Source: a virus
Direction: 5' to 3' (one strand)
DNA: 64,000 bases
IMG/VR virus record: IMGVR_UViG_3300037258_000514
Span: 1-64,000 of that record
The number at the start of each line of letters is the position of its first letter. The first letter of the stretch is position 1. The notes under the pieces are model-generated. The model was not told where the DNA came from. It did not search any database and worked only from the letters and a program-made list of their open reading frames with translations. The position numbers and the translations under genes were made by a program. Positions 1 to 64,000 of this stretch are shown piece by piece.

Positions 1-2
1 TC

Positions 3-344
3 CCCGGCGAAACACTCGAGACAATCGAAGAAATGCGTCAATGGGTAATTAAGGCGAAACCTTCCGCAGTTACGTTCTCACTGTTTCAACCTTATCCGGG
101 AAGTGATGTATGGAACAATCCACAGAACTACGGCGTAACACTTCCAAACAATGCGTTTGATAAGTTTTGGATTTATGGACTCGAAGGAACAGAAGACGAG
201 CTTGTTCTATCACTACCTACAATTACAAAAGGCGAATTACTTAGAGCGCGAAGAGAGATAGGCGCTTTTATTGACTCCAATATCGGACATAGAGATAGAA
301 GGCGCGTGGATAGTCAATTCCATGGCGAACCGGCGATGATGTGA
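3..344 (+). CDS. Radical SAM protein, C-terminal part (5' truncated by window)
   Basis: Frame is open from base 3: PGETLETIEEM...FSLFQPYPGS, the PGET and PYPG motifs of B12-binding-type radical SAM C-termini. Confidence 0.7.
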   Translation, partial: PGETLETIEEMRQWVIKAKPSAVTFSLFQPYPGSDVWNNPQNYGVTLPNNAFDKFWIYGLEGTEDELVLSLPTITKGELLRARREIGAFIDSNIGHRDRRRVDSQFHGEPAMM

Positions 345-1378
345 GAATCTTAATTTGTGGTAGTCAAGGCCGTATAATGTCACATACAATTAACAGACTG
401 CTTGAGGGAGGACATTCTGTTATTGGTGTAGATAATGGTCAGAAGTGGGGACTATCGCAAACGACACAATATGAATTTGTCGCCGGAGATTGTTCATCAG
501 CAGAATTACTTCAACCTCTTCTATATGACATAGATTGCGTTATACAAGCTGCTGCAACACTTTACGGTGTACTCGGTTTCCATCGCTATCCTGCCGATAT
601 TTTAAGTAACGATCTTGCAGTACAGAAAACTGTTTTAGAATGTTCTCTCAAAGCAGGTATTAAGCGTATAGTTTATATTTCATCTTCGATGGTTTATGAT
701 AAATCTAATCATTGTTCAGATGAATTAGACGAGAAGTTTGCTGTACCAGTAACAGATTATGGATTATCAAAGCTTGTATGCGAGCGTTTAGTCCAGGCTT
801 ATACTTATCAACACAATCTGAATTATACAATATGGCGTCCATTTAACGCACTTGATCCAACTGAACGCGCTGAAAGTGAACAGGGAATAAGTCATGTTAT
901 TCCCGATATGCTTCAGAGACTAATTGTAGAACAACAGAACCCTTTAGAAATTCTCGGTGACGGAAATCAGATTAGATGCTTTTGCCACATTCGTGAAATA
1001 GGCGAAGCAATTGCCGACTTTTCATTCGACTCACGAACACTAAATGGAATCTTTAATTTAGGACGCCACGAAGCTATTTCAATGAAAGACTTAGCTTTAA
1101 GGCTTTACGATGAAGCCTGTAAACAGGGTTTAATCGTTAATCCTGAAGAACTTAAATTTACTTCATTAAAGGTTCCGTCTACAGATGTTCGGGAAAGGAT
1201 CGGATCATTTAACAAGATAAAGAAAGCAGTTAATTGGACATCGAATATTTCATTAACTTCGATGATTCACGATTGTGTTTCATCGTATAGTAAACCCAAA
1301 TTACAAAGTAATGAAAGACAACATAAATCATTACAAACTGCAAATCAATCTGCAACATCAATGACTTTTACAGGATGA
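341..1378 (+). CDS. NAD-dependent epimerase/dehydratase (NDP-sugar modifying SDR)
   Basis: GSQGRIM glycine-rich loop, ISSSMVY, YGLSK catalytic motif, GDGNQIRCF. Confidence 0.9.
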   Translation: MRILICGSQGRIMSHTINRLLEGGHSVIGVDNGQKWGLSQTTQYEFVAGDCSSAELLQPLLYDIDCVIQAAATLYGVLGFHRYPADILSNDLAVQKTVLECSLKAGIKRIVYISSSMVYDKSNHCSDELDEKFAVPVTDYGLSKLVCERLVQAYTYQHNLNYTIWRPFNALDPTERAESEQGISHVIPDMLQRLIVEQQNPLEILGDGNQIRCFCHIREIGEAIADFSFDSRTLNGIFNLGRHEAISMKDLALRLYDEACKQGLIVNPEELKFTSLKVPSTDVRERIGSFNKIKKAVNWTSNISLTSMIHDCVSSYSKPKLQSNERQHKSLQTANQSATSMTFTG

Positions 1379-1381
1379 CAA

Positions 1382-2077
1382 ATGATCTCTGTTCTTCTCC
1401 CTACACGCAAGCGCCCGCTTTTCTTAAAACGCATGGTTGATTCTCTTCGAGAGATGTCAACTATACAACCTGAAATTATCGTTTACATTGACGATGATGA
1501 TCAGGAAACCCCGCCTATGGCTGCTCAACTCGGTCTTGTTTCAATCATCGGTCCCAGAATTACTATGACAGACTACTGGAATAAGTGTTACGAAAAGGCC
1601 AGTAATGATATTGTCATGCAGGCAGGTGACGATATTGTCTTTCGTACAAAAGGCTGGGATAAGATGGTCGAAGACGAATTTGCAAAGTGGCCTGATAAGA
1701 TCGTTCTTGTTCACGGAGATGATCTCGACGACAATTTTAGAAGTAACTTTGGAACTCACTCTCTTTTACACAGACGTTGGATTGAGACGCTCGGGTATTT
1801 TATTCCTCCCTATTTTTCTTCTGATAACGGCGATCGTTGGTTAATGGCCGTAGCTAATTTTTTAGGAAGAAGAGTGTATCTCCCGTTTGTTACAGAACAT
1901 TTGCATTATAGAACAGGCAAAGCTGTACTAGACGATACTTATAAGGAACGTCTAGCTCGCCACAGAGTTGATAACCCTGATCAACTATATATGGATATGA
2001 TTTCAGAAAGAATACAGGACGCCGCAAAGCTACAGGCCATAATGGACGAGGAGCTTGAGAATGTTAATATCGCCTGA
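1382..2077 (+). CDS. Glycosyltransferase family 2 (GT-A)
   Basis: MISVLLPTRKR start, IIVYIDDDD, MQAGDD (DxD-like), EHLH. Confidence 0.85.
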   Translation: MISVLLPTRKRPLFLKRMVDSLREMSTIQPEIIVYIDDDDQETPPMAAQLGLVSIIGPRITMTDYWNKCYEKASNDIVMQAGDDIVFRTKGWDKMVEDEFAKWPDKIVLVHGDDLDDNFRSNFGTHSLLHRRWIETLGYFIPPYFSSDNGDRWLMAVANFLGRRVYLPFVTEHLHYRTGKAVLDDTYKERLARHRVDNPDQLYMDMISERIQDAAKLQAIMDEELENVNIA

Positions 2078-2711
2078 TGAAGTTGGAAAGAACTATTTAC
2101 TTGTAGGTGTGCCTGCATGCGGTCGCGCTACAACAGTTAGATGGGGGATAAATTTAACATCACAGATTTATCCACTCAGTATGTCGCACAATTTCCTAGT
2201 AGTGAAAGGCGCAGAAGCAGGAGAAGCACGAAATCAAATAGTTAACTATGTAAAAGAATCTAAAGCCAAACTTCTTTGGATGGTTGACGACGATGTTTTT
2301 CCTCCGCAATATGCTGTGCAGAAAATGCTCTATGCTATGATGAGTAAAAAAGATGTAATGGCTTGTGCTGGAATTGTCTATACAAAGTCAGAAATCCCTG
2401 TACCGTTAGTATTTGAACATAATGGTTCTGGTCCTTACCTTAATTGGAAACACGGACGCGTTTTTGAAGTTCCGGGTTTTATCAGTACGGGATGTATGCT
2501 TATCAAGACTGAGATTTTTGATAAGATCGAAACTCCGTGGTTTAAAACTACAGACTACCCTGATAGAATGACAGAGGATGTTTACTTTTGTCTAAAGGTT
2601 AGGGAAGCGGGATATAAAATTCTAGCTCACGGCGGCGTGCTTTGTGGACATTACGATTTTAGAACGAAGAAAGTAGTTAGGGCTCCGGAGGAAACAGCAC
2701 TAATCACTTAG
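2055..2711 (+). CDS. GT-A fold glycosyltransferase-like protein
   Basis: ARNQIV, WMVDDD, TGCMLIK, PWF, TEDVYFC, CGH motifs. Confidence 0.8.
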   Translation: MRMLISPDEVGKNYLLVGVPACGRATTVRWGINLTSQIYPLSMSHNFLVVKGAEAGEARNQIVNYVKESKAKLLWMVDDDVFPPQYAVQKMLYAMMSKKDVMACAGIVYTKSEIPVPLVFEHNGSGPYLNWKHGRVFEVPGFISTGCMLIKTEIFDKIETPWFKTTDYPDRMTEDVYFCLKVREAGYKILAHGGVLCGHYDFRTKKVVRAPEETALIT

Positions 2712-2722
2712 GAGAGAGTAAG

Positions 2723-2947
2723 ATGAGCGAAAATAAAGAAAGAAGTAGAATGGAACAACTAAGAGAAGCTCGTGAAATTTTACTTTCTTCGTTGTTAAGT
2801 GTTACTGAAAACTCACTTAGCAATATTAGAAGAATTGATAGAGCAATTGAAAAACTTGAAAATAAAGAAGCAGATCCTGCACCGAGTTATGAAGATGATT
2901 TAAAATTCTTGAAACGATTAGGTATTAAGGAAGTAGAAAATGAGTGA
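2723..2947 (+). CDS. Small helical hypothetical protein
   Basis: SD GGAGAG upstream, overlaps next gene. Confidence 0.6.
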   Translation: MSENKERSRMEQLREAREILLSSLLSVTENSLSNIRRIDRAIEKLENKEADPAPSYEDDLKFLKRLGIKEVENE

Positions 2948-3581
2948 GAATGTAGGGTTTGGAGCAAATAAACTAATCATTAGTGTACCGAGTTGTGAAA
3001 CACCTGCTTCTGTGGATTGGGCTATCAATTTGGCCAGTCAATACTGGCCATTAACTGTTTCCATTGAATACTCATCGCAAGAGGGTGTAGGACAAGATTT
3101 AGATTTGCTCAGGAATTATACAGTTGCGTACGCGTTAGGAACAAAAACAAAGTACATTTGGTTTGTAAGAGAAAATTCTCTTCCGCCGAACTGGGCAGTG
3201 CATCGTTTGTTAGAAGCAATGCGTGTTGATCCTAAGATTATGATTTGTGCTGGTATGTCACGAACAAATGTTCCTGAATCTGTTGAATTTTTAGACGAAG
3301 TTACAGTATTTGTTGATGAAAATAAAAATGAATTCGAAGTACTCTCTCTAACTCAAAACAATCATGTTGGATTGGAGTGTACACTTATTAAAACAGAAGT
3401 ATTCGACTTAATCCCTGAACCGTGGTTTAAATCGACAGATTTAGTTAAATCTGATAGTCGTTTGTGTTATGAGGTTATGGCGGCAGGATATAAGGTCTGT
3501 GCGCATTCAGGTGTAATGTGCGGTCGTGTTGATGAATCAGGTAGAAGTCACTGGCCTGAAGAAGCACTGGTTGCAGTCTAA
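2940..3581 (+). CDS. Degenerate glycosyltransferase-like paralog of 2055..2711
   Basis: LRN, CTLIKTEVFD..PEPWF, GYKV.AH.GV.CG shared with 2055 ORF; DxD replaced by VREN. Confidence 0.65.
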   Translation: MSENVGFGANKLIISVPSCETPASVDWAINLASQYWPLTVSIEYSSQEGVGQDLDLLRNYTVAYALGTKTKYIWFVRENSLPPNWAVHRLLEAMRVDPKIMICAGMSRTNVPESVEFLDEVTVFVDENKNEFEVLSLTQNNHVGLECTLIKTEVFDLIPEPWFKSTDLVKSDSRLCYEVMAAGYKVCAHSGVMCGRVDESGRSHWPEEALVAV

Positions 3582-3585
3582 TAAA

Positions 3586-4311
3586 ATGAATAAGTTAACT
3601 GTAGTATCTCCCGCTTTTTATGAAACAACTCAGCCTTATCAACTGCTCGTTGATTCCTGTAAGCACTACGGCATTCAACTACATCTTTATGGATTAGGTG
3701 AACCGTGGCCTTGGTACTTTGATGCTAAAGTTTTAAGACTCAAAGCTGAAATAGAAGAACTTGACACAGAACTCGTTCTTGTGTGCGATGCCGATGATGC
3801 GTTTATTATGGGTCCGCAAGCCGAGATTTTAAACAAGTATTACAGGTTCGAATCCGATATTGTTGTATCAGCTGATAGAACTCAAGAAGAGGGAGATTCA
3901 AAATTTCCTCAAAGTATTTTCAGAGACTTATATCCTTTATCTTCAACTCCTTGGCGCTATTGCAACTCAGGCGGTTATATTGGTAAGAAAGAAAGTATTT
4001 TAGATCTTCTAAATACGATGGCTACGCTAAAACAGCCTGAGTATATTCCGATCTATAGAAGTAAAGATTGGGATAACGATCAATTTAGAATGTCAATTGC
4101 ATACTTAAATGGTTATGCTATGCGAGTAGATACTAGATGCAATATTTTTCAAACGACAGGATGCGCAGAGAAAGAAGAACTTGTTTGGAAAAGTAACTAT
4201 TTAATGAATAGTGTAACTGGTAATTTTCCCTGTATCATTCATTTCAATGGCAATGCACCTGGAATAAAGGAGACGTACGAAAAATGCTTCGCGCTTCGAA
4301 CTACTCAGTAA
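3586..4311 (+). CDS. PLOD/LH3-type glycosyltransferase domain protein
   Basis: LVCDADD, RYCNSGGYIG, DNDQ, IFQT, IIHFNG resemble the procollagen galactosyl/glucosyltransferase domain; start placed at ATG 3586. Confidence 0.75.
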   Translation: MNKLTVVSPAFYETTQPYQLLVDSCKHYGIQLHLYGLGEPWPWYFDAKVLRLKAEIEELDTELVLVCDADDAFIMGPQAEILNKYYRFESDIVVSADRTQEEGDSKFPQSIFRDLYPLSSTPWRYCNSGGYIGKKESILDLLNTMATLKQPEYIPIYRSKDWDNDQFRMSIAYLNGYAMRVDTRCNIFQTTGCAEKEELVWKSNYLMNSVTGNFPCIIHFNGNAPGIKETYEKCFALRTTQ

Positions 4312-4544
4312 CATTTAACCCGGATGGTCCTCCCGTTGAGCAGGATAGCTTCACTTGTGGACACTGCCAGAGAATAACATTTGTTAAACCTGGACAGAGA
4401 CCGGATGATATTGGTGGATTGTGCAAAGTATGTATGAATTTGATTTGTCCTGAATGTGTTGGTTTAATGGTGTGCGATCCTTTTGAAGAGAAACTAAAAC
4501 GAGCAGAACAACGTGATAGATTTAGACGTCAAGTAGATCTATAG
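4284..4544 (+). CDS. Small Cys-rich zinc-binding protein
   Basis: CGHC, CKVC, CPEC. Confidence 0.6.
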   Translation: MLRASNYSVTFNPDGPPVEQDSFTCGHCQRITFVKPGQRPDDIGGLCKVCMNLICPECVGLMVCDPFEEKLKRAEQRDRFRRQVDL

Positions 4545-4559
4545 CGGAGTTACTCTAAA

Positions 4560-5108
4560 ATGCAAATTCTTCAGTTTTTCATCTTAACAGCGATATTTAT
4601 ACAATCTGTTATCATTTTGCCGGCTCAACAACTTATTACACAAGCAAAAGCAGTTTCAGTATTAGTTAACAATGATCAAATTATTGGATATTCCTGGGGA
4701 ATCGCTATTCCCAGTAAATACGAACCGACTAAGCAATTAATTTCATGTAAATTTACAAAAGTAGAGAAAGCAAAAGCTAGTAATGTTCTTCTTGTTAAAA
4801 CGTGCCTCAACAAAACGATTAATATTTATTTCACAAGTGAAGATAGTTTTGTATGCAAGACTCCATGTTCTTTTGAGGGTACGACATTTAATTGGAATGA
4901 TGAAGTACGTTGGGCGCCCGACGGCACAAACTACCGAGTTGTTAATTCCGAAATACTCGTAGTATTTGGTAGTTTTACTGATCCATCAGGCACAATGATT
5001 CCAGCAGCTGCAAATATATCATTTAGAACTTGGCCAACAAATTATCAAGATTACAATTTCCCGATTCTTATGGGCGGAACATTTGGCGTTGAACTAGGTC
5101 AAAAATAA
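4560..5108 (+). CDS. Hypothetical protein with signal-peptide-like N-terminus
   Basis: Hydrophobic N-terminus, coupled to next gene (TAATG). Confidence 0.6.
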   Translation: MQILQFFILTAIFIQSVIILPAQQLITQAKAVSVLVNNDQIIGYSWGIAIPSKYEPTKQLISCKFTKVEKAKASNVLLVKTCLNKTINIYFTSEDSFVCKTPCSFEGTTFNWNDEVRWAPDGTNYRVVNSEILVVFGSFTDPSGTMIPAAANISFRTWPTNYQDYNFPILMGGTFGVELGQK

Positions 5109-6073
5109 TGGCAGATACTAAGATTAGTGCTCTCCCGACTGTAACAACAGCGCAGGGAACAGATCAATTCGCAGTTAATCAAGGCGGCGTTTCTATGCAG
5201 GAAACGCTTGCTCAAGCATTAACTGATGATGTTCACGCTGGATATTCTGAATACACAGCAATTGCGTCTCCCAGTACACCCTCAGGGGCCGTAAGATTCT
5301 ATGCTCAACAATCAGCAAGATATTTGCCGCGATGGATTGGTCCCTCAGGATTAGATACAGGCGTGCAACCAGCATTGTTTGGTAATAATGTTGTAATGTG
5401 GCTTGTAGGGACATCAATAACGGCGGCTATTAACTTTGGAACTGCTTGGACAGTCGCTACGACACAAGCAACCCCAACCATTGCAAATACAAATTTCATG
5501 ACGCAGATGAAGCGCGCTACGTTTACGACAACAACAACTGCTGCAAATACATCAGGCGTTAGAAGCAGTGCTCCTTGTTGTTGGATTGGAAGTTCTGCTG
5601 GTCAAGGCGGTTTTTATTTTGTTGTAAGATTTGGAATCGCAACATATTCATCGACAATGCGTGTATGGGCAGGATTATCAGCTCTTACAACAGCGTTGGC
5701 AGCCGATCCCAGTTCCACAGTAAATACATGTGCAATGACAAAGGATACAGGGGAAACAACTTGGCAATGTACTACAGTAAATGGACTCGGTTCTGCAACA
5801 AAAATAAGTACAGGGAGAACTACACAAGCCGGAACAACATCAGACATATTTGATTTTAGAATGTTTTGTGCGCCTAATGGTACATCAATCACATTTAATG
5901 TTGAAGACATTACATCGGGAACAGTTTATGTAAATAACTCATCTCAAACGTTAACTTTACCGGGTAACTCAGCTATGTTACTCCCTCACGTTGAATGCAC
6001 GAACGTTGCTGGGGGTGCGGGTACGGCAGTTGCAATCTTCTTAAATAAAATTTACATCGAGACGGATAACTAA
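5108..6073 (+). CDS. Virion fibre/appendage-like protein
   Basis: MADTKISALP N-terminus common in phage fibre proteins; T/G/S-rich beta-type composition. Confidence 0.6.
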   Translation: MADTKISALPTVTTAQGTDQFAVNQGGVSMQETLAQALTDDVHAGYSEYTAIASPSTPSGAVRFYAQQSARYLPRWIGPSGLDTGVQPALFGNNVVMWLVGTSITAAINFGTAWTVATTQATPTIANTNFMTQMKRATFTTTTTAANTSGVRSSAPCCWIGSSAGQGGFYFVVRFGIATYSSTMRVWAGLSALTTALAADPSSTVNTCAMTKDTGETTWQCTTVNGLGSATKISTGRTTQAGTTSDIFDFRMFCAPNGTSITFNVEDITSGTVYVNNSSQTLTLPGNSAMLLPHVECTNVAGGAGTAVAIFLNKIYIETDN

Positions 6074-6807
6074 TGAAAGAAAAAGTTGTTATCGGCTGGC
6101 CTGATGGAGGAAATGTTTACGGCGGATTTACTAAATCCCTGCTCTCTTTACTTCATTTTGAATTGAACAACCCTAATGATCGCTATGAAGTTTTAGAACC
6201 AATTCGATCTACCGGGTTATATATAACAGAGAATAGAAATGAGTTAATTAGACAAGCTAAAGAATATAAAGCAGATTGGCTTCTTCAGATTGATGGAGAC
6301 GAAACTTTTAATCCTAGTTTACTCAAAACTTTGCTTCGAACAGCTGATAAGGAAACAAGGCCGGTTGTTGTTGGTATTTATGCTAATATTGGATATGTTG
6401 AAAACGGCGGATTTAACCTAATTGATTGTGTATACGCAGAAGGCCCGGATGGACGTTATAGAAATATGGCTCCTCCTAAAAATCTCGTTCCTTTTATTGT
6501 AGACGCAGCAGGAACTGGTGTATTTTTAACGCATACATCGATTTATGACAAGATCCTCCCGCCTTGGTTCTGGCTCGAGCAACTCCAGTTGCCTGACGGT
6601 AAAATCCAGTTTATGAATGAGGATATCGCCTTTTGTCGTATTCTTAGAGAAAACGGATATAAGATCTGGTGCGATCCGCTAGCTGAAGCAACTCATTGGA
6701 AAATGCTTCCGTTAAACGCGTCACCTACCGGTCAATTTATTCGTAAGATAGGGAAAGATAAACAAGAACACAATATTAATATCGGAGCTGAAATAGTAGG
6801 AGTATAA
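6073..6807 (+). CDS. GT-A fold glycosyltransferase-like protein
   Basis: NRNELI, WLLQIDGD, DAAGTGVFL, PWF, NEDIAFC, H motifs. Confidence 0.8.
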   Translation: MKEKVVIGWPDGGNVYGGFTKSLLSLLHFELNNPNDRYEVLEPIRSTGLYITENRNELIRQAKEYKADWLLQIDGDETFNPSLLKTLLRTADKETRPVVVGIYANIGYVENGGFNLIDCVYAEGPDGRYRNMAPPKNLVPFIVDAAGTGVFLTHTSIYDKILPPWFWLEQLQLPDGKIQFMNEDIAFCRILRENGYKIWCDPLAEATHWKMLPLNASPTGQFIRKIGKDKQEHNINIGAEIVGV

Positions 6808-6984
6808 ATGGCTATTAATTATTACGAATTAGAAAATGGAACAGGACACTATGAATTAGAAAATGGTTCTGGTTCTCTTCTACTACAATCATCCGATGAT
6901 CCGAATTATATTGGTGCAGTTGGAGTAGAGACAAATCTTCCCGGTGGTTTAAGACTAGATCCATTAAAGATAATTGGATATTAA
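6808..6984 (+). CDS. 58-aa protein not in ORF track (MAINYYELENGTGHYELENGSGSLLLQ...)
   Basis: Exactly fills the gap between stop 6807 and ATG 6985; YELENG repeated. Confidence 0.7.
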   Translation: MAINYYELENGTGHYELENGSGSLLLQSSDDPNYIGAVGVETNLPGGLRLDPLKIIGY

Positions 6985-8298
6985 ATGGCGATCAGTCCTG
7001 ATCACATAACAGTTAGTTCTGCGGGTTTATCTTCAGGAGCGTCGTTAACAACGTCTTCTAGTACAGGTAATCTAAGTGCTGTTGCTATATGTTTGTCTGC
7101 TGTAGCAGGATTAGTTAATAGTGTAACAGATAATAAGAGTAATGCGTATTTGTTGGGAGTTAAGAAAGACGACACACTCTCAGATTTGGAGATTTGGTAC
7201 GCTCCGAATGCAACAACAGGAATAACATCAGTTACTGTTACATTTGTAGGTACAGCAACTATGTTATTTGCCGTTTATGACTGTTCCGGAGCATTAACAA
7301 CAAATCCTTTTGTTAACGCTGATTTTATAGAATCAAATGCAACTGGCAGTACAGCGACGACTAATCCTGTTGGTCCAACAGTTAATTACAATTATGGAGG
7401 AACATTTTCTATTGCAATCTGTTTCTCAACTGGTTCCGTGTCAGCTGTAAGTTCACCCTATACTTTAGACCTAGCTAGTCATAACGGATTGGCTCATGCA
7501 GCATTTGCGGGAACAGGCGTATTTCAACCGAGTTGGACAACACTTGTAAGTCAACCTTGGGCCGGTGTTAATGCCCTATTTGCTTCAAATGCAGGATCAA
7601 ATAATATTAGATTTTTAAAAGGTAAAAGTGGAAGTAATTTACCATCAATTCAAGCTAGTCCTGTAACAACGGCTATCGGAGATTTAGTTATTCTAATAGA
7701 TGTTTCAAGTGGCGGTTCAGCGCCATTTTTCACTGATAATAAAGGAAATACTTTTATAAACGTTCCTGGTATGAATCCTTTTAGTGGCGGAGGCGGAGAT
7801 AGTAACGTTGGATATTGCATTCTTACATCAGCCGGAACTAATCATATTTTCCAATTTAATTCGGCTTTTAATACAACCGGACCAATACTTGGAATAGTAA
7901 TTACACCAAATATAACGCCGACACTTACGGATAAGAATATAGCTTTTACATCATCTTCAGGTACTACATTTACAGGTGTTTCTTGCACGCCTCATGCCGG
8001 AGATTATTTATTTAACTGGACAGACGTGCAAGATGGACAAGAGTCAAGTTTTACTGCTAACGGCTCATGGATACTGGGACCATTTGAATTAGACGGTAAT
8101 AGTTATTCAGATCCACAGACATTAACATATCAGTTAAATGCTGTTGGGGGTTCTACATCTGATAATTCATCTGTATCTCCAAATGCAGCTTCGGCAGTCG
8201 AAGCCATAATTGCATTTACAATTGCAGCTTCATCGCCATCGAATATTTATCCAAATGATTTAACACCCGGGACGAATGTAGTATTTGAGATTGCATAA
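6985..8298 (+). CDS. S/T/G-rich two-domain beta-sandwich accessory structural protein
   Basis: Two similar halves (VTDNKSNAY / FTDNKGNTF). Confidence 0.55.
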   Translation: MAISPDHITVSSAGLSSGASLTTSSSTGNLSAVAICLSAVAGLVNSVTDNKSNAYLLGVKKDDTLSDLEIWYAPNATTGITSVTVTFVGTATMLFAVYDCSGALTTNPFVNADFIESNATGSTATTNPVGPTVNYNYGGTFSIAICFSTGSVSAVSSPYTLDLASHNGLAHAAFAGTGVFQPSWTTLVSQPWAGVNALFASNAGSNNIRFLKGKSGSNLPSIQASPVTTAIGDLVILIDVSSGGSAPFFTDNKGNTFINVPGMNPFSGGGGDSNVGYCILTSAGTNHIFQFNSAFNTTGPILGIVITPNITPTLTDKNIAFTSSSGTTFTGVSCTPHAGDYLFNWTDVQDGQESSFTANGSWILGPFELDGNSYSDPQTLTYQLNAVGGSTSDNSSVSPNAASAVEAIIAFTIAASSPSNIYPNDLTPGTNVVFEIA

Positions 8299-8300
8299 CT

Positions 8301-8774
8301 ATGAGAAAAAAATTTGTCATTACTGCTGTTAGCATACTAGTTATAGTGATTCTTGCATATACACAAGGACCACATATTCATGCTATCTTGGATCTAGGAC
8401 CTCCTAATCAAGCGTTTACTGTTGGACAGTCTGTTCCAGCTTATACTGTTGTTCATACATCAGGATCGCCTTATTCCTTAGTAGGATATTCAGGATATTA
8501 TTGGAATAATACATCAGGGTCCTACGGTTGGCAGTTAGACGCACCAATCGTTGGTAAACAATATTGTTTTGGTAATTACCCTGGAAGATCGGGAATACTA
8601 ACGGTTACGACCGCGCCTTCTGTTTATATCGCATATGAAGGAATAAATGGCACTATTACAACAGGAACATTAATTTCGGGAGGAGCTTTAGGTGATTTTG
8701 TATGCATGGAAGCCGTTGATTTAACTCACTACGTTGTTACAGGAGCAGGGTATGGTAGTTGGACTCCGAGCTAA
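8301..8774 (+). CDS. Protein with signal/TM N-terminus and fibre-like domain
   Basis: MRKKFVITAVSILVIVILA; G/T-rich body. Confidence 0.55.
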   Translation: MRKKFVITAVSILVIVILAYTQGPHIHAILDLGPPNQAFTVGQSVPAYTVVHTSGSPYSLVGYSGYYWNNTSGSYGWQLDAPIVGKQYCFGNYPGRSGILTVTTAPSVYIAYEGINGTITTGTLISGGALGDFVCMEAVDLTHYVVTGAGYGSWTPS

Positions 8775-10203
8775 ATTATTCTTGTTGTTGCTAATTGTAT
8801 TTTGTGGATGTGCAAGAGCAGCAAATACCCTACTTATTACAGATCCTTCTATGTGGGAATATGTAGATGCTCAAATACTGCAGGGTATAATGCCCGTTAG
8901 TAATGGGGCAGCAAATGATGGTTGGATAATCGTTCAAGACGCTGGATTTGCATGTGAAACAACAACAGCTAGTTGTTTAAATGAATATATGGTTCCAACT
9001 ATTTCAGGCACAGTGTTGGCGTTTTGTTTTAATTCAGGTACAAACGAAACAATACTCAGCGTAACTGGTGGTAGCGGCTGGACTGTTCAACCCTTATCGC
9101 ATCTTGTTGATAATACAAATGGTTCTTATGGAGAGTGCATTACAAGCGCAGCAGGTACATCGGGACTTTCGAATTTAACATTGAATTTAAACGGAGCAAT
9201 AAGTGGGGGATTTTATACAGATTTATTTGAATTACTCCCGCCACCAGGTTCTACGGCTTCGTTTGATACAGCAAATACAGTATCACTTACTTCCTGCACG
9301 AGTTGTCAAGCTGCATCAGTTAGTATATCAACTACAGATATAATAGTAGATTTTATAGTGAATTTTACTAATTTTACTACGACACCAAGTTTTTGGACTT
9401 CGCCCTACATATCGACAATAGTTAATAATGGTATAGGTAAGAATCTGACTAACGGGACAGGTGCTACAGCAACTCAAAGTCCGACCGGTCCATTTAATGA
9501 AATTACTCTTGCTTTCAAATCTACGGCAGGTCTTTTCACGCCGCCAGCAGAGATTCAATCATTACATGGTCTGACAATCGTATCTGATGCGATAGATTGT
9601 ACTCCTATTTGTTCTGCTATTACGCTTACTCCGGCGCCAACGCCAGGCGATTTACTATTTATTCAAGCAGCCGATGAAAATAGTGGTCAACACATTACAT
9701 CAATTAGCGATGGGCATAGCGGAGGTTATACAGTTCCTAGCGGAGCTAATACATGTCAGAACACAGGACCAACAACAAATAATGACGAAAGTTGTGGCTA
9801 TTCCCTGTCAGTCCCGTCCAGTGTTACACAACTTACTATTACAATGAATAGTACGGGATTTGTTGGATTTTTAATTTGGGATGTTCATAAGTCTAGTGGG
9901 GTTTGGAGTTTTGATAGTCAAAATTCTTTAACTACATCTAGTACATCACAATATATAAGTTGTCCTTCATTAAGTATTACAGGAAAAAATGATGCCATCT
10001 TTCAAGCTGCAATTCAAACGGGATCATTTGCAGTTAGTAGCCCTAGCTTCTACCCATTTGCTTGGCAAAATAGTAGTTGGGGAAATCCTGTATTGGTCGG
10101 CGCAGCCAGCGGTGCACTGGGTTTAAACTACAATAAGTACTATCAATGTGTGTGGGAGAGCAATGAAACGCCTTCTGCATTGTATAGTATAGCATTTAAG
10201 TAA
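8752..10203 (+). CDS. Secreted-type S/T/Cys-rich beta-sandwich repeat protein
   Basis: Signal peptide KLFLLLLIVFCGCARA; start ATG 8752 is a guess. Confidence 0.55.
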   Translation: MVVGLRAKLFLLLLIVFCGCARAANTLLITDPSMWEYVDAQILQGIMPVSNGAANDGWIIVQDAGFACETTTASCLNEYMVPTISGTVLAFCFNSGTNETILSVTGGSGWTVQPLSHLVDNTNGSYGECITSAAGTSGLSNLTLNLNGAISGGFYTDLFELLPPPGSTASFDTANTVSLTSCTSCQAASVSISTTDIIVDFIVNFTNFTTTPSFWTSPYISTIVNNGIGKNLTNGTGATATQSPTGPFNEITLAFKSTAGLFTPPAEIQSLHGLTIVSDAIDCTPICSAITLTPAPTPGDLLFIQAADENSGQHITSISDGHSGGYTVPSGANTCQNTGPTTNNDESCGYSLSVPSSVTQLTITMNSTGFVGFLIWDVHKSSGVWSFDSQNSLTTSSTSQYISCPSLSITGKNDAIFQAAIQTGSFAVSSPSFYPFAWQNSSWGNPVLVGAASGALGLNYNKYYQCVWESNETPSALYSIAFK

Positions 10204-10216
10204 ATTAGATAACTAA

Positions 10217-10555
10217 ATGAACTACTACCTACAAGATTCGGGAGCAAACAATTGGCAGTTAGGTGTTACTCCTTATGGAGATTTAACAACAGCTCCTGTT
10301 GGAGCTGTGTCTATTCCAACATTAGTATTGAAAGATCTTGCAGGAAACTATTGGGTTTTAGGAGTAACAACTGATGGGGTATTAACCACAACAGGAACTA
10401 GTCCTGCAACTGTTACAACAATTAATTTGCAGGACGGAGCGACGTATTTTTGGAATGTACAGATCACAATATTCGGACAGCTCGAAACATTTTTTCTATC
10501 GGGTAATATACTTCCTGAAGATATGACGCCAGGATCGGAATTTGTGTGGTGTTAA
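10217..10555 (+). CDS. Small protein with three internal beta-repeats
   Basis: L(Q/K)D.....W.(L/V).(V/I)T..G.L.T repeated three times. Confidence 0.65.
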   Translation: MNYYLQDSGANNWQLGVTPYGDLTTAPVGAVSIPTLVLKDLAGNYWVLGVTTDGVLTTTGTSPATVTTINLQDGATYFWNVQITIFGQLETFFLSGNILPEDMTPGSEFVWC

Positions 10556-10563
10556 AATTTTAG

Positions 10564-13500
10564 ATGTTTAGACAATATCAATACGATGAGCTAACTCAGC
10601 CAACAGTAGTTCCGGCTAATCCAGTTACTCCCTCTATTGATGGTTGGGGACAACCTCAAATCCAACCTACAAGTAATTTCTTATCGAAAGCGCGGGGCTT
10701 TGCTGTTGCATTAATTGCAACAGGAATTTTCTTTACAACTATTGTAACTCCGCATGCTGACGCTTTAAGTGGAGTTTCTTCTTCTGTAAATAGAATAAGA
10801 TTTCAGAAGAAATTTGCTTCCCGAATCCCAAGTTTCTTCTGGAGTGACTATACTCCTCCTGCTGCATTAACTCCTGTTCCTTTTGTTTGCGCAGAATATC
10901 CTACTAAATTTTATGCAAAAAAATATCTTACAGAAGCAGTAGATACGTCTGATGGACAAGCTTCTATAGGTATACCTCCTCCAGCTGTTAAGCAAATAGG
11001 CGGAAGTGCAGGCAAAAGTTTAAGAATTAAGTTTACAAAACCGTCCGTAGCACTAACTCCTTCATTCTTCTGGAGCGGCTATACTCCTGTTATAACTCTA
11101 CCAACAGGTTGGTTAACATTAACTAATCAACCTGCAACGTTAAAAGTAACGTCTAGAGCTGTTTATGAATACAACTCTAATGTTCCTCCGCCGCAACAGT
11201 TAGATTGGATTCAACCACAGAGTCAACCTGTTTCTAGAAAAGTATTAACTACTGCTGAACAACAAGCTGTAATCTTTGGTAGACCGATCGCTCAAGAATA
11301 TCTTGTAGGCGACATTTCAATATCACAACCGTATTCTACAAGAAAAGTTTTACATGCTTCTCAGCAACTGTATTACTTTGCTCCATTATCAGAGCAGTCA
11401 GAAAATGTTCTCGTAAGTAGCTGGTTTCAGAATACACAACAACCTTATCCTTTCAAGAAGTCTTTACCATCAGCTGAACAACAAGCTACATTCTGGAACA
11501 CATCAACTTCTCCAGAAAACGTACTTGTACCAAGCTGGAGTCCAAACTATCCGCAATCTTATCCAACTAGACCTTCTCTACGAACAGAAGATCAACAGTA
11601 CTTCTTCTTTGGAAAGCAGGTAGCCCAAGAATATCTTGTTGGAAATGTTCCTGTAGCACAGCCAGTAGTTAGACTACGTAATAGTGCTGTGTATGAACCA
11701 GCTTCAGGATGGATATTCACTCCACCGCCGGTTCAGACATTTAATGCTTGGTTACCGATATATCCGGATAATGTTTACGGAAGAGATTATTTACTAGCCG
11801 CGCAGCAGCAGGCAACATTTTGGAATACTTCTACTCAACCTGAAAACGTTCTTGAAAGCAGTTGGCAGGGAGTACAGGGACAACAAACACGTAACAGAAG
11901 AATTCAATCAACAGAAGCTGTAAGCTTTATTTCAGATCAGGGATTAGCTTCTGTTATACTTCCTGAGAGAAGCGTTGTAGTAAAAGCCCTTGCTACATAC
12001 CAACCATGTTCAACATGGTTAGCGCAACCAACGTCAACAGTCCTACTTGATTGGCAGCAACCACAATCACAACCTGTAATAGCGAAAAGGGCGACTCAGC
12101 TAGAATCTGTAACAGTTGTTCAACAGCAGTTTAGACTCGATTGGTCTCCTTTTTATCCGGATAGTATTTCGATAAAGAAACTGTTAGTAGCCGAACAACA
12201 GTTCTTAGCTTTAAATACATCTACAAGTCCAGAAACAGTATTTGAGAGTAGTTGGCAAGGTGTTTCATGGAGTTCGCGTCCTACTAAGCAATATCCGTTA
12301 TCTGCTCAGCAACAAGCATTCTTCTGGAACACATTAACACCGCCGGATACGTTGTTCCCCTCGCATTGGGGGCCACAGTATCCACAACCGTTCCCGAAGA
12401 AGCTATATTTACAAACAGCATCGATCCCTTCGACATTTTGGAATACTTCTACTCAATCTGAAGTTGTTACAGAAGATAGATGGCATCAACCGCAAAGTCA
12501 GCCGTATCCGTTTAAGCCATATAGACCAGCAGCCGTTTATCCGACTTCGTTTTACGATCCATCATTTGCTACAGAAGTAGTGGAAGTAAGTAGTTGGGCG
12601 CAGCAGCAATCGCAACCAACACCTAAACGGTTCCCAAGAGCTTCTTACGAAACTATTACATGGGCTCCGTTTACTCCAGCAGCAGTTTCACTAAATTGGT
12701 TCCAACAGATACAACAACCTATAAGGAAAGCTGTATCTGTAAGAAGTGATATAACATTTGTTCAACCAGTTGAAGAGGGTTGGAACCAACAACAAGCTAT
12801 TGTAGTAAGAAAGCAAACAGCACAACAGCAACAAGCTTCGTTCTGGAATACATTTACTCCAGCTGAGGTTATAACTGCTGATAAGTGGCAACCAGTTTGG
12901 CCGCAACCCTTCCCAGCGAAGCGTGTTCTTACAACTGCTGAACAACAAACCGTATTCTGGAACACATCAACTTCTCCAGAAACAGTATTTGTAAGTAGTT
13001 GGATATCTCAACAAAATCAATCTGTTCGTAAATTAGCGTCAGCACAACAGCAGAGTTTCTTCTGGAGCAATTATACTCCTGTTAGTGTATCGTTAGATTG
13101 GTTCCAACAGATACAGCAGCCAGTAAAAACTGTTGTAAAGATAAATACAAGTGCAATTACATTTGTTCAACCAACTGAGGAGGGTTGGAACCAACAACAA
13201 GCTATTGTAGTAAGAAAGCAAGTTGCTCAATATCAATCATTCTTCTGGAACGATTTCACACCTGTAGCAATTTCAGGGTTTGCTACACCAGCTCCTGTTT
13301 ATCCGGATAGAGTCTTAAGTAGGCAGTATTTGCCTGCAAATCAGCAGGCATTCTTCTGGGGAGAATTTACACCTGCTGTTGTTGCAATTACACAACCTGT
13401 TACACTTTATCCCGATAGATTAGTAGGCAGACGTTATTTAATCGCTGATCATCAATCATGTTTCTGGAGTGGATTTACTCCTTATGCTCCGGCAGCAATG

Positions 13501-14181
13501 GATTGGCAGCAGGCAGGTAATCAACCCAGACAAGAAAAGAAGCTTCTCGCTACAGCTGAACAACAGGCACTCGCTTGGAATACAAGTACAAGTGCGGAAA
13601 CAATATTTGTAAGTAGTTGGGTACAACCACAGAATCAACCGAAACTAACTGAGAAGTACCGAAGAGCTTGTTATGATTGGGTTAATTGGATTCCGTTCAC
13701 TCCAGCTGAAGAAGGATCAATGGAGTGGGCGCAACCGATTAATCAACCATATCCATACAAGCACACGCTTGCAACTGCTCAGCAACAAGCATTTTTCTGG
13801 CATATTTCAACCGAAGAAGAAACTGTTACCGTTTCTTCTTGGATGCCACCAATTGAACAGCCTTATCCTTATGGTAAGCATTTTGGAGTAGCGTTACAAC
13901 AAACTTCGGTATGGCATATTTCAACGCAGCAAGAACTTGTTCTTGTAAGTAGTTGGGTACAGCCGATTAGTCAGCCTTATCCTTATACAAGAGTACTACT
14001 AAACGCGCACCAACTTTCAACTGTATGGAATAACTTAACTCCTCCACCGGTTATCCCTGCATTTGTTCAGGGAACAGGAATCGTTACAGAAGCTGTAGTT
14101 GTTTCAGGAGCAGTAACACAAAACGTTAATGCTACAGGAGAAGTTTCTTCTGTACAGGGAACAGGGAGTGTTATTCAATAA
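10564..14181 (+). CDS. 1205-aa Q/P/W/S/T-rich repeat protein (putative virion scaffold)
   Basis: Many imperfect W.Q.Q.QP...AEQQA.FWNT.T.PE.V..SS repeats; coupled (TAATG) to the head-tail adaptor. Confidence 0.7.
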   Translation: MFRQYQYDELTQPTVVPANPVTPSIDGWGQPQIQPTSNFLSKARGFAVALIATGIFFTTIVTPHADALSGVSSSVNRIRFQKKFASRIPSFFWSDYTPPAALTPVPFVCAEYPTKFYAKKYLTEAVDTSDGQASIGIPPPAVKQIGGSAGKSLRIKFTKPSVALTPSFFWSGYTPVITLPTGWLTLTNQPATLKVTSRAVYEYNSNVPPPQQLDWIQPQSQPVSRKVLTTAEQQAVIFGRPIAQEYLVGDISISQPYSTRKVLHASQQLYYFAPLSEQSENVLVSSWFQNTQQPYPFKKSLPSAEQQATFWNTSTSPENVLVPSWSPNYPQSYPTRPSLRTEDQQYFFFGKQVAQEYLVGNVPVAQPVVRLRNSAVYEPASGWIFTPPPVQTFNAWLPIYPDNVYGRDYLLAAQQQATFWNTSTQPENVLESSWQGVQGQQTRNRRIQSTEAVSFISDQGLASVILPERSVVVKALATYQPCSTWLAQPTSTVLLDWQQPQSQPVIAKRATQLESVTVVQQQFRLDWSPFYPDSISIKKLLVAEQQFLALNTSTSPETVFESSWQGVSWSSRPTKQYPLSAQQQAFFWNTLTPPDTLFPSHWGPQYPQPFPKKLYLQTASIPSTFWNTSTQSEVVTEDRWHQPQSQPYPFKPYRPAAVYPTSFYDPSFATEVVEVSSWAQQQSQPTPKRFPRASYETITWAPFTPAAVSLNWFQQIQQPIRKAVSVRSDITFVQPVEEGWNQQQAIVVRKQTAQQQQASFWNTFTPAEVITADKWQPVWPQPFPAKRVLTTAEQQTVFWNTSTSPETVFVSSWISQQNQSVRKLASAQQQSFFWSNYTPVSVSLDWFQQIQQPVKTVVKINTSAITFVQPTEEGWNQQQAIVVRKQVAQYQSFFWNDFTPVAISGFATPAPVYPDRVLSRQYLPANQQAFFWGEFTPAVVAITQPVTLYPDRLVGRRYLIADHQSCFWSGFTPYAPAAMDWQQAGNQPRQEKKLLATAEQQALAWNTSTSAETIFVSSWVQPQNQPKLTEKYRRACYDWVNWIPFTPAEEGSMEWAQPINQPYPYKHTLATAQQQAFFWHISTEEETVTVSSWMPPIEQPYPYGKHFGVALQQTSVWHISTQQELVLVSSWVQPISQPYPYTRVLLNAHQLSTVWNNLTPPPVIPAFVQGTGIVTEAVVVSGAVTQNVNATGEVSSVQGTGSVIQ

Positions 14182-15167
14182 TGTCAACAACGATAGTATC
14201 TCCTCCACAATCCTTTACGTTTAGAGCGCTACAACAAGCCCAGATAACGTGGAACCTAACAGATCAGTTAGGAGTTCCGATTACTGGAGCCACTGTTAAT
14301 GCAACATGCTATGTTGACCAAAATATTCAAAATCCTACATTGTATCCTGGTACACCAATTGCAGGATTTAACAACGTTGTATTTACGGAGACACCTGCTC
14401 TTTCGGGAATATACATAGTAATTCTTCCTGCATCTATTTCACCACCGCAATGTACGATTGGATATGTTACGGTAATTTCCGCTCTGCTGGGTCCGACTGC
14501 TGTCGGAACATGGACGATACCAACTGTTTTTGTTCCGCCACAAAATATAATCGACCTTGTAACTCTAGAACAAGCAAAAGATTGGTTAGGTATCGCCTCA
14601 AGCAATACAGATTCGGATGGCACTATTCAATTTATTATTTCAGCATTCAGCGAATACGTAATTAACAGAACGGGAATCAGTTCATTTAATTCAATTCAAA
14701 CTTACAACGAGACTTATGATGGGAATGGTGCGTCTAGAATGTTTGTGCGAAATCCGCCCATTCAATCATTAATTTTATTACAAATCGGATCTAATCAGAT
14801 TTCTGTTTCATCTGGTCCTACATCAACGGGCATATATGTTGAGGATTCTAGAAAGTCTATTGCATTTAGATCTTCAGGATGGGCGTTGTATCCTCCTCAG
14901 TCGATATATCCTTATGTGTTTACTTCAGGACAAGGAAATGTTTTAGTTAGCTACTTAGGTGGTTATACATCCGTTCCCTTTGATTTAGGTGAGACGTGCA
15001 TGAAAGTTGTTGGAATCAACTACACAAGACAAGCTTTTATTGACTTAGCTAGCAAAACAATTGCGGCAGGCGGAGGTGCAACAGGGACAACGCGATATAG
15101 GGATTGGGCCATGCCACCTGAATGTGAACGCGTAATCTACTTCTACCAAAGAAGGGCGATGCCTTAA
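14181..15167 (+). CDS. Head-tail connector/adaptor with N-terminal Ig-like extension
   Basis: DLVTLEQAKDWLGI...YNETYDG...YLGGY..VPFDL typical of gp6/gp15-like connectors. Confidence 0.75.
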   Translation: MSTTIVSPPQSFTFRALQQAQITWNLTDQLGVPITGATVNATCYVDQNIQNPTLYPGTPIAGFNNVVFTETPALSGIYIVILPASISPPQCTIGYVTVISALLGPTAVGTWTIPTVFVPPQNIIDLVTLEQAKDWLGIASSNTDSDGTIQFIISAFSEYVINRTGISSFNSIQTYNETYDGNGASRMFVRNPPIQSLILLQIGSNQISVSSGPTSTGIYVEDSRKSIAFRSSGWALYPPQSIYPYVFTSGQGNVLVSYLGGYTSVPFDLGETCMKVVGINYTRQAFIDLASKTIAAGGGATGTTRYRDWAMPPECERVIYFYQRRAMP

Positions 15168-15745
15168 TGCCAAAAATTATTTCATTTTCTTTCGATGGAT
15201 CAGATACGCGCGCTGTTGCCGCACTCAGAGTTACAAACGAACGCCTTACTGTAATGCTTCTTGAAAAGATGACATTTCTAATGACTCGTTTACAAGAAAA
15301 GATTAGAGGGAAAATTCACTCAGTATCAGGCAAATTAAGTAGTAGTATTGATAATCCAAGAGCTGAAGTTGAAGGGACGAATATTGTAGGAAAACTTGAC
15401 GTAGGAAAAACAGCTATTAGTGAGGATGGATTTAACTATACAATGGCTGTTGAGAAAGGCATTGAAAAAGAATACGAAATACACCCGTTAGCTGTTGAAG
15501 GTACAAGGATGTATTTAAATCCTAAAGGATTATGGAGAAGAGGACACCATAAGGGAGCGATTAGACGTTTTGGACAAGGAAACTTACAACTATTTTCGCA
15601 GAAGCTTGGAAAGGAAGTATTTGCTAGTTATGTTACACATGGACCTGTTGAAGGTAAGTATTTTATCAAGTCTAGTTTAGAAGAAATGCAAGAAGAATTT
15701 AGACAGGGAATTATCGAAACGTTAGAGAGTGTTAATCAATCTTAG
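15167..15745 (+). CDS. Neck/tail completion protein (HK97 gp10-like)
   Basis: SGKLSSSI, Y..AVEKG, VTHGP...KYFIK; position after adaptor. Confidence 0.65.
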   Translation: MPKIISFSFDGSDTRAVAALRVTNERLTVMLLEKMTFLMTRLQEKIRGKIHSVSGKLSSSIDNPRAEVEGTNIVGKLDVGKTAISEDGFNYTMAVEKGIEKEYEIHPLAVEGTRMYLNPKGLWRRGHHKGAIRRFGQGNLQLFSQKLGKEVFASYVTHGPVEGKYFIKSSLEEMQEEFRQGIIETLESVNQS

Positions 15746-15753
15746 GAGTTATT

Positions 15754-16011
15754 ATGCCAAATACACGTGCAGTGCGATCTTACAAATTGTCTGGTATGAA
15801 GAAAGCATCCGATGGCGGAGTACCGTCGCAGGGTGTTCCTCCAGAAAACTCTACATATCCTGTTTTTGTAATGGAACCAGAACCAACAGAAGGAAATTCA
15901 AATCTTTACTCAGGAACGCCTGAGAATAAAGAATATTTGGGACGTTTACCAACAACACCTACGCCAATCGGAACAGTTGATCTTGGTCCCGTGGATCAGA
16001 AAGCAAAGTAA
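15754..16011 (+). CDS. Pro-rich hypothetical protein
   Basis: SD AGGAG upstream. Confidence 0.55.
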   Translation: MPNTRAVRSYKLSGMKKASDGGVPSQGVPPENSTYPVFVMEPEPTEGNSNLYSGTPENKEYLGRLPTTPTPIGTVDLGPVDQKAK

Positions 16012-16018
16012 AGTTTAA

Positions 16019-16060
16019 CTGCAAGTTGTTTTGATTTGCTTAGCGTTTAACGAGTAGTTA
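16019..16060 (+). promoter_or_regulatory. Conserved intergenic motif, copy 1
   Basis: CTGCAAGTTGTTTTGATTTGCTTAGCGTTTAACGAGTAGTTA, 36/42 identical to the reverse complement of 63431..63472. Confidence 0.65.
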
Positions 16061-16074
16061 AGGGAGAGTTGTAT

Positions 16075-16509
16075 ATGAATGCTATTGAATTAACTAACGC
16101 GCTTAGACCAGAAGAAAATAAGGATTGTTACAGTTTTTCAATTAGTACCAAAAAAGTTGTCACATACCTTCGTGATTTAGCAAATAAACTTGAAAGAGAT
16201 GAGGCAGGTATTCAATCTATTAAGATTGATAGCACTGCAGAATTTGATGAATTCCCTCGAGTAACGTTAAACGTTTGCTTTGTTGAAAAAATAAAACCCC
16301 ATGCTGATGAAATAGCTTTAGAAAGAAAGAAAAGCGAATCTTTCGATATGCGAGTGTTTTCAGGTAAAATACCAAAACAAGTTGCAAAGCTAACACTGCC
16401 TGCGAAGATGCAAAAATTGGCAAATGAAACAGGTATGCCTATCGAACCTCCTCCACAAGACTTTTTAGATAACATCGCCATTGCAGAATCATTAAGGTGG
16501 AATAAGTAA
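16075..16509 (+). CDS. Hypothetical protein inserted in head-tail module
   Basis: SD GGGAGAG; charged composition unlike structural neighbours. Confidence 0.6.
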   Translation: MNAIELTNALRPEENKDCYSFSISTKKVVTYLRDLANKLERDEAGIQSIKIDSTAEFDEFPRVTLNVCFVEKIKPHADEIALERKKSESFDMRVFSGKIPKQVAKLTLPAKMQKLANETGMPIEPPPQDFLDNIAIAESLRWNK

Positions 16510-16510
16510 T

Positions 16511-16981
16511 ATGGCTATTCAGCCTTTACCTCACGCGACGAGGAACCAAGTTTTTACTGCTCTCTATAACTTGCTTCTAACGACTCCACCGCCTGTCGGT
16601 CAGAAGTGGAACTATACTAGTCAATCATTGGAGTTATGGGATCAAGTTAAAGAAGCTAACCAACCTTCGTTGTTTTTACATAGAAGTGTGCAGATTGCAA
16701 CAGAAAATCATGCCTATGGTGTAACGAAGTGGTTATGGAAATCTTCTGTTTGGGTTTACTATAGAGTTGAGAACTACAATACAAAGAATACTTATCCGGA
16801 TCAATTAACAGATCAGTTTCTTGACGGATTAGAACAAGTGTTTTTACCTGTTCCGCCTTATAAGAACCAAACACTAGGTGGACTGTGCGTTAATGCGTGG
16901 ATAGATGGTCAGTGTATTTTTGATTCTGGTCTACAGGACGGACAGGCAGTTATTGTCATTCCTATTTCAATATACGTATGA
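16511..16981 (+). CDS. Tail terminator-like protein
   Basis: QPSLF, QTLGGL, GQAVIVIPI; position before tail tube. Confidence 0.6.
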   Translation: MAIQPLPHATRNQVFTALYNLLLTTPPPVGQKWNYTSQSLELWDQVKEANQPSLFLHRSVQIATENHAYGVTKWLWKSSVWVYYRVENYNTKNTYPDQLTDQFLDGLEQVFLPVPPYKNQTLGGLCVNAWIDGQCIFDSGLQDGQAVIVIPISIYV

Positions 16982-17694
16982 TTGTATATCTAATTACAAA
17001 TAATCGTGTATTTAACAAATACAACTGTAACAATATGTTATACGTTGGATGGACAAGTACGGATTTTAAAACTCGATGGAAATTACATTTATACGAAGTA
17101 CAGAGAGGAGGGAAGTATTACTTTAATAATGCAATTAGAAAATACGGTTCGGAAAGTTTTACATATGAAATTCTCTCTACAGTTAATACTGTAGCAGAAG
17201 CGCATAGTTTAGAACAGTTATGGATTTCTGTTCTTAGAACATATGATCCGGAATATGGTTATAACATGACCTATGGAGGTGAGGGAGCTAAACATACTAT
17301 AGGTACGAGGAAAAAATTACGCGAATTAAGATTAGGAAAATCTCCTGTTAACAAAGGTAAGTCTAATGTTGAATTTTTTGGAAAAGAACGCGCTGCTGCA
17401 ATTAAAAATCAAAACTCTTCTTCAAAGCGAGGAAAAATTTCGCCTATAAGAGGTATTCCCCGTACGCAGGAAGTAAAGAATAAAATTCGAAATACGTTAA
17501 TATCTAAAAAACTTCAATCATCGAAGAAAGGCAGAACTTATGAAGAGATTTACGGTAGAGAAAAAGCTGTTGAATTAAAACGAAATTTGAGATCTTCTGT
17601 CAAACTCAAGCGTTTGTATTTTTCTCCTCCTGTCGGAGAATTACAAGATGTAAACTTAACTAGAAGTGACAAAGGAGAACATCAATGCCTGTAA
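16978..17694 (+). mobile_element. Free-standing GIY-YIG homing endonuclease with NUMOD3-like repeats
   Basis: IVYLITN...YVGWT, NAIRKYG, GYNMTYGGEG, basic KG repeats. Confidence 0.85.
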
Positions 17695-18443
17695 TCGAGT
17701 TCGGAAGTGGCCTGCTATACGGAACACCAAATGCCGGCAATCTCCCTACAAATCCTACACCTATTCGCCTTTTACTTCAGGAAGTTTCAATTGATTTCAA
17801 AGGCGATTTAAAGAAACTATACACACAGTCTCAGTTGCCAATTGCGACCGCTCGCGGTAAGATCGACGTAACTGGTAAAGCTAAAATTGTAAACTTTGAT
17901 CCTGATCCCATCAATCAACTTTTCTGGGCGCAGTCAATTGCAACCGGAATTGAAATTCCTGTGGATCAAGAAGCTGATACTATTCCATCAGTATCAACTT
18001 TCACCATTACTGTTACAAATGGAGCAACATTTGCTGTTGATCACGGTGTGTCATTTACAACGGGATCTAGGTCAGGTCAGTTGTTACTAAACGTTGCATC
18101 AGCTCCAGCAACGGGACAGTATCAAGTTAATGCGTCAGGTACATATACATTTGCTGCTGTTGATAACAGTTTGGGCGTAGCGATTAGCTATACCTACACG
18201 AATGCAACACGCGGTAAGACCATTACACTAACGAACCAGTTAATGGGTTATGCGCCTATCGTACAGATGGACTTGTTTGCTAACTTCAGAAACAAAGTTT
18301 TGGGTATTAGACTTAATGCTTGCACTTTGGGCAGCTGGTCTTATCCTTCAAAGCTTGAGGACTTCTGGATGGCAGACGTGGCGTTTGACGCTAACACAGA
18401 TAACAGCAACAATCTCGGCAAGATCTTCGCCGACACATTTTAA
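17685..18443 (+). CDS. Major tail tube protein
   Basis: LQEVSIDF.GD.K.LY...PIA.ARGK; upstream of chaperone and tape measure; SD AAGGAG. Confidence 0.75.
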   Translation: MPVIEFGSGLLYGTPNAGNLPTNPTPIRLLLQEVSIDFKGDLKKLYTQSQLPIATARGKIDVTGKAKIVNFDPDPINQLFWAQSIATGIEIPVDQEADTIPSVSTFTITVTNGATFAVDHGVSFTTGSRSGQLLLNVASAPATGQYQVNASGTYTFAAVDNSLGVAISYTYTNATRGKTITLTNQLMGYAPIVQMDLFANFRNKVLGIRLNACTLGSWSYPSKLEDFWMADVAFDANTDNSNNLGKIFADTF

Positions 18444-18457
18444 TCGATGTGTCATTT

Positions 18458-18495
18458 TGGTAGGGAGGCTCTTACAGATCCCTACCAGTTTATTT
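18458..18495 (+). terminator. Stem-loop after tail tube gene
   Basis: TGGTAGGGA...TCCCTACCA 9-bp stem then GTTTATTT. Confidence 0.55.
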
Positions 18496-18503
18496 AATAT
18501 ACT

Positions 18504-18657
18504 ATGTCTACTCTTGGATATAAGCACTCTCCGGAAACGATTGCTAGAATAAGGGCTTCTAATCTTGGAACTTCGTTATACTGTAAGTAATGGATTAACG
18601 CTGTGTCCTAGCTGTCACAGAAAAGAAGAAACTAAATTAACAAAAGAGAGGAATTCA
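18504..18657 (+). pseudogene. Internally deleted NUMOD3-HNH homing endonuclease remnant
   Basis: MSTLGYKHSPETIARIRASNLG (NUMOD3) joined out of frame to ELRYTVSNGLTLCPSCHRKE (HNH C-terminus). Confidence 0.7.
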
Positions 18658-19011
18658 ATGAACACAGAAGTTAAGATTAATGAAAAATCATACCAAGCTG
18701 CTCCCTTGCGACTAAAGCAACTACGAACTATCAGCGAGATGATTGGTGCAGGATTGCCAACACCAAAAAGTGCTTACGAGGATATTAGTCGTTGGCTTCC
18801 TTTTGTTCTTCAATGTTTGCAAGTTAATCATCCTGAAGTAACAGCAGATACGCTTGACGAAATGACTCCCCAGGAGTTTACGGAAGCTTGGCAAGCAATT
18901 GTAGCAAATTCGAAGGTTAAAGTTGTTTCGGGGGAAACGAAGCCGGCGCCGAATGGAGTGCTATCTACGGAAGGCTCGCTACCGCCGTCGGCTGGTCCTA
19001 CCGTACAATAG
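18658..19011 (+). CDS. Tail assembly chaperone (short form)
   Basis: SD GAGAGG before ATG 18658; between tube and tape measure genes. Confidence 0.75.
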   Translation: MNTEVKINEKSYQAAPLRLKQLRTISEMIGAGLPTPKSAYEDISRWLPFVLQCLQVNHPEVTADTLDEMTPQEFTEAWQAIVANSKVKVVSGETKPAPNGVLSTEGSLPPSAGPTVQ

Positions 19012-19277
19012 ATGAACATACACTTGACGAAGTAGAAGAAGTATTTGATTGGCTTATTGACCATCCTCCAGCAGCTGATATTCTATTTGTAGCGCATAAG
19101 ATCAAATCCAATAGATTATCAAAGAAAAGAATTAAGAAAATGAATGAAGCTTTGTTGGAATCGTCGCTTCGCGAAGTTGCTGGGGTTGGATTAGATGCCA
19201 CTGAAATGCCCGATGATTTTAAAGAAAATATGCGTTATGCACAAGAATTAATGAGAAAGTGCAAAATCATAAACTAA
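18658..19277 (+). CDS. Tail assembly chaperone, -1 frameshifted long form
   Basis: G GGG GAA at 18930-18936; the -1 frame reads GNEAGAEWSAIYGRLATAVGWSYRTIDEHTL...HPP...KCKIIN to TAA 19277, just before the TMP ATG at 19279. Confidence 0.8.
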
Positions 19278-19278
19278 T

Positions 19279-22200
19279 ATGGACGATCTTGAACTTAGAG
19301 CACTTTTTGATACATCTGAATTTAAAGAAGGTATAGCAGAGATCGGCGAGTCATTACATAAGATGACCGCTGATTTTCTGTCGTCGGCTTCTGAAATAAC
19401 AGATAGTGAAGATACTGTTCTAGCTTCTTTAGGTCCAAACCTTGTAGCAGCACTTTCTCCTTCTGCTGAAGCGCTAAATGCTGTAGGAGAAAGTGTTTCC
19501 GGGATGCTACGTGAATTTGGCGTCCTAGACGATGAAGCGTCAAATACAGCAGTTGCTTTAGCGTCGATTGGCACAGGCGCAAGCGCGGCTGTGGGAGGAG
19601 AAACAGCATTAAGTACAGCACTTGATGATCTCTTCTCTTCTCTTTCTGAAACAGGCGGACTACTTGAAGGTGTTGTAGTACCGGCGAATACGAAACTCGC
19701 CGTCGCCCTTGATGCACTATTTGAACCTCTAACAGCAGTAGCAAGTGGATTCGAAACCCTTACACCGTTAGAGAATGAATTCAGTGCTGCACTGGATAGA
19801 GTATTTGCTTCATTAAACGCTGTAACTGATGAAACAGCAAACGTTGCCTCATCTGAAACTTTACTAAGCGGCGCGCTAGATCAACTACTAAATCCACTAG
19901 TAGCAGTTGATAATGCTGTTAAAGATGTAGGCATATCATTTGACCGGTTAGAGTCAACAGCTGGAGGTGTACAAGGCATCCTGGAAGGGATGAGTGGCCT
20001 ATTTAGCGATTCAGCTGAATCTCTTCTAAAAACACAGGTAGCTGCTGAAGCTTCTGCCGAAGGGCTAGCTAAAGTTGAAACTGCTGAAAGGAGATTAGCT
20101 GAAGCTACAGCTGCGAGAAAAGAAATACAAGACAGAATTTCTTCAGCGCCAACTTCAGCAATAGGAAACGCGCAGGAAGCCCCTTCATCTATCACCGCTA
20201 CTCAAGATGAACTGATAGTAGCATATAGAGAAGAAGCTGAAGCACTAAGACAAGTTAAAGAAGTAAAAGCAGATATTATTCAAATAACTGCTACTGAAGA
20301 TGCTTCTCTACAGTCTCTCAGTCAGTACATAACACAACTTCAAAATTCCTATACTCAAGAAGCTACTGCGGCAATAAAAGCTTCAATAGCTGCTACCGCG
20401 CTTGAAGACGCGCAGAGAAATGGACTAGCAACTTCACGTCAAGTAGTTGCCGCACAGAATGATGAAATTGCTGCATACGAACGAGAACGTGAAACTCTTC
20501 AATCTTTAATTGCAGCAAAAGAAGCTTATGCAGCAGGCGGAGTTGGAGCTACAGGAGCAGCAGCTGTAGTTCCAACGGCAGATACCTCTCAACTAGACGT
20601 ATTTTCTGCTAAGGCGAGTGAACTTCAGCAAGAAATTACAGGACTAAAAGAGAGCCTTGCTAGTTTAACGCCTGCATTTGAAGCCGTTGGAGAATCTGCT
20701 AATGAAGCAGCGGGTCAACTCGCACTATTTGCAGGTGAAGCTAATGTATCAACCACACCATTAACAGAAGGTTTACAGGATGCAAATGGGCAGCTTCCGT
20801 TATTCACTTCAAATATTGCTGATGCGAATGGACAGTTAGGTTTATTTGAAATTCAATCCTCTGCGGCAGCAGCGGCAGAAGCAGCTTATGAAGCTTCGTT
20901 AGGTGAAGGATCAGCAGCGCAAAATGCTTTTAACATCTCTATTGGTCAAGGCGTAATAGTTACAGAGAAGATGCAAGCTGCAATTGATTATCTAACTAAT
21001 GCCGAAGCTGTGAGCGAAGGCGGCGCGCTAAATCTAGCTACAGCAAAAAGACTGTTAGCTCAAGAAGCACAGAAGGCTGGATTATCAATAAAGGAACTTG
21101 GTAATGAAATTTCGCTCACAAAGATTAAATCAGATGCAGCTAGAGCCGCGATCTCGCAACTTGATCAACTACTCGGTAACTTAGCTGGTCGAGGTGTTGC
21201 AGAAGAACTAGGTCTTGGTAGACTAAGTTACGCTTTGGGTTTATTGGGAAGGTCTTTAGCGCCACTTAATGCAATATTTGTAGCTGCATTCCCAATAATT
21301 GGTGTTGCACTTGCTATTCAAGTAATTCAAGATTTAATTGATAAAATCAGACTGGCTGGAGACGAAACTAGAAAGAATATTCTTTCTTTTACTGATCTTA
21401 GTGCTTCTGCTACTGTAGCGGCTGAATCACTTGAACTTGTAAATCTAAGATTAGATGATCAGATAGCAAAGCTTGAAGGCGGTCCTGCAAGCAATCAACT
21501 CGCAGAAGCATTAATTGAGAATAGAATTGAAGCCGATAAGCTAACGAAGTCTGTTGGTGATACTCTTGAGAAAATTACTGAGTTAATTGAGAAAGCAGAT
21601 ATAGGTGTTATACCTGCGTTCTTTAAGGGCGAGGCTCCTTCTAGCGTTGCATTTGATTTAGGCAGTAAGTATGATGATCTTAAAACAAAGATTGATCTAG
21701 CTTCTGCTGCCCTCGGTTCTTATAGGGAAGCACAAGCAGATGTTGATACACAAGCCGAAAAAGTTAACGCTGCTATACAAAGTGGTAATACTAATGCGAT
21801 AGCTTCTGCAGTGGCAGTTGCAGCTGTAAAGAAACAAACGGCAGCTGATGCTCTTGCCGCAGCCAATGCAGCTCAAACAGATGCAGTAAAAGCTGGACAA
21901 ACAGCAAAAGATCAGTTAGACACAGAAAAAGCAGCAAGAATAAAGTCTTTAGAAACTCCGCAATATGCTCCGGGTGGCGGTTACGCTCCTGCTATTCAAA
22001 AACCTGCTCTCTCTTCTACTGATGCGATAAAAGAAGCAAACACTGAATATGTGCATCAAGAAGCTGTAATTAATAATACAACTGCTGCACTTAAAGAACA
22101 AAGAATAGCTCAGGATGAAGGTGCACGTGCTGATGTAAAAAGATTAAAAGAAGCTGCCGATGCAAAGGCTACTGCAGATTATGCTGCGTTGAAAGAGCAG

Positions 22201-25200
22201 CGTACTCCTGAAATTAAGTCAGGTGCAACTGATGAAGAGAAAGAAGCTGCAAGAATACGTTCTACTGCAGCGGCAAATCTCGCTCTTCAAGAAGCTACAA
22301 TTAAAAAGGAAGTTGAAGATGCTCAGCTTGCCGGTAGGTCTAAAGCAGCAGCAGAAGAACAAGGTGCGCGAGAAGTAGCGGCTGCGAAAGAAACAGCTCG
22401 ACAACAAGATCTTGCCGCTGAGCAAATTAGCTACGAAACTAAGAAGAAATCAACAGAACAAGAAATTGCACTTGCACAACAAAATCCAGATCAGGGTAAG
22501 AAAGCTGCTGAATTACTTACATTAAATACTCAGCTTGAACAGATAGAAAAGGATCATACAACAGCAGTAGCTACAATTGATGCTAAGTCAAAGACCGATC
22601 AATTAAATGCTGAAGCAGAAGTTGATAAGCAACTTATAGCTGAAAGAACAAAGCAAACAAATGAACTTGTAACTGTTGCATCAGAAGAGACTAGAGCACT
22701 AATTGATGAGCAGAAGCGCGCAGCATCTGAACAACTACAACAAGTAACAACAGGTGAACAAGAAAAACTAGTAGCGATTAATGAAAGCGAAAAACTACAC
22801 TTCGACTCAGTACGACAAGCTGCTGCAGAAAGACAAGCAGCCCTCGAAGACGAGAGAGCTGCTGCCAATGTTATATATGAGAAAGAAAAAGATGATATTG
22901 AAACGCAGCAAGCATCGCTTGCACTTCTTTCTGGTCAACTACCTGAAGGAAGTCCCGGTATCGAAAAACTTCAAAGTCAACTTGATAAATTAGCGCAATC
23001 ACTTAGAACTGTTACAGAAGAACAGGATAAGTTTAATCAGAAGATTCGCGAGCAGGAATCACTTGCATCAGGTAAATCGTGGGATGAACAATATCAAGCT
23101 CTTTCCAACTTTACAAATCAAGCCACAGGAGCGTTTAATGGATTCGTAGGACAGATTATTACATCTAATCAGAGAATCAGTGTTGATTTTTACCACATGA
23201 CTCTTCAGTTAGAGAATGATTTTTTCCAGATGCTTTTGAAGATGGTAGAACAACTGCCTTTCTTCACAAGTATTCAACATGAAGTACAAAATATTATTCA
23301 AGGAGCTTTTAGCAAATTAGGATTGGGTCCTCCTGTTGCTGGTCCCGGTGAAGTTCCTTCTATTACACCAGGATTAACACAACAAGTTGTTGGTAGCGGA
23401 ACTACAACGGATACAGCTGCACAACAAGCTCAAACAGAAGCAATTGAAGCAGGAATTCCTCCGATTCAACAACTTGCTACTTCTGCTGAGTATGCAGCGA
23501 ATACTTTAGAGGCACAGAAATTTACCGGTATCGGAGGCGCAGAAGTAGCATCTCCACTAACGCCTATAGAAGCGCGATTTGGGAGTGGTATTGCTGCTGA
23601 GGGTAATCTTCCTGCAATAGAGGCACCTCTTGGAACAGGTGCAACTGATATTGATAGTCAGTTAAGGGGAGAACAATCAGCAATAACGGCGGGATTCCAA
23701 GTACAACATGTACCTCCAGGAACATCGGGACTCATTCCTCCCGGAGGTACCGCAGCCGCTAACGACCAAGCTAAAATTACAGCAGAGCAGACAAATACTA
23801 CTGCAATCCAACAGTTAAACTCTTCAATACAAACAAAGACACAAACTACTACACCTACAGCAGCTACAAATGCTCCGCCCGCGCCTTCAGCCGTTACAGC
23901 AACAGAAGGAGGAGCTACTCAAAGCGCAGGCGCATCACAGTTTACAAGTGTTCTTCAATCGACTGTAGTGGCCTTACAACAATTTAATCTTGCGTTGCAA
24001 AGAGCTGTTAGTACACTTACTCAATTAAATACATCAACTCAAACTGCTACTACGTCACAATCGACGCACACAGCAACAGTAAACAATTCGAGCGTAGCTC
24101 ATCAGATAAATACACCTTCAGTTCAACAATCAACAGTAGCTAACACACTTAACACAGGTACAACAAATACTAATACAACATCTACAATACTTAATACAGG
24201 AACACAAAACGCAAATACAACTTCTACACTTATTAACACAGGAATAACGAATACTGATACGGTTTCAACGATAGGAAACGTAGCAGTTACAAATACTGAT
24301 ACTGCTACCACAGCAGTTCATGCAGCATCTACTACTGCCGATACAGGAGCAACACACGCACATTCAGCTTCGCTCTTTACAAGTATTGGAGCAATATTTA
24401 CTCACACTGCAGCTGTAATTCACGATACTGCAGTGTCAATTGGACATGCAGCAGCGGTAACTGCTTCAACAATTGCGCACGTACTTCACGCTGTTTTCGT
24501 TCATTTATCGTCAGCAGCACATGCACTTCATCTGGGAACAGTTCTTGCCGATACAGCAGCTATTATTACGCACACAGCTGAAGTACTCGCTGACGTAATA
24601 GCATTAATTATTCACGCTATTGTTGCTTTATTTACTTCAGGACATGCTGAAGGCGGGTTAATTCAAGGAGCGGGAACGGGAACGAGCGATTCGATTCCCT
24701 CATTGTTGTCTCATGGTGAATACGTAATTCAAGCTGAGAGTGTTGGCAAACCTGGAATGCTTAATTTGTTGCATGCAATTAATGCTGGTAACATTGGAGC
24801 AGAGCATTTTAGTAATGAAAGTCATGATAGTATAGCTTCAAAAGCTACTGCTGAAAAATCTAACGCGGCCCAGTTTATAGATCATAGTTCTGCAACAAGA
24901 TCAGTCTCGAGATTGGAAACACAAGCCTCGTTGGCAGGAACGTTCTCTGCTATGGGTTATACAGGAAAGACTATTAAAGCTGCAAGTGGTGGATTTGTTG
25001 GTCCGACAGGTGTATATCACGATGATATTCTTCTCCCAACTTCATTTAATGTTAATTTAAAGAACGTTGTTTCTCCGGAACATAACGAAGATACAACAGA
25101 TGGAAGAATTGGTGCTACAGTACAAAATGAACGTGTTGCTTCAGTAGCCACTTCAGCTAATTCAGTTGCTGCCACAGCTGCAAACCTAACATCAGGAAAA

Positions 25201-25635
25201 GGCGGTAAACCTCAAGATAATGATACAATTCCCGAAAGCTTAGTTGCTCATACAGAAAAGAACATCAGGAATATAGGAAACGCTTTAAATCTTCAAACTA
25301 CGCAAACGGCACGAGGAATTCAAACAAGTTTAAATGAAGGTTTATTTGTTCCTACGTTCATGGGAGCATCTGGAATTACACCGACAACTAGATTAGCAAG
25401 TAATATCGCTTCAACCGCTAGCGCGTTAAAGACAGACGTACATAATACATTTGATTCGCCACAACATACTACAGTTGCTCCTGTTGTACATTTTCATGGA
25501 GGAGATGTACAAGCACTAGACGGAGAAGGTGTAGGAGCTATTCTTGCGCGTAATCATAAACATGTATCCAAAATTGTAGAGGGAGCAGTAAGACGCGGAT
25601 TGATTAACCCAAAGGATTTTCTAAAACACTCTTAA
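19279..25635 (+). CDS. Tape measure protein
   Basis: 2118 aa, Ala-rich helical; HAEGGLI.G.GTGTSDSIP..LS.GEYV motif; position. Confidence 0.9.
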   Translation: MDDLELRALFDTSEFKEGIAEIGESLHKMTADFLSSASEITDSEDTVLASLGPNLVAALSPSAEALNAVGESVSGMLREFGVLDDEASNTAVALASIGTGASAAVGGETALSTALDDLFSSLSETGGLLEGVVVPANTKLAVALDALFEPLTAVASGFETLTPLENEFSAALDRVFASLNAVTDETANVASSETLLSGALDQLLNPLVAVDNAVKDVGISFDRLESTAGGVQGILEGMSGLFSDSAESLLKTQVAAEASAEGLAKVETAERRLAEATAARKEIQDRISSAPTSAIGNAQEAPSSITATQDELIVAYREEAEALRQVKEVKADIIQITATEDASLQSLSQYITQLQNSYTQEATAAIKASIAATALEDAQRNGLATSRQVVAAQNDEIAAYERERETLQSLIAAKEAYAAGGVGATGAAAVVPTADTSQLDVFSAKASELQQEITGLKESLASLTPAFEAVGESANEAAGQLALFAGEANVSTTPLTEGLQDANGQLPLFTSNIADANGQLGLFEIQSSAAAAAEAAYEASLGEGSAAQNAFNISIGQGVIVTEKMQAAIDYLTNAEAVSEGGALNLATAKRLLAQEAQKAGLSIKELGNEISLTKIKSDAARAAISQLDQLLGNLAGRGVAEELGLGRLSYALGLLGRSLAPLNAIFVAAFPIIGVALAIQVIQDLIDKIRLAGDETRKNILSFTDLSASATVAAESLELVNLRLDDQIAKLEGGPASNQLAEALIENRIEADKLTKSVGDTLEKITELIEKADIGVIPAFFKGEAPSSVAFDLGSKYDDLKTKIDLASAALGSYREAQADVDTQAEKVNAAIQSGNTNAIASAVAVAAVKKQTAADALAAANAAQTDAVKAGQTAKDQLDTEKAARIKSLETPQYAPGGGYAPAIQKPALSSTDAIKEANTEYVHQEAVINNTTAALKEQRIAQDEGARADVKRLKEAADAKATADYAALKEQRTPEIKSGATDEEKEAARIRSTAAANLALQEATIKKEVEDAQLAGRSKAAAEEQGAREVAAAKETARQQDLAAEQISYETKKKSTEQEIALAQQNPDQGKKAAELLTLNTQLEQIEKDHTTAVATIDAKSKTDQLNAEAEVDKQLIAERTKQTNELVTVASEETRALIDEQKRAASEQLQQVTTGEQEKLVAINESEKLHFDSVRQAAAERQAALEDERAAANVIYEKEKDDIETQQASLALLSGQLPEGSPGIEKLQSQLDKLAQSLRTVTEEQDKFNQKIREQESLASGKSWDEQYQALSNFTNQATGAFNGFVGQIITSNQRISVDFYHMTLQLENDFFQMLLKMVEQLPFFTSIQHEVQNIIQGAFSKLGLGPPVAGPGEVPSITPGLTQQVVGSGTTTDTAAQQAQTEAIEAGIPPIQQLATSAEYAANTLEAQKFTGIGGAEVASPLTPIEARFGSGIAAEGNLPAIEAPLGTGATDIDSQLRGEQSAITAGFQVQHVPPGTSGLIPPGGTAAANDQAKITAEQTNTTAIQQLNSSIQTKTQTTTPTAATNAPPAPSAVTATEGGATQSAGASQFTSVLQSTVVALQQFNLALQRAVSTLTQLNTSTQTATTSQSTHTATVNNSSVAHQINTPSVQQSTVANTLNTGTTNTNTTSTILNTGTQNANTTSTLINTGITNTDTVSTIGNVAVTNTDTATTAVHAASTTADTGATHAHSASLFTSIGAIFTHTAAVIHDTAVSIGHAAAVTASTIAHVLHAVFVHLSSAAHALHLGTVLADTAAIITHTAEVLADVIALIIHAIVALFTSGHAEGGLIQGAGTGTSDSIPSLLSHGEYVIQAESVGKPGMLNLLHAINAGNIGAEHFSNESHDSIASKATAEKSNAAQFIDHSSATRSVSRLETQASLAGTFSAMGYTGKTIKAASGGFVGPTGVYHDDILLPTSFNVNLKNVVSPEHNEDTTDGRIGATVQNERVASVATSANSVAATAANLTSGKGGKPQDNDTIPESLVAHTEKNIRNIGNALNLQTTQTARGIQTSLNEGLFVPTFMGASGITPTTRLASNIASTASALKTDVHNTFDSPQHTTVAPVVHFHGGDVQALDGEGVGAILARNHKHVSKIVEGAVRRGLINPKDFLKHS

Positions 25636-25639
25636 CACT

Positions 25640-26614
25640 ATGTCAATAGCATTCCCTGTTTTTCCTACACTTATAGCGGGACAGTCATTCATTACTCCAA
25701 ACCAACCTCTTAGAGGTGTAGGATGGAGTGTGAAAAAAACTCCCACATGGAGCAATGAACGTCAGCAAACAACATCAGGACGCACGCTTGTAGTTAAGTA
25801 TTGGGTAAATCCTCTTTGGAAGTGGGAGTTCAGTTATGAAATAATTCTAGACAATCCTGATAATTCTAATAGTTTTTACTCAACGCCATTCCCGGCCACA
25901 GATTTTGAAATGCTTCAAGGATTTTATTGTGGGATGGAAGGTATGGGGAATGAATTTGCGTATCAACCACCTGATTCTATTAGAGGTGGAAGTTTTACAA
26001 TAACATCAGTTTATATTGGGACTGCAAATATAGCTGTACTTGGAATTAATTCGTCATTATCTGTCGGACAACTTAGACTTGGTGATGGTTTACATATTTC
26101 GGGTTTAAGTGTTGTAACAGGTTTAAATGGAGGAAATGGCACTGTAATAGGTCTTGATACAGTAGCTAATAAAATTACGTTGTCTATTACTATTGCTACG
26201 CATGTTTTTACTGCGGATAGCGGAACAGCAGTTGGCGGACAACCTCTAAGTGTTCCTGATGGTGATGGTAATATTGAAATAGTAAATACGATTGGCGCTT
26301 ATCCAAACACACTAGTCGCGGCCCCTGCAATTAATACTTCTGTGGAATCTGTTCAGTTGCCTGATACATCCACAATTATAATCTACAGTAACGGAACTGA
26401 CGTAACGAGTAGTTGTACTTTTGCTGCTGCAAATACGATCGCTGATTATCAGGGTGTTGTTGCTCAATTCGGGGTAACATCTTTAACAGCACCAATTACT
26501 GCATCATTCCAATACTTTTACTTATGTCGCTTTTCTGAAGATACACAAGAATTTGAAAATTTTATGGCTATGCTTTGGAAAGCAACAGTCAAAATAGATC
26601 AGGTGCGAATCTAA
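25640..26614 (+). CDS. Distal tail protein (DUF2460/GTA-like)
   Basis: GWSVKKTP.W...Q.TSG, W.W.FSYE, LCRFSEDTQEFENF..LW. Confidence 0.7.
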   Translation: MSIAFPVFPTLIAGQSFITPNQPLRGVGWSVKKTPTWSNERQQTTSGRTLVVKYWVNPLWKWEFSYEIILDNPDNSNSFYSTPFPATDFEMLQGFYCGMEGMGNEFAYQPPDSIRGGSFTITSVYIGTANIAVLGINSSLSVGQLRLGDGLHISGLSVVTGLNGGNGTVIGLDTVANKITLSITIATHVFTADSGTAVGGQPLSVPDGDGNIEIVNTIGAYPNTLVAAPAINTSVESVQLPDTSTIIIYSNGTDVTSSCTFAAANTIADYQGVVAQFGVTSLTAPITASFQYFYLCRFSEDTQEFENFMAMLWKATVKIDQVRI

Positions 26615-27891
26615 TGGGGTTGCAATTCTTAATGTCGGGATGTAACTTTTGCTTTAATCAGGGTATAACTACTGCTGGAGTGTTCGGCGCGACATTTCAA
26701 GCTACTTTATCAAATAGTGCCCCTGCAGGCAGAGGAAGTTCGTATGCAGTTCAAACAACTGGATCAGGAGGACAAGTATCTGCATTTTCGTTAGCATCAA
26801 ACTACTCAACCCTTATCGCAGGATTTGCTTACTACCCCACAGGACTTAGCTTTGTTATTCAACCGCAGATATTAACATTCTATACAAACAGTATAGCGAG
26901 TCAGTGTGATGTACGAGTAAATAGTAGTGGACTCTTTTACTTTACTAGAAACGGAACTACAATAAGCGGATTGAGTTCTATAGCTTTAAGCCAAAACGTA
27001 TGGCAGTATATAGAATTTAAAGCTTTCTTCTCAATAGGAACTTCAGGGACATGCGAAGTTAGAGTAAATGGTGTTCCTGTTCTAACAGCAACGGGATTAG
27101 ATAACTCCTCTACAGGAAACGGGGGACTCGTACAGTACGGAACACTAGGCGCTACTCAAGGATACTACAGAGATTTTTATTTCTTAGATGGTATAACAGG
27201 AGTAAATACAGATTATTTAGGAGATATTAGTGTTCAAGAATACTATCCGAATGGGGCAGGTGTAAATTCTCAATGGACGCCAAACGTCGGACCTTTCTTA
27301 ATTACCTCCGTAGCAGCAGGAACTGGTGTTTATACAGGAGTAATTACAGGAGGAGGATCAAATGCTTACCAAGGATATTACTTTGTAGCAAGCGGTTTCG
27401 GCCAATCTGCAAATAACGGAACTTTTTTGTGTACAGCATCATCATTAACTACATTAACACTAGCCAATGCATCAAGTCAGATTGATACAACAGGAACAAT
27501 TGATTTTCAATGTATAGTTCAGCCAGGTATTCATGGCGGTGCAGTTGATAATTCTACTTCGAATGTAGGAACCCGTCCGAATCAAGATGTAACATATATT
27601 TCAGATTCAACTTCCAGTGATATTTCTGACTTCGTTCATCAACAGTTTACTACGGCTAACGCATTAATTCCTGGAATTACGCATTTATCTTATGCCCGAA
27701 AAGATGATGTTGGCACGAGACTAATCGCGCAAGTTCTTCTATTGGGAGGAGCAACTGCTGTTTCTAACAGCATATCTTTAAGTACGAACTATCAGTACTA
27801 TCAACAGGTAATGGATGTTGATCCGAATAGTAATCCCTGGACAGTTTCAAATTTTAATTTGACAACAGGCGGAGTAAAGGAGTTAACATAA
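26614..27891 (+). CDS. Tail fibre/receptor-binding-like protein (paralog of 34853..36190)
   Basis: QCDVR.N.SG..FTRNGTTI, W.YIEFKA, CEVRVNG, YLGDI.V.E.YPNGAGV shared with paralog; TAATG coupling at 26614. Confidence 0.6.
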   Translation: MGLQFLMSGCNFCFNQGITTAGVFGATFQATLSNSAPAGRGSSYAVQTTGSGGQVSAFSLASNYSTLIAGFAYYPTGLSFVIQPQILTFYTNSIASQCDVRVNSSGLFYFTRNGTTISGLSSIALSQNVWQYIEFKAFFSIGTSGTCEVRVNGVPVLTATGLDNSSTGNGGLVQYGTLGATQGYYRDFYFLDGITGVNTDYLGDISVQEYYPNGAGVNSQWTPNVGPFLITSVAAGTGVYTGVITGGGSNAYQGYYFVASGFGQSANNGTFLCTASSLTTLTLANASSQIDTTGTIDFQCIVQPGIHGGAVDNSTSNVGTRPNQDVTYISDSTSSDISDFVHQQFTTANALIPGITHLSYARKDDVGTRLIAQVLLLGGATAVSNSISLSTNYQYYQQVMDVDPNSNPWTVSNFNLTTGGVKELT

Positions 27892-27892
27892 A

Positions 27893-28996
27893 TTGGCTGC
27901 GCGACTCGATCAGGATTTATATCTTCTAGCCGTCCAGAAGACAGGAGCAAGAGCTCGCTTAGATCAAGATTTACTTCTTGTTGCAAAAGCCTCTGATGGT
28001 TTCCTCCAAACATTACCTATAGTTGTTGCGGGTCAAAGTACTAATCTTCCTCTAAATGCAGTTCGTGGAGTTGGATGGAGTGTAAAAAAATCAGCAAAGT
28101 ATTTTTCAATTCCTCAACAGTCTACATCAGGCGTATCTACAGTAGTTATACTAGCAAGAAATCCTGAATGGCACTGGGAGTTTACTTTTGAGATACTTCT
28201 AGATAATCCAAATCAACCTAATTCTTTCTATACTATTCCTTTTCCTGCCACGGATATTGAAGAACTAACAAGTTTCTATTCAAGTGCTCAAGGTGCAGGG
28301 AAATTTGCTTATCAACCTCCTGATTCTGCGCGAGGAGGTACATTCGTAGTCACAACAGTTAATGTTCCTACAAACGGATTAGTAGCTATAACGACAGATG
28401 GCGCCACTCCTGTTACAAATCTTAAACTTGGAGATATACTTGTCGGAAACAGTTTTTCTTTAGCGACGTATTTAAATAGAGCAGCAGCAACTGTTGTTGG
28501 AATTAACCCGTTAATAAGTGCGTTTACTATTGCTGTGAGTACATCAGGTATCCATGCACCGGTAACAGATAACGGTCAGATGGTAGGAGGACAGCCACTA
28601 ATAGTTACAAATAATACGTGTGAACTTGTTAGTACGATAGGAACCGTTCCTCTAACTATAACATCTTCGCCATCAACAAGTTTAACGGTTGAAGCTGTAC
28701 AGCTAATAGATAAAGAAACTCTCACCTTTTATTCCAATGGTGTTCGTCTTCTAAACTATACAATAGATAGAACATTCGCTTTAACAGGAAGAGCAATGTA
28801 CATAGCTAAGGGAAAAGGCGTAAGCCCTTATCAAGGTATTTCAGTTTCATTTCTTTCTACGCCTACTAATCCTGTTACAGCAAGCTATAACTACTATTAT
28901 TTGTGTAAGTTTTCAGATGATACACAAGAATATGATAATTTTGTTGCAACACTTTGGGCATGTAGTTCAATAAAAATTCAACAGACAAAACACTAA
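27893..28996 (+). CDS. Second DUF2460-like distal tail protein with N-terminal ARLDQDL repeats
   Basis: Clear paralog of 25640 (RGVGWSVKK, LDNP..NSFY..PFPATD, AYQPPDS, LCKFSDDTQE). Confidence 0.7.
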   Translation: MAARLDQDLYLLAVQKTGARARLDQDLLLVAKASDGFLQTLPIVVAGQSTNLPLNAVRGVGWSVKKSAKYFSIPQQSTSGVSTVVILARNPEWHWEFTFEILLDNPNQPNSFYTIPFPATDIEELTSFYSSAQGAGKFAYQPPDSARGGTFVVTTVNVPTNGLVAITTDGATPVTNLKLGDILVGNSFSLATYLNRAAATVVGINPLISAFTIAVSTSGIHAPVTDNGQMVGGQPLIVTNNTCELVSTIGTVPLTITSSPSTSLTVEAVQLIDKETLTFYSNGVRLLNYTIDRTFALTGRAMYIAKGKGVSPYQGISVSFLSTPTNPVTASYNYYYLCKFSDDTQEYDNFVATLWACSSIKIQQTKH

Positions 28997-28997
28997 A

Positions 28998-30044
28998 ATG
29001 CGCTCAATTTACGATTCAACTACAGGTAACGATGTTACATCATCAGTTCAATCAACATTACTTGCAGGACGCACATTCTTTACACGATATTTGTTTCGTT
29101 TTCAGGTGTTAGGATTTTGGTTCACAAATGCAACAAATAATTTTGTTGACTTTGCTTTTACAACAGACTTTCCTATCTTCGTAAACAAATATCAGGTTAC
29201 AGCGACAGGAGCAACACAATTAGGATCATATTCAGGAGGAATACTTCAGAATAATGGTGTTACTTTTTTCCCTGACCAGTTTGATATAACATCATCAATT
29301 GATTACGATATTGGATTTGCAGATCATCCTGTCGAAATTACTTGGTATATAGATGATACAAGAAATTACTCAGGGAATAGCGGAACAGGATTAAATGCAG
29401 TAACTAGTCCGAATGGACTAACGATGAAACAAGCTATGCTAATGGGGGCGTTTAATGAAGCTCCCTTTTGGATACATCAAGCGTTGTACACAGCAGATCC
29501 CACTAAAGGAGGAACTTTTTTAGGAACAGTTTTAATGTTTAGAGGTTATATTAGAAAAGTTGTGGCCTCGAAGAACTCCCTAATTCTAAGTATTACAAGC
29601 TTGATGGATGCATTTCAACAAACACAAGTTCCAACACAAACATTTACTCCAAACTGCCGCGCTGTTCCATTCTTGCCGGCAGCAGGAGGAACTTATGCGG
29701 GACATTGGGTTAGTATTGCCTCTGTTACATCACCTACACAGATTACATTTAACATAGGAGCTACATTAAGTATTCCTGAAGACGCATTGAGAGATTATTA
29801 CATAGGATTTACATCAAATATTGGTGGAGGTGTTGTTCCTTGGGGTACAGCGACGCCTCCTGCTCCATTTTGGAGGATTAGAGGTAACCCTTCAACAACA
29901 AGTAGTAGTACAGTAACGTGCTATTTCTACGAGCCGCCAATTGTTCCGGCAAGTCCTTCGGATATACCTGTAATGGGTCAAACAAGTTTGGCAGGTTCAC
30001 CAAAAGGTTTCCCCTACATTCCGCCTCCAGAATTATCAATATAA
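28998..30044 (+). CDS. Baseplate hub-like protein (DUF2163-like)
   Basis: GAFNEA, MFRGYI, C-terminal GFPYIPPPE. Confidence 0.65.
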   Translation: MRSIYDSTTGNDVTSSVQSTLLAGRTFFTRYLFRFQVLGFWFTNATNNFVDFAFTTDFPIFVNKYQVTATGATQLGSYSGGILQNNGVTFFPDQFDITSSIDYDIGFADHPVEITWYIDDTRNYSGNSGTGLNAVTSPNGLTMKQAMLMGAFNEAPFWIHQALYTADPTKGGTFLGTVLMFRGYIRKVVASKNSLILSITSLMDAFQQTQVPTQTFTPNCRAVPFLPAAGGTYAGHWVSIASVTSPTQITFNIGATLSIPEDALRDYYIGFTSNIGGGVVPWGTATPPAPFWRIRGNPSTTSSSTVTCYFYEPPIVPASPSDIPVMGQTSLAGSPKGFPYIPPPELSI

Positions 30045-30066
30045 CCTCTAAGGAGCATTTCCTGTC

Positions 30067-30333
30067 ATGCCCGATACATTAATTGATGTACAAAATATAG
30101 TTGCTAAACAACTGGGTGTTGAATTAAACGCTGTACAACCAGAATCATTACTAGCCGAAGAACTCGGTGCAAATTCGCTAGACAAGGTTGAAATTATTAT
30201 TCGTATTGAAGAACGATATGACATTATTATTCATGATAATGATGCTAAGGATATACGAACTGTTTCTGATGCAGTTAAAGCTATTGATGAACGTGTAGCT
30301 CAGAGAGAAGAAAAACTTGATATATCCTTCTGA
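30067..30333 (+). CDS. acpP: Acyl carrier protein
   Basis: IVAKQLGV..V.PES.L.EELGANSLDKVEIIIRIEERYDI.I.D.DA..I.TV.DAV; Ser of (D/N)SL motif retained. Confidence 0.85.
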   Translation: MPDTLIDVQNIVAKQLGVELNAVQPESLLAEELGANSLDKVEIIIRIEERYDIIIHDNDAKDIRTVSDAVKAIDERVAQREEKLDISF

Positions 30334-30571
30334 ACTTGTCGAGGAAGTAACAATAGGATTTAAGAATCCAAAAATACGTCGTGTCCTTCGTATTTACAGA
30401 AAAGCTTTTGGAGTAGATCCAGCGCATATTGGTGGATATTACGATGCCGCGTATCTTCTGAAAGTTATACGTTTTTCAGAGTTTTATGCTAGAATGCGTA
30501 ATAGACGCGCTGTAGCAATAATTAAGCAATTGCGGAAGGAGTTATCTGCATGTCGTCGCCAGAAGAAGTAA
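30317..30571 (+). CDS. Small basic hypothetical protein
   Basis: Fills gap, overlaps both neighbours. Confidence 0.45.
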   Translation: MIYPSELVEEVTIGFKNPKIRRVLRIYRKAFGVDPAHIGGYYDAAYLLKVIRFSEFYARMRNRRAVAIIKQLRKELSACRRQKK

Positions 30572-31038
30572 CTAATCAGCGAGTGGCAGTGTGTACTGAA
30601 GCAGAATCTTGGATAAAAACTCCTTTTCATCACGCTGCCTGTGTAAAAGGAGCGGGAGTTGATTGTGCACATGTTGGAGCAACGTTTGAAAAAGTTCTCG
30701 GGATAAAACTTCCTTTTCCATCGTACTACGCATCTCAGTGGCATTTACACGAAACAATGACTCCAGAAGGATTGAGATTCGTAGAAATATACGTTGATGG
30801 CCTCCATAATGGAGGATTTATTGATATTACTAAAGAACAAGCTCTTCCCGGAGATGTAGTTCTATCAAAACTTGGACGCACATTTTGTCATGGCGGTATT
30901 ATCGTAGGATGGCCTTGGGTTGTTCAGGCAGAATCTTCTCCTGTGGGTGCCGGGAAAGTAGTTAAAGCAAATGCTACAGCAAATTGGTTCCTATCAGGAA
31001 GAACACTAAAATTCTTTTCTTATAAGGATTGGCATTAA
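30550..31038 (+). CDS. NlpC/P60 tail-associated peptidase
   Basis: W.KTPFHH..CVKGAGVDC, PGDVV, HGGI. Confidence 0.9.
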   Translation: MSSPEEVTNQRVAVCTEAESWIKTPFHHAACVKGAGVDCAHVGATFEKVLGIKLPFPSYYASQWHLHETMTPEGLRFVEIYVDGLHNGGFIDITKEQALPGDVVLSKLGRTFCHGGIIVGWPWVVQAESSPVGAGKVVKANATANWFLSGRTLKFFSYKDWH

Positions 31039-31040
31039 AG

Positions 31041-34000
31041 ATGGCTTCTACTAAAGCGCCCGCCCAACAGACACAAAGAGTTACCGGATTACAAATATCT
31101 GATACTGCTATGGGGCAATGTCTTCAATATGTATTTGGACATTGCCGTTGTCCTCATACCCTAATCTACTACTCAAACTTTCAAGTTCATCAACAACAAA
31201 ACTCTCTGAAGAAAGGAGGCAAAGCGGGAAGTACCAACTGGTACAGTGTTAACGCTGATTTCTTTCTTGGTTATGGTCCATTTGAAGGTCTTGTAAGTTG
31301 CTGGGAAAGTAGCGTTTGGTATTATGCAACATACAGTTCGCAAACATTTACAGGATCAGGAACAGGAACGCAATTCAATTTTACAATAAGTAACAATTCT
31401 TCTGATCTAATTCTCGTAATGGGCGTAGCTTATAGTTCAGCATATAATATCAACTACAGCGATTATGCTGATCCATTTACAACAAACGCATTTAATTTAT
31501 CAGGTACATCGTATCTTCCTCTATATAACGCCTTCTTTCCATTGCCAAATTACGGAAATATTTCTTTAAGTGGACAACCTTTTGCATACTATAATGATAA
31601 TCCAACAGAACCAACAGTTACAGTAATTTTTCCATCTGCAGTTACAAGTCCTCAGATTATTGTTTACTATGCTGAAGTTGGAGGAAATAACGGTTTAATC
31701 AATAATCAATCAGGTAAAAAAGGTGGTGGGAATCTTCCTTATCAAAATGGCGGATTAGTTTTTGAAAGAGTATTAGGTGTCGGACCTTCAGGAAATCCTC
31801 TTACATATCCAGAATTTTCTGGAGATGGCGGCGCTAATATTGCATTGGGCGCGTCAGCAATTCTGCCTCAGTTTAACTATGAGGTAAAAGCTTTATTTGG
31901 ATTAGGTAATTCATCACCTGTTAGCACATACAATCCAGGAGCGGCTCCTGGAGACCCTGGTCAGTATATTGCTAAAACGACAAGTGGTGATTGTAATCCT
32001 GCAGATATTATCTGTGACCTAATTTGCTCAGGCAATAGAGAACCTGGGGACGTAGATTTTGTTTGGCAGCATGGATTAGGATTTAGTAGCTATATTCCCT
32101 CCACAGTTGATGCTTATTGGGCATATAGTCGATTTGGGGGTATCTTAAAAGATGAACCTAATTTGAACGGAACTAGTGGAGGAACGCATACATTTTATCG
32201 CCCAACAACATCTTCCGGTTCAGGAGGACCAGTACCGGGATATGTAAACCCCGCAAATGCTTATGACAATGATCCTACTACGTTTTCATCGGGATTTACT
32301 AATGTAGCTATTGATGATCTTGTCAGTGAAACCTGGAGTGGATTTCCCGCAGGAACAGTTAGTACTAATACGTTTTTAAGAATATTGTCTTCAGTTCCAA
32401 AAGTTGTTTCCGGAGGATTAGCAGAACTTCAATATTCAATTGATGGTGGATCATCCTTTACTACAATATATTCAGAAACATCGCAATCAGGACAAGATGT
32501 GTCCAGAAACGAACAAACTGACTCTGTTTTAATTCCTAGTGGGACATCAATGACTGATGTTCAGGTACAAGCTATTGTAAACTTTGGATCAGGAAGTGCA
32601 AGTCAACTTATTAATGAGATCTATCTTGACGCAGTAGTTTTTTCTGGAGGAGGAGGAACTGGAAGTTTAGGTTTAACAAATCTAAGAAACTACTGTATGG
32701 CTTACAACATCTTTATTTCAGGAGCTATAGATAATCAATCTATAGCAGCACAAATACTAGACGATCTTGCTGCAGTGGCAAATAGCGCCCCGGTATTTGA
32801 TGGCGCAGCTCTTGATTTTATTCCTTACTGCGAAGTTAGTAACTATGGGAATGGTACAAGTTATGTAGCCCTATCTGCAAGTGGGCCACTTTTTAATCTG
32901 ACATCAGCTAACTTCTTGCCTGTAAAAGGAAAAGCTCCCGTTGAAGAAACTTATGATAGAGCAAAAGATAACTTCAACTCAATTCAAGTAGGATTTAAAG
33001 ATGCTACTGCTCAATGGACAGATAACTTTATAATCTTAACAGATTCAATGGATGTTACTATCCAAGGAGCAATGAATTCTACACAGAGAAATTTTTCGTA
33101 TATAACGAATGCAGCTACAGCGCAAGCCGTTGGGTATCCACTATTACGGCGAACATTATTAGTAGAACGAAAAGAATATAAATTTTCTCTTCCTGCCGTT
33201 TGGTCTACAATCCTTACACCAATGGATCTAGTTACATTAGATGAATCTACGATTAGTTCTTATCCAATACCTGTAAGGATTAAAACTTTATCGCTAGATA
33301 AAAAAATGGAACTGCAAGTTACGGCTGAACCATACATCTATGCATCAAGCAGTCCGATAGTTCCGGGAGCGACAGGAACTGCGCAAGCTATTCAAAACCC
33401 CGGGAATGGTAGTAATGATCCGGGAAATATTAATACACCTATAATTTTAGAAACAGTTCCAAAACTTATACCGACAGGACCCTCAATTGCATTTTGTGTT
33501 TCAGGTTCCGGAGCCTACTGGGGCGGCGCTATTATTTGGATGTCCACTGATGGAGGAAATTCTTATGCGCAAGTTGCAGGTGTAACAAATAGACAAACAC
33601 AGGGAGTAACATCAACATCAACATATCCTAATAATACTGACCCTGATAGCACAGACAGTTTATTTGTTGATTTAACTGAGAGTTTAGGGACACTCAATAG
33701 TGTTTCGTCTTCACAGCAAGATCAATTCTTTCCTTCTTTGTGTTACTTACAAGGCGGAGGAACATTTACAGATCCAAACGGTAATATCTTTACAATTCCT
33801 TATGAATTGGTGTCATTTCAAACTGCAACATTAACTGCTGCTAATAAATATGAAATGGGTGCTGTTACATCTACGCCTATTCGACGCGGCGTATTTAATA
33901 CGCCTCCTACTTCACATGCATCAGGCAGTCAGTTTTCGTTTTTATCAGATGGTATTGTAGTAACAATAAATCTTCCAAACAACTTAATTGGAACAACGCT

Positions 34001-34853
34001 TTACTTTAAGTTTACTTCATTTAATATTCAGGGAGGTAGTTCTCAGCAACTACAAGATGTTTCTGCATATACATTTACTCCAACAGGTCAGGTTGGATGG
34101 ATGCAAGGCACATACACTGTTTCTCCACAACCTACAATTTACCAAGGCCAGAGTGGAGGGTGGGCTGGTGTTGATACAAATAGTTCTACATGGACTACAT
34201 CAGCAGATATATACTTCCCACCTATTACAACGACTTATTCAGGTGGATCATCTGTGAAATATGCTGCAAGAGATGCGGGAATCGTTGCGTTTACTAATCC
34301 GCTAGGTGGCGAACAAACTTGGGTTACAATTTATGATCCTGGGTTGGTAGGAGATTTTGGCGCATCTTCTCTTCTTAACACGTATGCTGATCTAAACCAG
34401 ACACGGTGGAATACGCCCGGCTATATTCGTGTAGGTACTCTGACATCATTAGCTTTCTCTGGTGGAGGCGGTTCAGGGGGAGGTGGAGGAACAAGTCCAG
34501 GTGGAGTAAACGATTCCATTATGTATATTCCAATTGTTGCTGGAACGTATGCCGCAAATCAAGAATTATTTTACACAATTTATCCAAGAACCGTTACTTT
34601 CCCTGTAAATCTAACAGGTACAACTGTTGGAAGTAGAGTTAATCCAACTTCTACTGTAACTGTAACATTAAATAAAAATGGAAGTTCAATAGGAACAATT
34701 AGTATAACATCGGCAGGGGTAGCAACAATAACATTTACGGCTGCTGTTTCATTTAACGGAATTTCAGATAGCTTTAGTATCGTAGCACCTTCTAGTTCTG
34801 ATTCTGCCTTTGCAGGTTTCTTCATGGCGATATACGCAAGTAGGAGCAACTAA
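31041..34853 (+). CDS. Tail tip/host-specificity protein (gpJ/megatron-like)
   Basis: 1270 aa after NlpC/P60; DCNPADII, LRNYC, LTPMDLVTL, RRGVFNT, LYFKFTSFN. Confidence 0.8.
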   Translation: MASTKAPAQQTQRVTGLQISDTAMGQCLQYVFGHCRCPHTLIYYSNFQVHQQQNSLKKGGKAGSTNWYSVNADFFLGYGPFEGLVSCWESSVWYYATYSSQTFTGSGTGTQFNFTISNNSSDLILVMGVAYSSAYNINYSDYADPFTTNAFNLSGTSYLPLYNAFFPLPNYGNISLSGQPFAYYNDNPTEPTVTVIFPSAVTSPQIIVYYAEVGGNNGLINNQSGKKGGGNLPYQNGGLVFERVLGVGPSGNPLTYPEFSGDGGANIALGASAILPQFNYEVKALFGLGNSSPVSTYNPGAAPGDPGQYIAKTTSGDCNPADIICDLICSGNREPGDVDFVWQHGLGFSSYIPSTVDAYWAYSRFGGILKDEPNLNGTSGGTHTFYRPTTSSGSGGPVPGYVNPANAYDNDPTTFSSGFTNVAIDDLVSETWSGFPAGTVSTNTFLRILSSVPKVVSGGLAELQYSIDGGSSFTTIYSETSQSGQDVSRNEQTDSVLIPSGTSMTDVQVQAIVNFGSGSASQLINEIYLDAVVFSGGGGTGSLGLTNLRNYCMAYNIFISGAIDNQSIAAQILDDLAAVANSAPVFDGAALDFIPYCEVSNYGNGTSYVALSASGPLFNLTSANFLPVKGKAPVEETYDRAKDNFNSIQVGFKDATAQWTDNFIILTDSMDVTIQGAMNSTQRNFSYITNAATAQAVGYPLLRRTLLVERKEYKFSLPAVWSTILTPMDLVTLDESTISSYPIPVRIKTLSLDKKMELQVTAEPYIYASSSPIVPGATGTAQAIQNPGNGSNDPGNINTPIILETVPKLIPTGPSIAFCVSGSGAYWGGAIIWMSTDGGNSYAQVAGVTNRQTQGVTSTSTYPNNTDPDSTDSLFVDLTESLGTLNSVSSSQQDQFFPSLCYLQGGGTFTDPNGNIFTIPYELVSFQTATLTAANKYEMGAVTSTPIRRGVFNTPPTSHASGSQFSFLSDGIVVTINLPNNLIGTTLYFKFTSFNIQGGSSQQLQDVSAYTFTPTGQVGWMQGTYTVSPQPTIYQGQSGGWAGVDTNSSTWTTSADIYFPPITTTYSGGSSVKYAARDAGIVAFTNPLGGEQTWVTIYDPGLVGDFGASSLLNTYADLNQTRWNTPGYIRVGTLTSLAFSGGGGSGGGGGTSPGGVNDSIMYIPIVAGTYAANQELFYTIYPRTVTFPVNLTGTTVGSRVNPTSTVTVTLNKNGSSIGTISITSAGVATITFTAAVSFNGISDSFSIVAPSSSDSAFAGFFMAIYASRSN

Positions 34854-36190
34854 TGTCAATTCGTTTTGTTGAATCCGGCGGACAATACCATCTTAACTCT
34901 GGAGTGGGAGTTGCAGGAGTATGGGGATCCGCTTCTAGTAACGGCATTGTTAGTAATGCTATTGCTAGGAATGGTAGTACTTATGCTTATGGGCAGAATA
35001 GTAACTTAAAAACTCCCAATCTTGGAGGCGGTTCAGGATATAATGGCATGGTTGCTGGATTTGCGCTTTATTCTCCAACGATTACAAACAATCAACAACT
35101 AATTGTCTTTTTAGATAATTCGAATGCAAATCAATGCGATGTTAGAATGAATGGCTCCGGCCAGCTTTTCTTCACAAGAAATGGAACAACGATAGGAAGC
35201 ACTAGTACAAGCGTTTTAACTGCAAATACCTGGAGTTATATAGAATTTAAAGCTTCATTTAGTATAACGGGAACAGGCAGTTGTGAAGTTAGAGTAAATG
35301 GAATAGTATTTGTATCCTCTTCGAGTTTGACAAATGCTACTACAACAGCGAAAGGGTTTGGTGTTCAATTTGCTACAGAAAATGCAGCAAATGCAGCTGC
35401 TATGGATTTTTATGTACTCGACACTGACTCAAGTAGCGGTGGCGGTTCAAATCCAAATAATACGTATTTAGGTGATATAACAGTTGCAGAAATTTATCCG
35501 AACGGCGCTGGAGTTCATTCGGATTGGTCGCAAGCTACAAACAATGGCGGAGCAGGTTCTCCTCCTCCGTTTGCTTTGTCATCATGTAATAATACATCAG
35601 GCGGCACAACTGTTTATAACAGAACAACAACTGCAACAGGAGAAGCTACCAATGCCTACCAAGGCTACTACTTTATTGTATCAGGATTTGTCACACATAG
35701 CGCACAGAATAATGGGACATTTTTATGTGATTTATCATCAACTACAACAATAACGTTATCGAATCCGAATGGGATAGCCGAAACTGTTTCTGCATCGGCA
35801 GCTTTCCAAGCTATTACGCAATGCGGTATCCATGGCGGTATTGTAGACGGCTATCAACTTGGCGCTGTTGGAACGCGTAATAATGGTGATGCTACATTTA
35901 TACTAGACAGTTCTTCAGGCGATATAAATGATTTTGCTCATCAAACCCTACCAGGAATCGGTACAATTTATGGTGTAGTTCATGTTTCTCTAGCCCGGGA
36001 TGATGCTGGCGGCGGAGCAACAATGAATCAAGTTTGTATTTCAAATGCGACTACTGAAACATCGACAGCTATTTCTCTTGGAGCTTCGTACCAGTACTAT
36101 CAAGACATTATCGAACTAGATCCTCATACATCAGCAACATGGACTGGTTCAAATTATAATGCGGCTACATTCGGTCCAAAGAAAACATAA
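34853..36190 (+). CDS. Tail fibre/receptor-binding-like protein (paralog of 26614..27891)
   Basis: Motifs shared with the paralog along its whole length. Confidence 0.6.
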   Translation: MSIRFVESGGQYHLNSGVGVAGVWGSASSNGIVSNAIARNGSTYAYGQNSNLKTPNLGGGSGYNGMVAGFALYSPTITNNQQLIVFLDNSNANQCDVRMNGSGQLFFTRNGTTIGSTSTSVLTANTWSYIEFKASFSITGTGSCEVRVNGIVFVSSSSLTNATTTAKGFGVQFATENAANAAAMDFYVLDTDSSSGGGSNPNNTYLGDITVAEIYPNGAGVHSDWSQATNNGGAGSPPPFALSSCNNTSGGTTVYNRTTTATGEATNAYQGYYFIVSGFVTHSAQNNGTFLCDLSSTTTITLSNPNGIAETVSASAAFQAITQCGIHGGIVDGYQLGAVGTRNNGDATFILDSSSGDINDFAHQTLPGIGTIYGVVHVSLARDDAGGGATMNQVCISNATTETSTAISLGASYQYYQDIIELDPHTSATWTGSNYNAATFGPKKT

Positions 36191-36193
36191 CAA

Positions 36194-36499
36194 ATGGCGA
36201 TTAGAAATAGTCAAGACATTACACTAGTTGTTTTTTCAGGACAACCAAATGTAAGAGTTTCGCAAGACATTACACTAGTTGTTTTTTCAGGACAACCAAA
36301 TGTAAGAGTTTCGCAAGACATTACACTAGTTGCTTATACGAGACTTTTTGGTCCTGCAACACAGCTACTTACATTTACTGATCCTGGATTCGGTTTTAAG
36401 CCTGTGATACGAAGAAATCAAGGATTATTTCAAACGGCAAGTACTTTAGTATATCCAACAACACGAAAAGTATTTCCGATTGTATTTTGTGTAACATAG
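36194..36499 (+). CDS. Small repeat protein (RxSQDITLV x3)
   Basis: 17-aa tandem repeat. Confidence 0.65.
   Translation: MAIRNSQDITLVVFSGQPNVRVSQDITLVVFSGQPNVRVSQDITLVAYTRLFGPATQLLTFTDPGFGFKPVIRRNQGLFQTASTLVYPTTRKVFPIVFCVT
36212..36332 (+). repeat. Perfect 51-bp coding tandem repeat, about 2.4 copies
   Basis: caagacattacactagttgttttttcaggacaaccaaatgtaagagtttcg at 36212 and 36263, partial at 36314. Confidence 0.95.
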
Positions 36500-36508
36500 G
36501 GAGGCAGT

Positions 36509-38002
36509 ATGAAGTGGAAGTTAGTTACAGCATTGCTATGTATTTGTATTGGAATCGTATCGTGTACAAAACCCGCGCAACAATCGAGTGCCAAACTTGT
36601 ACAAAATAAAACACTCGCACCCGAACAGCCTCAACCCAGTACAGTGCAAGGGGCGCCAACAAGTTATACAGTTGCAAGAACCGATCAAGCTATAACACAG
36701 GTTCCTGCTCCAATGCCTAAGTGGGGTTCAACAGGTATAGGACAGAAATGGTGTAATCCTGCTTTCAACGGAATTTGTATGATTCGTTTAACAGATAGAA
36801 CATCATGGCCGAATGCTGCCTCGGGTTTATCTGTTGAAGCCGGGAAAGAAAATCCTTTTTCAAAGGATTCAAAGTTTGTTATGGTATCGAATTCTAACGG
36901 AGCTTCGAAGATAATTGCGTTTGATCCGAAGAAAGAGCTCCCCAAAGCAACCGCTACCGTATTTAAAAACGGTCCTGCTGAATTTTCTTACAATGAAGCA
37001 AATAGTGCATTTCAGCGGCAGAATAAAACTCAAGTTGCTAAACTTACTTCAACAAATAGCTGGTTAACATATTCATCAACATTAGTATATGATTTTGCTA
37101 AGTGTTTGCCTACAGGATATGTTGTTACATGGGTAAGTTCCTGGTCGATCTCTTCGAGCGATACAGAGTTTACTTCCATTTATTCAAATAATGGCGGACA
37201 AGGATCTGGTGGACTTGTAGTGTACTGGAAGAAAAGTAAAGGCTGTGCATCGTTAAATACACTTACAGGAGTTGTAACAGACTGGAACGGAAAAGTACTC
37301 GGGACTATTGATGATGGATCTAAGCCTCTAGCCGATAGATTTGTTGTTCATGATGGTGGTTCTGTAAAAATGCCTGGAGTCGTATCTTTGGGTTATTCAG
37401 TTAATGACAATACTAAAGGTGCGAAAGGGACATCAGGTTGTAAAGCAGGAGATTGCGCTGGTAATGATCCTTACTTTTGGGAAGTGTATGATTCATCAGG
37501 AAAAGTTACTACGCATCTTCGACCATGCGGTCCTTATCAATGCGGAGGACATTCAGCCTCAGCGTATCAACATGCTGCGGGCAAAAAGCTAGAATTGCAC
37601 AATCTATTAAATCCTTCAACACCTTTAACAAAGTTAATTACACTTCCCTGTTGCGGTTATGACATGCAAGGATCTTGGAATAATGCTGATAGCACAAGTG
37701 CGCAGCCAATAGCAATCGTTACGTCACTTGTAACAAAAGTACCTGGTCCTCCATTTAACGGACCTTACCAGAATGAAATCACAATGGTTCAACCTGTAGC
37801 TAATGGCAAAGCTTGGAGAGAGGGGCAAACATTAAATACAGGAATGTCTCCTTACTATATTTGCCAAACAGCGCATCAATCTATAAGTCCGGATGGACAT
37901 TGGGTTCTATTCTCTACAGATGCTGGGGGTAATGGCGCTTTAGGGTATGAAGTAGGTAGCGCTATATCTGCATGTGACGCCTTCTTGATGGAATTAAAAT
38001 AA
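36509..38002 (+). CDS. Putative lipoprotein, Cys-rich, beta-propeller-like (TolB/WD40-like) segments
   Basis: Signal ending IVSC; FSKDSKFVMV and ISPDGHWVLFSTD motifs. Confidence 0.6.
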   Translation: MKWKLVTALLCICIGIVSCTKPAQQSSAKLVQNKTLAPEQPQPSTVQGAPTSYTVARTDQAITQVPAPMPKWGSTGIGQKWCNPAFNGICMIRLTDRTSWPNAASGLSVEAGKENPFSKDSKFVMVSNSNGASKIIAFDPKKELPKATATVFKNGPAEFSYNEANSAFQRQNKTQVAKLTSTNSWLTYSSTLVYDFAKCLPTGYVVTWVSSWSISSSDTEFTSIYSNNGGQGSGGLVVYWKKSKGCASLNTLTGVVTDWNGKVLGTIDDGSKPLADRFVVHDGGSVKMPGVVSLGYSVNDNTKGAKGTSGCKAGDCAGNDPYFWEVYDSSGKVTTHLRPCGPYQCGGHSASAYQHAAGKKLELHNLLNPSTPLTKLITLPCCGYDMQGSWNNADSTSAQPIAIVTSLVTKVPGPPFNGPYQNEITMVQPVANGKAWREGQTLNTGMSPYYICQTAHQSISPDGHWVLFSTDAGGNGALGYEVGSAISACDAFLMELK

Positions 38003-38048
38003 CAAGACACTTTGTCTAAACTACATTAAAATACAAAAGGAGAAGTAA

Positions 38049-38675
38049 ATGAATACACTAACAGTAAAATTTAGGAACGTAGAAATTGACGATATTCCGC
38101 GTATGGCAACATCACTACTCCTAATCCCGATTCTAGTCGTTATGCTGGGAGCCTGGAGTTGTAGTGTTCAACAAACACAAACATGGTTACAGATTGCGCA
38201 GAGTGATTTACCTGTTCTTTCACAAGAAGCTGTAAATATTTTAAATCTTGTGAATCCTGCTGATAGTGCGATTGCGCAACAAGTATCTACCGCTGCCACA
38301 GTAGCATTAACCCTTATCACTGATGCTATTGCAGCTTACAATGTTAATCCATCAGCTACTACATTGCAGGCCGTTGCAGCAGCATTCGATAAAGCAGGAA
38401 GTGAACTATCAGGATTAATGCAAACATTAACGTTTGTTAATCCTACAGATGAGTTGATCGTTGGCGCGGCTGTAGCTGCTATTGTTACAACACTTGACAT
38501 AATTGCTTTACAGATTCCGGGATCAGCTCCGAATGCAATGAAGGCGCGATTCTCTAGAATGTCAAAATCCGGAACAGTTAAGAATTCTATTCCTACTCCG
38601 CAACAACTTAAGAAAAATTGGAATAAGAATATATGTTCTAAGGGCGTAAATGTTACAACTTGTAAATTGAAGTAG
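38049..38675 (+). CDS. Putative helical membrane lipoprotein
   Basis: Hydrophobic segment ending LGAWSC; Ala-rich helices. Confidence 0.55.
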   Translation: MNTLTVKFRNVEIDDIPRMATSLLLIPILVVMLGAWSCSVQQTQTWLQIAQSDLPVLSQEAVNILNLVNPADSAIAQQVSTAATVALTLITDAIAAYNVNPSATTLQAVAAAFDKAGSELSGLMQTLTFVNPTDELIVGAAVAAIVTTLDIIALQIPGSAPNAMKARFSRMSKSGTVKNSIPTPQQLKKNWNKNICSKGVNVTTCKLK

Positions 38676-38683
38676 GAGTTCAC

Positions 38684-38899
38684 ATGAAACTAAAACTAAC
38701 ACTTTTATTGCTAACGCTATCACCTATGATGTATGCATCGCAGCTTGATAGTAAATCATTGTTTATAGGCGTAGGACTTGGTTTAGGAACCTATGCTTCA
38801 CGACAATATATCGCAAAACCTGTAGCAAAAGCAACAAAGAAAGCTGCGAAGAAAACAGCATACGGTGCCGTTCATATTGTTACCCTAGGGAAGAAGTAA
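38684..38899 (+). CDS. Small membrane/secreted protein
   Basis: Signal-like N-terminus, GVGLGLG helix, basic tail. Confidence 0.55.
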   Translation: MKLKLTLLLLTLSPMMYASQLDSKSLFIGVGLGLGTYASRQYIAKPVAKATKKAAKKTAYGAVHIVTLGKK

Positions 38900-38911
38900 G
38901 GAGTAATCTAA

Positions 38912-39658
38912 ATGAGCAACAGGAAGTTAGGAAAGCTCGCTCCAAAGCAAAATGCTAAAACACTAAAACTCTCTAAATATACTTTTGCTCTGCCTCAAGC
39001 ACCTGCAAAAATATATAGAGAGTATAAAATCCCAGAAGAACTTTGGGGGATGGATGCAAATGATCTGTATGGTGATTGTACATGTGCTGCTATTGCGCAT
39101 ATGTTAATGCTTATAACAGCACATACAGGTACAATGGTAGTACCAACCACACAACAGGTACTTCAGGAATATAGTGATATAACAGGCTTTAACGTTGGAC
39201 CTCCACCAATCAATGATAACGGTGCAGCTATAACTGATGTTCTTAACTATTGGAGAACAACAGGTATTGCAGGGCATAAGATTCTTGGATGGGTTCAAAT
39301 TGACCACACAAATATTGAAGTGGTTAAGCAGGCTATCTGGTTGTTTGGAGCCGTTGATATCGGTGTGATGCTACCGAATTCTGCATCGACTCAAACAGAT
39401 AACAGACAATCATGGAATATAGTTAAACCTGATGGTGGTATTGATGGCGGCCATTCTATTCCTATATTTGGCTATGGAGCGGATGGTTGTACAAGTGTAA
39501 CTTGGGGACAGTTGCAACAGATTAATTGGGCTTGGTTTAACAAGTATTGTGACGAAGCTTATGCAGTCCTTACTGAGGATTGGATTAATCAGGCAACTCA
39601 ATCAGCCCCGAATAATTTTAACTTAGATCAGCTGAAGCAAGATTTAGCGGCGTTGTAA
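38912..39658 (+). CDS. Papain-like (C1) cysteine peptidase
   Basis: NDLYGDCTCAA (Cys), GGHSI (His), VTWG, YCDEAY. Confidence 0.75.
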   Translation: MSNRKLGKLAPKQNAKTLKLSKYTFALPQAPAKIYREYKIPEELWGMDANDLYGDCTCAAIAHMLMLITAHTGTMVVPTTQQVLQEYSDITGFNVGPPPINDNGAAITDVLNYWRTTGIAGHKILGWVQIDHTNIEVVKQAIWLFGAVDIGVMLPNSASTQTDNRQSWNIVKPDGGIDGGHSIPIFGYGADGCTSVTWGQLQQINWAWFNKYCDEAYAVLTEDWINQATQSAPNNFNLDQLKQDLAAL

Positions 39659-39669
39659 GAAAGGACAAA

Positions 39670-39882
39670 ATGTCAGTCCTTGCATGGATTATTAAAGTGT
39701 ACAATAAACTAGTTGCTCTATACAAAATTGCGGAGCAAATACAGAAACAACAGCAGCTTTATCAACAAGATATAGATACAAGATTTGATACTGTAGATAA
39801 GGATCTTGCGTCTATTAAAAAAGCAATTGGGATAGGTGTTCCTGTACAAGAAACAATTGTATGGGGCGCACCAAAACCATAG
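39670..39882 (+). CDS. Small coiled-coil protein ending ETIVWGAPKP
   Basis: SD AAGGA; amphipathic N-terminus. Confidence 0.6.
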   Translation: MSVLAWIIKVYNKLVALYKIAEQIQKQQQLYQQDIDTRFDTVDKDLASIKKAIGIGVPVQETIVWGAPKP

Positions 39883-39916
39883 ATGTTACACAACTAAATG
39901 CGAAAGGAAATTACAA

Positions 39917-40240
39917 ATGCCAGCAACAATTACAGATGTACAGTCAATCCCGGTAACAGGTATCGCAGCGGTTGATGCTGCGGGTGAAGCTGTTACAGTT
40001 GATACCACGCAAGTTACAACAAGTGTTGGGGATCCAACACTTCTTGCGTTCACCTTAGATCCAACAACTAACCTCCCAACGTTTAGTTTCAACAAGGGAG
40101 TATTTACAGGAACTCTTCCTGCAACAAGTCAAGTTAGTTTACAGGACACAGTAAATAATCTAACTTCGCAGGATACAGTTACTGTTAATGCGTCTGCTGC
40201 CACATCTGAGACAGTTCAGTTCGGTACGCCGACTCCGTAA
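39917..40240 (+). CDS. Thr/Val-rich Ig-like small protein ending ETVQFGTPTP
   Basis: SD AAGGA before ATG 39917; AVDAAG motif, beta-rich. Confidence 0.6.
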   Translation: MPATITDVQSIPVTGIAAVDAAGEAVTVDTTQVTTSVGDPTLLAFTLDPTTNLPTFSFNKGVFTGTLPATSQVSLQDTVNNLTSQDTVTVNASAATSETVQFGTPTP

Positions 40241-40260
40241 GATTTCATAACTGATTAATA

Positions 40261-40291
40261 AACCGGACAGCTAAATACTGTCCGGTTTTTT
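40261..40291 (+). terminator. Rho-independent terminator
   Basis: AACCGGACAG-ctaaata-CTGTCCGGTT followed by T run. Confidence 0.85.
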
Positions 40292-40302
40292 ATCTTCTCA
40301 TC

Positions 40303-40740
40303 ATGCTAACAAACGTAGCAGCAGAGCGGCAAAAGAAGACACGATCCGACAGATTAGCTCGTGTAAAAGATCTTCTTCTAACGGGAGCTTCTAACGCTGT
40401 TATTTCAGAAGAACTACATGCAACTGAAAGAACAGTTAAAGCTTACATGCACTCTTTATTTACAATATACAATATCACAGGTAAATGCAAAAGAGTAAAG
40501 TTAGCCGTAAGATTAATTGACGATGTAGAAAAAGAACAGACAAATTTAAATATGACAAAGCTAGAGAAACTAATAATAAATCTTGTTGTAGAAGGAAAAA
40601 TTAATCGACAGATTAGCGAAGAACTCCATTTATCAGAAAATATGGTAAAAAATTATCTCCGCACTATATATGATAAAACAGGAATGGGTTGCAGAACAGA
40701 GTTAGCACTCTGGGCAAAATCAAAAAGTTTCGTTGCTTAG
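40303..40740 (+). CDS. Tandem LuxR-type HTH regulator
   Basis: G.SN..IS.EL...E.TVK.Y...LF and G..N.QIS.EL.LSE.MVKNYL..IY.K.G...R.EL. Confidence 0.85.
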   Translation: MLTNVAAERQKKTRSDRLARVKDLLLTGASNAVISEELHATERTVKAYMHSLFTIYNITGKCKRVKLAVRLIDDVEKEQTNLNMTKLEKLIINLVVEGKINRQISEELHLSENMVKNYLRTIYDKTGMGCRTELALWAKSKSFVA

Positions 40741-40756
40741 GGAGGCAACGCTTGAA

Positions 40757-40802
40757 GGGCTACAAACTGCTCCTGGAAGGGTTTGTAGCCCATTTTTATT
40801 TT
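40757..40802 (+). terminator. Rho-independent terminator
   Basis: GGGCTACAAAC...GTTTGTAGCCC 11-bp stem then ATTTTTATTTT. Confidence 0.75.
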
Positions 40803-40812
40803 AAAGAAAAGC

Positions 40813-40842
40813 TTGACATTGGACCCTCAATTTTTATATTAT
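40813..40842 (+). promoter_or_regulatory. Sigma70-like promoter
   Basis: TTGACA (40813) with TATATT (16-bp spacer) or TATTAT (18-bp spacer). Confidence 0.7.
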
Positions 40843-40848
40843 TACGCT

Positions 40849-40857
40849 ATGACATAG
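40849..40857 (+). other. Two-codon minigene ATG-ACA-TAG in frame with the Pth ORF
   Basis: ATG ACA TAG ATG at 40849-40860, at the predicted transcription start. Confidence 0.6.
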
Positions 40858-41328
40858 ATGAATCAGAACGCCCCGAATCCTGCCGATAAATACGTGTATC
40901 TCTTCGTCCGCCAAGATCTACCAATTCAACACCAAATTGTTCAATCCAATCACGCCACTCATATGATGGCTTCGATTCGCCCGGAAGAGTGCGTGCCCAA
41001 TATCGTACTTATTGGTGTGCCCGACTTAAACGCTCTTCTTCGTGTGGCGCAGAAGCTTAGAGCTAATCAAATTCCTCACTACGAGTGGGTCGAACCAGAT
41101 TTTGATTTAGGTTTTACTTCAATTGCTACTGCTCCGATTACTGGAGAGAAGCGTCAAGTTTTGAAGAACTATAGACTTTATTCCCCTGGAACCGTTGCGG
41201 TAAACGGCGTCGCTTGTATAGACCAGCCAATCCGCGCAGCTTGTCTCTTAACTGAGGACAGGGGAGCCAGTGCCCGAGTAGCTCAACAGCAAGAGCAGCC
41301 CGGTCTAAACGGGATGGCTGAAGGTTAA
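40858..41328 (+). CDS. Peptidyl-tRNA hydrolase (Pth2-like phage family); C-terminal tail overlaps tRNA-like genes
   Basis: YLFVRQDL...QIVQSNHA, IVLIGV, W.EPD...GFTSIATAP, LKNYRL. Confidence 0.75.
   Translation: MNQNAPNPADKYVYLFVRQDLPIQHQIVQSNHATHMMASIRPEECVPNIVLIGVPDLNALLRVAQKLRANQIPHYEWVEPDFDLGFTSIATAPITGEKRQVLKNYRLYSPGTVAVNGVACIDQPIRAACLLTEDRGASARVAQQQEQPGLNGMAEG
41182..41269 (+). ncRNA. Degenerate tRNA-like element inside the Pth ORF
   Basis: Perfect 7-bp TCCCCTG/CAGGGGA + G + CCA; D-like hairpin CCGTT-GCGGTA-AACGG; weak anticodon and T arms. Confidence 0.45.
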
Positions 41329-41347
41329 AGTCCTTCCTTGGGCACCA
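41272..41347 (+). tRNA. tRNA with CUA anticodon (amber suppressor-like)
   Basis: 76 nt; GCCCGAG/CTTGGGC, GCTC/GAGC, CCCG/CGGG, loop GT-CTA-AA, GAAGG-TTAAAGT-CCTTC, ACCA end. Confidence 0.75.
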
Positions 41348-41350
41348 TAT

Positions 41351-41400
41351 AGGGCGGGCTAGCGCGCTAGCTAGGGGCTTCAGTGCCTCCCGCCCTACCA
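41351..41400 (+). ncRNA. 50-nt mini-tRNA-like RNA
   Basis: AGGGCGG/CCGCCCT + ACCA; hairpin GCTAG-CGCG-CTAGC; T-like arm GGGGC-TTCAGT-GCCTC. Confidence 0.55.
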
Positions 41401-41405
41401 GATAT

Positions 41406-41486
41406 GCCGCTGTAGCTCAGATGGGCTGTATCCAGAGCAGCTTCCTTTTAGGGAGCAGGTCGGTGGTTCGATTCCATCCAGCGGCT
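41406..41486 (+). tRNA. tRNA-Lys(UUU)-like with enlarged D-loop, no encoded CCA
   Basis: GCCGCTG/CAGCGGC, GCTC/GAGC, GCTTC-CTTTTAG-GGAGC, GGTGG-TTCGATT-CCATC. Confidence 0.75.
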
Positions 41487-41502
41487 CTCTTTAAAATCGT
41501 GC

Positions 41503-41530
41503 GTCGGTTCGAACCCGACATGGCGCTCCA
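41503..41530 (+). other. Orphan tRNA 3' half (T arm + 3' acceptor strand + CCA)
   Basis: GTCGG-TTCGAAC-CCGAC-ATGGCGC-T-CCA with no adjacent GCGCCAT 5' strand. Confidence 0.65.
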
Positions 41531-41567
41531 CTTCTTAACTACACCGTGTTTAAGACATATCCACTCA

Positions 41568-42974
41568 TCATCCATTTTCACTCCCTTGCTGCAGTTGATT
41601 TGCCAGTTCCATTGTCATCGCAGTAGAATCCAAACAAAACTGTCCTATCCTGTAGTTCTGTGAAATTAGTGCTGTAAATCCATCCTCTGAATCTCTTCCA
41701 GCAGCAGCGTAAATTCTAGCTAACCCCAAACGCTTTTCCTCAGGAGTTTGACTATACGTTATAACGTTATCCGCTGTACCTATTTTCGACCAATCTTCTG
41801 CAATATGTTTCTTTCCCACAAGATTAGCTTCGTCAGACTCTTTATTACCTTGACTAGCTGTTACAAGTGCTTTATCTCTACTAACAGCAATTCCTCTAAG
41901 TTCCTTGTAGAGTCTACCTGTATCAATACGAAGAATCGAAGAATCAATCCTCATTAAATCCGCATAGTCAACGATGATGATATCTGGATCAAAGGGAATC
42001 TCATGTCCGGCGCCACGCTTAAGAGAATCAAGATACAAGCATAACTGCTCAGTTGATAACATCCCGGGCGGATATTCCTTTATTAGAAATGGAGGAAAAC
42101 TATTTGCCATTGCTAGTAACTTACGACTAACTTCTTTTCTCTTTGCAATGACAGAGTCTCTAATAATATCACGAAAACTAAGTACAACTCCACCTTCCCC
42201 GTCTCTTTGAAAGTAGGGAGTACGTACTTCTTGCGCCTCGTCTTTTGTTAAACTAAACAAAGCTTGAATATAACGTTTTGCTGTCTTCTCTTCGCTTAAT
42301 TCAAGTGTTAGATGAAGTACTTTATGATGATGTTGTATCGCTGCTTTTCCCACGTCTGTTAGCCACCAAGACTTTCCCCTCTTAGCAGCCGCGATGATAA
42401 ACATTAGTGTCTTACGTTCAGGTCTGATCCCCTTTCTATCAAATACTTCTATTCCTGATGAGAAAAATTCATGTTCTTCATTCTTATCCAGAAATCTAAA
42501 TGCTTGTCCAGGATCGAATAACTGTATCCCTTTAGATCCTTCTGTTTGTATTGATACTTGTTTGTAGAGAGCTTCTTTTGCTTGTTCGAGCTCGCCTTGA
42601 TCAACTAAATCTGTTGCTGTTTCAAGTGTTTTCTGTAGCTGCTGAATAGCGATGAAGTGATCGAGTTGTTCAATAATAAACTGCGGTTGGATTAATATGG
42701 ATTGCTTACGAAGTAAATCTATCTCTTGTTTTAAAACACGTCCTTCATCTCCGCGACGAAGTTCGCTCTCGAGTAAATACTCCAACTGCATACCGGGGGC
42801 GATGGAATACTTTTCGATATATGCAAGCGATGTCTTTGCTATATCTTGTGTTTGTTTGTTTGTAAAAAGAGAATTATCGCGTATTCTTAATGCAACCGTA
42901 GCTGCGTGTTCTGCACTAAATGCCAAAAGGCAGAGTACTGCTTCTTCGAGAGCAGCATTAGATATTTTGGTCAT
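41568..42974 (-). CDS. dnaB: DnaB-like replicative helicase
   Basis: AAAKRGKS, HLTLELS, IIVDYADL, TASQGN, IAED. Confidence 0.85.
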   Translation of the reverse strand: MTKISNAALEEAVLCLLAFSAEHAATVALRIRDNSLFTNKQTQDIAKTSLAYIEKYSIAPGMQLEYLLESELRRGDEGRVLKQEIDLLRKQSILIQPQFIIEQLDHFIAIQQLQKTLETATDLVDQGELEQAKEALYKQVSIQTEGSKGIQLFDPGQAFRFLDKNEEHEFFSSGIEVFDRKGIRPERKTLMFIIAAAKRGKSWWLTDVGKAAIQHHHKVLHLTLELSEEKTAKRYIQALFSLTKDEAQEVRTPYFQRDGEGGVVLSFRDIIRDSVIAKRKEVSRKLLAMANSFPPFLIKEYPPGMLSTEQLCLYLDSLKRGAGHEIPFDPDIIIVDYADLMRIDSSILRIDTGRLYKELRGIAVSRDKALVTASQGNKESDEANLVGKKHIAEDWSKIGTADNVITYSQTPEEKRLGLARIYAAAGRDSEDGFTALISQNYRIGQFCLDSTAMTMELANQLQQGSENG

Positions 42975-42977
42975 TTA

Positions 42978-43175
42978 CTATCGAGCGGCGAGAATTGCTT
43001 TCTTAACTTCGCTTACAGGAACTGCTCCTGTTGCATTCTTCTGTTCAAGCATTAACTTAAAAAAGACTGAGAAGTTTTGATTTAATTCCGCGATCTGGGC
43101 TGTCGTCTCAACACGAAGTGCAGCTTCCATACTGTTTAGTGATTTAAACTGATTTCTAATTTCGTTAGATGTCAT
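42978..43175 (-). CDS. Small hypothetical protein
   Basis: Coupled to neighbours; SD AAGGAG. Confidence 0.55.
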   Translation of the reverse strand: MTSNEIRNQFKSLNSMEAALRVETTAQIAELNQNFSVFFKLMLEQKNATGAVPVSEVKKAILAAR

Positions 43176-44326
43176 TCTAGCTCCTTTGGTAAAACTAATA
43201 GCCCACTGTTTGTATAAACTAAGGAATACATTGTAGTTGATGTTAGTTCAAATGTTGCAGAGCACTTTCTTGTTTCCTCAACACAACATTTTACTAAGTG
43301 CACTCCTGTTCCTGTAAGTTGTTTTGGACCGACATGCTCAACAAGAAATTTAGCGATATTTTCAGCTGTAGGATTAAATGGAGTAATTACAACAGTTTTA
43401 TCAAGAGCCTTAAATGTTTTACTCCAAGGATCTTTCTTCCATATTAAAAATCTATGATCCCAGTTTGTTTCTAGCCATTGGCATAGAAGTGTGTTAATTA
43501 CTCCAAAATCAATTACTCTTCCTATTGAATCTAGAGAAGAAGCAACGCATGTAAAGTGTATTCTATAATTATGTCCATGAGCGTGGGAGCAAGCCCCTTC
43601 GTGTCCATATACTCTATGACCTGAAGAGAAATCGTGATAACGAGTAGCTGTAATTAAACTGTTATGAATTTTCTTAGCTATCCATAAGGGAATATCATGC
43701 TCCCAAAGTATTTCGACTTCCCATCCCTTTGCTTTGATAAAGCTAAGTCTTTGTTTTTCGTATGAAATACTTTTCTCTAAAACTTGTTTATCTACAATTT
43801 TATCAAATCCACATATCGAGCAGTTATGCCAAAAACATCCATTAACTTCGAGAATTTTCTTCTCATTTAGTGAGGCAAAATCTACTTGGTATCTTCCGAT
43901 ATGATATTGCCTTTTCCATCCCTGAAGATATTTCGCAACTAAATCTTCTACTTTTGATGTTTTTCTTCTGCCAACTTCAGGAGAATGAAAAATCCAATGT
44001 GCACCATTTTTTAGTGCTGTTGAAATCTTCTTAGCTATTTCAGGATCTTTAGCTATATTCTTCTCGCCATGCTGATATCCTACTTTAGGCATAGAAGTTC
44101 CGTAAATACCTAAGTATGTTTTTCCTTTTGTTCCGTGTCCTTGTTTATAAACAGGTCCGGATTTTACTTCGTGCGACAATCTTATAATTTTTGTTCCGCA
44201 TCCACAGGAACATTCTACTTCTATGGGTGTTAAGCATAAATTGCATATAAACGATTTAATATCGTTAGCTAGAAAACGGTCCTCGCAGTATTTGCAACTA
44301 CGCTCTTTCGGTGTAGTTAAACGCAT
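43172..44326 (-). CDS. queD: 6-carboxytetrahydropterin synthase QueD fused to an N-terminal Vsr/DUF559-like endonuclease
   Basis: C-terminus GHRV.GHEG.C...HGHNY, IDFG, WDH, NPTAEN, EET; N-terminus CSCGCG, YQVDF, EVNGCFWH, ILWEHD. Confidence 0.85.
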   Translation of the reverse strand: MRLTTPKERSCKYCEDRFLANDIKSFICNLCLTPIEVECSCGCGTKIIRLSHEVKSGPVYKQGHGTKGKTYLGIYGTSMPKVGYQHGEKNIAKDPEIAKKISTALKNGAHWIFHSPEVGRRKTSKVEDLVAKYLQGWKRQYHIGRYQVDFASLNEKKILEVNGCFWHNCSICGFDKIVDKQVLEKSISYEKQRLSFIKAKGWEVEILWEHDIPLWIAKKIHNSLITATRYHDFSSGHRVYGHEGACSHAHGHNYRIHFTCVASSLDSIGRVIDFGVINTLLCQWLETNWDHRFLIWKKDPWSKTFKALDKTVVITPFNPTAENIAKFLVEHVGPKQLTGTGVHLVKCCVEETRKCSATFELTSTTMYSLVYTNSGLLVLPKELE

Positions 44327-44336
44327 AAATCGTTTC

Positions 44337-44588
44337 TCACTTCTTGTCCCTCACTAACTGCGCTTTCTTTTTTGCTCTGTTGATTCTTCTATGTCTTGCT
44401 GAATGACAGGCTCTGCATCTCGGTTGTACTTTCCACCACCATCTATAGCCGCTATAATGATCGTACTCACAAGGACCCCCACCACAATCCACGCAAGGCA
44501 GATAAAAGGGTGGATCAATAGTACCTTTGCGTATAGCGCGGTAAATGCGACAGTGACAGCGATGAGCCACTTTGTTCTTCGTTGCCAT
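44337..44588 (-). CDS. Small HNH-like zinc-binding protein
   Basis: RAIRKG, CVDCG, DHYSGY, CRACH. Confidence 0.6.
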   Translation of the reverse strand: MATKNKVAHRCHCRIYRAIRKGTIDPPFYLPCVDCGGGPCEYDHYSGYRWWWKVQPRCRACHSARHRRINRAKKKAQLVRDKK

Positions 44589-44589
44589 T

Positions 44590-44748
44590 TCATTTAGATT
44601 TTGCCTGGTCGTCTGCTATTTTTGTCGCTGCCGCAATTCGGGCAAGTTCAGCAAACATAGAACTACCTTTAATTGTTTGTGAAATTCTTCTTCTTCGAGC
44701 TTTAGATTTACCTCTATTGGCATTATACTTCTTATTAATCGCCATCAT
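44590..44748 (-). CDS. 52-aa basic protein not in ORF track (MMAINKKYNANRGKSKARRRR...)
   Basis: Fills gap between sbcC and HNH-like gene. Confidence 0.5.
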   Translation of the reverse strand: MMAINKKYNANRGKSKARRRRISQTIKGSSMFAELARIAAATKIADDQAKSK

Positions 44749-46828
44749 GCTCACTTACCTTATAAATTTTACTTCCTGTTGTTTCTTTTACTACAGTCCA
44801 TATTTCCTTAAAACCACTGAACGCTAATGCTCTGTGATCTACGATCCAGATTTGTTTATCATTTGCTTCTGCTCGATACTGAAGTGATTGTAATAAATCT
44901 TCAATACCTTCTGATGATAACCATGATGATGGTTCATCCCACACTTCAAATGTAAATCTAACTCCTGCTGCTCTATGTATTAAACTAGCTAATCCCATAG
45001 CAATAGCAAGGCGAAGGCGCTGTGTTTCTCCCCCTGACCATACATCCCAAGTACCTTGTGCCGTAGGAGAACTAATATGTATTTGTACACCTAACTTGAT
45101 CGTAGCTGATTTTGTTTCGGTTTCAGTGGCGAGTGCCACACTCCAGCCTGTCAACCCTAGCGCACTTATTGCAGACTGAATTTCGAGTTGTAACACAGCA
45201 AGTACCTGCTGAACGAAATAAAGCCGAATGCGTTTAAAACCATGCTTCCAATATTCGGCGGCGATAACTTGTGATTCTATTAATTTATACTCAGTTTCTT
45301 GAGCTACCAGCAGTGTGAGTAAACGTGATCTTTCTTCTTTAACTCTTTCAAGTTTTTTTATGAAAGGATTTTCTTCGATACTAACTGCTGCCATCTGTAT
45401 GGCGTAAGGATCTTTCTTATTCTTAACATCTACAATTTGCTTTGTAAATGGATTGTTTTCGTTTTCGAGCACTGCAAGTTGTTTTATGTAAGGATCGTTA
45501 TCGTGTGCGCGAACGAGCGCCGAAGCGTCTTTCTCAATCTGTCGAATCTGATCTTTTAGGCTTTTTACCTCCTTCTCAAGTATTTGCTTCTTACCATTAT
45601 GTTGAGAATTTGTTACGATGCAACCCTGAATCTGTAAGTTAAAGTCTATAATTTCTTTAGATTTAACTTCTACAACAGCCTGCGCTTTATCACGAGTGTC
45701 TTCGAGAGTTTTCTTTATCTTGCCAACACACTCAAGTTCGTGCTTCTTCTTATCATGTTCGATCTTCTGAAAGCACGTAGGGCACGTTTCTTGTGTCCAG
45801 AGGGAGGCTGCCGTATCACAACTCGCTATATCGTATGTTGTCTTATATAAGATTGCTGTCTGTTCTTTATTTATCTTTTCAAATTCTTTTACAAGGAGTT
45901 GCATTTGTTGAATGTGTCCCTGTAAAGGATTACTTACAAAGTTCTCATACTCAAACTCTAACGGTGCAAGACGTGTTTCAAGATCTTCTATCTGCTGAAG
46001 TTTATCTTCAGCTTCTGTCATTTTGGATTGTTTCCACTCAGCGATACTTTCTGTAAGATGAATGATCTGCTCTTGTTGCTTTCCCAACCAGTTTATAGCT
46101 TGACTTTCAAGTAGGGTTACTTGACGTACTTTTTCATCAGCCCAATCACGTGATTGTTTATCTAGTGACGCAAGCCGCAAGTCTCTTTCAAGATTCCAAG
46201 TTTGTATATCAGCTGATAAGGTTTCTTCAGTAGCTAATGAGTTTAAACTGCCGTTAGTAAAAGCCCGTGCTGTTTTCTTTTGTTCCAAAACTTTTTCAAG
46301 ACTGGATTGCTTGCTACTTGCAGCTTCAGTTGCTTTCTGCCAGACGCTTAGTGAGAGTACTTCGTCAAGTAGAGCGCCACGTTCCGACGTATCTTTATCC
46401 GGAAATAATTCGACACCTTGTCCGAAGATAACAGAATTAAGAAAACGAAGTTTAGATAAGCAGAAAAGTTGATCTACTTCATTTTGTGTTACGATCACGT
46501 CGTTTATTTCGACCTTCATTGGAGGACCGTAACGTTTTACTTTGTATAGGGTTTCATCTATAAACACATGAAATTCTACTTCTGTAGTTTCCTGTCCCCA
46601 ACTTATTACAGAAGATGTTCGTGCACCTTTTATGCTAGTGCCTGTTACACACCAACAAACAGCATCCCAAAATGAACTTTTACCAGCTCCATTAGCTCCG
46701 AGTCGTAGATCTACCTTATTATTGCCTGATAGAAGTTTTAATCCATTTGTATCAGGAAACACAACTGTTTCACTAGAGAACGAACGAAAGTTCTTAATCG
46801 TTACGCGTTGTGGTTTAATAGTCTTCAT
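44735..46828 (-). CDS. sbcC: SbcC/Rad50-like ATPase (gp46-like)
   Basis: IKNFRSF, NGAGKSS, coiled coil with CPTC zinc hook, WSGGE, VWDEP, DH. Confidence 0.92.
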   Translation of the reverse strand: MKTIKPQRVTIKNFRSFSSETVVFPDTNGLKLLSGNNKVDLRLGANGAGKSSFWDAVCWCVTGTSIKGARTSSVISWGQETTEVEFHVFIDETLYKVKRYGPPMKVEINDVIVTQNEVDQLFCLSKLRFLNSVIFGQGVELFPDKDTSERGALLDEVLSLSVWQKATEAASSKQSSLEKVLEQKKTARAFTNGSLNSLATEETLSADIQTWNLERDLRLASLDKQSRDWADEKVRQVTLLESQAINWLGKQQEQIIHLTESIAEWKQSKMTEAEDKLQQIEDLETRLAPLEFEYENFVSNPLQGHIQQMQLLVKEFEKINKEQTAILYKTTYDIASCDTAASLWTQETCPTCFQKIEHDKKKHELECVGKIKKTLEDTRDKAQAVVEVKSKEIIDFNLQIQGCIVTNSQHNGKKQILEKEVKSLKDQIRQIEKDASALVRAHDNDPYIKQLAVLENENNPFTKQIVDVKNKKDPYAIQMAAVSIEENPFIKKLERVKEERSRLLTLLVAQETEYKLIESQVIAAEYWKHGFKRIRLYFVQQVLAVLQLEIQSAISALGLTGWSVALATETETKSATIKLGVQIHISSPTAQGTWDVWSGGETQRLRLAIAMGLASLIHRAAGVRFTFEVWDEPSSWLSSEGIEDLLQSLQYRAEANDKQIWIVDHRALAFSGFKEIWTVVKETTGSKIYKVSEHDGD

Positions 46829-46888
46829 CTAATCTACATCATTTCGTCATCATAGCCTAAGAGACACGCCATAGCAAAACGATCAAGC

Positions 46889-46918
46889 AAACGCTAAGCA
46901 ACCAATGGCAATTAGCAG
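46889..46918 (-). promoter_or_regulatory. Conserved intergenic motif, copy 2 (shorter)
   Basis: Reverse complement CTGCTAATTGCCATTGGTTGCTTAGCGTTT, same spacing as copies 1 and 3. Confidence 0.55.
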
Positions 46919-46924
46919 AGTAAA

Positions 46925-47215
46925 TTAGTCTTCGAGGCGGACAGCGCGCTCGATATTTGTTTCGATTCTGGCTACAGGCACAGGGGGCGGTGGAGGAGGG
47001 GCAGCTTGAGGAATAGGACCATTGTAAATAAAGATTCTATCGCCGCTGCCATTATCCTGCCAGTTCAAAAATCCGTGTGTTGTTTCTATTCTGCCCATTG
47101 TATTATTCCAAACAACGGGCACACCTTTTTCTTGTAGAATGGGAATAAGAGCTTGATCTCCTGGAAGCGCCCTAAGGCGAGAATAACTAATCGTGACTTT
47201 AATTTCATTCCCCAT
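46925..47215 (-). CDS. Hypothetical protein ending RAVRLED
   Basis: ORF with poly-Pro linker before C-terminal motif. Confidence 0.65.
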   Translation of the reverse strand: MGNEIKVTISYSRLRALPGDQALIPILQEKGVPVVWNNTMGRIETTHGFLNWQDNGSGDRIFIYNGPIPQAAPPPPPPVPVARIETNIERAVRLED

Positions 47216-47216
47216 C

Positions 47217-47810
47217 TTAGTCTTCTAATCTAATCTCTCTATCTTCTTCTACTGTTACGTGAATCGCATTTTTTGCTTTTGCTGCATGTGCAAGGTGTTG
47301 CCTAGCTATAAGAAGTTCTGTTTCAAGTTCGCGCTTTTCCTTAAGTAATGCTGTATAAGAATTTGAAGTTCCTACATTCGAAGTAGAATTATCAACTGCA
47401 CCGCTATAATGCGAGGGGTAGGATGTATTTCCAGGAACAAGTCCTCCAGACGCTCCAATTTCTACGATTTCACTATCTGGAGGAATATATGCGTAATTAG
47501 AAAAGTTAGGACTAGCACTTGTACAGTTAACATTTGTGGTAAAAGATACTGCTGTTTCTTTGGCATTTTTAATTGCTGATGACAATTGCTTAATCTTTTC
47601 TGCTGTTAAGTTAACAGTACCTGTAAGATGTTTGTCAAACGATTCTAAGTCAGCGGCAGTAGCTTTTGATATGTAGGGCGAATTTGAATATGAAGGTCCG
47701 GGAGTAGATTGAGTATTCATACCTGTAAGTTCGCGCGGAACATGCTCTCCGCACTCTATACAAAGGCAAAGACTGCTTCCATCGTCGTAAAATTTATGAG
47801 CGCACTTCAT
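47217..47810 (-). CDS. Hypothetical protein ending REIRLED
   Basis: N-terminal C.H..C..C, low-complexity middle, coiled coil. Confidence 0.65.
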   Translation of the reverse strand: MKCAHKFYDDGSSLCLCIECGEHVPRELTGMNTQSTPGPSYSNSPYISKATAADLESFDKHLTGTVNLTAEKIKQLSSAIKNAKETAVSFTTNVNCTSASPNFSNYAYIPPDSEIVEIGASGGLVPGNTSYPSHYSGAVDNSTSNVGTSNSYTALLKEKRELETELLIARQHLAHAAKAKNAIHVTVEEDREIRLED

Positions 47811-48034
47811 TAGTCTTCAAATCTTACTTCACGTTCTGCCTGTATTTCAGTTGTACAATTAACTGTAGCACGTGCCTCATTTATTGACTCTACACAACCA
47901 ATAAGCATAAGATGCGTTTTTAGCATCGCTATGCGAAGTTCGTTCTCGATCTTGTTCTCTTCTAACTTATTGTGGAGGAAAATTTCTCTAACGTGCATAT
48001 TATATACCTTCCAACAGTGCAACACCCATATCAA
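47810..48034 (-). CDS. Hypothetical protein ending REVRFED
   Basis: Coupled to neighbours. Confidence 0.6.
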   Translation of the reverse strand: MIWVLHCWKVYNMHVREIFLHNKLEENKIENELRIAMLKTHLMLIGCVESINEARATVNCTTEIQAEREVRFED

Positions 48035-48995
48035 TTACATCGCTGCTAAGTTTTTCATCTGCGCCGAATGTACGGACAACTTCCGCTGGTTTCATCAGTT
48101 CGAGTTGTTCTACTTTCTTGTTAGTATTAGCCTTTACTCCATCACCGATGAGTATACTTTCAGTAGAAGCTATATGAATCCCACGATCACTTCCCCACTT
48201 AGTTATCACTTTTTGTTCTTCAGGCCACTGCGTAAGTTGCTTACCTGTTAGATGATATCTTATTCTAACTTGGTCGCCTTTCTTATAAGGCATAGTCATG
48301 AGTTCTTGTGAAGATGCAATATCTAAGATTGCTCTTTTTGTTGTATCAAGCCATATATCTATAGGCATGGCAAAGCAATCATCTTTAATAAGTATTACTC
48401 TATTAGGCCACGATTCACTAAATTTTACCGGATGCGGCGTACCGATGTAAATTACGTTTCCAACAGTTTGTGGACGATGAATGTCTCCTGAGTAAATAAT
48501 AAAGTTATTTACTGATAATGGCAGAGTACAACCGGACAGCACTCTATCATTCTCTACAAGTGACCCGGAAACACACTGATGCATGAATAACGTCTTTACT
48601 CCTTTGAAATTTAGCTTTTCCCAATCTTTCTCAGGGTTAGAAGTAAACGGTAGGAAATACACGCCATCATGTAACTCCGGTTCTTGAATGTATTTAATGC
48701 CTAGTTTGTTAAGAAATTTCCAGTAATATAATCCTGTTGTTGGTGCATCGTGGTTTCCTGATATGATCTTTATATCTGCTTTTGTAAAAGATTGAAGATG
48801 ACTAAATACGTCTATCACTCCGTTAATAAGAGTTCGTGAGTGGTAATCCTTTCTGTCTACAAGATCACCTAAGCAATCAATCTCACTAACTTGATGCTTA
48901 ATAGCTAACTCTTCTAACGTCTTAAAAATATTCCATCTGTAAGCTTCCAGTGGATTGTCTGTTAGATGAGGATCTGTAAAGAGTAATCTGTTCAT
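48000..48995 (-). CDS. sbcD: SbcD/Mre11-like nuclease (gp47-like)
   Basis: TDPH, LGDLVD, SGNHD, MHQ, SGDIH, YIGTP. Confidence 0.92.
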   Translation of the reverse strand: MNRLLFTDPHLTDNPLEAYRWNIFKTLEELAIKHQVSEIDCLGDLVDRKDYHSRTLINGVIDVFSHLQSFTKADIKIISGNHDAPTTGLYYWKFLNKLGIKYIQEPELHDGVYFLPFTSNPEKDWEKLNFKGVKTLFMHQCVSGSLVENDRVLSGCTLPLSVNNFIIYSGDIHRPQTVGNVIYIGTPHPVKFSESWPNRVILIKDDCFAMPIDIWLDTTKRAILDIASSQELMTMPYKKGDQVRIRYHLTGKQLTQWPEEQKVITKWGSDRGIHIASTESILIGDGVKANTNKKVEQLELMKPAEVVRTFGADEKLSSDVIDMGVALLEGI

Positions 48996-49201
48996 CTTTT
49001 TAGCTCAGGTACAAAATCTCTATGCGTTGGTTTAAGTCGAAACGACTTTCTAGTTATTTGCATTTTATCCCATGAATAATCAAATTCAGCTCCACAACAT
49101 AAACAGGTGATGTACGAGCGATTTTCTTGTTTTATTGTAAAAACACGACTCGTATGTTCATGTTTGCATCCGAACAAAAAATTAAGTAGATTAAAAAGCA
49201 T
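48992..49201 (-). CDS. Small Cys/His protein (FGCxH...YxxCLxCGxEFxYxW family)
   Basis: Motif pattern. Confidence 0.65.
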   Translation of the reverse strand: MLFNLLNFLFGCKHEHTSRVFTIKQENRSYITCLCCGAEFDYSWDKMQITRKSFRLKPTHRDFVPELKR

Positions 49202-49376
49202 CTTCTACACACTTTGCATCCTCATACACCACTAAACAACGAGGACAGATTTTAGGTCGCTCTCTAGTCTTCATTGAAAATTCTAACCCACAATCCCAAC
49301 AGTGCCACATACGATAAGTTGTTAAAACTACTTCAAGAGTTTGTGAACCACAATTAGGCAGGATTTCGCGGATCAT
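49191..49376 (-). CDS. Zinc-ribbon protein
   Basis: CWDCG...CPRC. Confidence 0.6.
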   Translation of the reverse strand: MIREILPNCGSQTLEVVLTTYRMWHCWDCGLEFSMKTRERPKICPRCLVVYEDAKCVEDAF

Positions 49377-49930
49377 TCTCTTGTCCTTAACAACTTACCC
49401 AAGTATGCCTTAGATGGAATTTCTTTAACAAATTCTTCCAGTCTAAACATATATACCTGTCCGTTGAATATCTTGTGGAAAGATAAAGTTTCAGGAACAT
49501 TTTCAAAAACTTCATCGAAACAATATTTCATACCATTTATAGGCATGAAAAGCAAATCGGGTTTATGATTTTGTTTCGCAATAAGCCACCACATCTTACC
49601 TAATCCTTCCGCTTCACTTTGTACTTTTAGTAACGCATCGTAGAGTAAACCTTTACGAAAAAGAAAGTTGTGTATTTCTAGATCTTTCCAAAATTTACAC
49701 TCAACAACAAACTGAGAACAGAAATCAAAAGCAAGAGGATCTTGTGCCATCAGATCCCCTGCTTGCCCTGCTGAAATTAGTTGTTTGTTATAGTTTGTAA
49801 ACTGTGCGCCTGATCCGACCGTACGACAGAGTAATTTTTTATGAACGCCTTCGGAGAGCCAGAGACTGATTTTCTCACTTACATCGTTTTCATAACCTCC
49901 ACCTTTAGCTTTTCCTCCTCCACTACGCAT
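49373..49930 (-). CDS. Holliday junction resolvase (PD-(D/E)xK)
   Basis: GKAKG..YE, R..GSGA, GDL, VECK. Confidence 0.8.
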   Translation of the reverse strand: MRSGGGKAKGGGYENDVSEKISLWLSEGVHKKLLCRTVGSGAQFTNYNKQLISAGQAGDLMAQDPLAFDFCSQFVVECKFWKDLEIHNFLFRKGLLYDALLKVQSEAEGLGKMWWLIAKQNHKPDLLFMPINGMKYCFDEVFENVPETLSFHKIFNGQVYMFRLEEFVKEIPSKAYLGKLLRTRE

Positions 49931-50051
49931 GATGCACTTCCAATCCGGAAGTTATTATTAGTTTTCTTCCTTGCCACCAGTTATGTACACCGATATAAAA
50001 ACATCCATCTATAATATTAGTTGTTTTGTATATCGTAAACTGTTTCGTCAT
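49923..50051 (-). pseudogene. Internally deleted GIY-YIG (Seg-like) endonuclease remnant
   Basis: MTKQFTIYKTTNIIDGCFYIGVH joined directly to WWQGRK, 42 aa. Confidence 0.65.
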
Positions 50052-50425
50052 ATATTCTTCTCATGCCCGTGACAAAGAATATGTCCGCACGTTGTGCAAT
50101 AAAGTTCATTCTCAATGTCATCAGGTCTAAAGTCAATGTCATGTGGAGCGAAGCCGTGCCGCTCTGCTGCTCTATCTTCTAACAGCCAAAGTACGTTTTG
50201 TAAAAATCTAATAGAATGATCGTTGTTAATATGCTGATGTTGATTGTTGAGATAACGAAATCTATGTATGAGTGCACGGATGTTATCTTGAATATTTGTT
50301 CCGGAGTGGCTTCCTACGTTTCCTGGATAACCGTCTCCTTCACGCTTCATAAAATCAAGCTGTTGGGGAAGACCTCCGTCATAACTATCAAGTAAGTAAC
50401 TATGTCCAGGATCGAGTACTATCAT
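50048..50425 (-). CDS. Conserved phage hypothetical protein, helical hairpin
   Basis: DPGHSY.L, GTNIQ..IRALI.R..YLN, LE.RAAERHG. Confidence 0.6.
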   Translation of the reverse strand: MIVLDPGHSYLLDSYDGGLPQQLDFMKREGDGYPGNVGSHSGTNIQDNIRALIHRFRYLNNQHQHINNDHSIRFLQNVLWLLEDRAAERHGFAPHDIDFRPDDIENELYCTTCGHILCHGHEKNI

Positions 50426-50652
50426 TTAAGTATGTTCTTTCTTTGTTCTTCCATAAGCGCTGCGCACTCAATTGCGTCGAGCATTTTCTGATCGTTAAGT
50501 GTATTTAAACCTAGACGAATACGTTCTTGTATCCATGCTAAGATTGCTACTTGCGCGGCAGGATCTCGTGCAAGGAGAACAAACATTAATTCATCATCTC
50601 CAGCTCGATTAAAACAACTATTTGGATTAGCTACTTCTTCATTTTTTCTCAT
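50422..50652 (-). CDS. Conserved phage hypothetical protein
   Basis: SCF.RA.DDE..FVLLARDPAA. Confidence 0.6.
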   Translation of the reverse strand: MRKNEEVANPNSCFNRAGDDELMFVLLARDPAAQVAILAWIQERIRLGLNTLNDQKMLDAIECAALMEEQRKNILK

Positions 50653-51707
50653 CTGTATTTCCTTATTGATGGTGCAAGATTTTGCTCAATCTTAGTCCAA
50701 CGCGTAATAGCATCCTGTTTAATATTTGCAAGTAGTTCGTCGAGCAAAACATAATCTTGCTTTTCGCGTGCTGTCTCTATTTGATCTTTTAAAGCTTTTG
50801 CAGTTTCTTTTGGATAAGCACCACTACTTTGGAGCCACTCCACCATTGATATTTCATCATCAATTCCATATCCAAAAATAATTCTAAATGAAGCTTCGCG
50901 AAAGGGCATGGCTACACTACACTTCTTAACTCTAGCGAGTACGTCTACGCCAACCGGTCTTTCTTCGCCTAATGACTGACGAGTTATTTTACCTTCTTCT
51001 CTAAGCCAAACGATTTGACTTGCATAGAAGTTAAGTGCTCTCCCTCCTGAGCGCGTAGATTGCTCACCGAAAGATACACCAATTGCATCACGAAGCTGAC
51101 TAATAATCCCTAGTGTACAATTAGCTCTAGTAATGTCTCGAGCAAGCACACGGAATAAAGCTGACATCTTCTTAGCCTTAGCTGTACCATAACTTCCGCC
51201 TTCTTCATCCCCGCGTTTCTTAATCTCTCCGTAACGCTCTAGTTCATCTTTATCGCTTAATGAATCGAGAGAATCCAGAATGTATAACTTAGGTCTTGTA
51301 TCATCTACTTTTCTATCTTTTTCTTTCTTCTTTGGATCACCGTTGATAAACTCTGTAAAATCAAACTGAAAGTCTTCAACTGTCTCAAGTGGTTCATCTG
51401 GAAGAGCTACTTCTGGAGGGAAACCTATACTTTCAGCAAAGTCACGTTCGAAGCGCGATTCGGCTTCTCCATAACGCATATCACAATTAGGTCCGAAGGT
51501 ACGTTTGAAGTTTGCGAATGCCTCAAACGCTTGCAAAGTCTTTCCGCTGCTTCTATCGCCTACAAGATTAAAAACACGCTTGCAAGCCCAACCTCCACCG
51601 AGCGCTAAATTTAGTAAAGTACTGCCTGTTGAAAAGAATTTTGTTAAGGGAACTGGAGAGTTTTTTAACTGCTCTTTTTCATCTTTCGAAGTGGTTTCAT
51701 TAGCCAT
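50649..51707 (-). CDS. recA: RecA/UvsX recombinase
   Basis: STGS..LN.ALGGG, GDRSSGKT, ILDSL, ISQLR, SGGRAL.FYAS. Confidence 0.92.
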   Translation of the reverse strand: MANETTSKDEKEQLKNSPVPLTKFFSTGSTLLNLALGGGWACKRVFNLVGDRSSGKTLQAFEAFANFKRTFGPNCDMRYGEAESRFERDFAESIGFPPEVALPDEPLETVEDFQFDFTEFINGDPKKKEKDRKVDDTRPKLYILDSLDSLSDKDELERYGEIKKRGDEEGGSYGTAKAKKMSALFRVLARDITRANCTLGIISQLRDAIGVSFGEQSTRSGGRALNFYASQIVWLREEGKITRQSLGEERPVGVDVLARVKKCSVAMPFREASFRIIFGYGIDDEISMVEWLQSSGAYPKETAKALKDQIETAREKQDYVLLDELLANIKQDAITRWTKIEQNLAPSIRKYR

Positions 51708-51874
51708 TCGTAAGCCTCTTCACGAGAATCAAATATCGCAATACTAGTGGGTACCACTGATTTAACTTTCGCAATTGTTCTAAGATCACCCACTGTTGTT
51801 CTATAACCGATCCACACACGATCAGTTCTGCGCTTAGCCATGCACGTAATCTCCTTCTGCCCTTGCACTTCCAT
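51700..51874 (-). CDS. Small hypothetical protein (boundaries uncertain)
   Basis: Track ORF 51665..51874 fills the gap; FDSREEAYEWL motif. Confidence 0.35.
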
Positions 51875-52103
51875 GTTCAGTAATATGGAACACTGAAGTG
51901 TCCTCTATCTTGGGAGGTTCTTTACTAGGCCAGTAAGAAGAATTTTTGGGTAGTGTTCGCAAATATTCTTGCATCTCAGCAAGCTTTTGAACCATCGCTT
52001 TATCAAAACGTTTCTTATCTATATCAGCAAATGATAGGGCTGCTTTTACTCCTGCAAGAGCTAATCTTCGTCTGCGCTCTGCGTATTGTCCTTGATCAAG
52101 CAT
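51834..52103 (-). CDS. Hypothetical protein
   Basis: Coupled by TAATG. Confidence 0.55.
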   Translation of the reverse strand: MLDQGQYAERRRRLALAGVKAALSFADIDKKRFDKAMVQKLAEMQEYLRTLPKNSSYWPSKEPPKIEDTSVFHITEHGSARAEGDYVHG

Positions 52104-52765
52104 TAAAATCCTAATCTCAACTCTCTAATTTTGTAAGGATCGCTCATTGCCCACGCAACAATTTCTGGCATCCACGTATCGAGAGTGAAATAATCAGCCC
52201 ACTGTTTTAACCTGTCGAGTTTCCTTCTTGTATCAGCTACCGATATGTCGTTAAGAGGTTTCATCTTTGAAAGTGCCCCCTTTGTTCCATCAATCTTCTT
52301 CAAGGCCCACGCTCTGCCGAGCCCACGACTTGTTAGTAAGTTGTGTTGTTTGTATTGATTTACTTGTAGTGGAGGAAGGTCACACTCAAAAGCTCGTTCT
52401 TCATAGTGCATACATCTGCCTGTTACAACATCCAGATTACGACACCAATCACCTGTATGATCCTGCTGTAGATCTGAGAATAGAAGAAATTCTTTTTCGT
52501 TTACTTTTACTTTAAACTCAAGTGTAGCCTCCTTTACGCGCTTAGTTTCATCAGGTAAGTAATTAAGAGCATATCGCTTACAACATGCTCCGCACTTTTC
52601 AGGACAATCTAGTTCGCGAAAGATCATTGGACTTACTACAAGGGGTTTAGGCGTAATTGTAAAGAGACTGTAATTAATCGTCTTCCGCGTAACAGCAGCG
52701 AAAAATCGTGTAAATAATCTATCTAAGTCGGCAGGATCTGTTTTGTGCCCGATATGAATGAGCAT
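52103..52765 (-). CDS. YkgJ-like Cys-cluster (Zn/Fe-S) protein
   Basis: CPEKCGACC, C.NL....G.C..YEERAFEC..PP. Confidence 0.7.
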   Translation of the reverse strand: MLIHIGHKTDPADLDRLFTRFFAAVTRKTINYSLFTITPKPLVVSPMIFRELDCPEKCGACCKRYALNYLPDETKRVKEATLEFKVKVNEKEFLLFSDLQQDHTGDWCRNLDVVTGRCMHYEERAFECDLPPLQVNQYKQHNLLTSRGLGRAWALKKIDGTKGALSKMKPLNDISVADTRRKLDRLKQWADYFTLDTWMPEIVAWAMSDPYKIRELRLGF

Positions 52766-52767
52766 TA

Positions 52768-53052
52768 CTACACCCTATTAATTCCATCTACAACAACAAA
52801 ATCTGAATCATCTTGCCATCCGTACTTTGAAGCAAAAGCTTTTGCCGCTGTATGAAACAAACGCATTGATGTTTCAGCAAAAACAACTTTACCATCAGGT
52901 AAAGTAATAGCAAATGATATAGATGGTTTACCAGACGTCATCCCTCCCGCTAAACCGCCTATCTTTATATCATTATCTGCTATGATAACATTCTCGCGCG
53001 GTATACCTTCAAGCATACCGTCACCTGCTAAGAAGATCTTCAAAAGAGCCAT
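52768..53052 (-). CDS. Hypothetical protein
   Basis: L.GGMTSGKPS.....LPDG..V.AETS phage motif. Confidence 0.6.
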   Translation of the reverse strand: MALLKIFLAGDGMLEGIPRENVIIADNDIKIGGLAGGMTSGKPSISFAITLPDGKVVFAETSMRLFHTAAKAFASKYGWQDDSDFVVVDGINRV

Positions 53053-53496
53053 TTACTTCATTTCCTTTTGAAGTCTCACATGAGGCTGAAAGGAAATTCC
53101 TCCTCTTGGATAAAACCTGCCTATTACATTAATCCAGTGTGGCCGTAAGAAGTTAAACAAATCCGCTGCAATGCGATTTGTTACGTCTTCATGAAAAGCT
53201 CCTGAATTACGGAAAGAGAATAGATATAGTTTTAAACTCTTACTCTCTACGCATAGCGTATCTGGTGAGTATGTGATCTCAATTGTCGCAAAATCGGGTT
53301 GTCCTGTTTTTGGACAAAGACAAGTAAATTCAGGAGCTTTTATTTCAATTGTGTACTCGTGCTTCTGCTGAGGGTTTGAAAAAGATTCAAGAAGTGTTGG
53401 ATTGTAGTAAACTTCGTACTTCGTATCCCCACTTCCTAAAGACTTTAAATTTGGTGGAGGAGGAACAGGAGGATAGTCTTCTTTTGTTATGGTCAT
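53053..53496 (-). CDS. queF: PreQ0 nitrile reductase QueF (type I)
   Basis: [35 protein letters not shown]. Confidence 0.92.
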
Positions 53497-53768
53497 TATT
53501 TTATCTCATACTTTACTAAGAATTCTTCGAACGAGTTAGGTATGTCGTTAATTTCTCGAGCCTTAAGAGACGGAGTGCTTTTGATCGAAGATTCGATCTC
53601 CAGCACTCTCATGTCAGGATTCATCTCTCTTTCAATACGTTCACTAAGTGTTTTTACAACGGATTCTTCTGCTTCAGCTCTTACTTCATTTTTAAGCTGA
53701 TCGACGAAACTTTGATGTTTTCGTTGAAGATGCTCAGTTGTTAAGGGATCGTATTGAAATTGTTCCAT
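53496..53768 (-). CDS. Hypothetical protein
   Basis: Coupled ORF. Confidence 0.55.
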
Positions 53769-53771
53769 TGG

Positions 53772-54014
53772 TTACCTATCTCCTCTAACACTAGGCATTG
53801 GACCGTTTGTGTTTGGTTTCTTTGGTTGCACGGCACCTGCTTCAACAATTGATAATTCTTCAATATCAAAAGTCGATGTTTTAACTGGTTCACCATCTTT
53901 AATTTCTTGTGGCTGAATAGTTAAGCGAATACAACCGTTTATCCATGTTGTATAAGCTACAACTATTCCGGTAAGACCAGTTACACGATCTTTAACTTTA
54001 TCACCTAAATTCAT
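53772..54014 (-). CDS. Small SH3/KOW-like phage protein
   Basis: LGDKVKD.VTG..G.VV......GC....IQP. Confidence 0.65.
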   Translation of the reverse strand: MNLGDKVKDRVTGLTGIVVAYTTWINGCIRLTIQPQEIKDGEPVKTSTFDIEELSIVEAGAVQPKKPNTNGPMPSVRGDR

Positions 54015-54250
54015 TATGCAGCCGCCTGTATAACTTTCTTACCACGTGTTACGCGAATTGTTTTTGCAACGTTTCCGTCAGCTGTCAGGAAGTAGAAGAA
54101 TCCTTTTTCGGGAACAAATGCTCCTGAAGCTACAACTGTGCGATCCTTTGTTTTTCTATCTTGTGCTACAACATCACTACCAGAAATAAAGTAGCGAAAA
54201 CCTTCTTGACGCTTAATGTTAGTTTTAGCAACTACTGTTGACTCTGCCAT
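54014..54250 (-). CDS. Small basic protein resembling Cc1-type chromatin proteins
   Basis: Two repeats VVA...(KR..|..EK)GF.YF...; SD AAGGAG. Confidence 0.55.
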   Translation of the reverse strand: MAESTVVAKTNIKRQEGFRYFISGSDVVAQDRKTKDRTVVASGAFVPEKGFFYFLTADGNVAKTIRVTRGKKVIQAAA

Positions 54251-54300
54251 TGTGTTATTTCTCCTTTAATTTTATAGTAAAAACGTAGTGCTACCGCCTT

Positions 54301-55089
54301 TTATCTTACATTCATAATCTTGTGCATCTGAACCGAAATTCTCCAGTTTGGAAATTTCTTCTGCCAGTCTAAACATAATTTGAGATTCGTCATATTAACT
54401 TTATTTTCAAAGTTAATTGGTTGCAGCCATACTAGCTGATGTTTTAAAATCTCTTCAGGTAGTTGATAAGGATCAAATTTTTCATCTACAAGTAATTTTA
54501 TTTCATTTGCAATCTTTAACATTTCAGGCAAAGCCTTAAATTTTGGTGAACATGTAATCCATATATATGCGTGAGAATCGAAACTAGTAAAGGTTTTATT
54601 TAATGGAATTGTTCCTGAAGTCTCAAGTCGGATTTCTTTTCCTGCATTATGAAGTATATCAACAAGTGATGTTAATGGATGCATCATAGGTTCGCCTCCT
54701 GAAATGCAAACGTACTTAACTTCTTGCGGAAGTAATGCAATTATTTCGTAAGCAAATAAGCGTTCTTTTACTCTATAGTCTGTATCACACTCCATTGTTC
54801 GCCCGTCAAGTATTGTACACTTTTCTGTGTAAATAGGTAGAAGCGCGCTCTTTTCTTGAAAATATTTCGCTACAGCACAATTCGGCTTATGTCCAATATC
54901 CGGATCACAGTCGCTTGTACATTTATCAGGTTGAACAGGATTTTCATAACGCTCTTTTGAATAAGGCTTACCAACAGTACAACCGGCTAACCTAATGAAT
55001 GTCTGTAATTGACCACTATACGTTCCTTCACCTTGAGGTGATGTAAAAATTTCTGCTATTGGATATTTATATTCTTTAGATTTAAACAT
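54301..55089 (-). CDS. queE: 7-carboxy-7-deazaguanine synthase QueE (radical SAM)
   Basis: EIF.S.QGEG..G....FIRLAGC, CDTD, SGGEP, ETSG, SPK, R.S.Q.HK. Confidence 0.9.
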   Translation of the reverse strand: MFKSKEYKYPIAEIFTSPQGEGTYSGQLQTFIRLAGCTVGKPYSKERYENPVQPDKCTSDCDPDIGHKPNCAVAKYFQEKSALLPIYTEKCTILDGRTMECDTDYRVKERLFAYEIIALLPQEVKYVCISGGEPMMHPLTSLVDILHNAGKEIRLETSGTIPLNKTFTSFDSHAYIWITCSPKFKALPEMLKIANEIKLLVDEKFDPYQLPEEILKHQLVWLQPINFENKVNMTNLKLCLDWQKKFPNWRISVQMHKIMNVR

Positions 55090-55144
55090 GTTTTACCTGT
55101 TTGTTTTCCTTTCCATTAGTAATCCATGTAGAGCCGACTAACAT

Positions 55145-56224
55145 TTATTTTGGTGGTCCTGTTTGAAATCTTGCTTTCAATCGTGAGATACCGTCTCCTG
55201 CTGCTTGAGGTTCAGCTGTGACTGTTGCAACCACAGGTTGGGTTTGTTGTGCAACCACAGGTTGCGCAGTTACTGCCGGAGCAGAACCATTTGTCAGATC
55301 GCGGCTAAAGTCGCAATCACCCTGGTGATTACCAACAAAGGCGCATCCCCATACTCTCCCGCCTGCCTTCATTGACTTGTTACAAAATTCAGGAGGAGTT
55401 AAGACAAGAGGTACAGTAGGCGGAACTGGTTGCTGTACTTGGACTTGCTGAGCTTGCGGCTGTTGTATTTCAGTTCGTGGAGGGCGATCAGACTGTACAG
55501 CTTGCGGCGGCACTTGTTGCGTTTGTTCTGGTTCGGCATTCTTTTCCTTCTCCGGAACATTACCCTCAAACAAGTGCTTCATCTCATCGTAATCTCTATA
55601 CAAGAGAACAGTTGGAAGAGGATTGTTGACAATAATATCCAAGTAGTGATCTTCAATTACTGACTGCCTACGAGCAAGCTGTGGTGCAGAATATTTTGTT
55701 GTCTCACCCTCACCTGTCTTATCAAAGTAAACATCATAGCCAAGTGTTGGATGGTCTATATGATAAATCTCACCTGATTCGCGATCCTTGCAGATCTTTG
55801 AGATATCTCTATCCAACGTCCACGGCATTGACCAGACCATTGGATTTTCGTTCTTGTCTTCTTCTTTCCTATCAATTACCCATACAAGAACGCGTCGCTT
55901 GGGTTTGAACTCTGATGCATCATCACGTCCCTGTGCTTCTGCCTGTAGTTGAAATTCGCATATAGGACAAGCCATGCGCATCATCTTGTTTAAGCAGAGA
56001 ACAGTTCCACCCTCAGGACTCGCATCGTAATGCACCCAAACATCATAACCATGATGCGTTGCGCCATCCCATGTTGGGGGAGCAATACGAATTGAGTTTT
56101 CATCCTTACGTGCTCCGTAAGTGTTAAACTGATCCTTGATAATACCTATGTAAGTGTTACCTGATTGATTCGCTCGTTTTGCCCAATTGGCCTCTTCACG
56201 TGGTTTGTAAACGAAATTTGCCAT
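55145..56224 (-). CDS. Single-stranded DNA-binding protein (gp32-like)
   Basis: N.IRI.PP, H...LC...CPICE, D...GYD....K.G.G..TKY, low-complexity tail. Confidence 0.75.
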   Translation of the reverse strand: MANFVYKPREEANWAKRANQSGNTYIGIIKDQFNTYGARKDENSIRIAPPTWDGATHHGYDVWVHYDASPEGGTVLCLNKMMRMACPICEFQLQAEAQGRDDASEFKPKRRVLVWVIDRKEEDKNENPMVWSMPWTLDRDISKICKDRESGEIYHIDHPTLGYDVYFDKTGEGETTKYSAPQLARRQSVIEDHYLDIIVNNPLPTVLLYRDYDEMKHLFEGNVPEKEKNAEPEQTQQVPPQAVQSDRPPRTEIQQPQAQQVQVQQPVPPTVPLVLTPPEFCNKSMKAGGRVWGCAFVGNHQGDCDFSRDLTNGSAPAVTAQPVVAQQTQPVVATVTAEPQAAGDGISRLKARFQTGPPK

Positions 56225-56232
56225 CGCTGCGT

Positions 56233-56364
56233 TTATTCCTTTCCTCTAAATTTTCTTTGCCAAACTTGAAAGTCTTGGAGTGAACGTAAGATTGCGGATG
56301 ACCATAATCGCAGCGCTATGTACACTGTAAATATACCAAGAACTATCTCTAAAGCAATTTTCAT
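56233..56364 (-). CDS. 43-aa membrane peptide not in ORF track (MKIALEIVLGIFTVYIALRLW...)
   Basis: Fills gap; single TM helix and basic tail. Confidence 0.5.
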   Translation of the reverse strand: MKIALEIVLGIFTVYIALRLWSSAILRSLQDFQVWQRKFRGKE

Positions 56365-56375
56365 TCATTTACCTT

Positions 56376-56873
56376 TTATTCTTTAATATCTGCAAGGCCT
56401 CTAATTTCACGCCGTCGCTTTGTTCTCACGTAATCTGTAGTCAAAAAACCATTACTTAATAAATCGGCTGCCACTCTAATTTGTGATGATTTAGTTCTCA
56501 TTGCTTCCTGCATTGACGACCACAATGCTGCATCGAGTCTTGCTTGACTAAGTTTGTTTTGACTTGTTTTATACAAGTCGTATAAAGGCAGTTGAGAATC
56601 AATTGTTGACTCAGAACGCGCTTTTCCGTTATCACCTGGCACTATTCTTAACTGCTGCGCAATATTAGCTTTTGTTCGATCAAACTCTTCTTTCGCTGAA
56701 TCACGCAGCTCATTTGCAATTGCTACACACTCACCTGCATCCTGAACAAGTACCGGAATCTCTATAAGTTCTTCGTCAATGTCGAGCAATTCCAAGCGAC
56801 GTTTAGAACGAAACCACAAATATTTTTCAGTTCTAAATGACGGTACTAAATCAGAATCTTTATTATCTTCCAT
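56376..56873 (-). CDS. Helical protein, UvsY-like recombination mediator candidate
   Basis: L.L..IDEEL...P, coiled coil, next to SSB. Confidence 0.45.
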   Translation of the reverse strand: MEDNKDSDLVPSFRTEKYLWFRSKRRLELLDIDEELIEIPVLVQDAGECVAIANELRDSAKEEFDRTKANIAQQLRIVPGDNGKARSESTIDSQLPLYDLYKTSQNKLSQARLDAALWSSMQEAMRTKSSQIRVAADLLSNGFLTTDYVRTKRRREIRGLADIKE

Positions 56874-56934
56874 TGTAATTATACCAATTACTTATGATTG
56901 TTTAAGCAGCGTCTCATATGATTTAACGCAATAC

Positions 56935-57972
56935 TTAATTTCCCCACAGCACTTGTCCTATACCGGAGTACAACTGAACTTTCTTATTCCAACTTCCATT
57001 TGTTTCCGAAATTGATCTAAGCAATTTCCAGATTTGTTGCGCGTTTTCAGTGTCTTTACTACGTGATAAAGATGAAGTTAAGATGTTGAGAATGTGACTA
57101 TGTGCTGCTGTAAAATCTTCAATGTTTCCGAGCATCTTTGTAATCATTCCCCAATCACGTCCACCCTTTGCAAGATACACACCAAGTGCAGCAGCAGGAG
57201 AGTTATCTGATTCTACTTCAACAATTATTTGAGAGAGATCGTCTCTTGATTTTACAGCATGTCCTGCCTGAAGGATGGATAAAGCGTTGCGGGCACTTCC
57301 ATCTGCCGCTTGAACAATCGCATTAAATACATCATCTACAACTGTCCACTTCTCAACTTCGCAAACAAGAGTAAGAAGCTTTTCAATATCACGCGCTTTT
57401 AGTGGTTTAAGCGCAACAGGATAGCATCTACCCTTCTTGACCGTTAGCTTTACTGCTTCTGGCTCTGTTGTGCAGAGCGCCCAGTAAAGAAACAGAGGAG
57501 GTTCTTCGATTGGCTTTAGCAAAGGTTCCCAAGCCTTATCGGACAAGTTGTGACACTCGTCTACGATAATCATTCTGTTTTTCTGTCCTGGTATGACAAG
57601 AGAAGGAAAACAAGAATTTTCAACGAGCCTTCTTGTATCATCTACACCGCTATTGCTAGCAGCGTCCATCTCCTGGATAAAAGCATTTACTTCCTTTGCA
57701 ATAATTCTCGCTAGAGTTGTCTTGCCTACACCTGTTGGTCCTGTAAATAAAAATGCATGCGGATGCGCATCGCCTTTCATTGCTTCAGCTAAGGCTTTAA
57801 TGCAAAGTTCATTCCCAATAACTTCCTCAAACACTTCAGGACGATATTTTGTAATCAATGGCAAAGACATTTTCTTCCTTTGTTTCTCTTCTCTATAATC
57901 GTCGAGTTCGATTGCTTGTTGTACTTCAAATAGCGGTTCTTCGTCTTTTGGATACGTATAAGGAACGCGCAT
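56935..57972 (-). CDS. dnaX: Clamp loader ATPase (DnaX gamma/tau-like); start 57972 or 57870
   Basis: KYRP..FEEV.G, GPTGVGKTTLARI, EMDAASNSGVDD.R, IVDECH, LLK..EEPP, GSARNAL. Confidence 0.9.
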   Translation of the reverse strand: MRVPYTYPKDEEPLFEVQQAIELDDYREEKQRKKMSLPLITKYRPEVFEEVIGNELCIKALAEAMKGDAHPHAFLFTGPTGVGKTTLARIIAKEVNAFIQEMDAASNSGVDDTRRLVENSCFPSLVIPGQKNRMIIVDECHNLSDKAWEPLLKPIEEPPLFLYWALCTTEPEAVKLTVKKGRCYPVALKPLKARDIEKLLTLVCEVEKWTVVDDVFNAIVQAADGSARNALSILQAGHAVKSRDDLSQIIVEVESDNSPAAALGVYLAKGGRDWGMITKMLGNIEDFTAAHSHILNILTSSLSRSKDTENAQQIWKLLRSISETNGSWNKKVQLYSGIGQVLWGN

Positions 57973-58709
57973 TAAGTTAATGCTCTTCTCGGACGTCCCG
58001 ATGGTTTTATTCTGTGCGTGAGACCGTAATGCCAACCATCAGGTAGTTGTTCTGTTTTAAGTAATTTCCTATTGTTTATGCCATTTGTAATTAAGTTGTA
58101 AGGATTTGCTTTTAATGTAACGGATTGATGAAGAGAACGCTTTAACTTGATTTCTGCAGAAGACGCAATACGCATTAATGAAGCTTTTCTTGCGGCCTTA
58201 ATTTCGGGCCTTTCCCAAACAATAGCGTTCTTACTTCCGCGTACTTTCCTGTATTGGGGATCAGACCATGTTTCTCTTATCCTAGTAGATTTTCTAGCTC
58301 TACTTTCTGGCGTTGAATGAATTTGCTTACAGATTGTTTGAAATAACAATCCGTATCGTGGCCCACCTTTAGAAGATTCTAAAACGTTATAACCATTTCT
58401 TACTGAATCGAAAAGCTTAATGTACGCTCTTTCCATTTCAAGCAAAATTTCTCTATTGTAATCATCTTGATAGTAAAGAGGAAGAAGTAGAAAAGAACTA
58501 ACTTTATACTTTAGAAGAGCACTTCGTATTATCGGACCGATACTACTTCTTTCAGGAGAAGTGTAATCAAGCAAACGTGTTGCCACATTCTGACTGATAC
58601 CAACATATTTCTTTTCATTTAGCATGTTTTGAATACAATATATACCGGGACGATATTCAGGGATATTACGTTCTAACACTTTGAACCCGCGCCAGTCTGC
58701 GAATATCAT
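57972..58709 (-). mobile_element. Free-standing GIY-YIG homing endonuclease
   Basis: GIYCI.N....K.YVG.S, E..YI, NGYN, C-terminal LPDGWHYG. Confidence 0.85.
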
Positions 58710-61220
58710 CTAGAAATAGCTCCCAGTAAATTTAGTTAGAGTTTCCAAATCGCACCAGTTATATCCTACTCGCGCTTCTGTCATAAGTGGTACCGTTACA
58801 AAAGGAAATCTTGGTTTAACTATTTCAACTCCTATCGTAGTAATATACGATTCCGTTTTATCTGAATCAGGTATCGCGAAGATTAGATCGTCATGAACAT
58901 TAACCCGAGGTAATAAATTCATATCTGTCTCAATTGCCATCTCAAATAGAGCGTTTTGGGCTTCTAACACAAGCTCTGCAGCAGTACCTTGAACAGGTGT
59001 ATTAATTACTTCGTTTCCAGGTAGTACTTCGTTCCTCTCTCTGCCTGTTAGTGAAGCTACCGTTCCCGTAGCTTTATACCTTCTAAACTGTCCGTCAACC
59101 CAAGCTTTTGTTACTTTATATTCTGTCCAGAATTCATGCAAGATCTCTTCGCAAATACGAAGCGGGATTCCCGTCCTTGTAGCAATAGATTTAGCAATTG
59201 ATCCATAAAAGCTGGCAAATACAAAATCAGTTTTAATGATCGTGCGCCCGCCTTTTAGTATGTGCTTCTCTGTTGTTTCTCCTGTCTTTTGTTTTAGACG
59301 ATCCATATAAGCCGGATAGGCTTTAATAATTCTATACAGCCATTTCCAGTGGATATCGTCATCATCTACAAAAGCTTTCTTTAAGACAGGATCTTTACTA
59401 AACATTGCGATAACTCTGCCTTCAAGTTGTCCATAGTCAAAAGCAGCAAACATATAACCAGGAGGAGGGATTATCTGACGTCTAACCTCTCTGTGCTTTC
59501 GTTTCGGCCAATTCTGCATGTTGGGATCGGCGCCAGAGAGGCGATAAGTGTTTGTGTGAACTACAGTATATTGTCCGTGGATAAGTCCATCTACACCGAT
59601 AATACGTCCCTTTAAAATCGGATCAACGTAAGTGGATTTTTGTTTTTCAACTTCTCTGTATTCAAGAGTTAAATCAATTAATCTACAACTTTTCTTCTCC
59701 GCTAATTTTTCAAGTTCGTCTGCTTCTGTAACATAGTTTATTTTTCCCGCTGCAGTGACGTTCGTTGGAACTTGATAGTGATAATACTTATCCAATACGT
59801 AAGCTAAAGTTTGACCTGAGGAAATACTAAATATTTTGCTTTCTTTTTTCTCAAAATCTCTAACTTCAGGTAATAATGAAGCTTCTTTTTCACATGCTTG
59901 AGATTTCTTAAATAAGTCTTTCTGTAGCGATTCACTCTCCTTAATGTCGTAGTTTAATCCCTGTACTTCCATTGCAACAGTTGATTGCACTGTTTGAACA
60001 CTGCGTCGGTAATTAGGCAATTGAACAGGAGGAAGCATTTCAAGCATTTGGTAATATAACAATGCTTCAGCCCAAGCATCCAGCGCATTATACTCTAAAA
60101 CTTGTTCAGGAGAATATTCAGATAAGCGCTCTTTATCAAGCGGTCCTAATCCCTGTCCTGCAAGTGCGTTGTTTGTTAACTGCTTTACATCAATACCGAA
60201 ATAAATACGTGATAGAACATCTAAACTACCAAGTCCTTTTCTCTTGTGAAGTAAACGTGCAAGAATTTCTGTATCATGTAATTTCTGTTTGTAGTTCTTT
60301 GTCAAACCTACGATCCAAGGAAGTTCCATACTAGCATGTTGTGCTATCCATTCTTTATCGGATAACATCATTTCAGTTAGTACTTCCATTCCCCACGGAT
60401 CTAAATCACCCGGCCATCTAACTTTGAATGAAAACGTGAGTATTCCATCAGAACATCCACAAGTAAGTAAACGCGCGTCACGTTGGTAATGTCGAAACTT
60501 AAACGTTTCAAAATCTATTGCATAAGGACTTCTTAATTTATGAAAAAGATTAAGAACTTCTTGCTTTGTTTTTGGATAGAGTATTTCTTTTGGGGGAATT
60601 TTAATCTTTGGCGGAGCTTGAAATTTGGTCTTAACGTTCTCAAAGAAGTTTATAAGGTCATTTTGGAAAAGAGGCAGTACTGTATTAACTGTACTTCCAT
60701 CTGCATAATCTTCTCTCTCAGCACGTGCGACGTAAGATGGATGAAAAGTAGATGTAAACCAGCAAACGTGATCTCCAACTATAACAGGAAAAGGAATTCC
60801 TCTTATTTTAGAGATTGTAGGAGCATCCGGCCAAAAATAATTGAGTGCCTCATTTCCAATACCAAGAATGGCATGGGGACGGAGACTTAGGATATCCTGT
60901 TTAAGAAAGTTGGCACAACAGCTTACCTCACGTGGTGTTGGAGTTCTATTCTTTGGTGGACGACATCTTACTGTGTTCTGCCAATAAAGCTTTTTCTCCC
61001 AGTTAGGAGGGAAGTTTTCACGAAGAAACTGTCCTGTCTTTCCAATAAACGGAAACCCTTTATCGTCTTCGGTTTGTCCAGGAGCTTCTCCAATTACCAA
61101 TACTTTGTAAGGACTTTGCTCCTTCGCTATTGCCATAGGCATGCGAGGGGTCTTTAATATTGGCCACTCCTGTTTCAAGGAGCAGGAATTGCAGCTGTCG
61201 AATTGTATTAGTCCGGGCAA
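58710..61220 (-). CDS. polA: Family A DNA polymerase with N-terminal uracil-DNA-glycosylase-like and 3'-5' exonuclease domains
   Basis: GEAPG, RCRPP.NR.P, HPS (UDG family 4); DFET, YNALD (exo); RLS..PN.QN, DYGQLE.R, YG, INTPVQG, VHDD. Confidence 0.92.
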   Translation of the reverse strand: MPGLIQFDSCNSCSLKQEWPILKTPRMPMAIAKEQSPYKVLVIGEAPGQTEDDKGFPFIGKTGQFLRENFPPNWEKKLYWQNTVRCRPPKNRTPTPREVSCCANFLKQDILSLRPHAILGIGNEALNYFWPDAPTISKIRGIPFPVIVGDHVCWFTSTFHPSYVARAEREDYADGSTVNTVLPLFQNDLINFFENVKTKFQAPPKIKIPPKEILYPKTKQEVLNLFHKLRSPYAIDFETFKFRHYQRDARLLTCGCSDGILTFSFKVRWPGDLDPWGMEVLTEMMLSDKEWIAQHASMELPWIVGLTKNYKQKLHDTEILARLLHKRKGLGSLDVLSRIYFGIDVKQLTNNALAGQGLGPLDKERLSEYSPEQVLEYNALDAWAEALLYYQMLEMLPPVQLPNYRRSVQTVQSTVAMEVQGLNYDIKESESLQKDLFKKSQACEKEASLLPEVRDFEKKESKIFSISSGQTLAYVLDKYYHYQVPTNVTAAGKINYVTEADELEKLAEKKSCRLIDLTLEYREVEKQKSTYVDPILKGRIIGVDGLIHGQYTVVHTNTYRLSGADPNMQNWPKRKHREVRRQIIPPPGYMFAAFDYGQLEGRVIAMFSKDPVLKKAFVDDDDIHWKWLYRIIKAYPAYMDRLKQKTGETTEKHILKGGRTIIKTDFVFASFYGSIAKSIATRTGIPLRICEEILHEFWTEYKVTKAWVDGQFRRYKATGTVASLTGRERNEVLPGNEVINTPVQGTAAELVLEAQNALFEMAIETDMNLLPRVNVHDDLIFAIPDSDKTESYITTIGVEIVKPRFPFVTVPLMTEARVGYNWCDLETLTKFTGSYF

Positions 61221-61221
61221 T

Positions 61222-61446
61222 TTACTTTGGTTCTAAGAGATAGATACCTACAATTGCATCCTGCATAAAATATGCAATGGTTTCAGTTTTATCTCCGTTA
61301 GTTTTATCTCTGTTAGTCTTATAAAGCGAGACTGTCGGCGCATACCAACCAGTTCCATCAGCTTCTATGTCAACATACTTAGTTGTTACAGATGCACGTA
61401 CTGCTGCGACATCGTTACCCCGAAATATTATCCTGTAAGTTTTCAT
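61222..61446 (-). CDS. Hypothetical protein
   Basis: Coupled ORF. Confidence 0.55.
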   Translation of the reverse strand: MKTYRIIFRGNDVAAVRASVTTKYVDIEADGTGWYAPTVSLYKTNRDKTNGDKTETIAYFMQDAIVGIYLLEPK

Positions 61447-62537
61447 TTTGCCTCTCCATCTACAACGTAAATAAACTCAGGTTCATCACCGCGAAGTACT
61501 AGCGTACTCTTTCCGTCCTTGTTAAGATAATCAAATACAATCGTCTTAACGTGCATTAAAGCAATAAGTAGTAGATCAGCTGATAGCGCAACTTGCTCAT
61601 ACTTAATATCGACAGGCAATCCTTCAGCAATAAAAAATTCTTCCGTTGAACTTGCGATGCCTGAATGCGATAAGATTAGTTTTCCATCTTCTACTTTAAC
61701 TGTGATCGTGAAGGATGTATTACGATCCGATAGGAAGCGCGCTCTTGTAATAAACTTTCTCACAGCATCGCCGTTTATCTTTGTTGTTTGTGTTTGTAAC
61801 TTGTAACCATCTATGAGTTCTTTTAAATCATGTTCTAAAGGAACTGAAATAGGTAAGTGGGCTTTTAGCCAATCGCCTTGAATGAAAATTCCATCTTTAG
61901 TAATGTCAATCGCACAGTTAGGACAAACGGATACAAATGTTGAAATAATTCCCGGAACTGGCGGACGCACAGTTACTTCGTTTCTAAGAAATGTTCCATC
62001 TTGTAATATAGGAAATGTTCCTCTTGGAATCTTCGAACAGGCAAGTGAGATTGAATTTGAGGATAACAAAAATAAATCATCGCCTACAGGTTTAAAAGCA
62101 ATCCCGTACAACCCAACAGAGACAGCATGAGCTTGACACGCTGATGCTGCAAGATCGAGTGCATCGCTAAGGCTTTTGCTAGGGATCCAAGGATATGATT
62201 GATGATCAAGTGCAGGGATTTGATGATCACTAAATACAATATTCCATCGCCCTGTAGCTGCTCCGCATTGCCAGTTAATTCTATTCTCTTTTTCAATAAA
62301 AGTAATTTCACTGTCACTAGGAAGTGAACGGGCTACTGCCAGTACAGCAACAGTATCCAATAACGTTGGTTTTGTTATACCTGTGTCATCACAAAGAATG
62401 GCTGCTGTACCAAACTCACTAGTACAACGAATTTGTTCTTTATCAATCTCAATACTTCGAAATAGAGAAGTGATACTACTTGAGAATGAGATTTTTGATA
62501 GGATATTTGTTATAGCAAGAAGTGCAGAAACTTTCAT
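61443..62537 (-). CDS. dnaN: Sliding clamp (DnaN beta-like), divergent
   Basis: 364 aa with three-domain alpha/beta pattern (L.GI.F, SSNSISLA); near polA and dnaX. Confidence 0.55.
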   Translation of the reverse strand: MKVSALLAITNILSKISFSSSITSLFRSIEIDKEQIRCTSEFGTAAILCDDTGITKPTLLDTVAVLAVARSLPSDSEITFIEKENRINWQCGAATGRWNIVFSDHQIPALDHQSYPWIPSKSLSDALDLAASACQAHAVSVGLYGIAFKPVGDDLFLLSSNSISLACSKIPRGTFPILQDGTFLRNEVTVRPPVPGIISTFVSVCPNCAIDITKDGIFIQGDWLKAHLPISVPLEHDLKELIDGYKLQTQTTKINGDAVRKFITRARFLSDRNTSFTITVKVEDGKLILSHSGIASSTEEFFIAEGLPVDIKYEQVALSADLLLIALMHVKTIVFDYLNKDGKSTLVLRGDEPEFIYVVDGEAK

Positions 62538-62555
62538 CTTTTCCTCTTCTTTACT

Positions 62556-62990
62556 TCAATTTTTTAGATTCGGTTCCTCGCAGAGTAGTTTAGTTCTTTC
62601 CAGCATGATAATTTTACCGAGATGATTTTCGCCCGCTCCGTTAACTGTCCCCCAGTAAGTATCTCCCCACCAATTGCCTTCTTCAAGCTGTTCATTGTCT
62701 GTATCAAGTAGCAGTTGCCGTAGCGGATTTACAGAAAATTTCTGTGCAACAAGTTCTTGCATAATCTTGTTGCGCATTTCATTCCAACCATCACGCAATT
62801 GGACAATTCTACCAAGGTGTTTAGCTTCTGATGCTTTACAGTGAAAAAACTTGGATCGCTCTTCCTTATTTCTACATTTGGCGGCTTGAAAGGCATTTTC
62901 AACGGATGGATATCTATCGCCTTCGTAGTAGATAAAACAACTCCAGAAGTTTGAAAGAAATCTGTATTGTCCAACAAAGTTGTTAATCAT
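62556..62990 (-). CDS. NADAR (YbiA-like) protein
   Basis: FLSNFW, SVENAFQAAK, AK..GR, W...R..IM...V..KF, LLDT, WGDTYWG...G.N.LG..IM..R. Confidence 0.92.
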   Translation of the reverse strand: MINNFVGQYRFLSNFWSCFIYYEGDRYPSVENAFQAAKCRNKEERSKFFHCKASEAKHLGRIVQLRDGWNEMRNKIMQELVAQKFSVNPLRQLLLDTDNEQLEEGNWWGDTYWGTVNGAGENHLGKIIMLERTKLLCEEPNLKN

Positions 62991-63382
62991 ATAATTACTT
63001 GTCCTCCATTTGTTGGGGGAGGTAGCGTCATTGATTCTTCAACAGGCGTAAGGCGCTGCTTCTCGATAAGCTCAGCAATACACTCTCTGCCTGTTATTGT
63101 TACTTTTGTATAGAAGTTTTCAATCAGCTTTAAGCTAAGTTCGTTGATTACAGTTTTTTGCTCCCGCCCTGATTGAAGTATTTTTAAAGCATGTTCGCAG
63201 ATTTGATTAGTACAATCAGTAAACTCGGAAGTTTTATCCCCGTCAGCATGGAAGTGGGCATGACGTTCTTGAACGAGTGCAGCGAAGGCTGTGCGTAATT
63301 GGGTTTCTTCTTGCCTTTCATACAGTAGGTAAGATACAATTGTTTGTAATCTTGCTAACTGTACTTCCATCGTTGGACCCAT
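62987..63382 (-). CDS. Hypothetical protein
   Basis: SD GAGAGGG upstream. Confidence 0.6.
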   Translation of the reverse strand: MGPTMEVQLARLQTIVSYLLYERQEETQLRTAFAALVQERHAHFHADGDKTSEFTDCTNQICEHALKILQSGREQKTVINELSLKLIENFYTKVTITGRECIAELIEKQRLTPVEESMTLPPPTNGGQVII

Positions 63383-63430
63383 AAAATCCCTCTCATTAAT
63401 TTTCGTTATACTTTGATATACCGAAGCATC

Positions 63431-63472
63431 TAACTACTCGTTTAACGCTAAGCAAATCACGTTAACTAGCAG
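63431..63472 (-). promoter_or_regulatory. Conserved intergenic motif, copy 3
   Basis: Reverse complement CTGCTAGTTAACGTGATTTGCTTAGCGTTAAACGAGTAGTTA. Confidence 0.65.
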
Positions 63473-63477
63473 GTGTT

Positions 63478-63786
63478 TTAGGATTCTTTCTGTTTTGGCG
63501 GACTAATTACAATGTCGAGTTCGCGCGTGCTCTGCTGAAATCCTACAGGACCTCTTTCACGAGATTCGACAATCCATGCTATCTTTTCCATCTGAGTAAG
63601 TGATGTTGCTGTACGATTAGAATAATCAGAACATTCCGCAACAGCAAATTTCATAATTGCATCTAGAATACCGCATTTAATAACATGCTCTAGATTTGCT
63701 CCTTTTACAACAGTTGCTTGTGAGCAAGTTTCGCAAAGTGACTTCTCAATTCGCGGTGTCCCATTTTTAACTTTAATTACAATCAT
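63478..63786 (-). CDS. Cys-containing hypothetical protein
   Basis: SLCETC, C...ECSDY, MEKIAW, VGF. Confidence 0.6.
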   Translation of the reverse strand: MIVIKVKNGTPRIEKSLCETCSQATVVKGANLEHVIKCGILDAIMKFAVAECSDYSNRTATSLTQMEKIAWIVESRERGPVGFQQSTRELDIVISPPKQKES

Positions 63787-63947
63787 AGCGTTTTTACTTT
63801 TCTTGTCGGTGTTTTACATCTCATGCAGTGCATATCTTCTTTCCTACACTTGCCCTGTGAGAGAAGATAAAATCTTGCCTTACAAGACCCGCAGTAAATC
63901 TCGAAGATTTTTTCGCCTTTACTGTGCTTAGAAAGAAATTTGCTCAT
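63783..63947 (-). CDS. 54-aa zinc-ribbon protein not in ORF track
   Basis: MSKF...YCGSCK...HCMRCK; ATGA overlap with next gene. Confidence 0.55.
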   Translation of the reverse strand: MSKFLSKHSKGEKIFEIYCGSCKARFYLLSQGKCRKEDMHCMRCKTPTRKVKTL

Positions 63948-64000
63948 ATTACTGCTAATTCGGCTTTAAGAATACACTCTTGGATTTTGTCCCAGTAGCG

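Follow-up and report, generated by a model that had tools for sequence, protein, structure and literature searches.

A 50-nt CCA-ended mini-tRNA without an anticodon, conserved in phages beside a Pth2-like gene and an amber-suppressor tRNA

Mimicry of tRNAs has precedents at the 3' ends of RNA viruses, in tmRNA and in organelle processing signals. The tRNA-like domain of tmRNA corresponds to the top half of a tRNA, ends in CCA and needs no anticodon to function. The t-elements of plant mitochondria, reportedly described by Forner et al. in 2007, are said to be tRNA-like mRNA processing signals; they have a tRNA-like fold without decoding, are probably cut by tRNA-processing enzymes and lie at the ends of mRNAs. 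Among phages, the tRNA cluster of T4 encodes 'species 1 and 2', stable small non-tRNA RNAs of unknown function that are processed with the tRNAs. In the laboratory, the acceptor-T minihelix serves as a substrate of synthetases, RNase P, the CCA-adding enzyme, EF-Tu and FaRel2 (PMC11559606). The nearest published observation that we found is that of Mukai et al. 2017 (PMC5389517), who reported 8/4 tRNAs in phages and, from forest and peat soil metatranscriptomes, polycistrons of irregular tRNAs that are possibly suppressor or non-translating; the authors suggest that some of these irregular tRNAs are non-translating or regulatory RNAs. Phage tRNAs also act against tRNA-targeting defence: in P2-OLD rescue (PMC12445682), full tRNAs encoded in arrays replace the cleaved host tRNAs, for which the anticodon is needed. 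PTH2 has already been noted in jumbo phages, with a proposed role in ribosome rescue after tRNA cleavage (PMC7824862). The new feature described here is a family of free-standing, CCA-ended, anticodon-less mini-tRNA genes in DNA phages, located beside a Pth2-like gene and an amber-suppressor tRNA; we found no description of a phage mini-tRNA of this kind in Rfam or in the papers searched.

The window analyzed in this study is the first 64 kb of a 176-kb virus (phage) record. On its plus strand, positions 41351-41400 encode a 50-nt anticodon-less mini-tRNA, called mini-beta in this study. The acceptor 5' strand AGGGCGGG (41351-41358) forms a perfect 8-bp helix with the 3' strand CCCGCCCT (41389-41396), followed by an encoded ACCA tail at the 3' end (41397-41400). 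The helix encloses hairpin 1, CTAG-CGCG-CTAG (41359-41370; 41359-41374 including the linker), a CTAG linker (41371-41374) and a T-like hairpin, GGGC-TTCAGT-GCCT (41375-41388), with 4 bp, one of them G.U, and the 6-nt loop TTCAGT. The element starts 3 nt 3' of a tRNA with anticodon CUA (amber suppressor type; 41272-41347, plus strand; encoded ACCA; called by ARAGORN) and ends 5 nt 5' of the second tRNA of the array (41406-41487, plus strand). An earlier note on this DNA had pointed to the perfect acceptor pairing, the ACCA end and the place between two tRNAs; all three can be read directly, and the helix extends to 8 bp. The palindromic CTAG hairpin and the T-like arm of that note were likewise recovered, but its 7-bp acceptor with GCTAG/CTAGC and GGGGC/GCCTC stems is only one register. 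Several registers are possible for the inner hairpin, since CTAG is present three times, and the homologues point to 8 bp + 4 bp as the better register for mini-beta.

Only one hairpin of 4-5 bp lies between the acceptor and the T-like hairpin, which bears out the absence of an anticodon loop that the note had claimed. No ARAGORN call and no Rfam match at E<=10 covers bases 41351-41400. The only Rfam matches are the two flanking tRNAs, at 53-55 bits with RF00005 (54.6 bits for 41272-41347; 53.2 bits for 41406-41487), and mini-beta thus lacks the cloverleaf of a canonical tRNA. Its minimum-energy fold is a three-way junction of -28.1 kcal/mol (z -1.7), and its GC content is 70%, compared to 41% in its flanks and 40.6% in the 176-kb record. 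A strict chance scan, asking for at least 7 perfect pairs (at least 5 of them G-C) around 24-38 nt and then NCCA, returned two matches in the 176-kb genome, namely mini-beta and one overlap with a tRNA-His overlooked by ARAGORN; simulated genomes gave 0.28 chance matches per 176 kb. The fold energy alone is unremarkable and, on its own, mini-beta stands only weakly above chance. The case for the element therefore rests on its position and its homologues.

Related IMG/VR contigs, found via the upstream ORF, carry 44-52-nt elements that are alike in shape and occupy the equivalent place. The stem sequences of these homologous elements differ yet remain complementary, and each element ends in NCCA. 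A single MAFFT alignment of all mini classes was poor, and the model was therefore seeded from two ungapped homologues, to which the others were realigned. This first covariance model, R1, was built from loci L009 and L010 only, with the window left out, and is thus independent of it; in a search of the 64-kb window it retrieved mini-beta as the single match (33.7 bits, E 4.8e-6). A second model, R2, built from six sequences, has mini-beta as its sole match on the 176-kb record (49.8 bits, E 3e-8); it also matches exactly once in each of five other phage records, which measure 37-119 kb and of which four have an estimated completeness of at least 90%. The mini-beta alignment contains 14 distinct members from phage or metagenome loci, metagenome contigs included. 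All share a three-way junction with an acceptor of 7-8 bp, hairpin 1, a T-like hairpin of 3-4 bp and an NCCA end, by which we define the family and which the window element also has. Across this alignment, 99.1% of pair cells are paired, versus 38-52% when the partners are slid by 1-3 columns, and compensatory changes occur in 17 of 17 pairs and in all three helices, values that no shuffle reached, in an alignment fitted to a model that itself favours structure. The RNAalifold consensus of the 14 members is identical to the model structure. In addition, G.U pairs are tolerated only in the plus-strand reading of the homologues, which indicates that selection acts on the RNA. As far as sequence comparison can tell, the covariation demonstrates purifying selection on the mini-beta structure at the level of the plus-strand RNA, and the element is neither a chance fold nor a decayed tRNA. 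The covariance search that had been proposed as a check thus returned covarying homologues in phages beside Pth2-like genes, and the earlier preference for selection over decay agrees with the covariation across the 14 phage or metagenome loci.

Across the 14 members, the acceptor helix (7-8 bp) is nearly free of wobble pairs. Together with the T-like hairpin it makes 11-12 stacked layers in all of them, and a G-A or G-G mismatch is frequent where the two helices meet. The acceptor/T stack of a real tRNA has 7+5 = 12 layers; the window element has 8+4 = 12 followed by ACCA, and thus the 12-bp acceptor/T branch of a tRNA. The cap loop of the family is 6 nt long with the consensus UUNRNU, in which U1, U2 and U6 are invariant; the loop of the window (TTCAGT, 6 nt) is accordingly not the canonical 7-nt UUCRANY T-loop. 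The encoded CCA is invariant, the discriminator is a purine in 12 of the 14 members (variants A, G and U), and position -1 is U in nine and G in none. The acceptor sequence is variable: pair 1:72 is G-C, A-U, C-G or U-A among orthologues, and syntenic orthologues diverge at every acceptor identity position. G3:U70 is present in none of the 14 members, the 3:70 pair of the window being G-C. This variation in acceptor and discriminator argues against one single amino-acid identity, and the suggestion in the earlier note of a defined aminoacyl or 'puromycin-like' acceptor does not hold for orthologues that differ at all identity positions and lack G3:U70 throughout. We also know of no route by which an RNA without an anticodon would enter the ribosomal A site, which we count against a puromycin-like acceptor.

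Hairpin 1 occurs in two main kinds. The first has a 6-bp stem and a loop carrying GGAGGCAUC and is found in 7 of the 14 members; the loop contains a Shine-Dalgarno-like GGAGG, and no conserved complement to it was found within the loci. The second consists of CUAG or GCUAGC palindromes, present in the window (41359-41374), in its closest relative L091 (1138-1154), in L007 (about 1929-1944) and in L095 (about 1412-1436). The UAG of these palindromes is the complement of the CUA anticodon of the neighbouring tRNA, and pairing between two minis is conceivable. Hairpin 1 was ruled out as an anticodon arm, with a loop of 4-6 nt and no U33/R37 pattern.

Like the laboratory minihelix, mini-beta has a coaxial stack of ~12 bp, a single-stranded NCCA and no anticodon; it differs from it in being natural, gene-encoded and conserved in phages, and in its extra junction hairpin and 6-nt UUNRNU cap loop. 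With the 8/4 allo-tRNAs it shares a 12-bp acceptor branch split 8/4, soil origin and arrays with possible nonsense suppressors, but these RNAs are set apart by their published description, since they keep an anticodon arm and a long variable arm, of which mini-beta has neither. The tmRNA domain is similar in consisting of a tRNA top half with a CCA end; a tmRNA reading was ruled out, as there is no G3:U70, no message part and no ARAGORN tmRNA, and the length is 50 nt versus about 360 nt. Mini-beta can be seen as a natural counterpart of the minihelix used in the laboratory, similar also to the tRNA-like domain of tmRNA, and belongs to neither the tRNA nor the tmRNA family. In contrast to t-elements, it lies between two tRNAs rather than at the end of an ORF, encodes its CCA and has a conserved extra hairpin. 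The rescue tRNAs of the P2-OLD type are comparable as phage tRNA-type RNAs in arrays, whereas mini-beta cannot decode. T4 species 1 and 2 share the location in a phage tRNA cluster but are much longer, and we know of no sequence relation between them and mini-beta. Type III toxin-antitoxin RNAs (ToxI-like) are tandem identical repeats beside a toxin gene; mini-beta is present as a single copy per genome, and minis that adjoin one another belong to different families.

Mini-beta has a fixed place inside a phage module, which is ordered as promoter, Pth2-like gene with an early UAG, tRNA(CUA), one or two mini-tRNAs and, often, a second tRNA(CUA). Every member lies 1-15 nt from a tRNA(CUA) or another mini, 3' of a Pth2-like ORF. 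When IMG/VR was scanned with a sequence motif irrespective of Pth2, all four matches fell inside such a module, and a strict scan of 107 Pth2-like loci for CCA-ended non-tRNA stems found 29 on the Pth2 strand versus 2 on the opposite strand. In the window, two terminator-like hairpins (40260-40288 and 40779-40791) are located just 5' of the module promoter, a promoter-like site on the plus strand (40813-40842; TTGACA, 16 or 18 nt, then TATATT or TATTAT; 11/12 matches). By eye, the same arrangement of TTGACA and -10 is also present in L001, L002 and L082.

The Pth2-like ORF (40849-41328, plus strand; Pth2 domain at about 40867-41184; PHROG matches) starts with ATG-ACA-TAG (40849-40857) and thus has an in-frame amber at codon 3. 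It contains no stop of its own, and the frame continues through an 88-nt tRNA-like element (mini-alpha) into tRNA(CUA). As in the window, the Pth2-like ORFs of the relatives start almost at the predicted transcription start and have an in-frame UAG within the first six codons, at codon 3 in Ralstonia phage RsoM2USA, codon 4 in Pectobacterium phage CBB and codon 6 in L082 (about 7166-7183); further early TAGs were located in L001 (about 2450), L002 (about 2987), L005 (1478-1486) and L003 (1478-1489). Because ATG-ACA-TAG directly follows a near-consensus promoter, the message may be leaderless, and it may be gated by the adjacent tRNA(CUA). A profile of 38 Pth2-like sequences matches archaeal Pth2 structures in the PDB (E 3e-4), and the AF2 model of the protein (pLDDT 91.6) has as its top 13 Foldseek matches Pth2/Bit1-type or closely related folds, with a TM of about 0.75 (0.69-0.77, E<=0.001). 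Human Bit1/PTRH2 and archaeal Pth2 are among these matches, which stand far ahead of the first unrelated fold. Pfam assigned no family at E<=0.01, so the PF01981 gathering score was not reached. Profile, model and structure search together confirm a predicted Pth2 fold for the neighbouring gene product, the adjacent Pth that had been suspected earlier. The Pth2 proteins of the mini-beta loci are only 50-65% identical to one another.

The second tRNA of the array (41406-41487) reads CTTTTAG in its anticodon loop (UUU by position), carries an insertion of 11 nt in the D-loop, has T as its discriminator and ends without CCA. Its assignment as 'Trp' by ARAGORN, made at position 27, an impossible position, looks like a misreading. 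Its homologue in L091 has the loop TTTCTAA, with CTA shifted by one base. Mini-alpha (41182-41269, plus strand) is CCA-ended and is embedded in the 3' extension of the Pth2-like frame. Its 7-bp acceptor (TCCCCTG/CAGGGGA) encloses an expanded middle and the T-like hairpin TCTC-TTAACT-GAGG, and GCCA follows. We regard it as a separate family, since it shares the T-like hairpin TCTC-TTAAYT-GAGR with compact relatives of 44-56 nt (L007 1876-1919, L097 and L091); by eye, the acceptor stems of window and L091 show compensatory differences. The array closes with an orphan minihelix (41499-41530, plus strand), in which a 4-bp GTGC/GCGC stem carries the canonical T arm GTCGG-TTCGAAC-CCGAC and is followed by TCCA. 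The minihelix has no 5' acceptor strand nearby and was not seen in relatives; it could be what is left of the 3' half of a tRNA, or else a minimal substrate of RNase P.

The genes flanking the module vary among phages and give no functional hint; in two relatives, Pfam identified only one HNH nuclease among ten adjoining ORFs. Further downstream in the window, a DUF559-like stretch and a 6-pyruvoyl-tetrahydropterin synthase (QueD-type) domain occur together in an ORF on the minus strand (43172-44326); the neighbours of this ORF encode a DnaB-like helicase (41568-42974) and an SMC/AAA_23 protein (44735-46828). ARAGORN predicts 32 tRNAs in the 176-kb record, with the main array at 81-99 kb on the opposite strand. 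Between two tRNA-Arg genes of that array there is a 62-nt CCA-ended candidate for a three-way junction (G000:C1:81338-81399, minus strand; GATCTAA...TTAGATC ACCA). A likely tRNA-His overlooked by ARAGORN is located at G000:C1:93862-93936 (minus strand), with the loop CTGTGGA, an 8-bp acceptor and discriminator C.

Cultured jumbo phages CBB, RsoM2USA, RaK2 and Arash carry a Pth2-like gene, some with the early UAG, and mini-beta is absent anywhere in the four genomes. The Pth2-like enzyme thus does not need it. Among 185,579 species genomes, we found no close relative of the Pth2-like protein; the motif of the mini-beta subtype gave 11 matches, none of which passes R2 or folds as a mini, and these were taken as chance matches on the sequence evidence. 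Judged by this one subtype motif, mini-beta is missing from bacterial genomes, and the subtype appears to be confined to phages. A blastn search with positions 40800-41600 had no match in 50,697 phage records, and an exact 26-mer of mini-beta was not found in IMG/VR.

In the reading that we tentatively prefer, mini-beta is excised in the way of a tRNA, persists as a stable RNA and uses its CCA end to act in trans, probably as a decoy that occupies a factor recognizing tRNA acceptor ends. The element would be transcribed together with the module and matured in the manner of a tRNA, with an RNase P cut at the 5' end and 3' trimming to the encoded CCA, leaving a stable 50-mer with a free ACCA; the 11-12 layers, the encoded CCA, the purine discriminator and the U at -1 are marks of a tRNA-like processing substrate with a free CCA end. 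Unable to decode and unlikely to carry one fixed amino acid, the RNA would be an abundant competitor, via its acceptor/CCA end, for a protein that reads acceptor ends, the likeliest target being an enzyme of host defence by which the 3' ends of tRNAs are modified or cut. Such a decoy would spare the real tRNAs of phage and host, and the Pth2-like enzyme would recycle blocked tRNAs. The variable identity positions and the missing anticodon favour a trans-acting competitor over a carrier or a ribosomal use, and the acceptor-stem diversity among orthologues fits adaptation to different hosts or targets. A decoy is feasible because FaRel2, a defence-linked toxin, modifies the bare acceptor-T minihelix as an efficient substrate and reads acceptor-stem pairs (PMC11559606). 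The bait for tRNA-targeting toxins envisaged in the earlier note fits the conserved features as well; a bait for anticodon nucleases would need to be an uncleavable competitor. Several points speak against a decoy: recognition 'as a tRNA' is assumed for an RNA whose 6-nt T-like loop lacks the T-loop consensus, a generic acceptor-end decoy leaves the conserved hairpin-1 loop (7/14) unexplained, the Pth2-like genes of the four cultured jumbo phages come without mini-beta, and the tight Pth2 linkage could equally mean a direct partnership with the enzyme.

Such a partnership is the main rival, although we consider it rather unlikely. Mini-beta would then be a partner, regulator or substrate of the Pth2-like enzyme, bound via its acceptor/CCA end, either as a competitive inhibitor that restrains a potentially harmful hydrolase (RNA-antitoxin-like) or, in line with the earlier note, as an acylated RNA that the enzyme recycles. 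Pth enzymes recognize the acceptor/T half of tRNA, co-location with a Pth2-like gene is strict in every member found, and the in-frame UAG gating suggests an enzyme that needs tight control. However, the four cultured jumbo phages have the gene and no mini-beta genome-wide, the lack of a conserved aminoacylation identity makes a defined acylated substrate improbable, and there are neither tandem repeats nor signs of processing by the protein, unlike in type III antitoxins. An unlikely reading, in our estimate, is that of a cis-acting processing or stability signal for which plant-mitochondrial t-elements are the precedent: the element would recruit RNase P and 3' trimming to define the ends of the neighbouring tRNAs and of the stop-less Pth2 message, and the released 50-mer would have no function. 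All conserved features are bacterial RNase P determinants (~12-bp stack, capping hairpin, RCCA, U at -1), the spacers measure merely 1-15 nt, and the window array itself closes with a smaller T-arm minihelix and UCCA. The flanking RNAs are, however, already RNase P substrates, so no extra cut is gained, and a spacer needs neither a perfect G+C-rich 8-bp helix nor a hairpin-1 loop conserved across Pth2 proteins that are 50-65% identical.

We regard it as improbable that mini-beta carries an amino acid for some reaction outside the ribosome; it would then be charged by a synthetase whose recognition is limited to the acceptor stem and would serve as a donor in the manner of the staphylococcal non-proteinogenic tRNA-Gly. 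Minihelices can be charged by several synthetases and single members do resemble particular tRNA identities: L095 1462-1514 has U1:A72, G2:C71, G3:C70 and G73, which we take to be as in tRNA-Gln, and the window stem AGGGCGG is presumably similar to that of E. coli tRNA-Trp. These identity positions vary among orthologues, however, and no transferase gene is conserved nearby. Least credible, to the point of being very hard to reconcile with the alignment, is the view that a former tRNA gene has shed its anticodon arm and survives as a relic, or that the CTAG repeats are a palindrome at the DNA level without any role as RNA. The place in a tRNA array, the z-score of merely -1.7 and the potential of CTAG palindromes as protein-binding sites would suit it, but it is contradicted by compensatory changes in three helices at 14 loci and by G.U pairs on one strand only; most members have no CTAG, and their acceptor stems differ at most positions, so the homologues are not recent copies of one sequence.

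The conflict between phages and bacteria over tRNAs is a fast-moving field, with PrrC, PARIS, OLD, Schlafen, CapRel/toxSAS and MenT among its players. Should mini-beta be a decoy or an enzyme partner, it would add an RNA-based layer to this conflict, and two puzzles would become testable, namely why phages carry Pth2 and why phages with the standard code carry suppressor tRNAs. A wider proposal, possible though doubtful, is that non-decoding tRNA 'top halves' are a form of phage counter-defence, acting as CCA-ended decoys for acceptor-end immune enzymes or as uncleavable jammers of nucleases that read the tRNA shape, with Pth2 and suppressor tRNAs in one self-contained mobile 'translation-protection' module. 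Mini-beta is also a putative natural 50-nt minimal substrate for tRNA-end enzymes.

Other mini classes (L015, L020, L014 2034-2083 and L007 1876-1919) were undetected by R2 with default filters and are therefore treated as separate families. Further CCA-ended minis of 46-50 nt are present beside Pth2-like genes in L014 (2034-2083), L015 (2583-2632), L020 (2209-2258 and 2374-2419) and L050 (1817-1862); their first hairpins are GNRA-capped, and some of the contigs exceed 450 kb. On a 517-kb IMG/VR contig (L061 1246-1335), two smaller CCA-ended hairpins directly follow tRNA(CUA), each with an 8-bp acceptor-like stem, one short GTAA-capped hairpin and ACCA.
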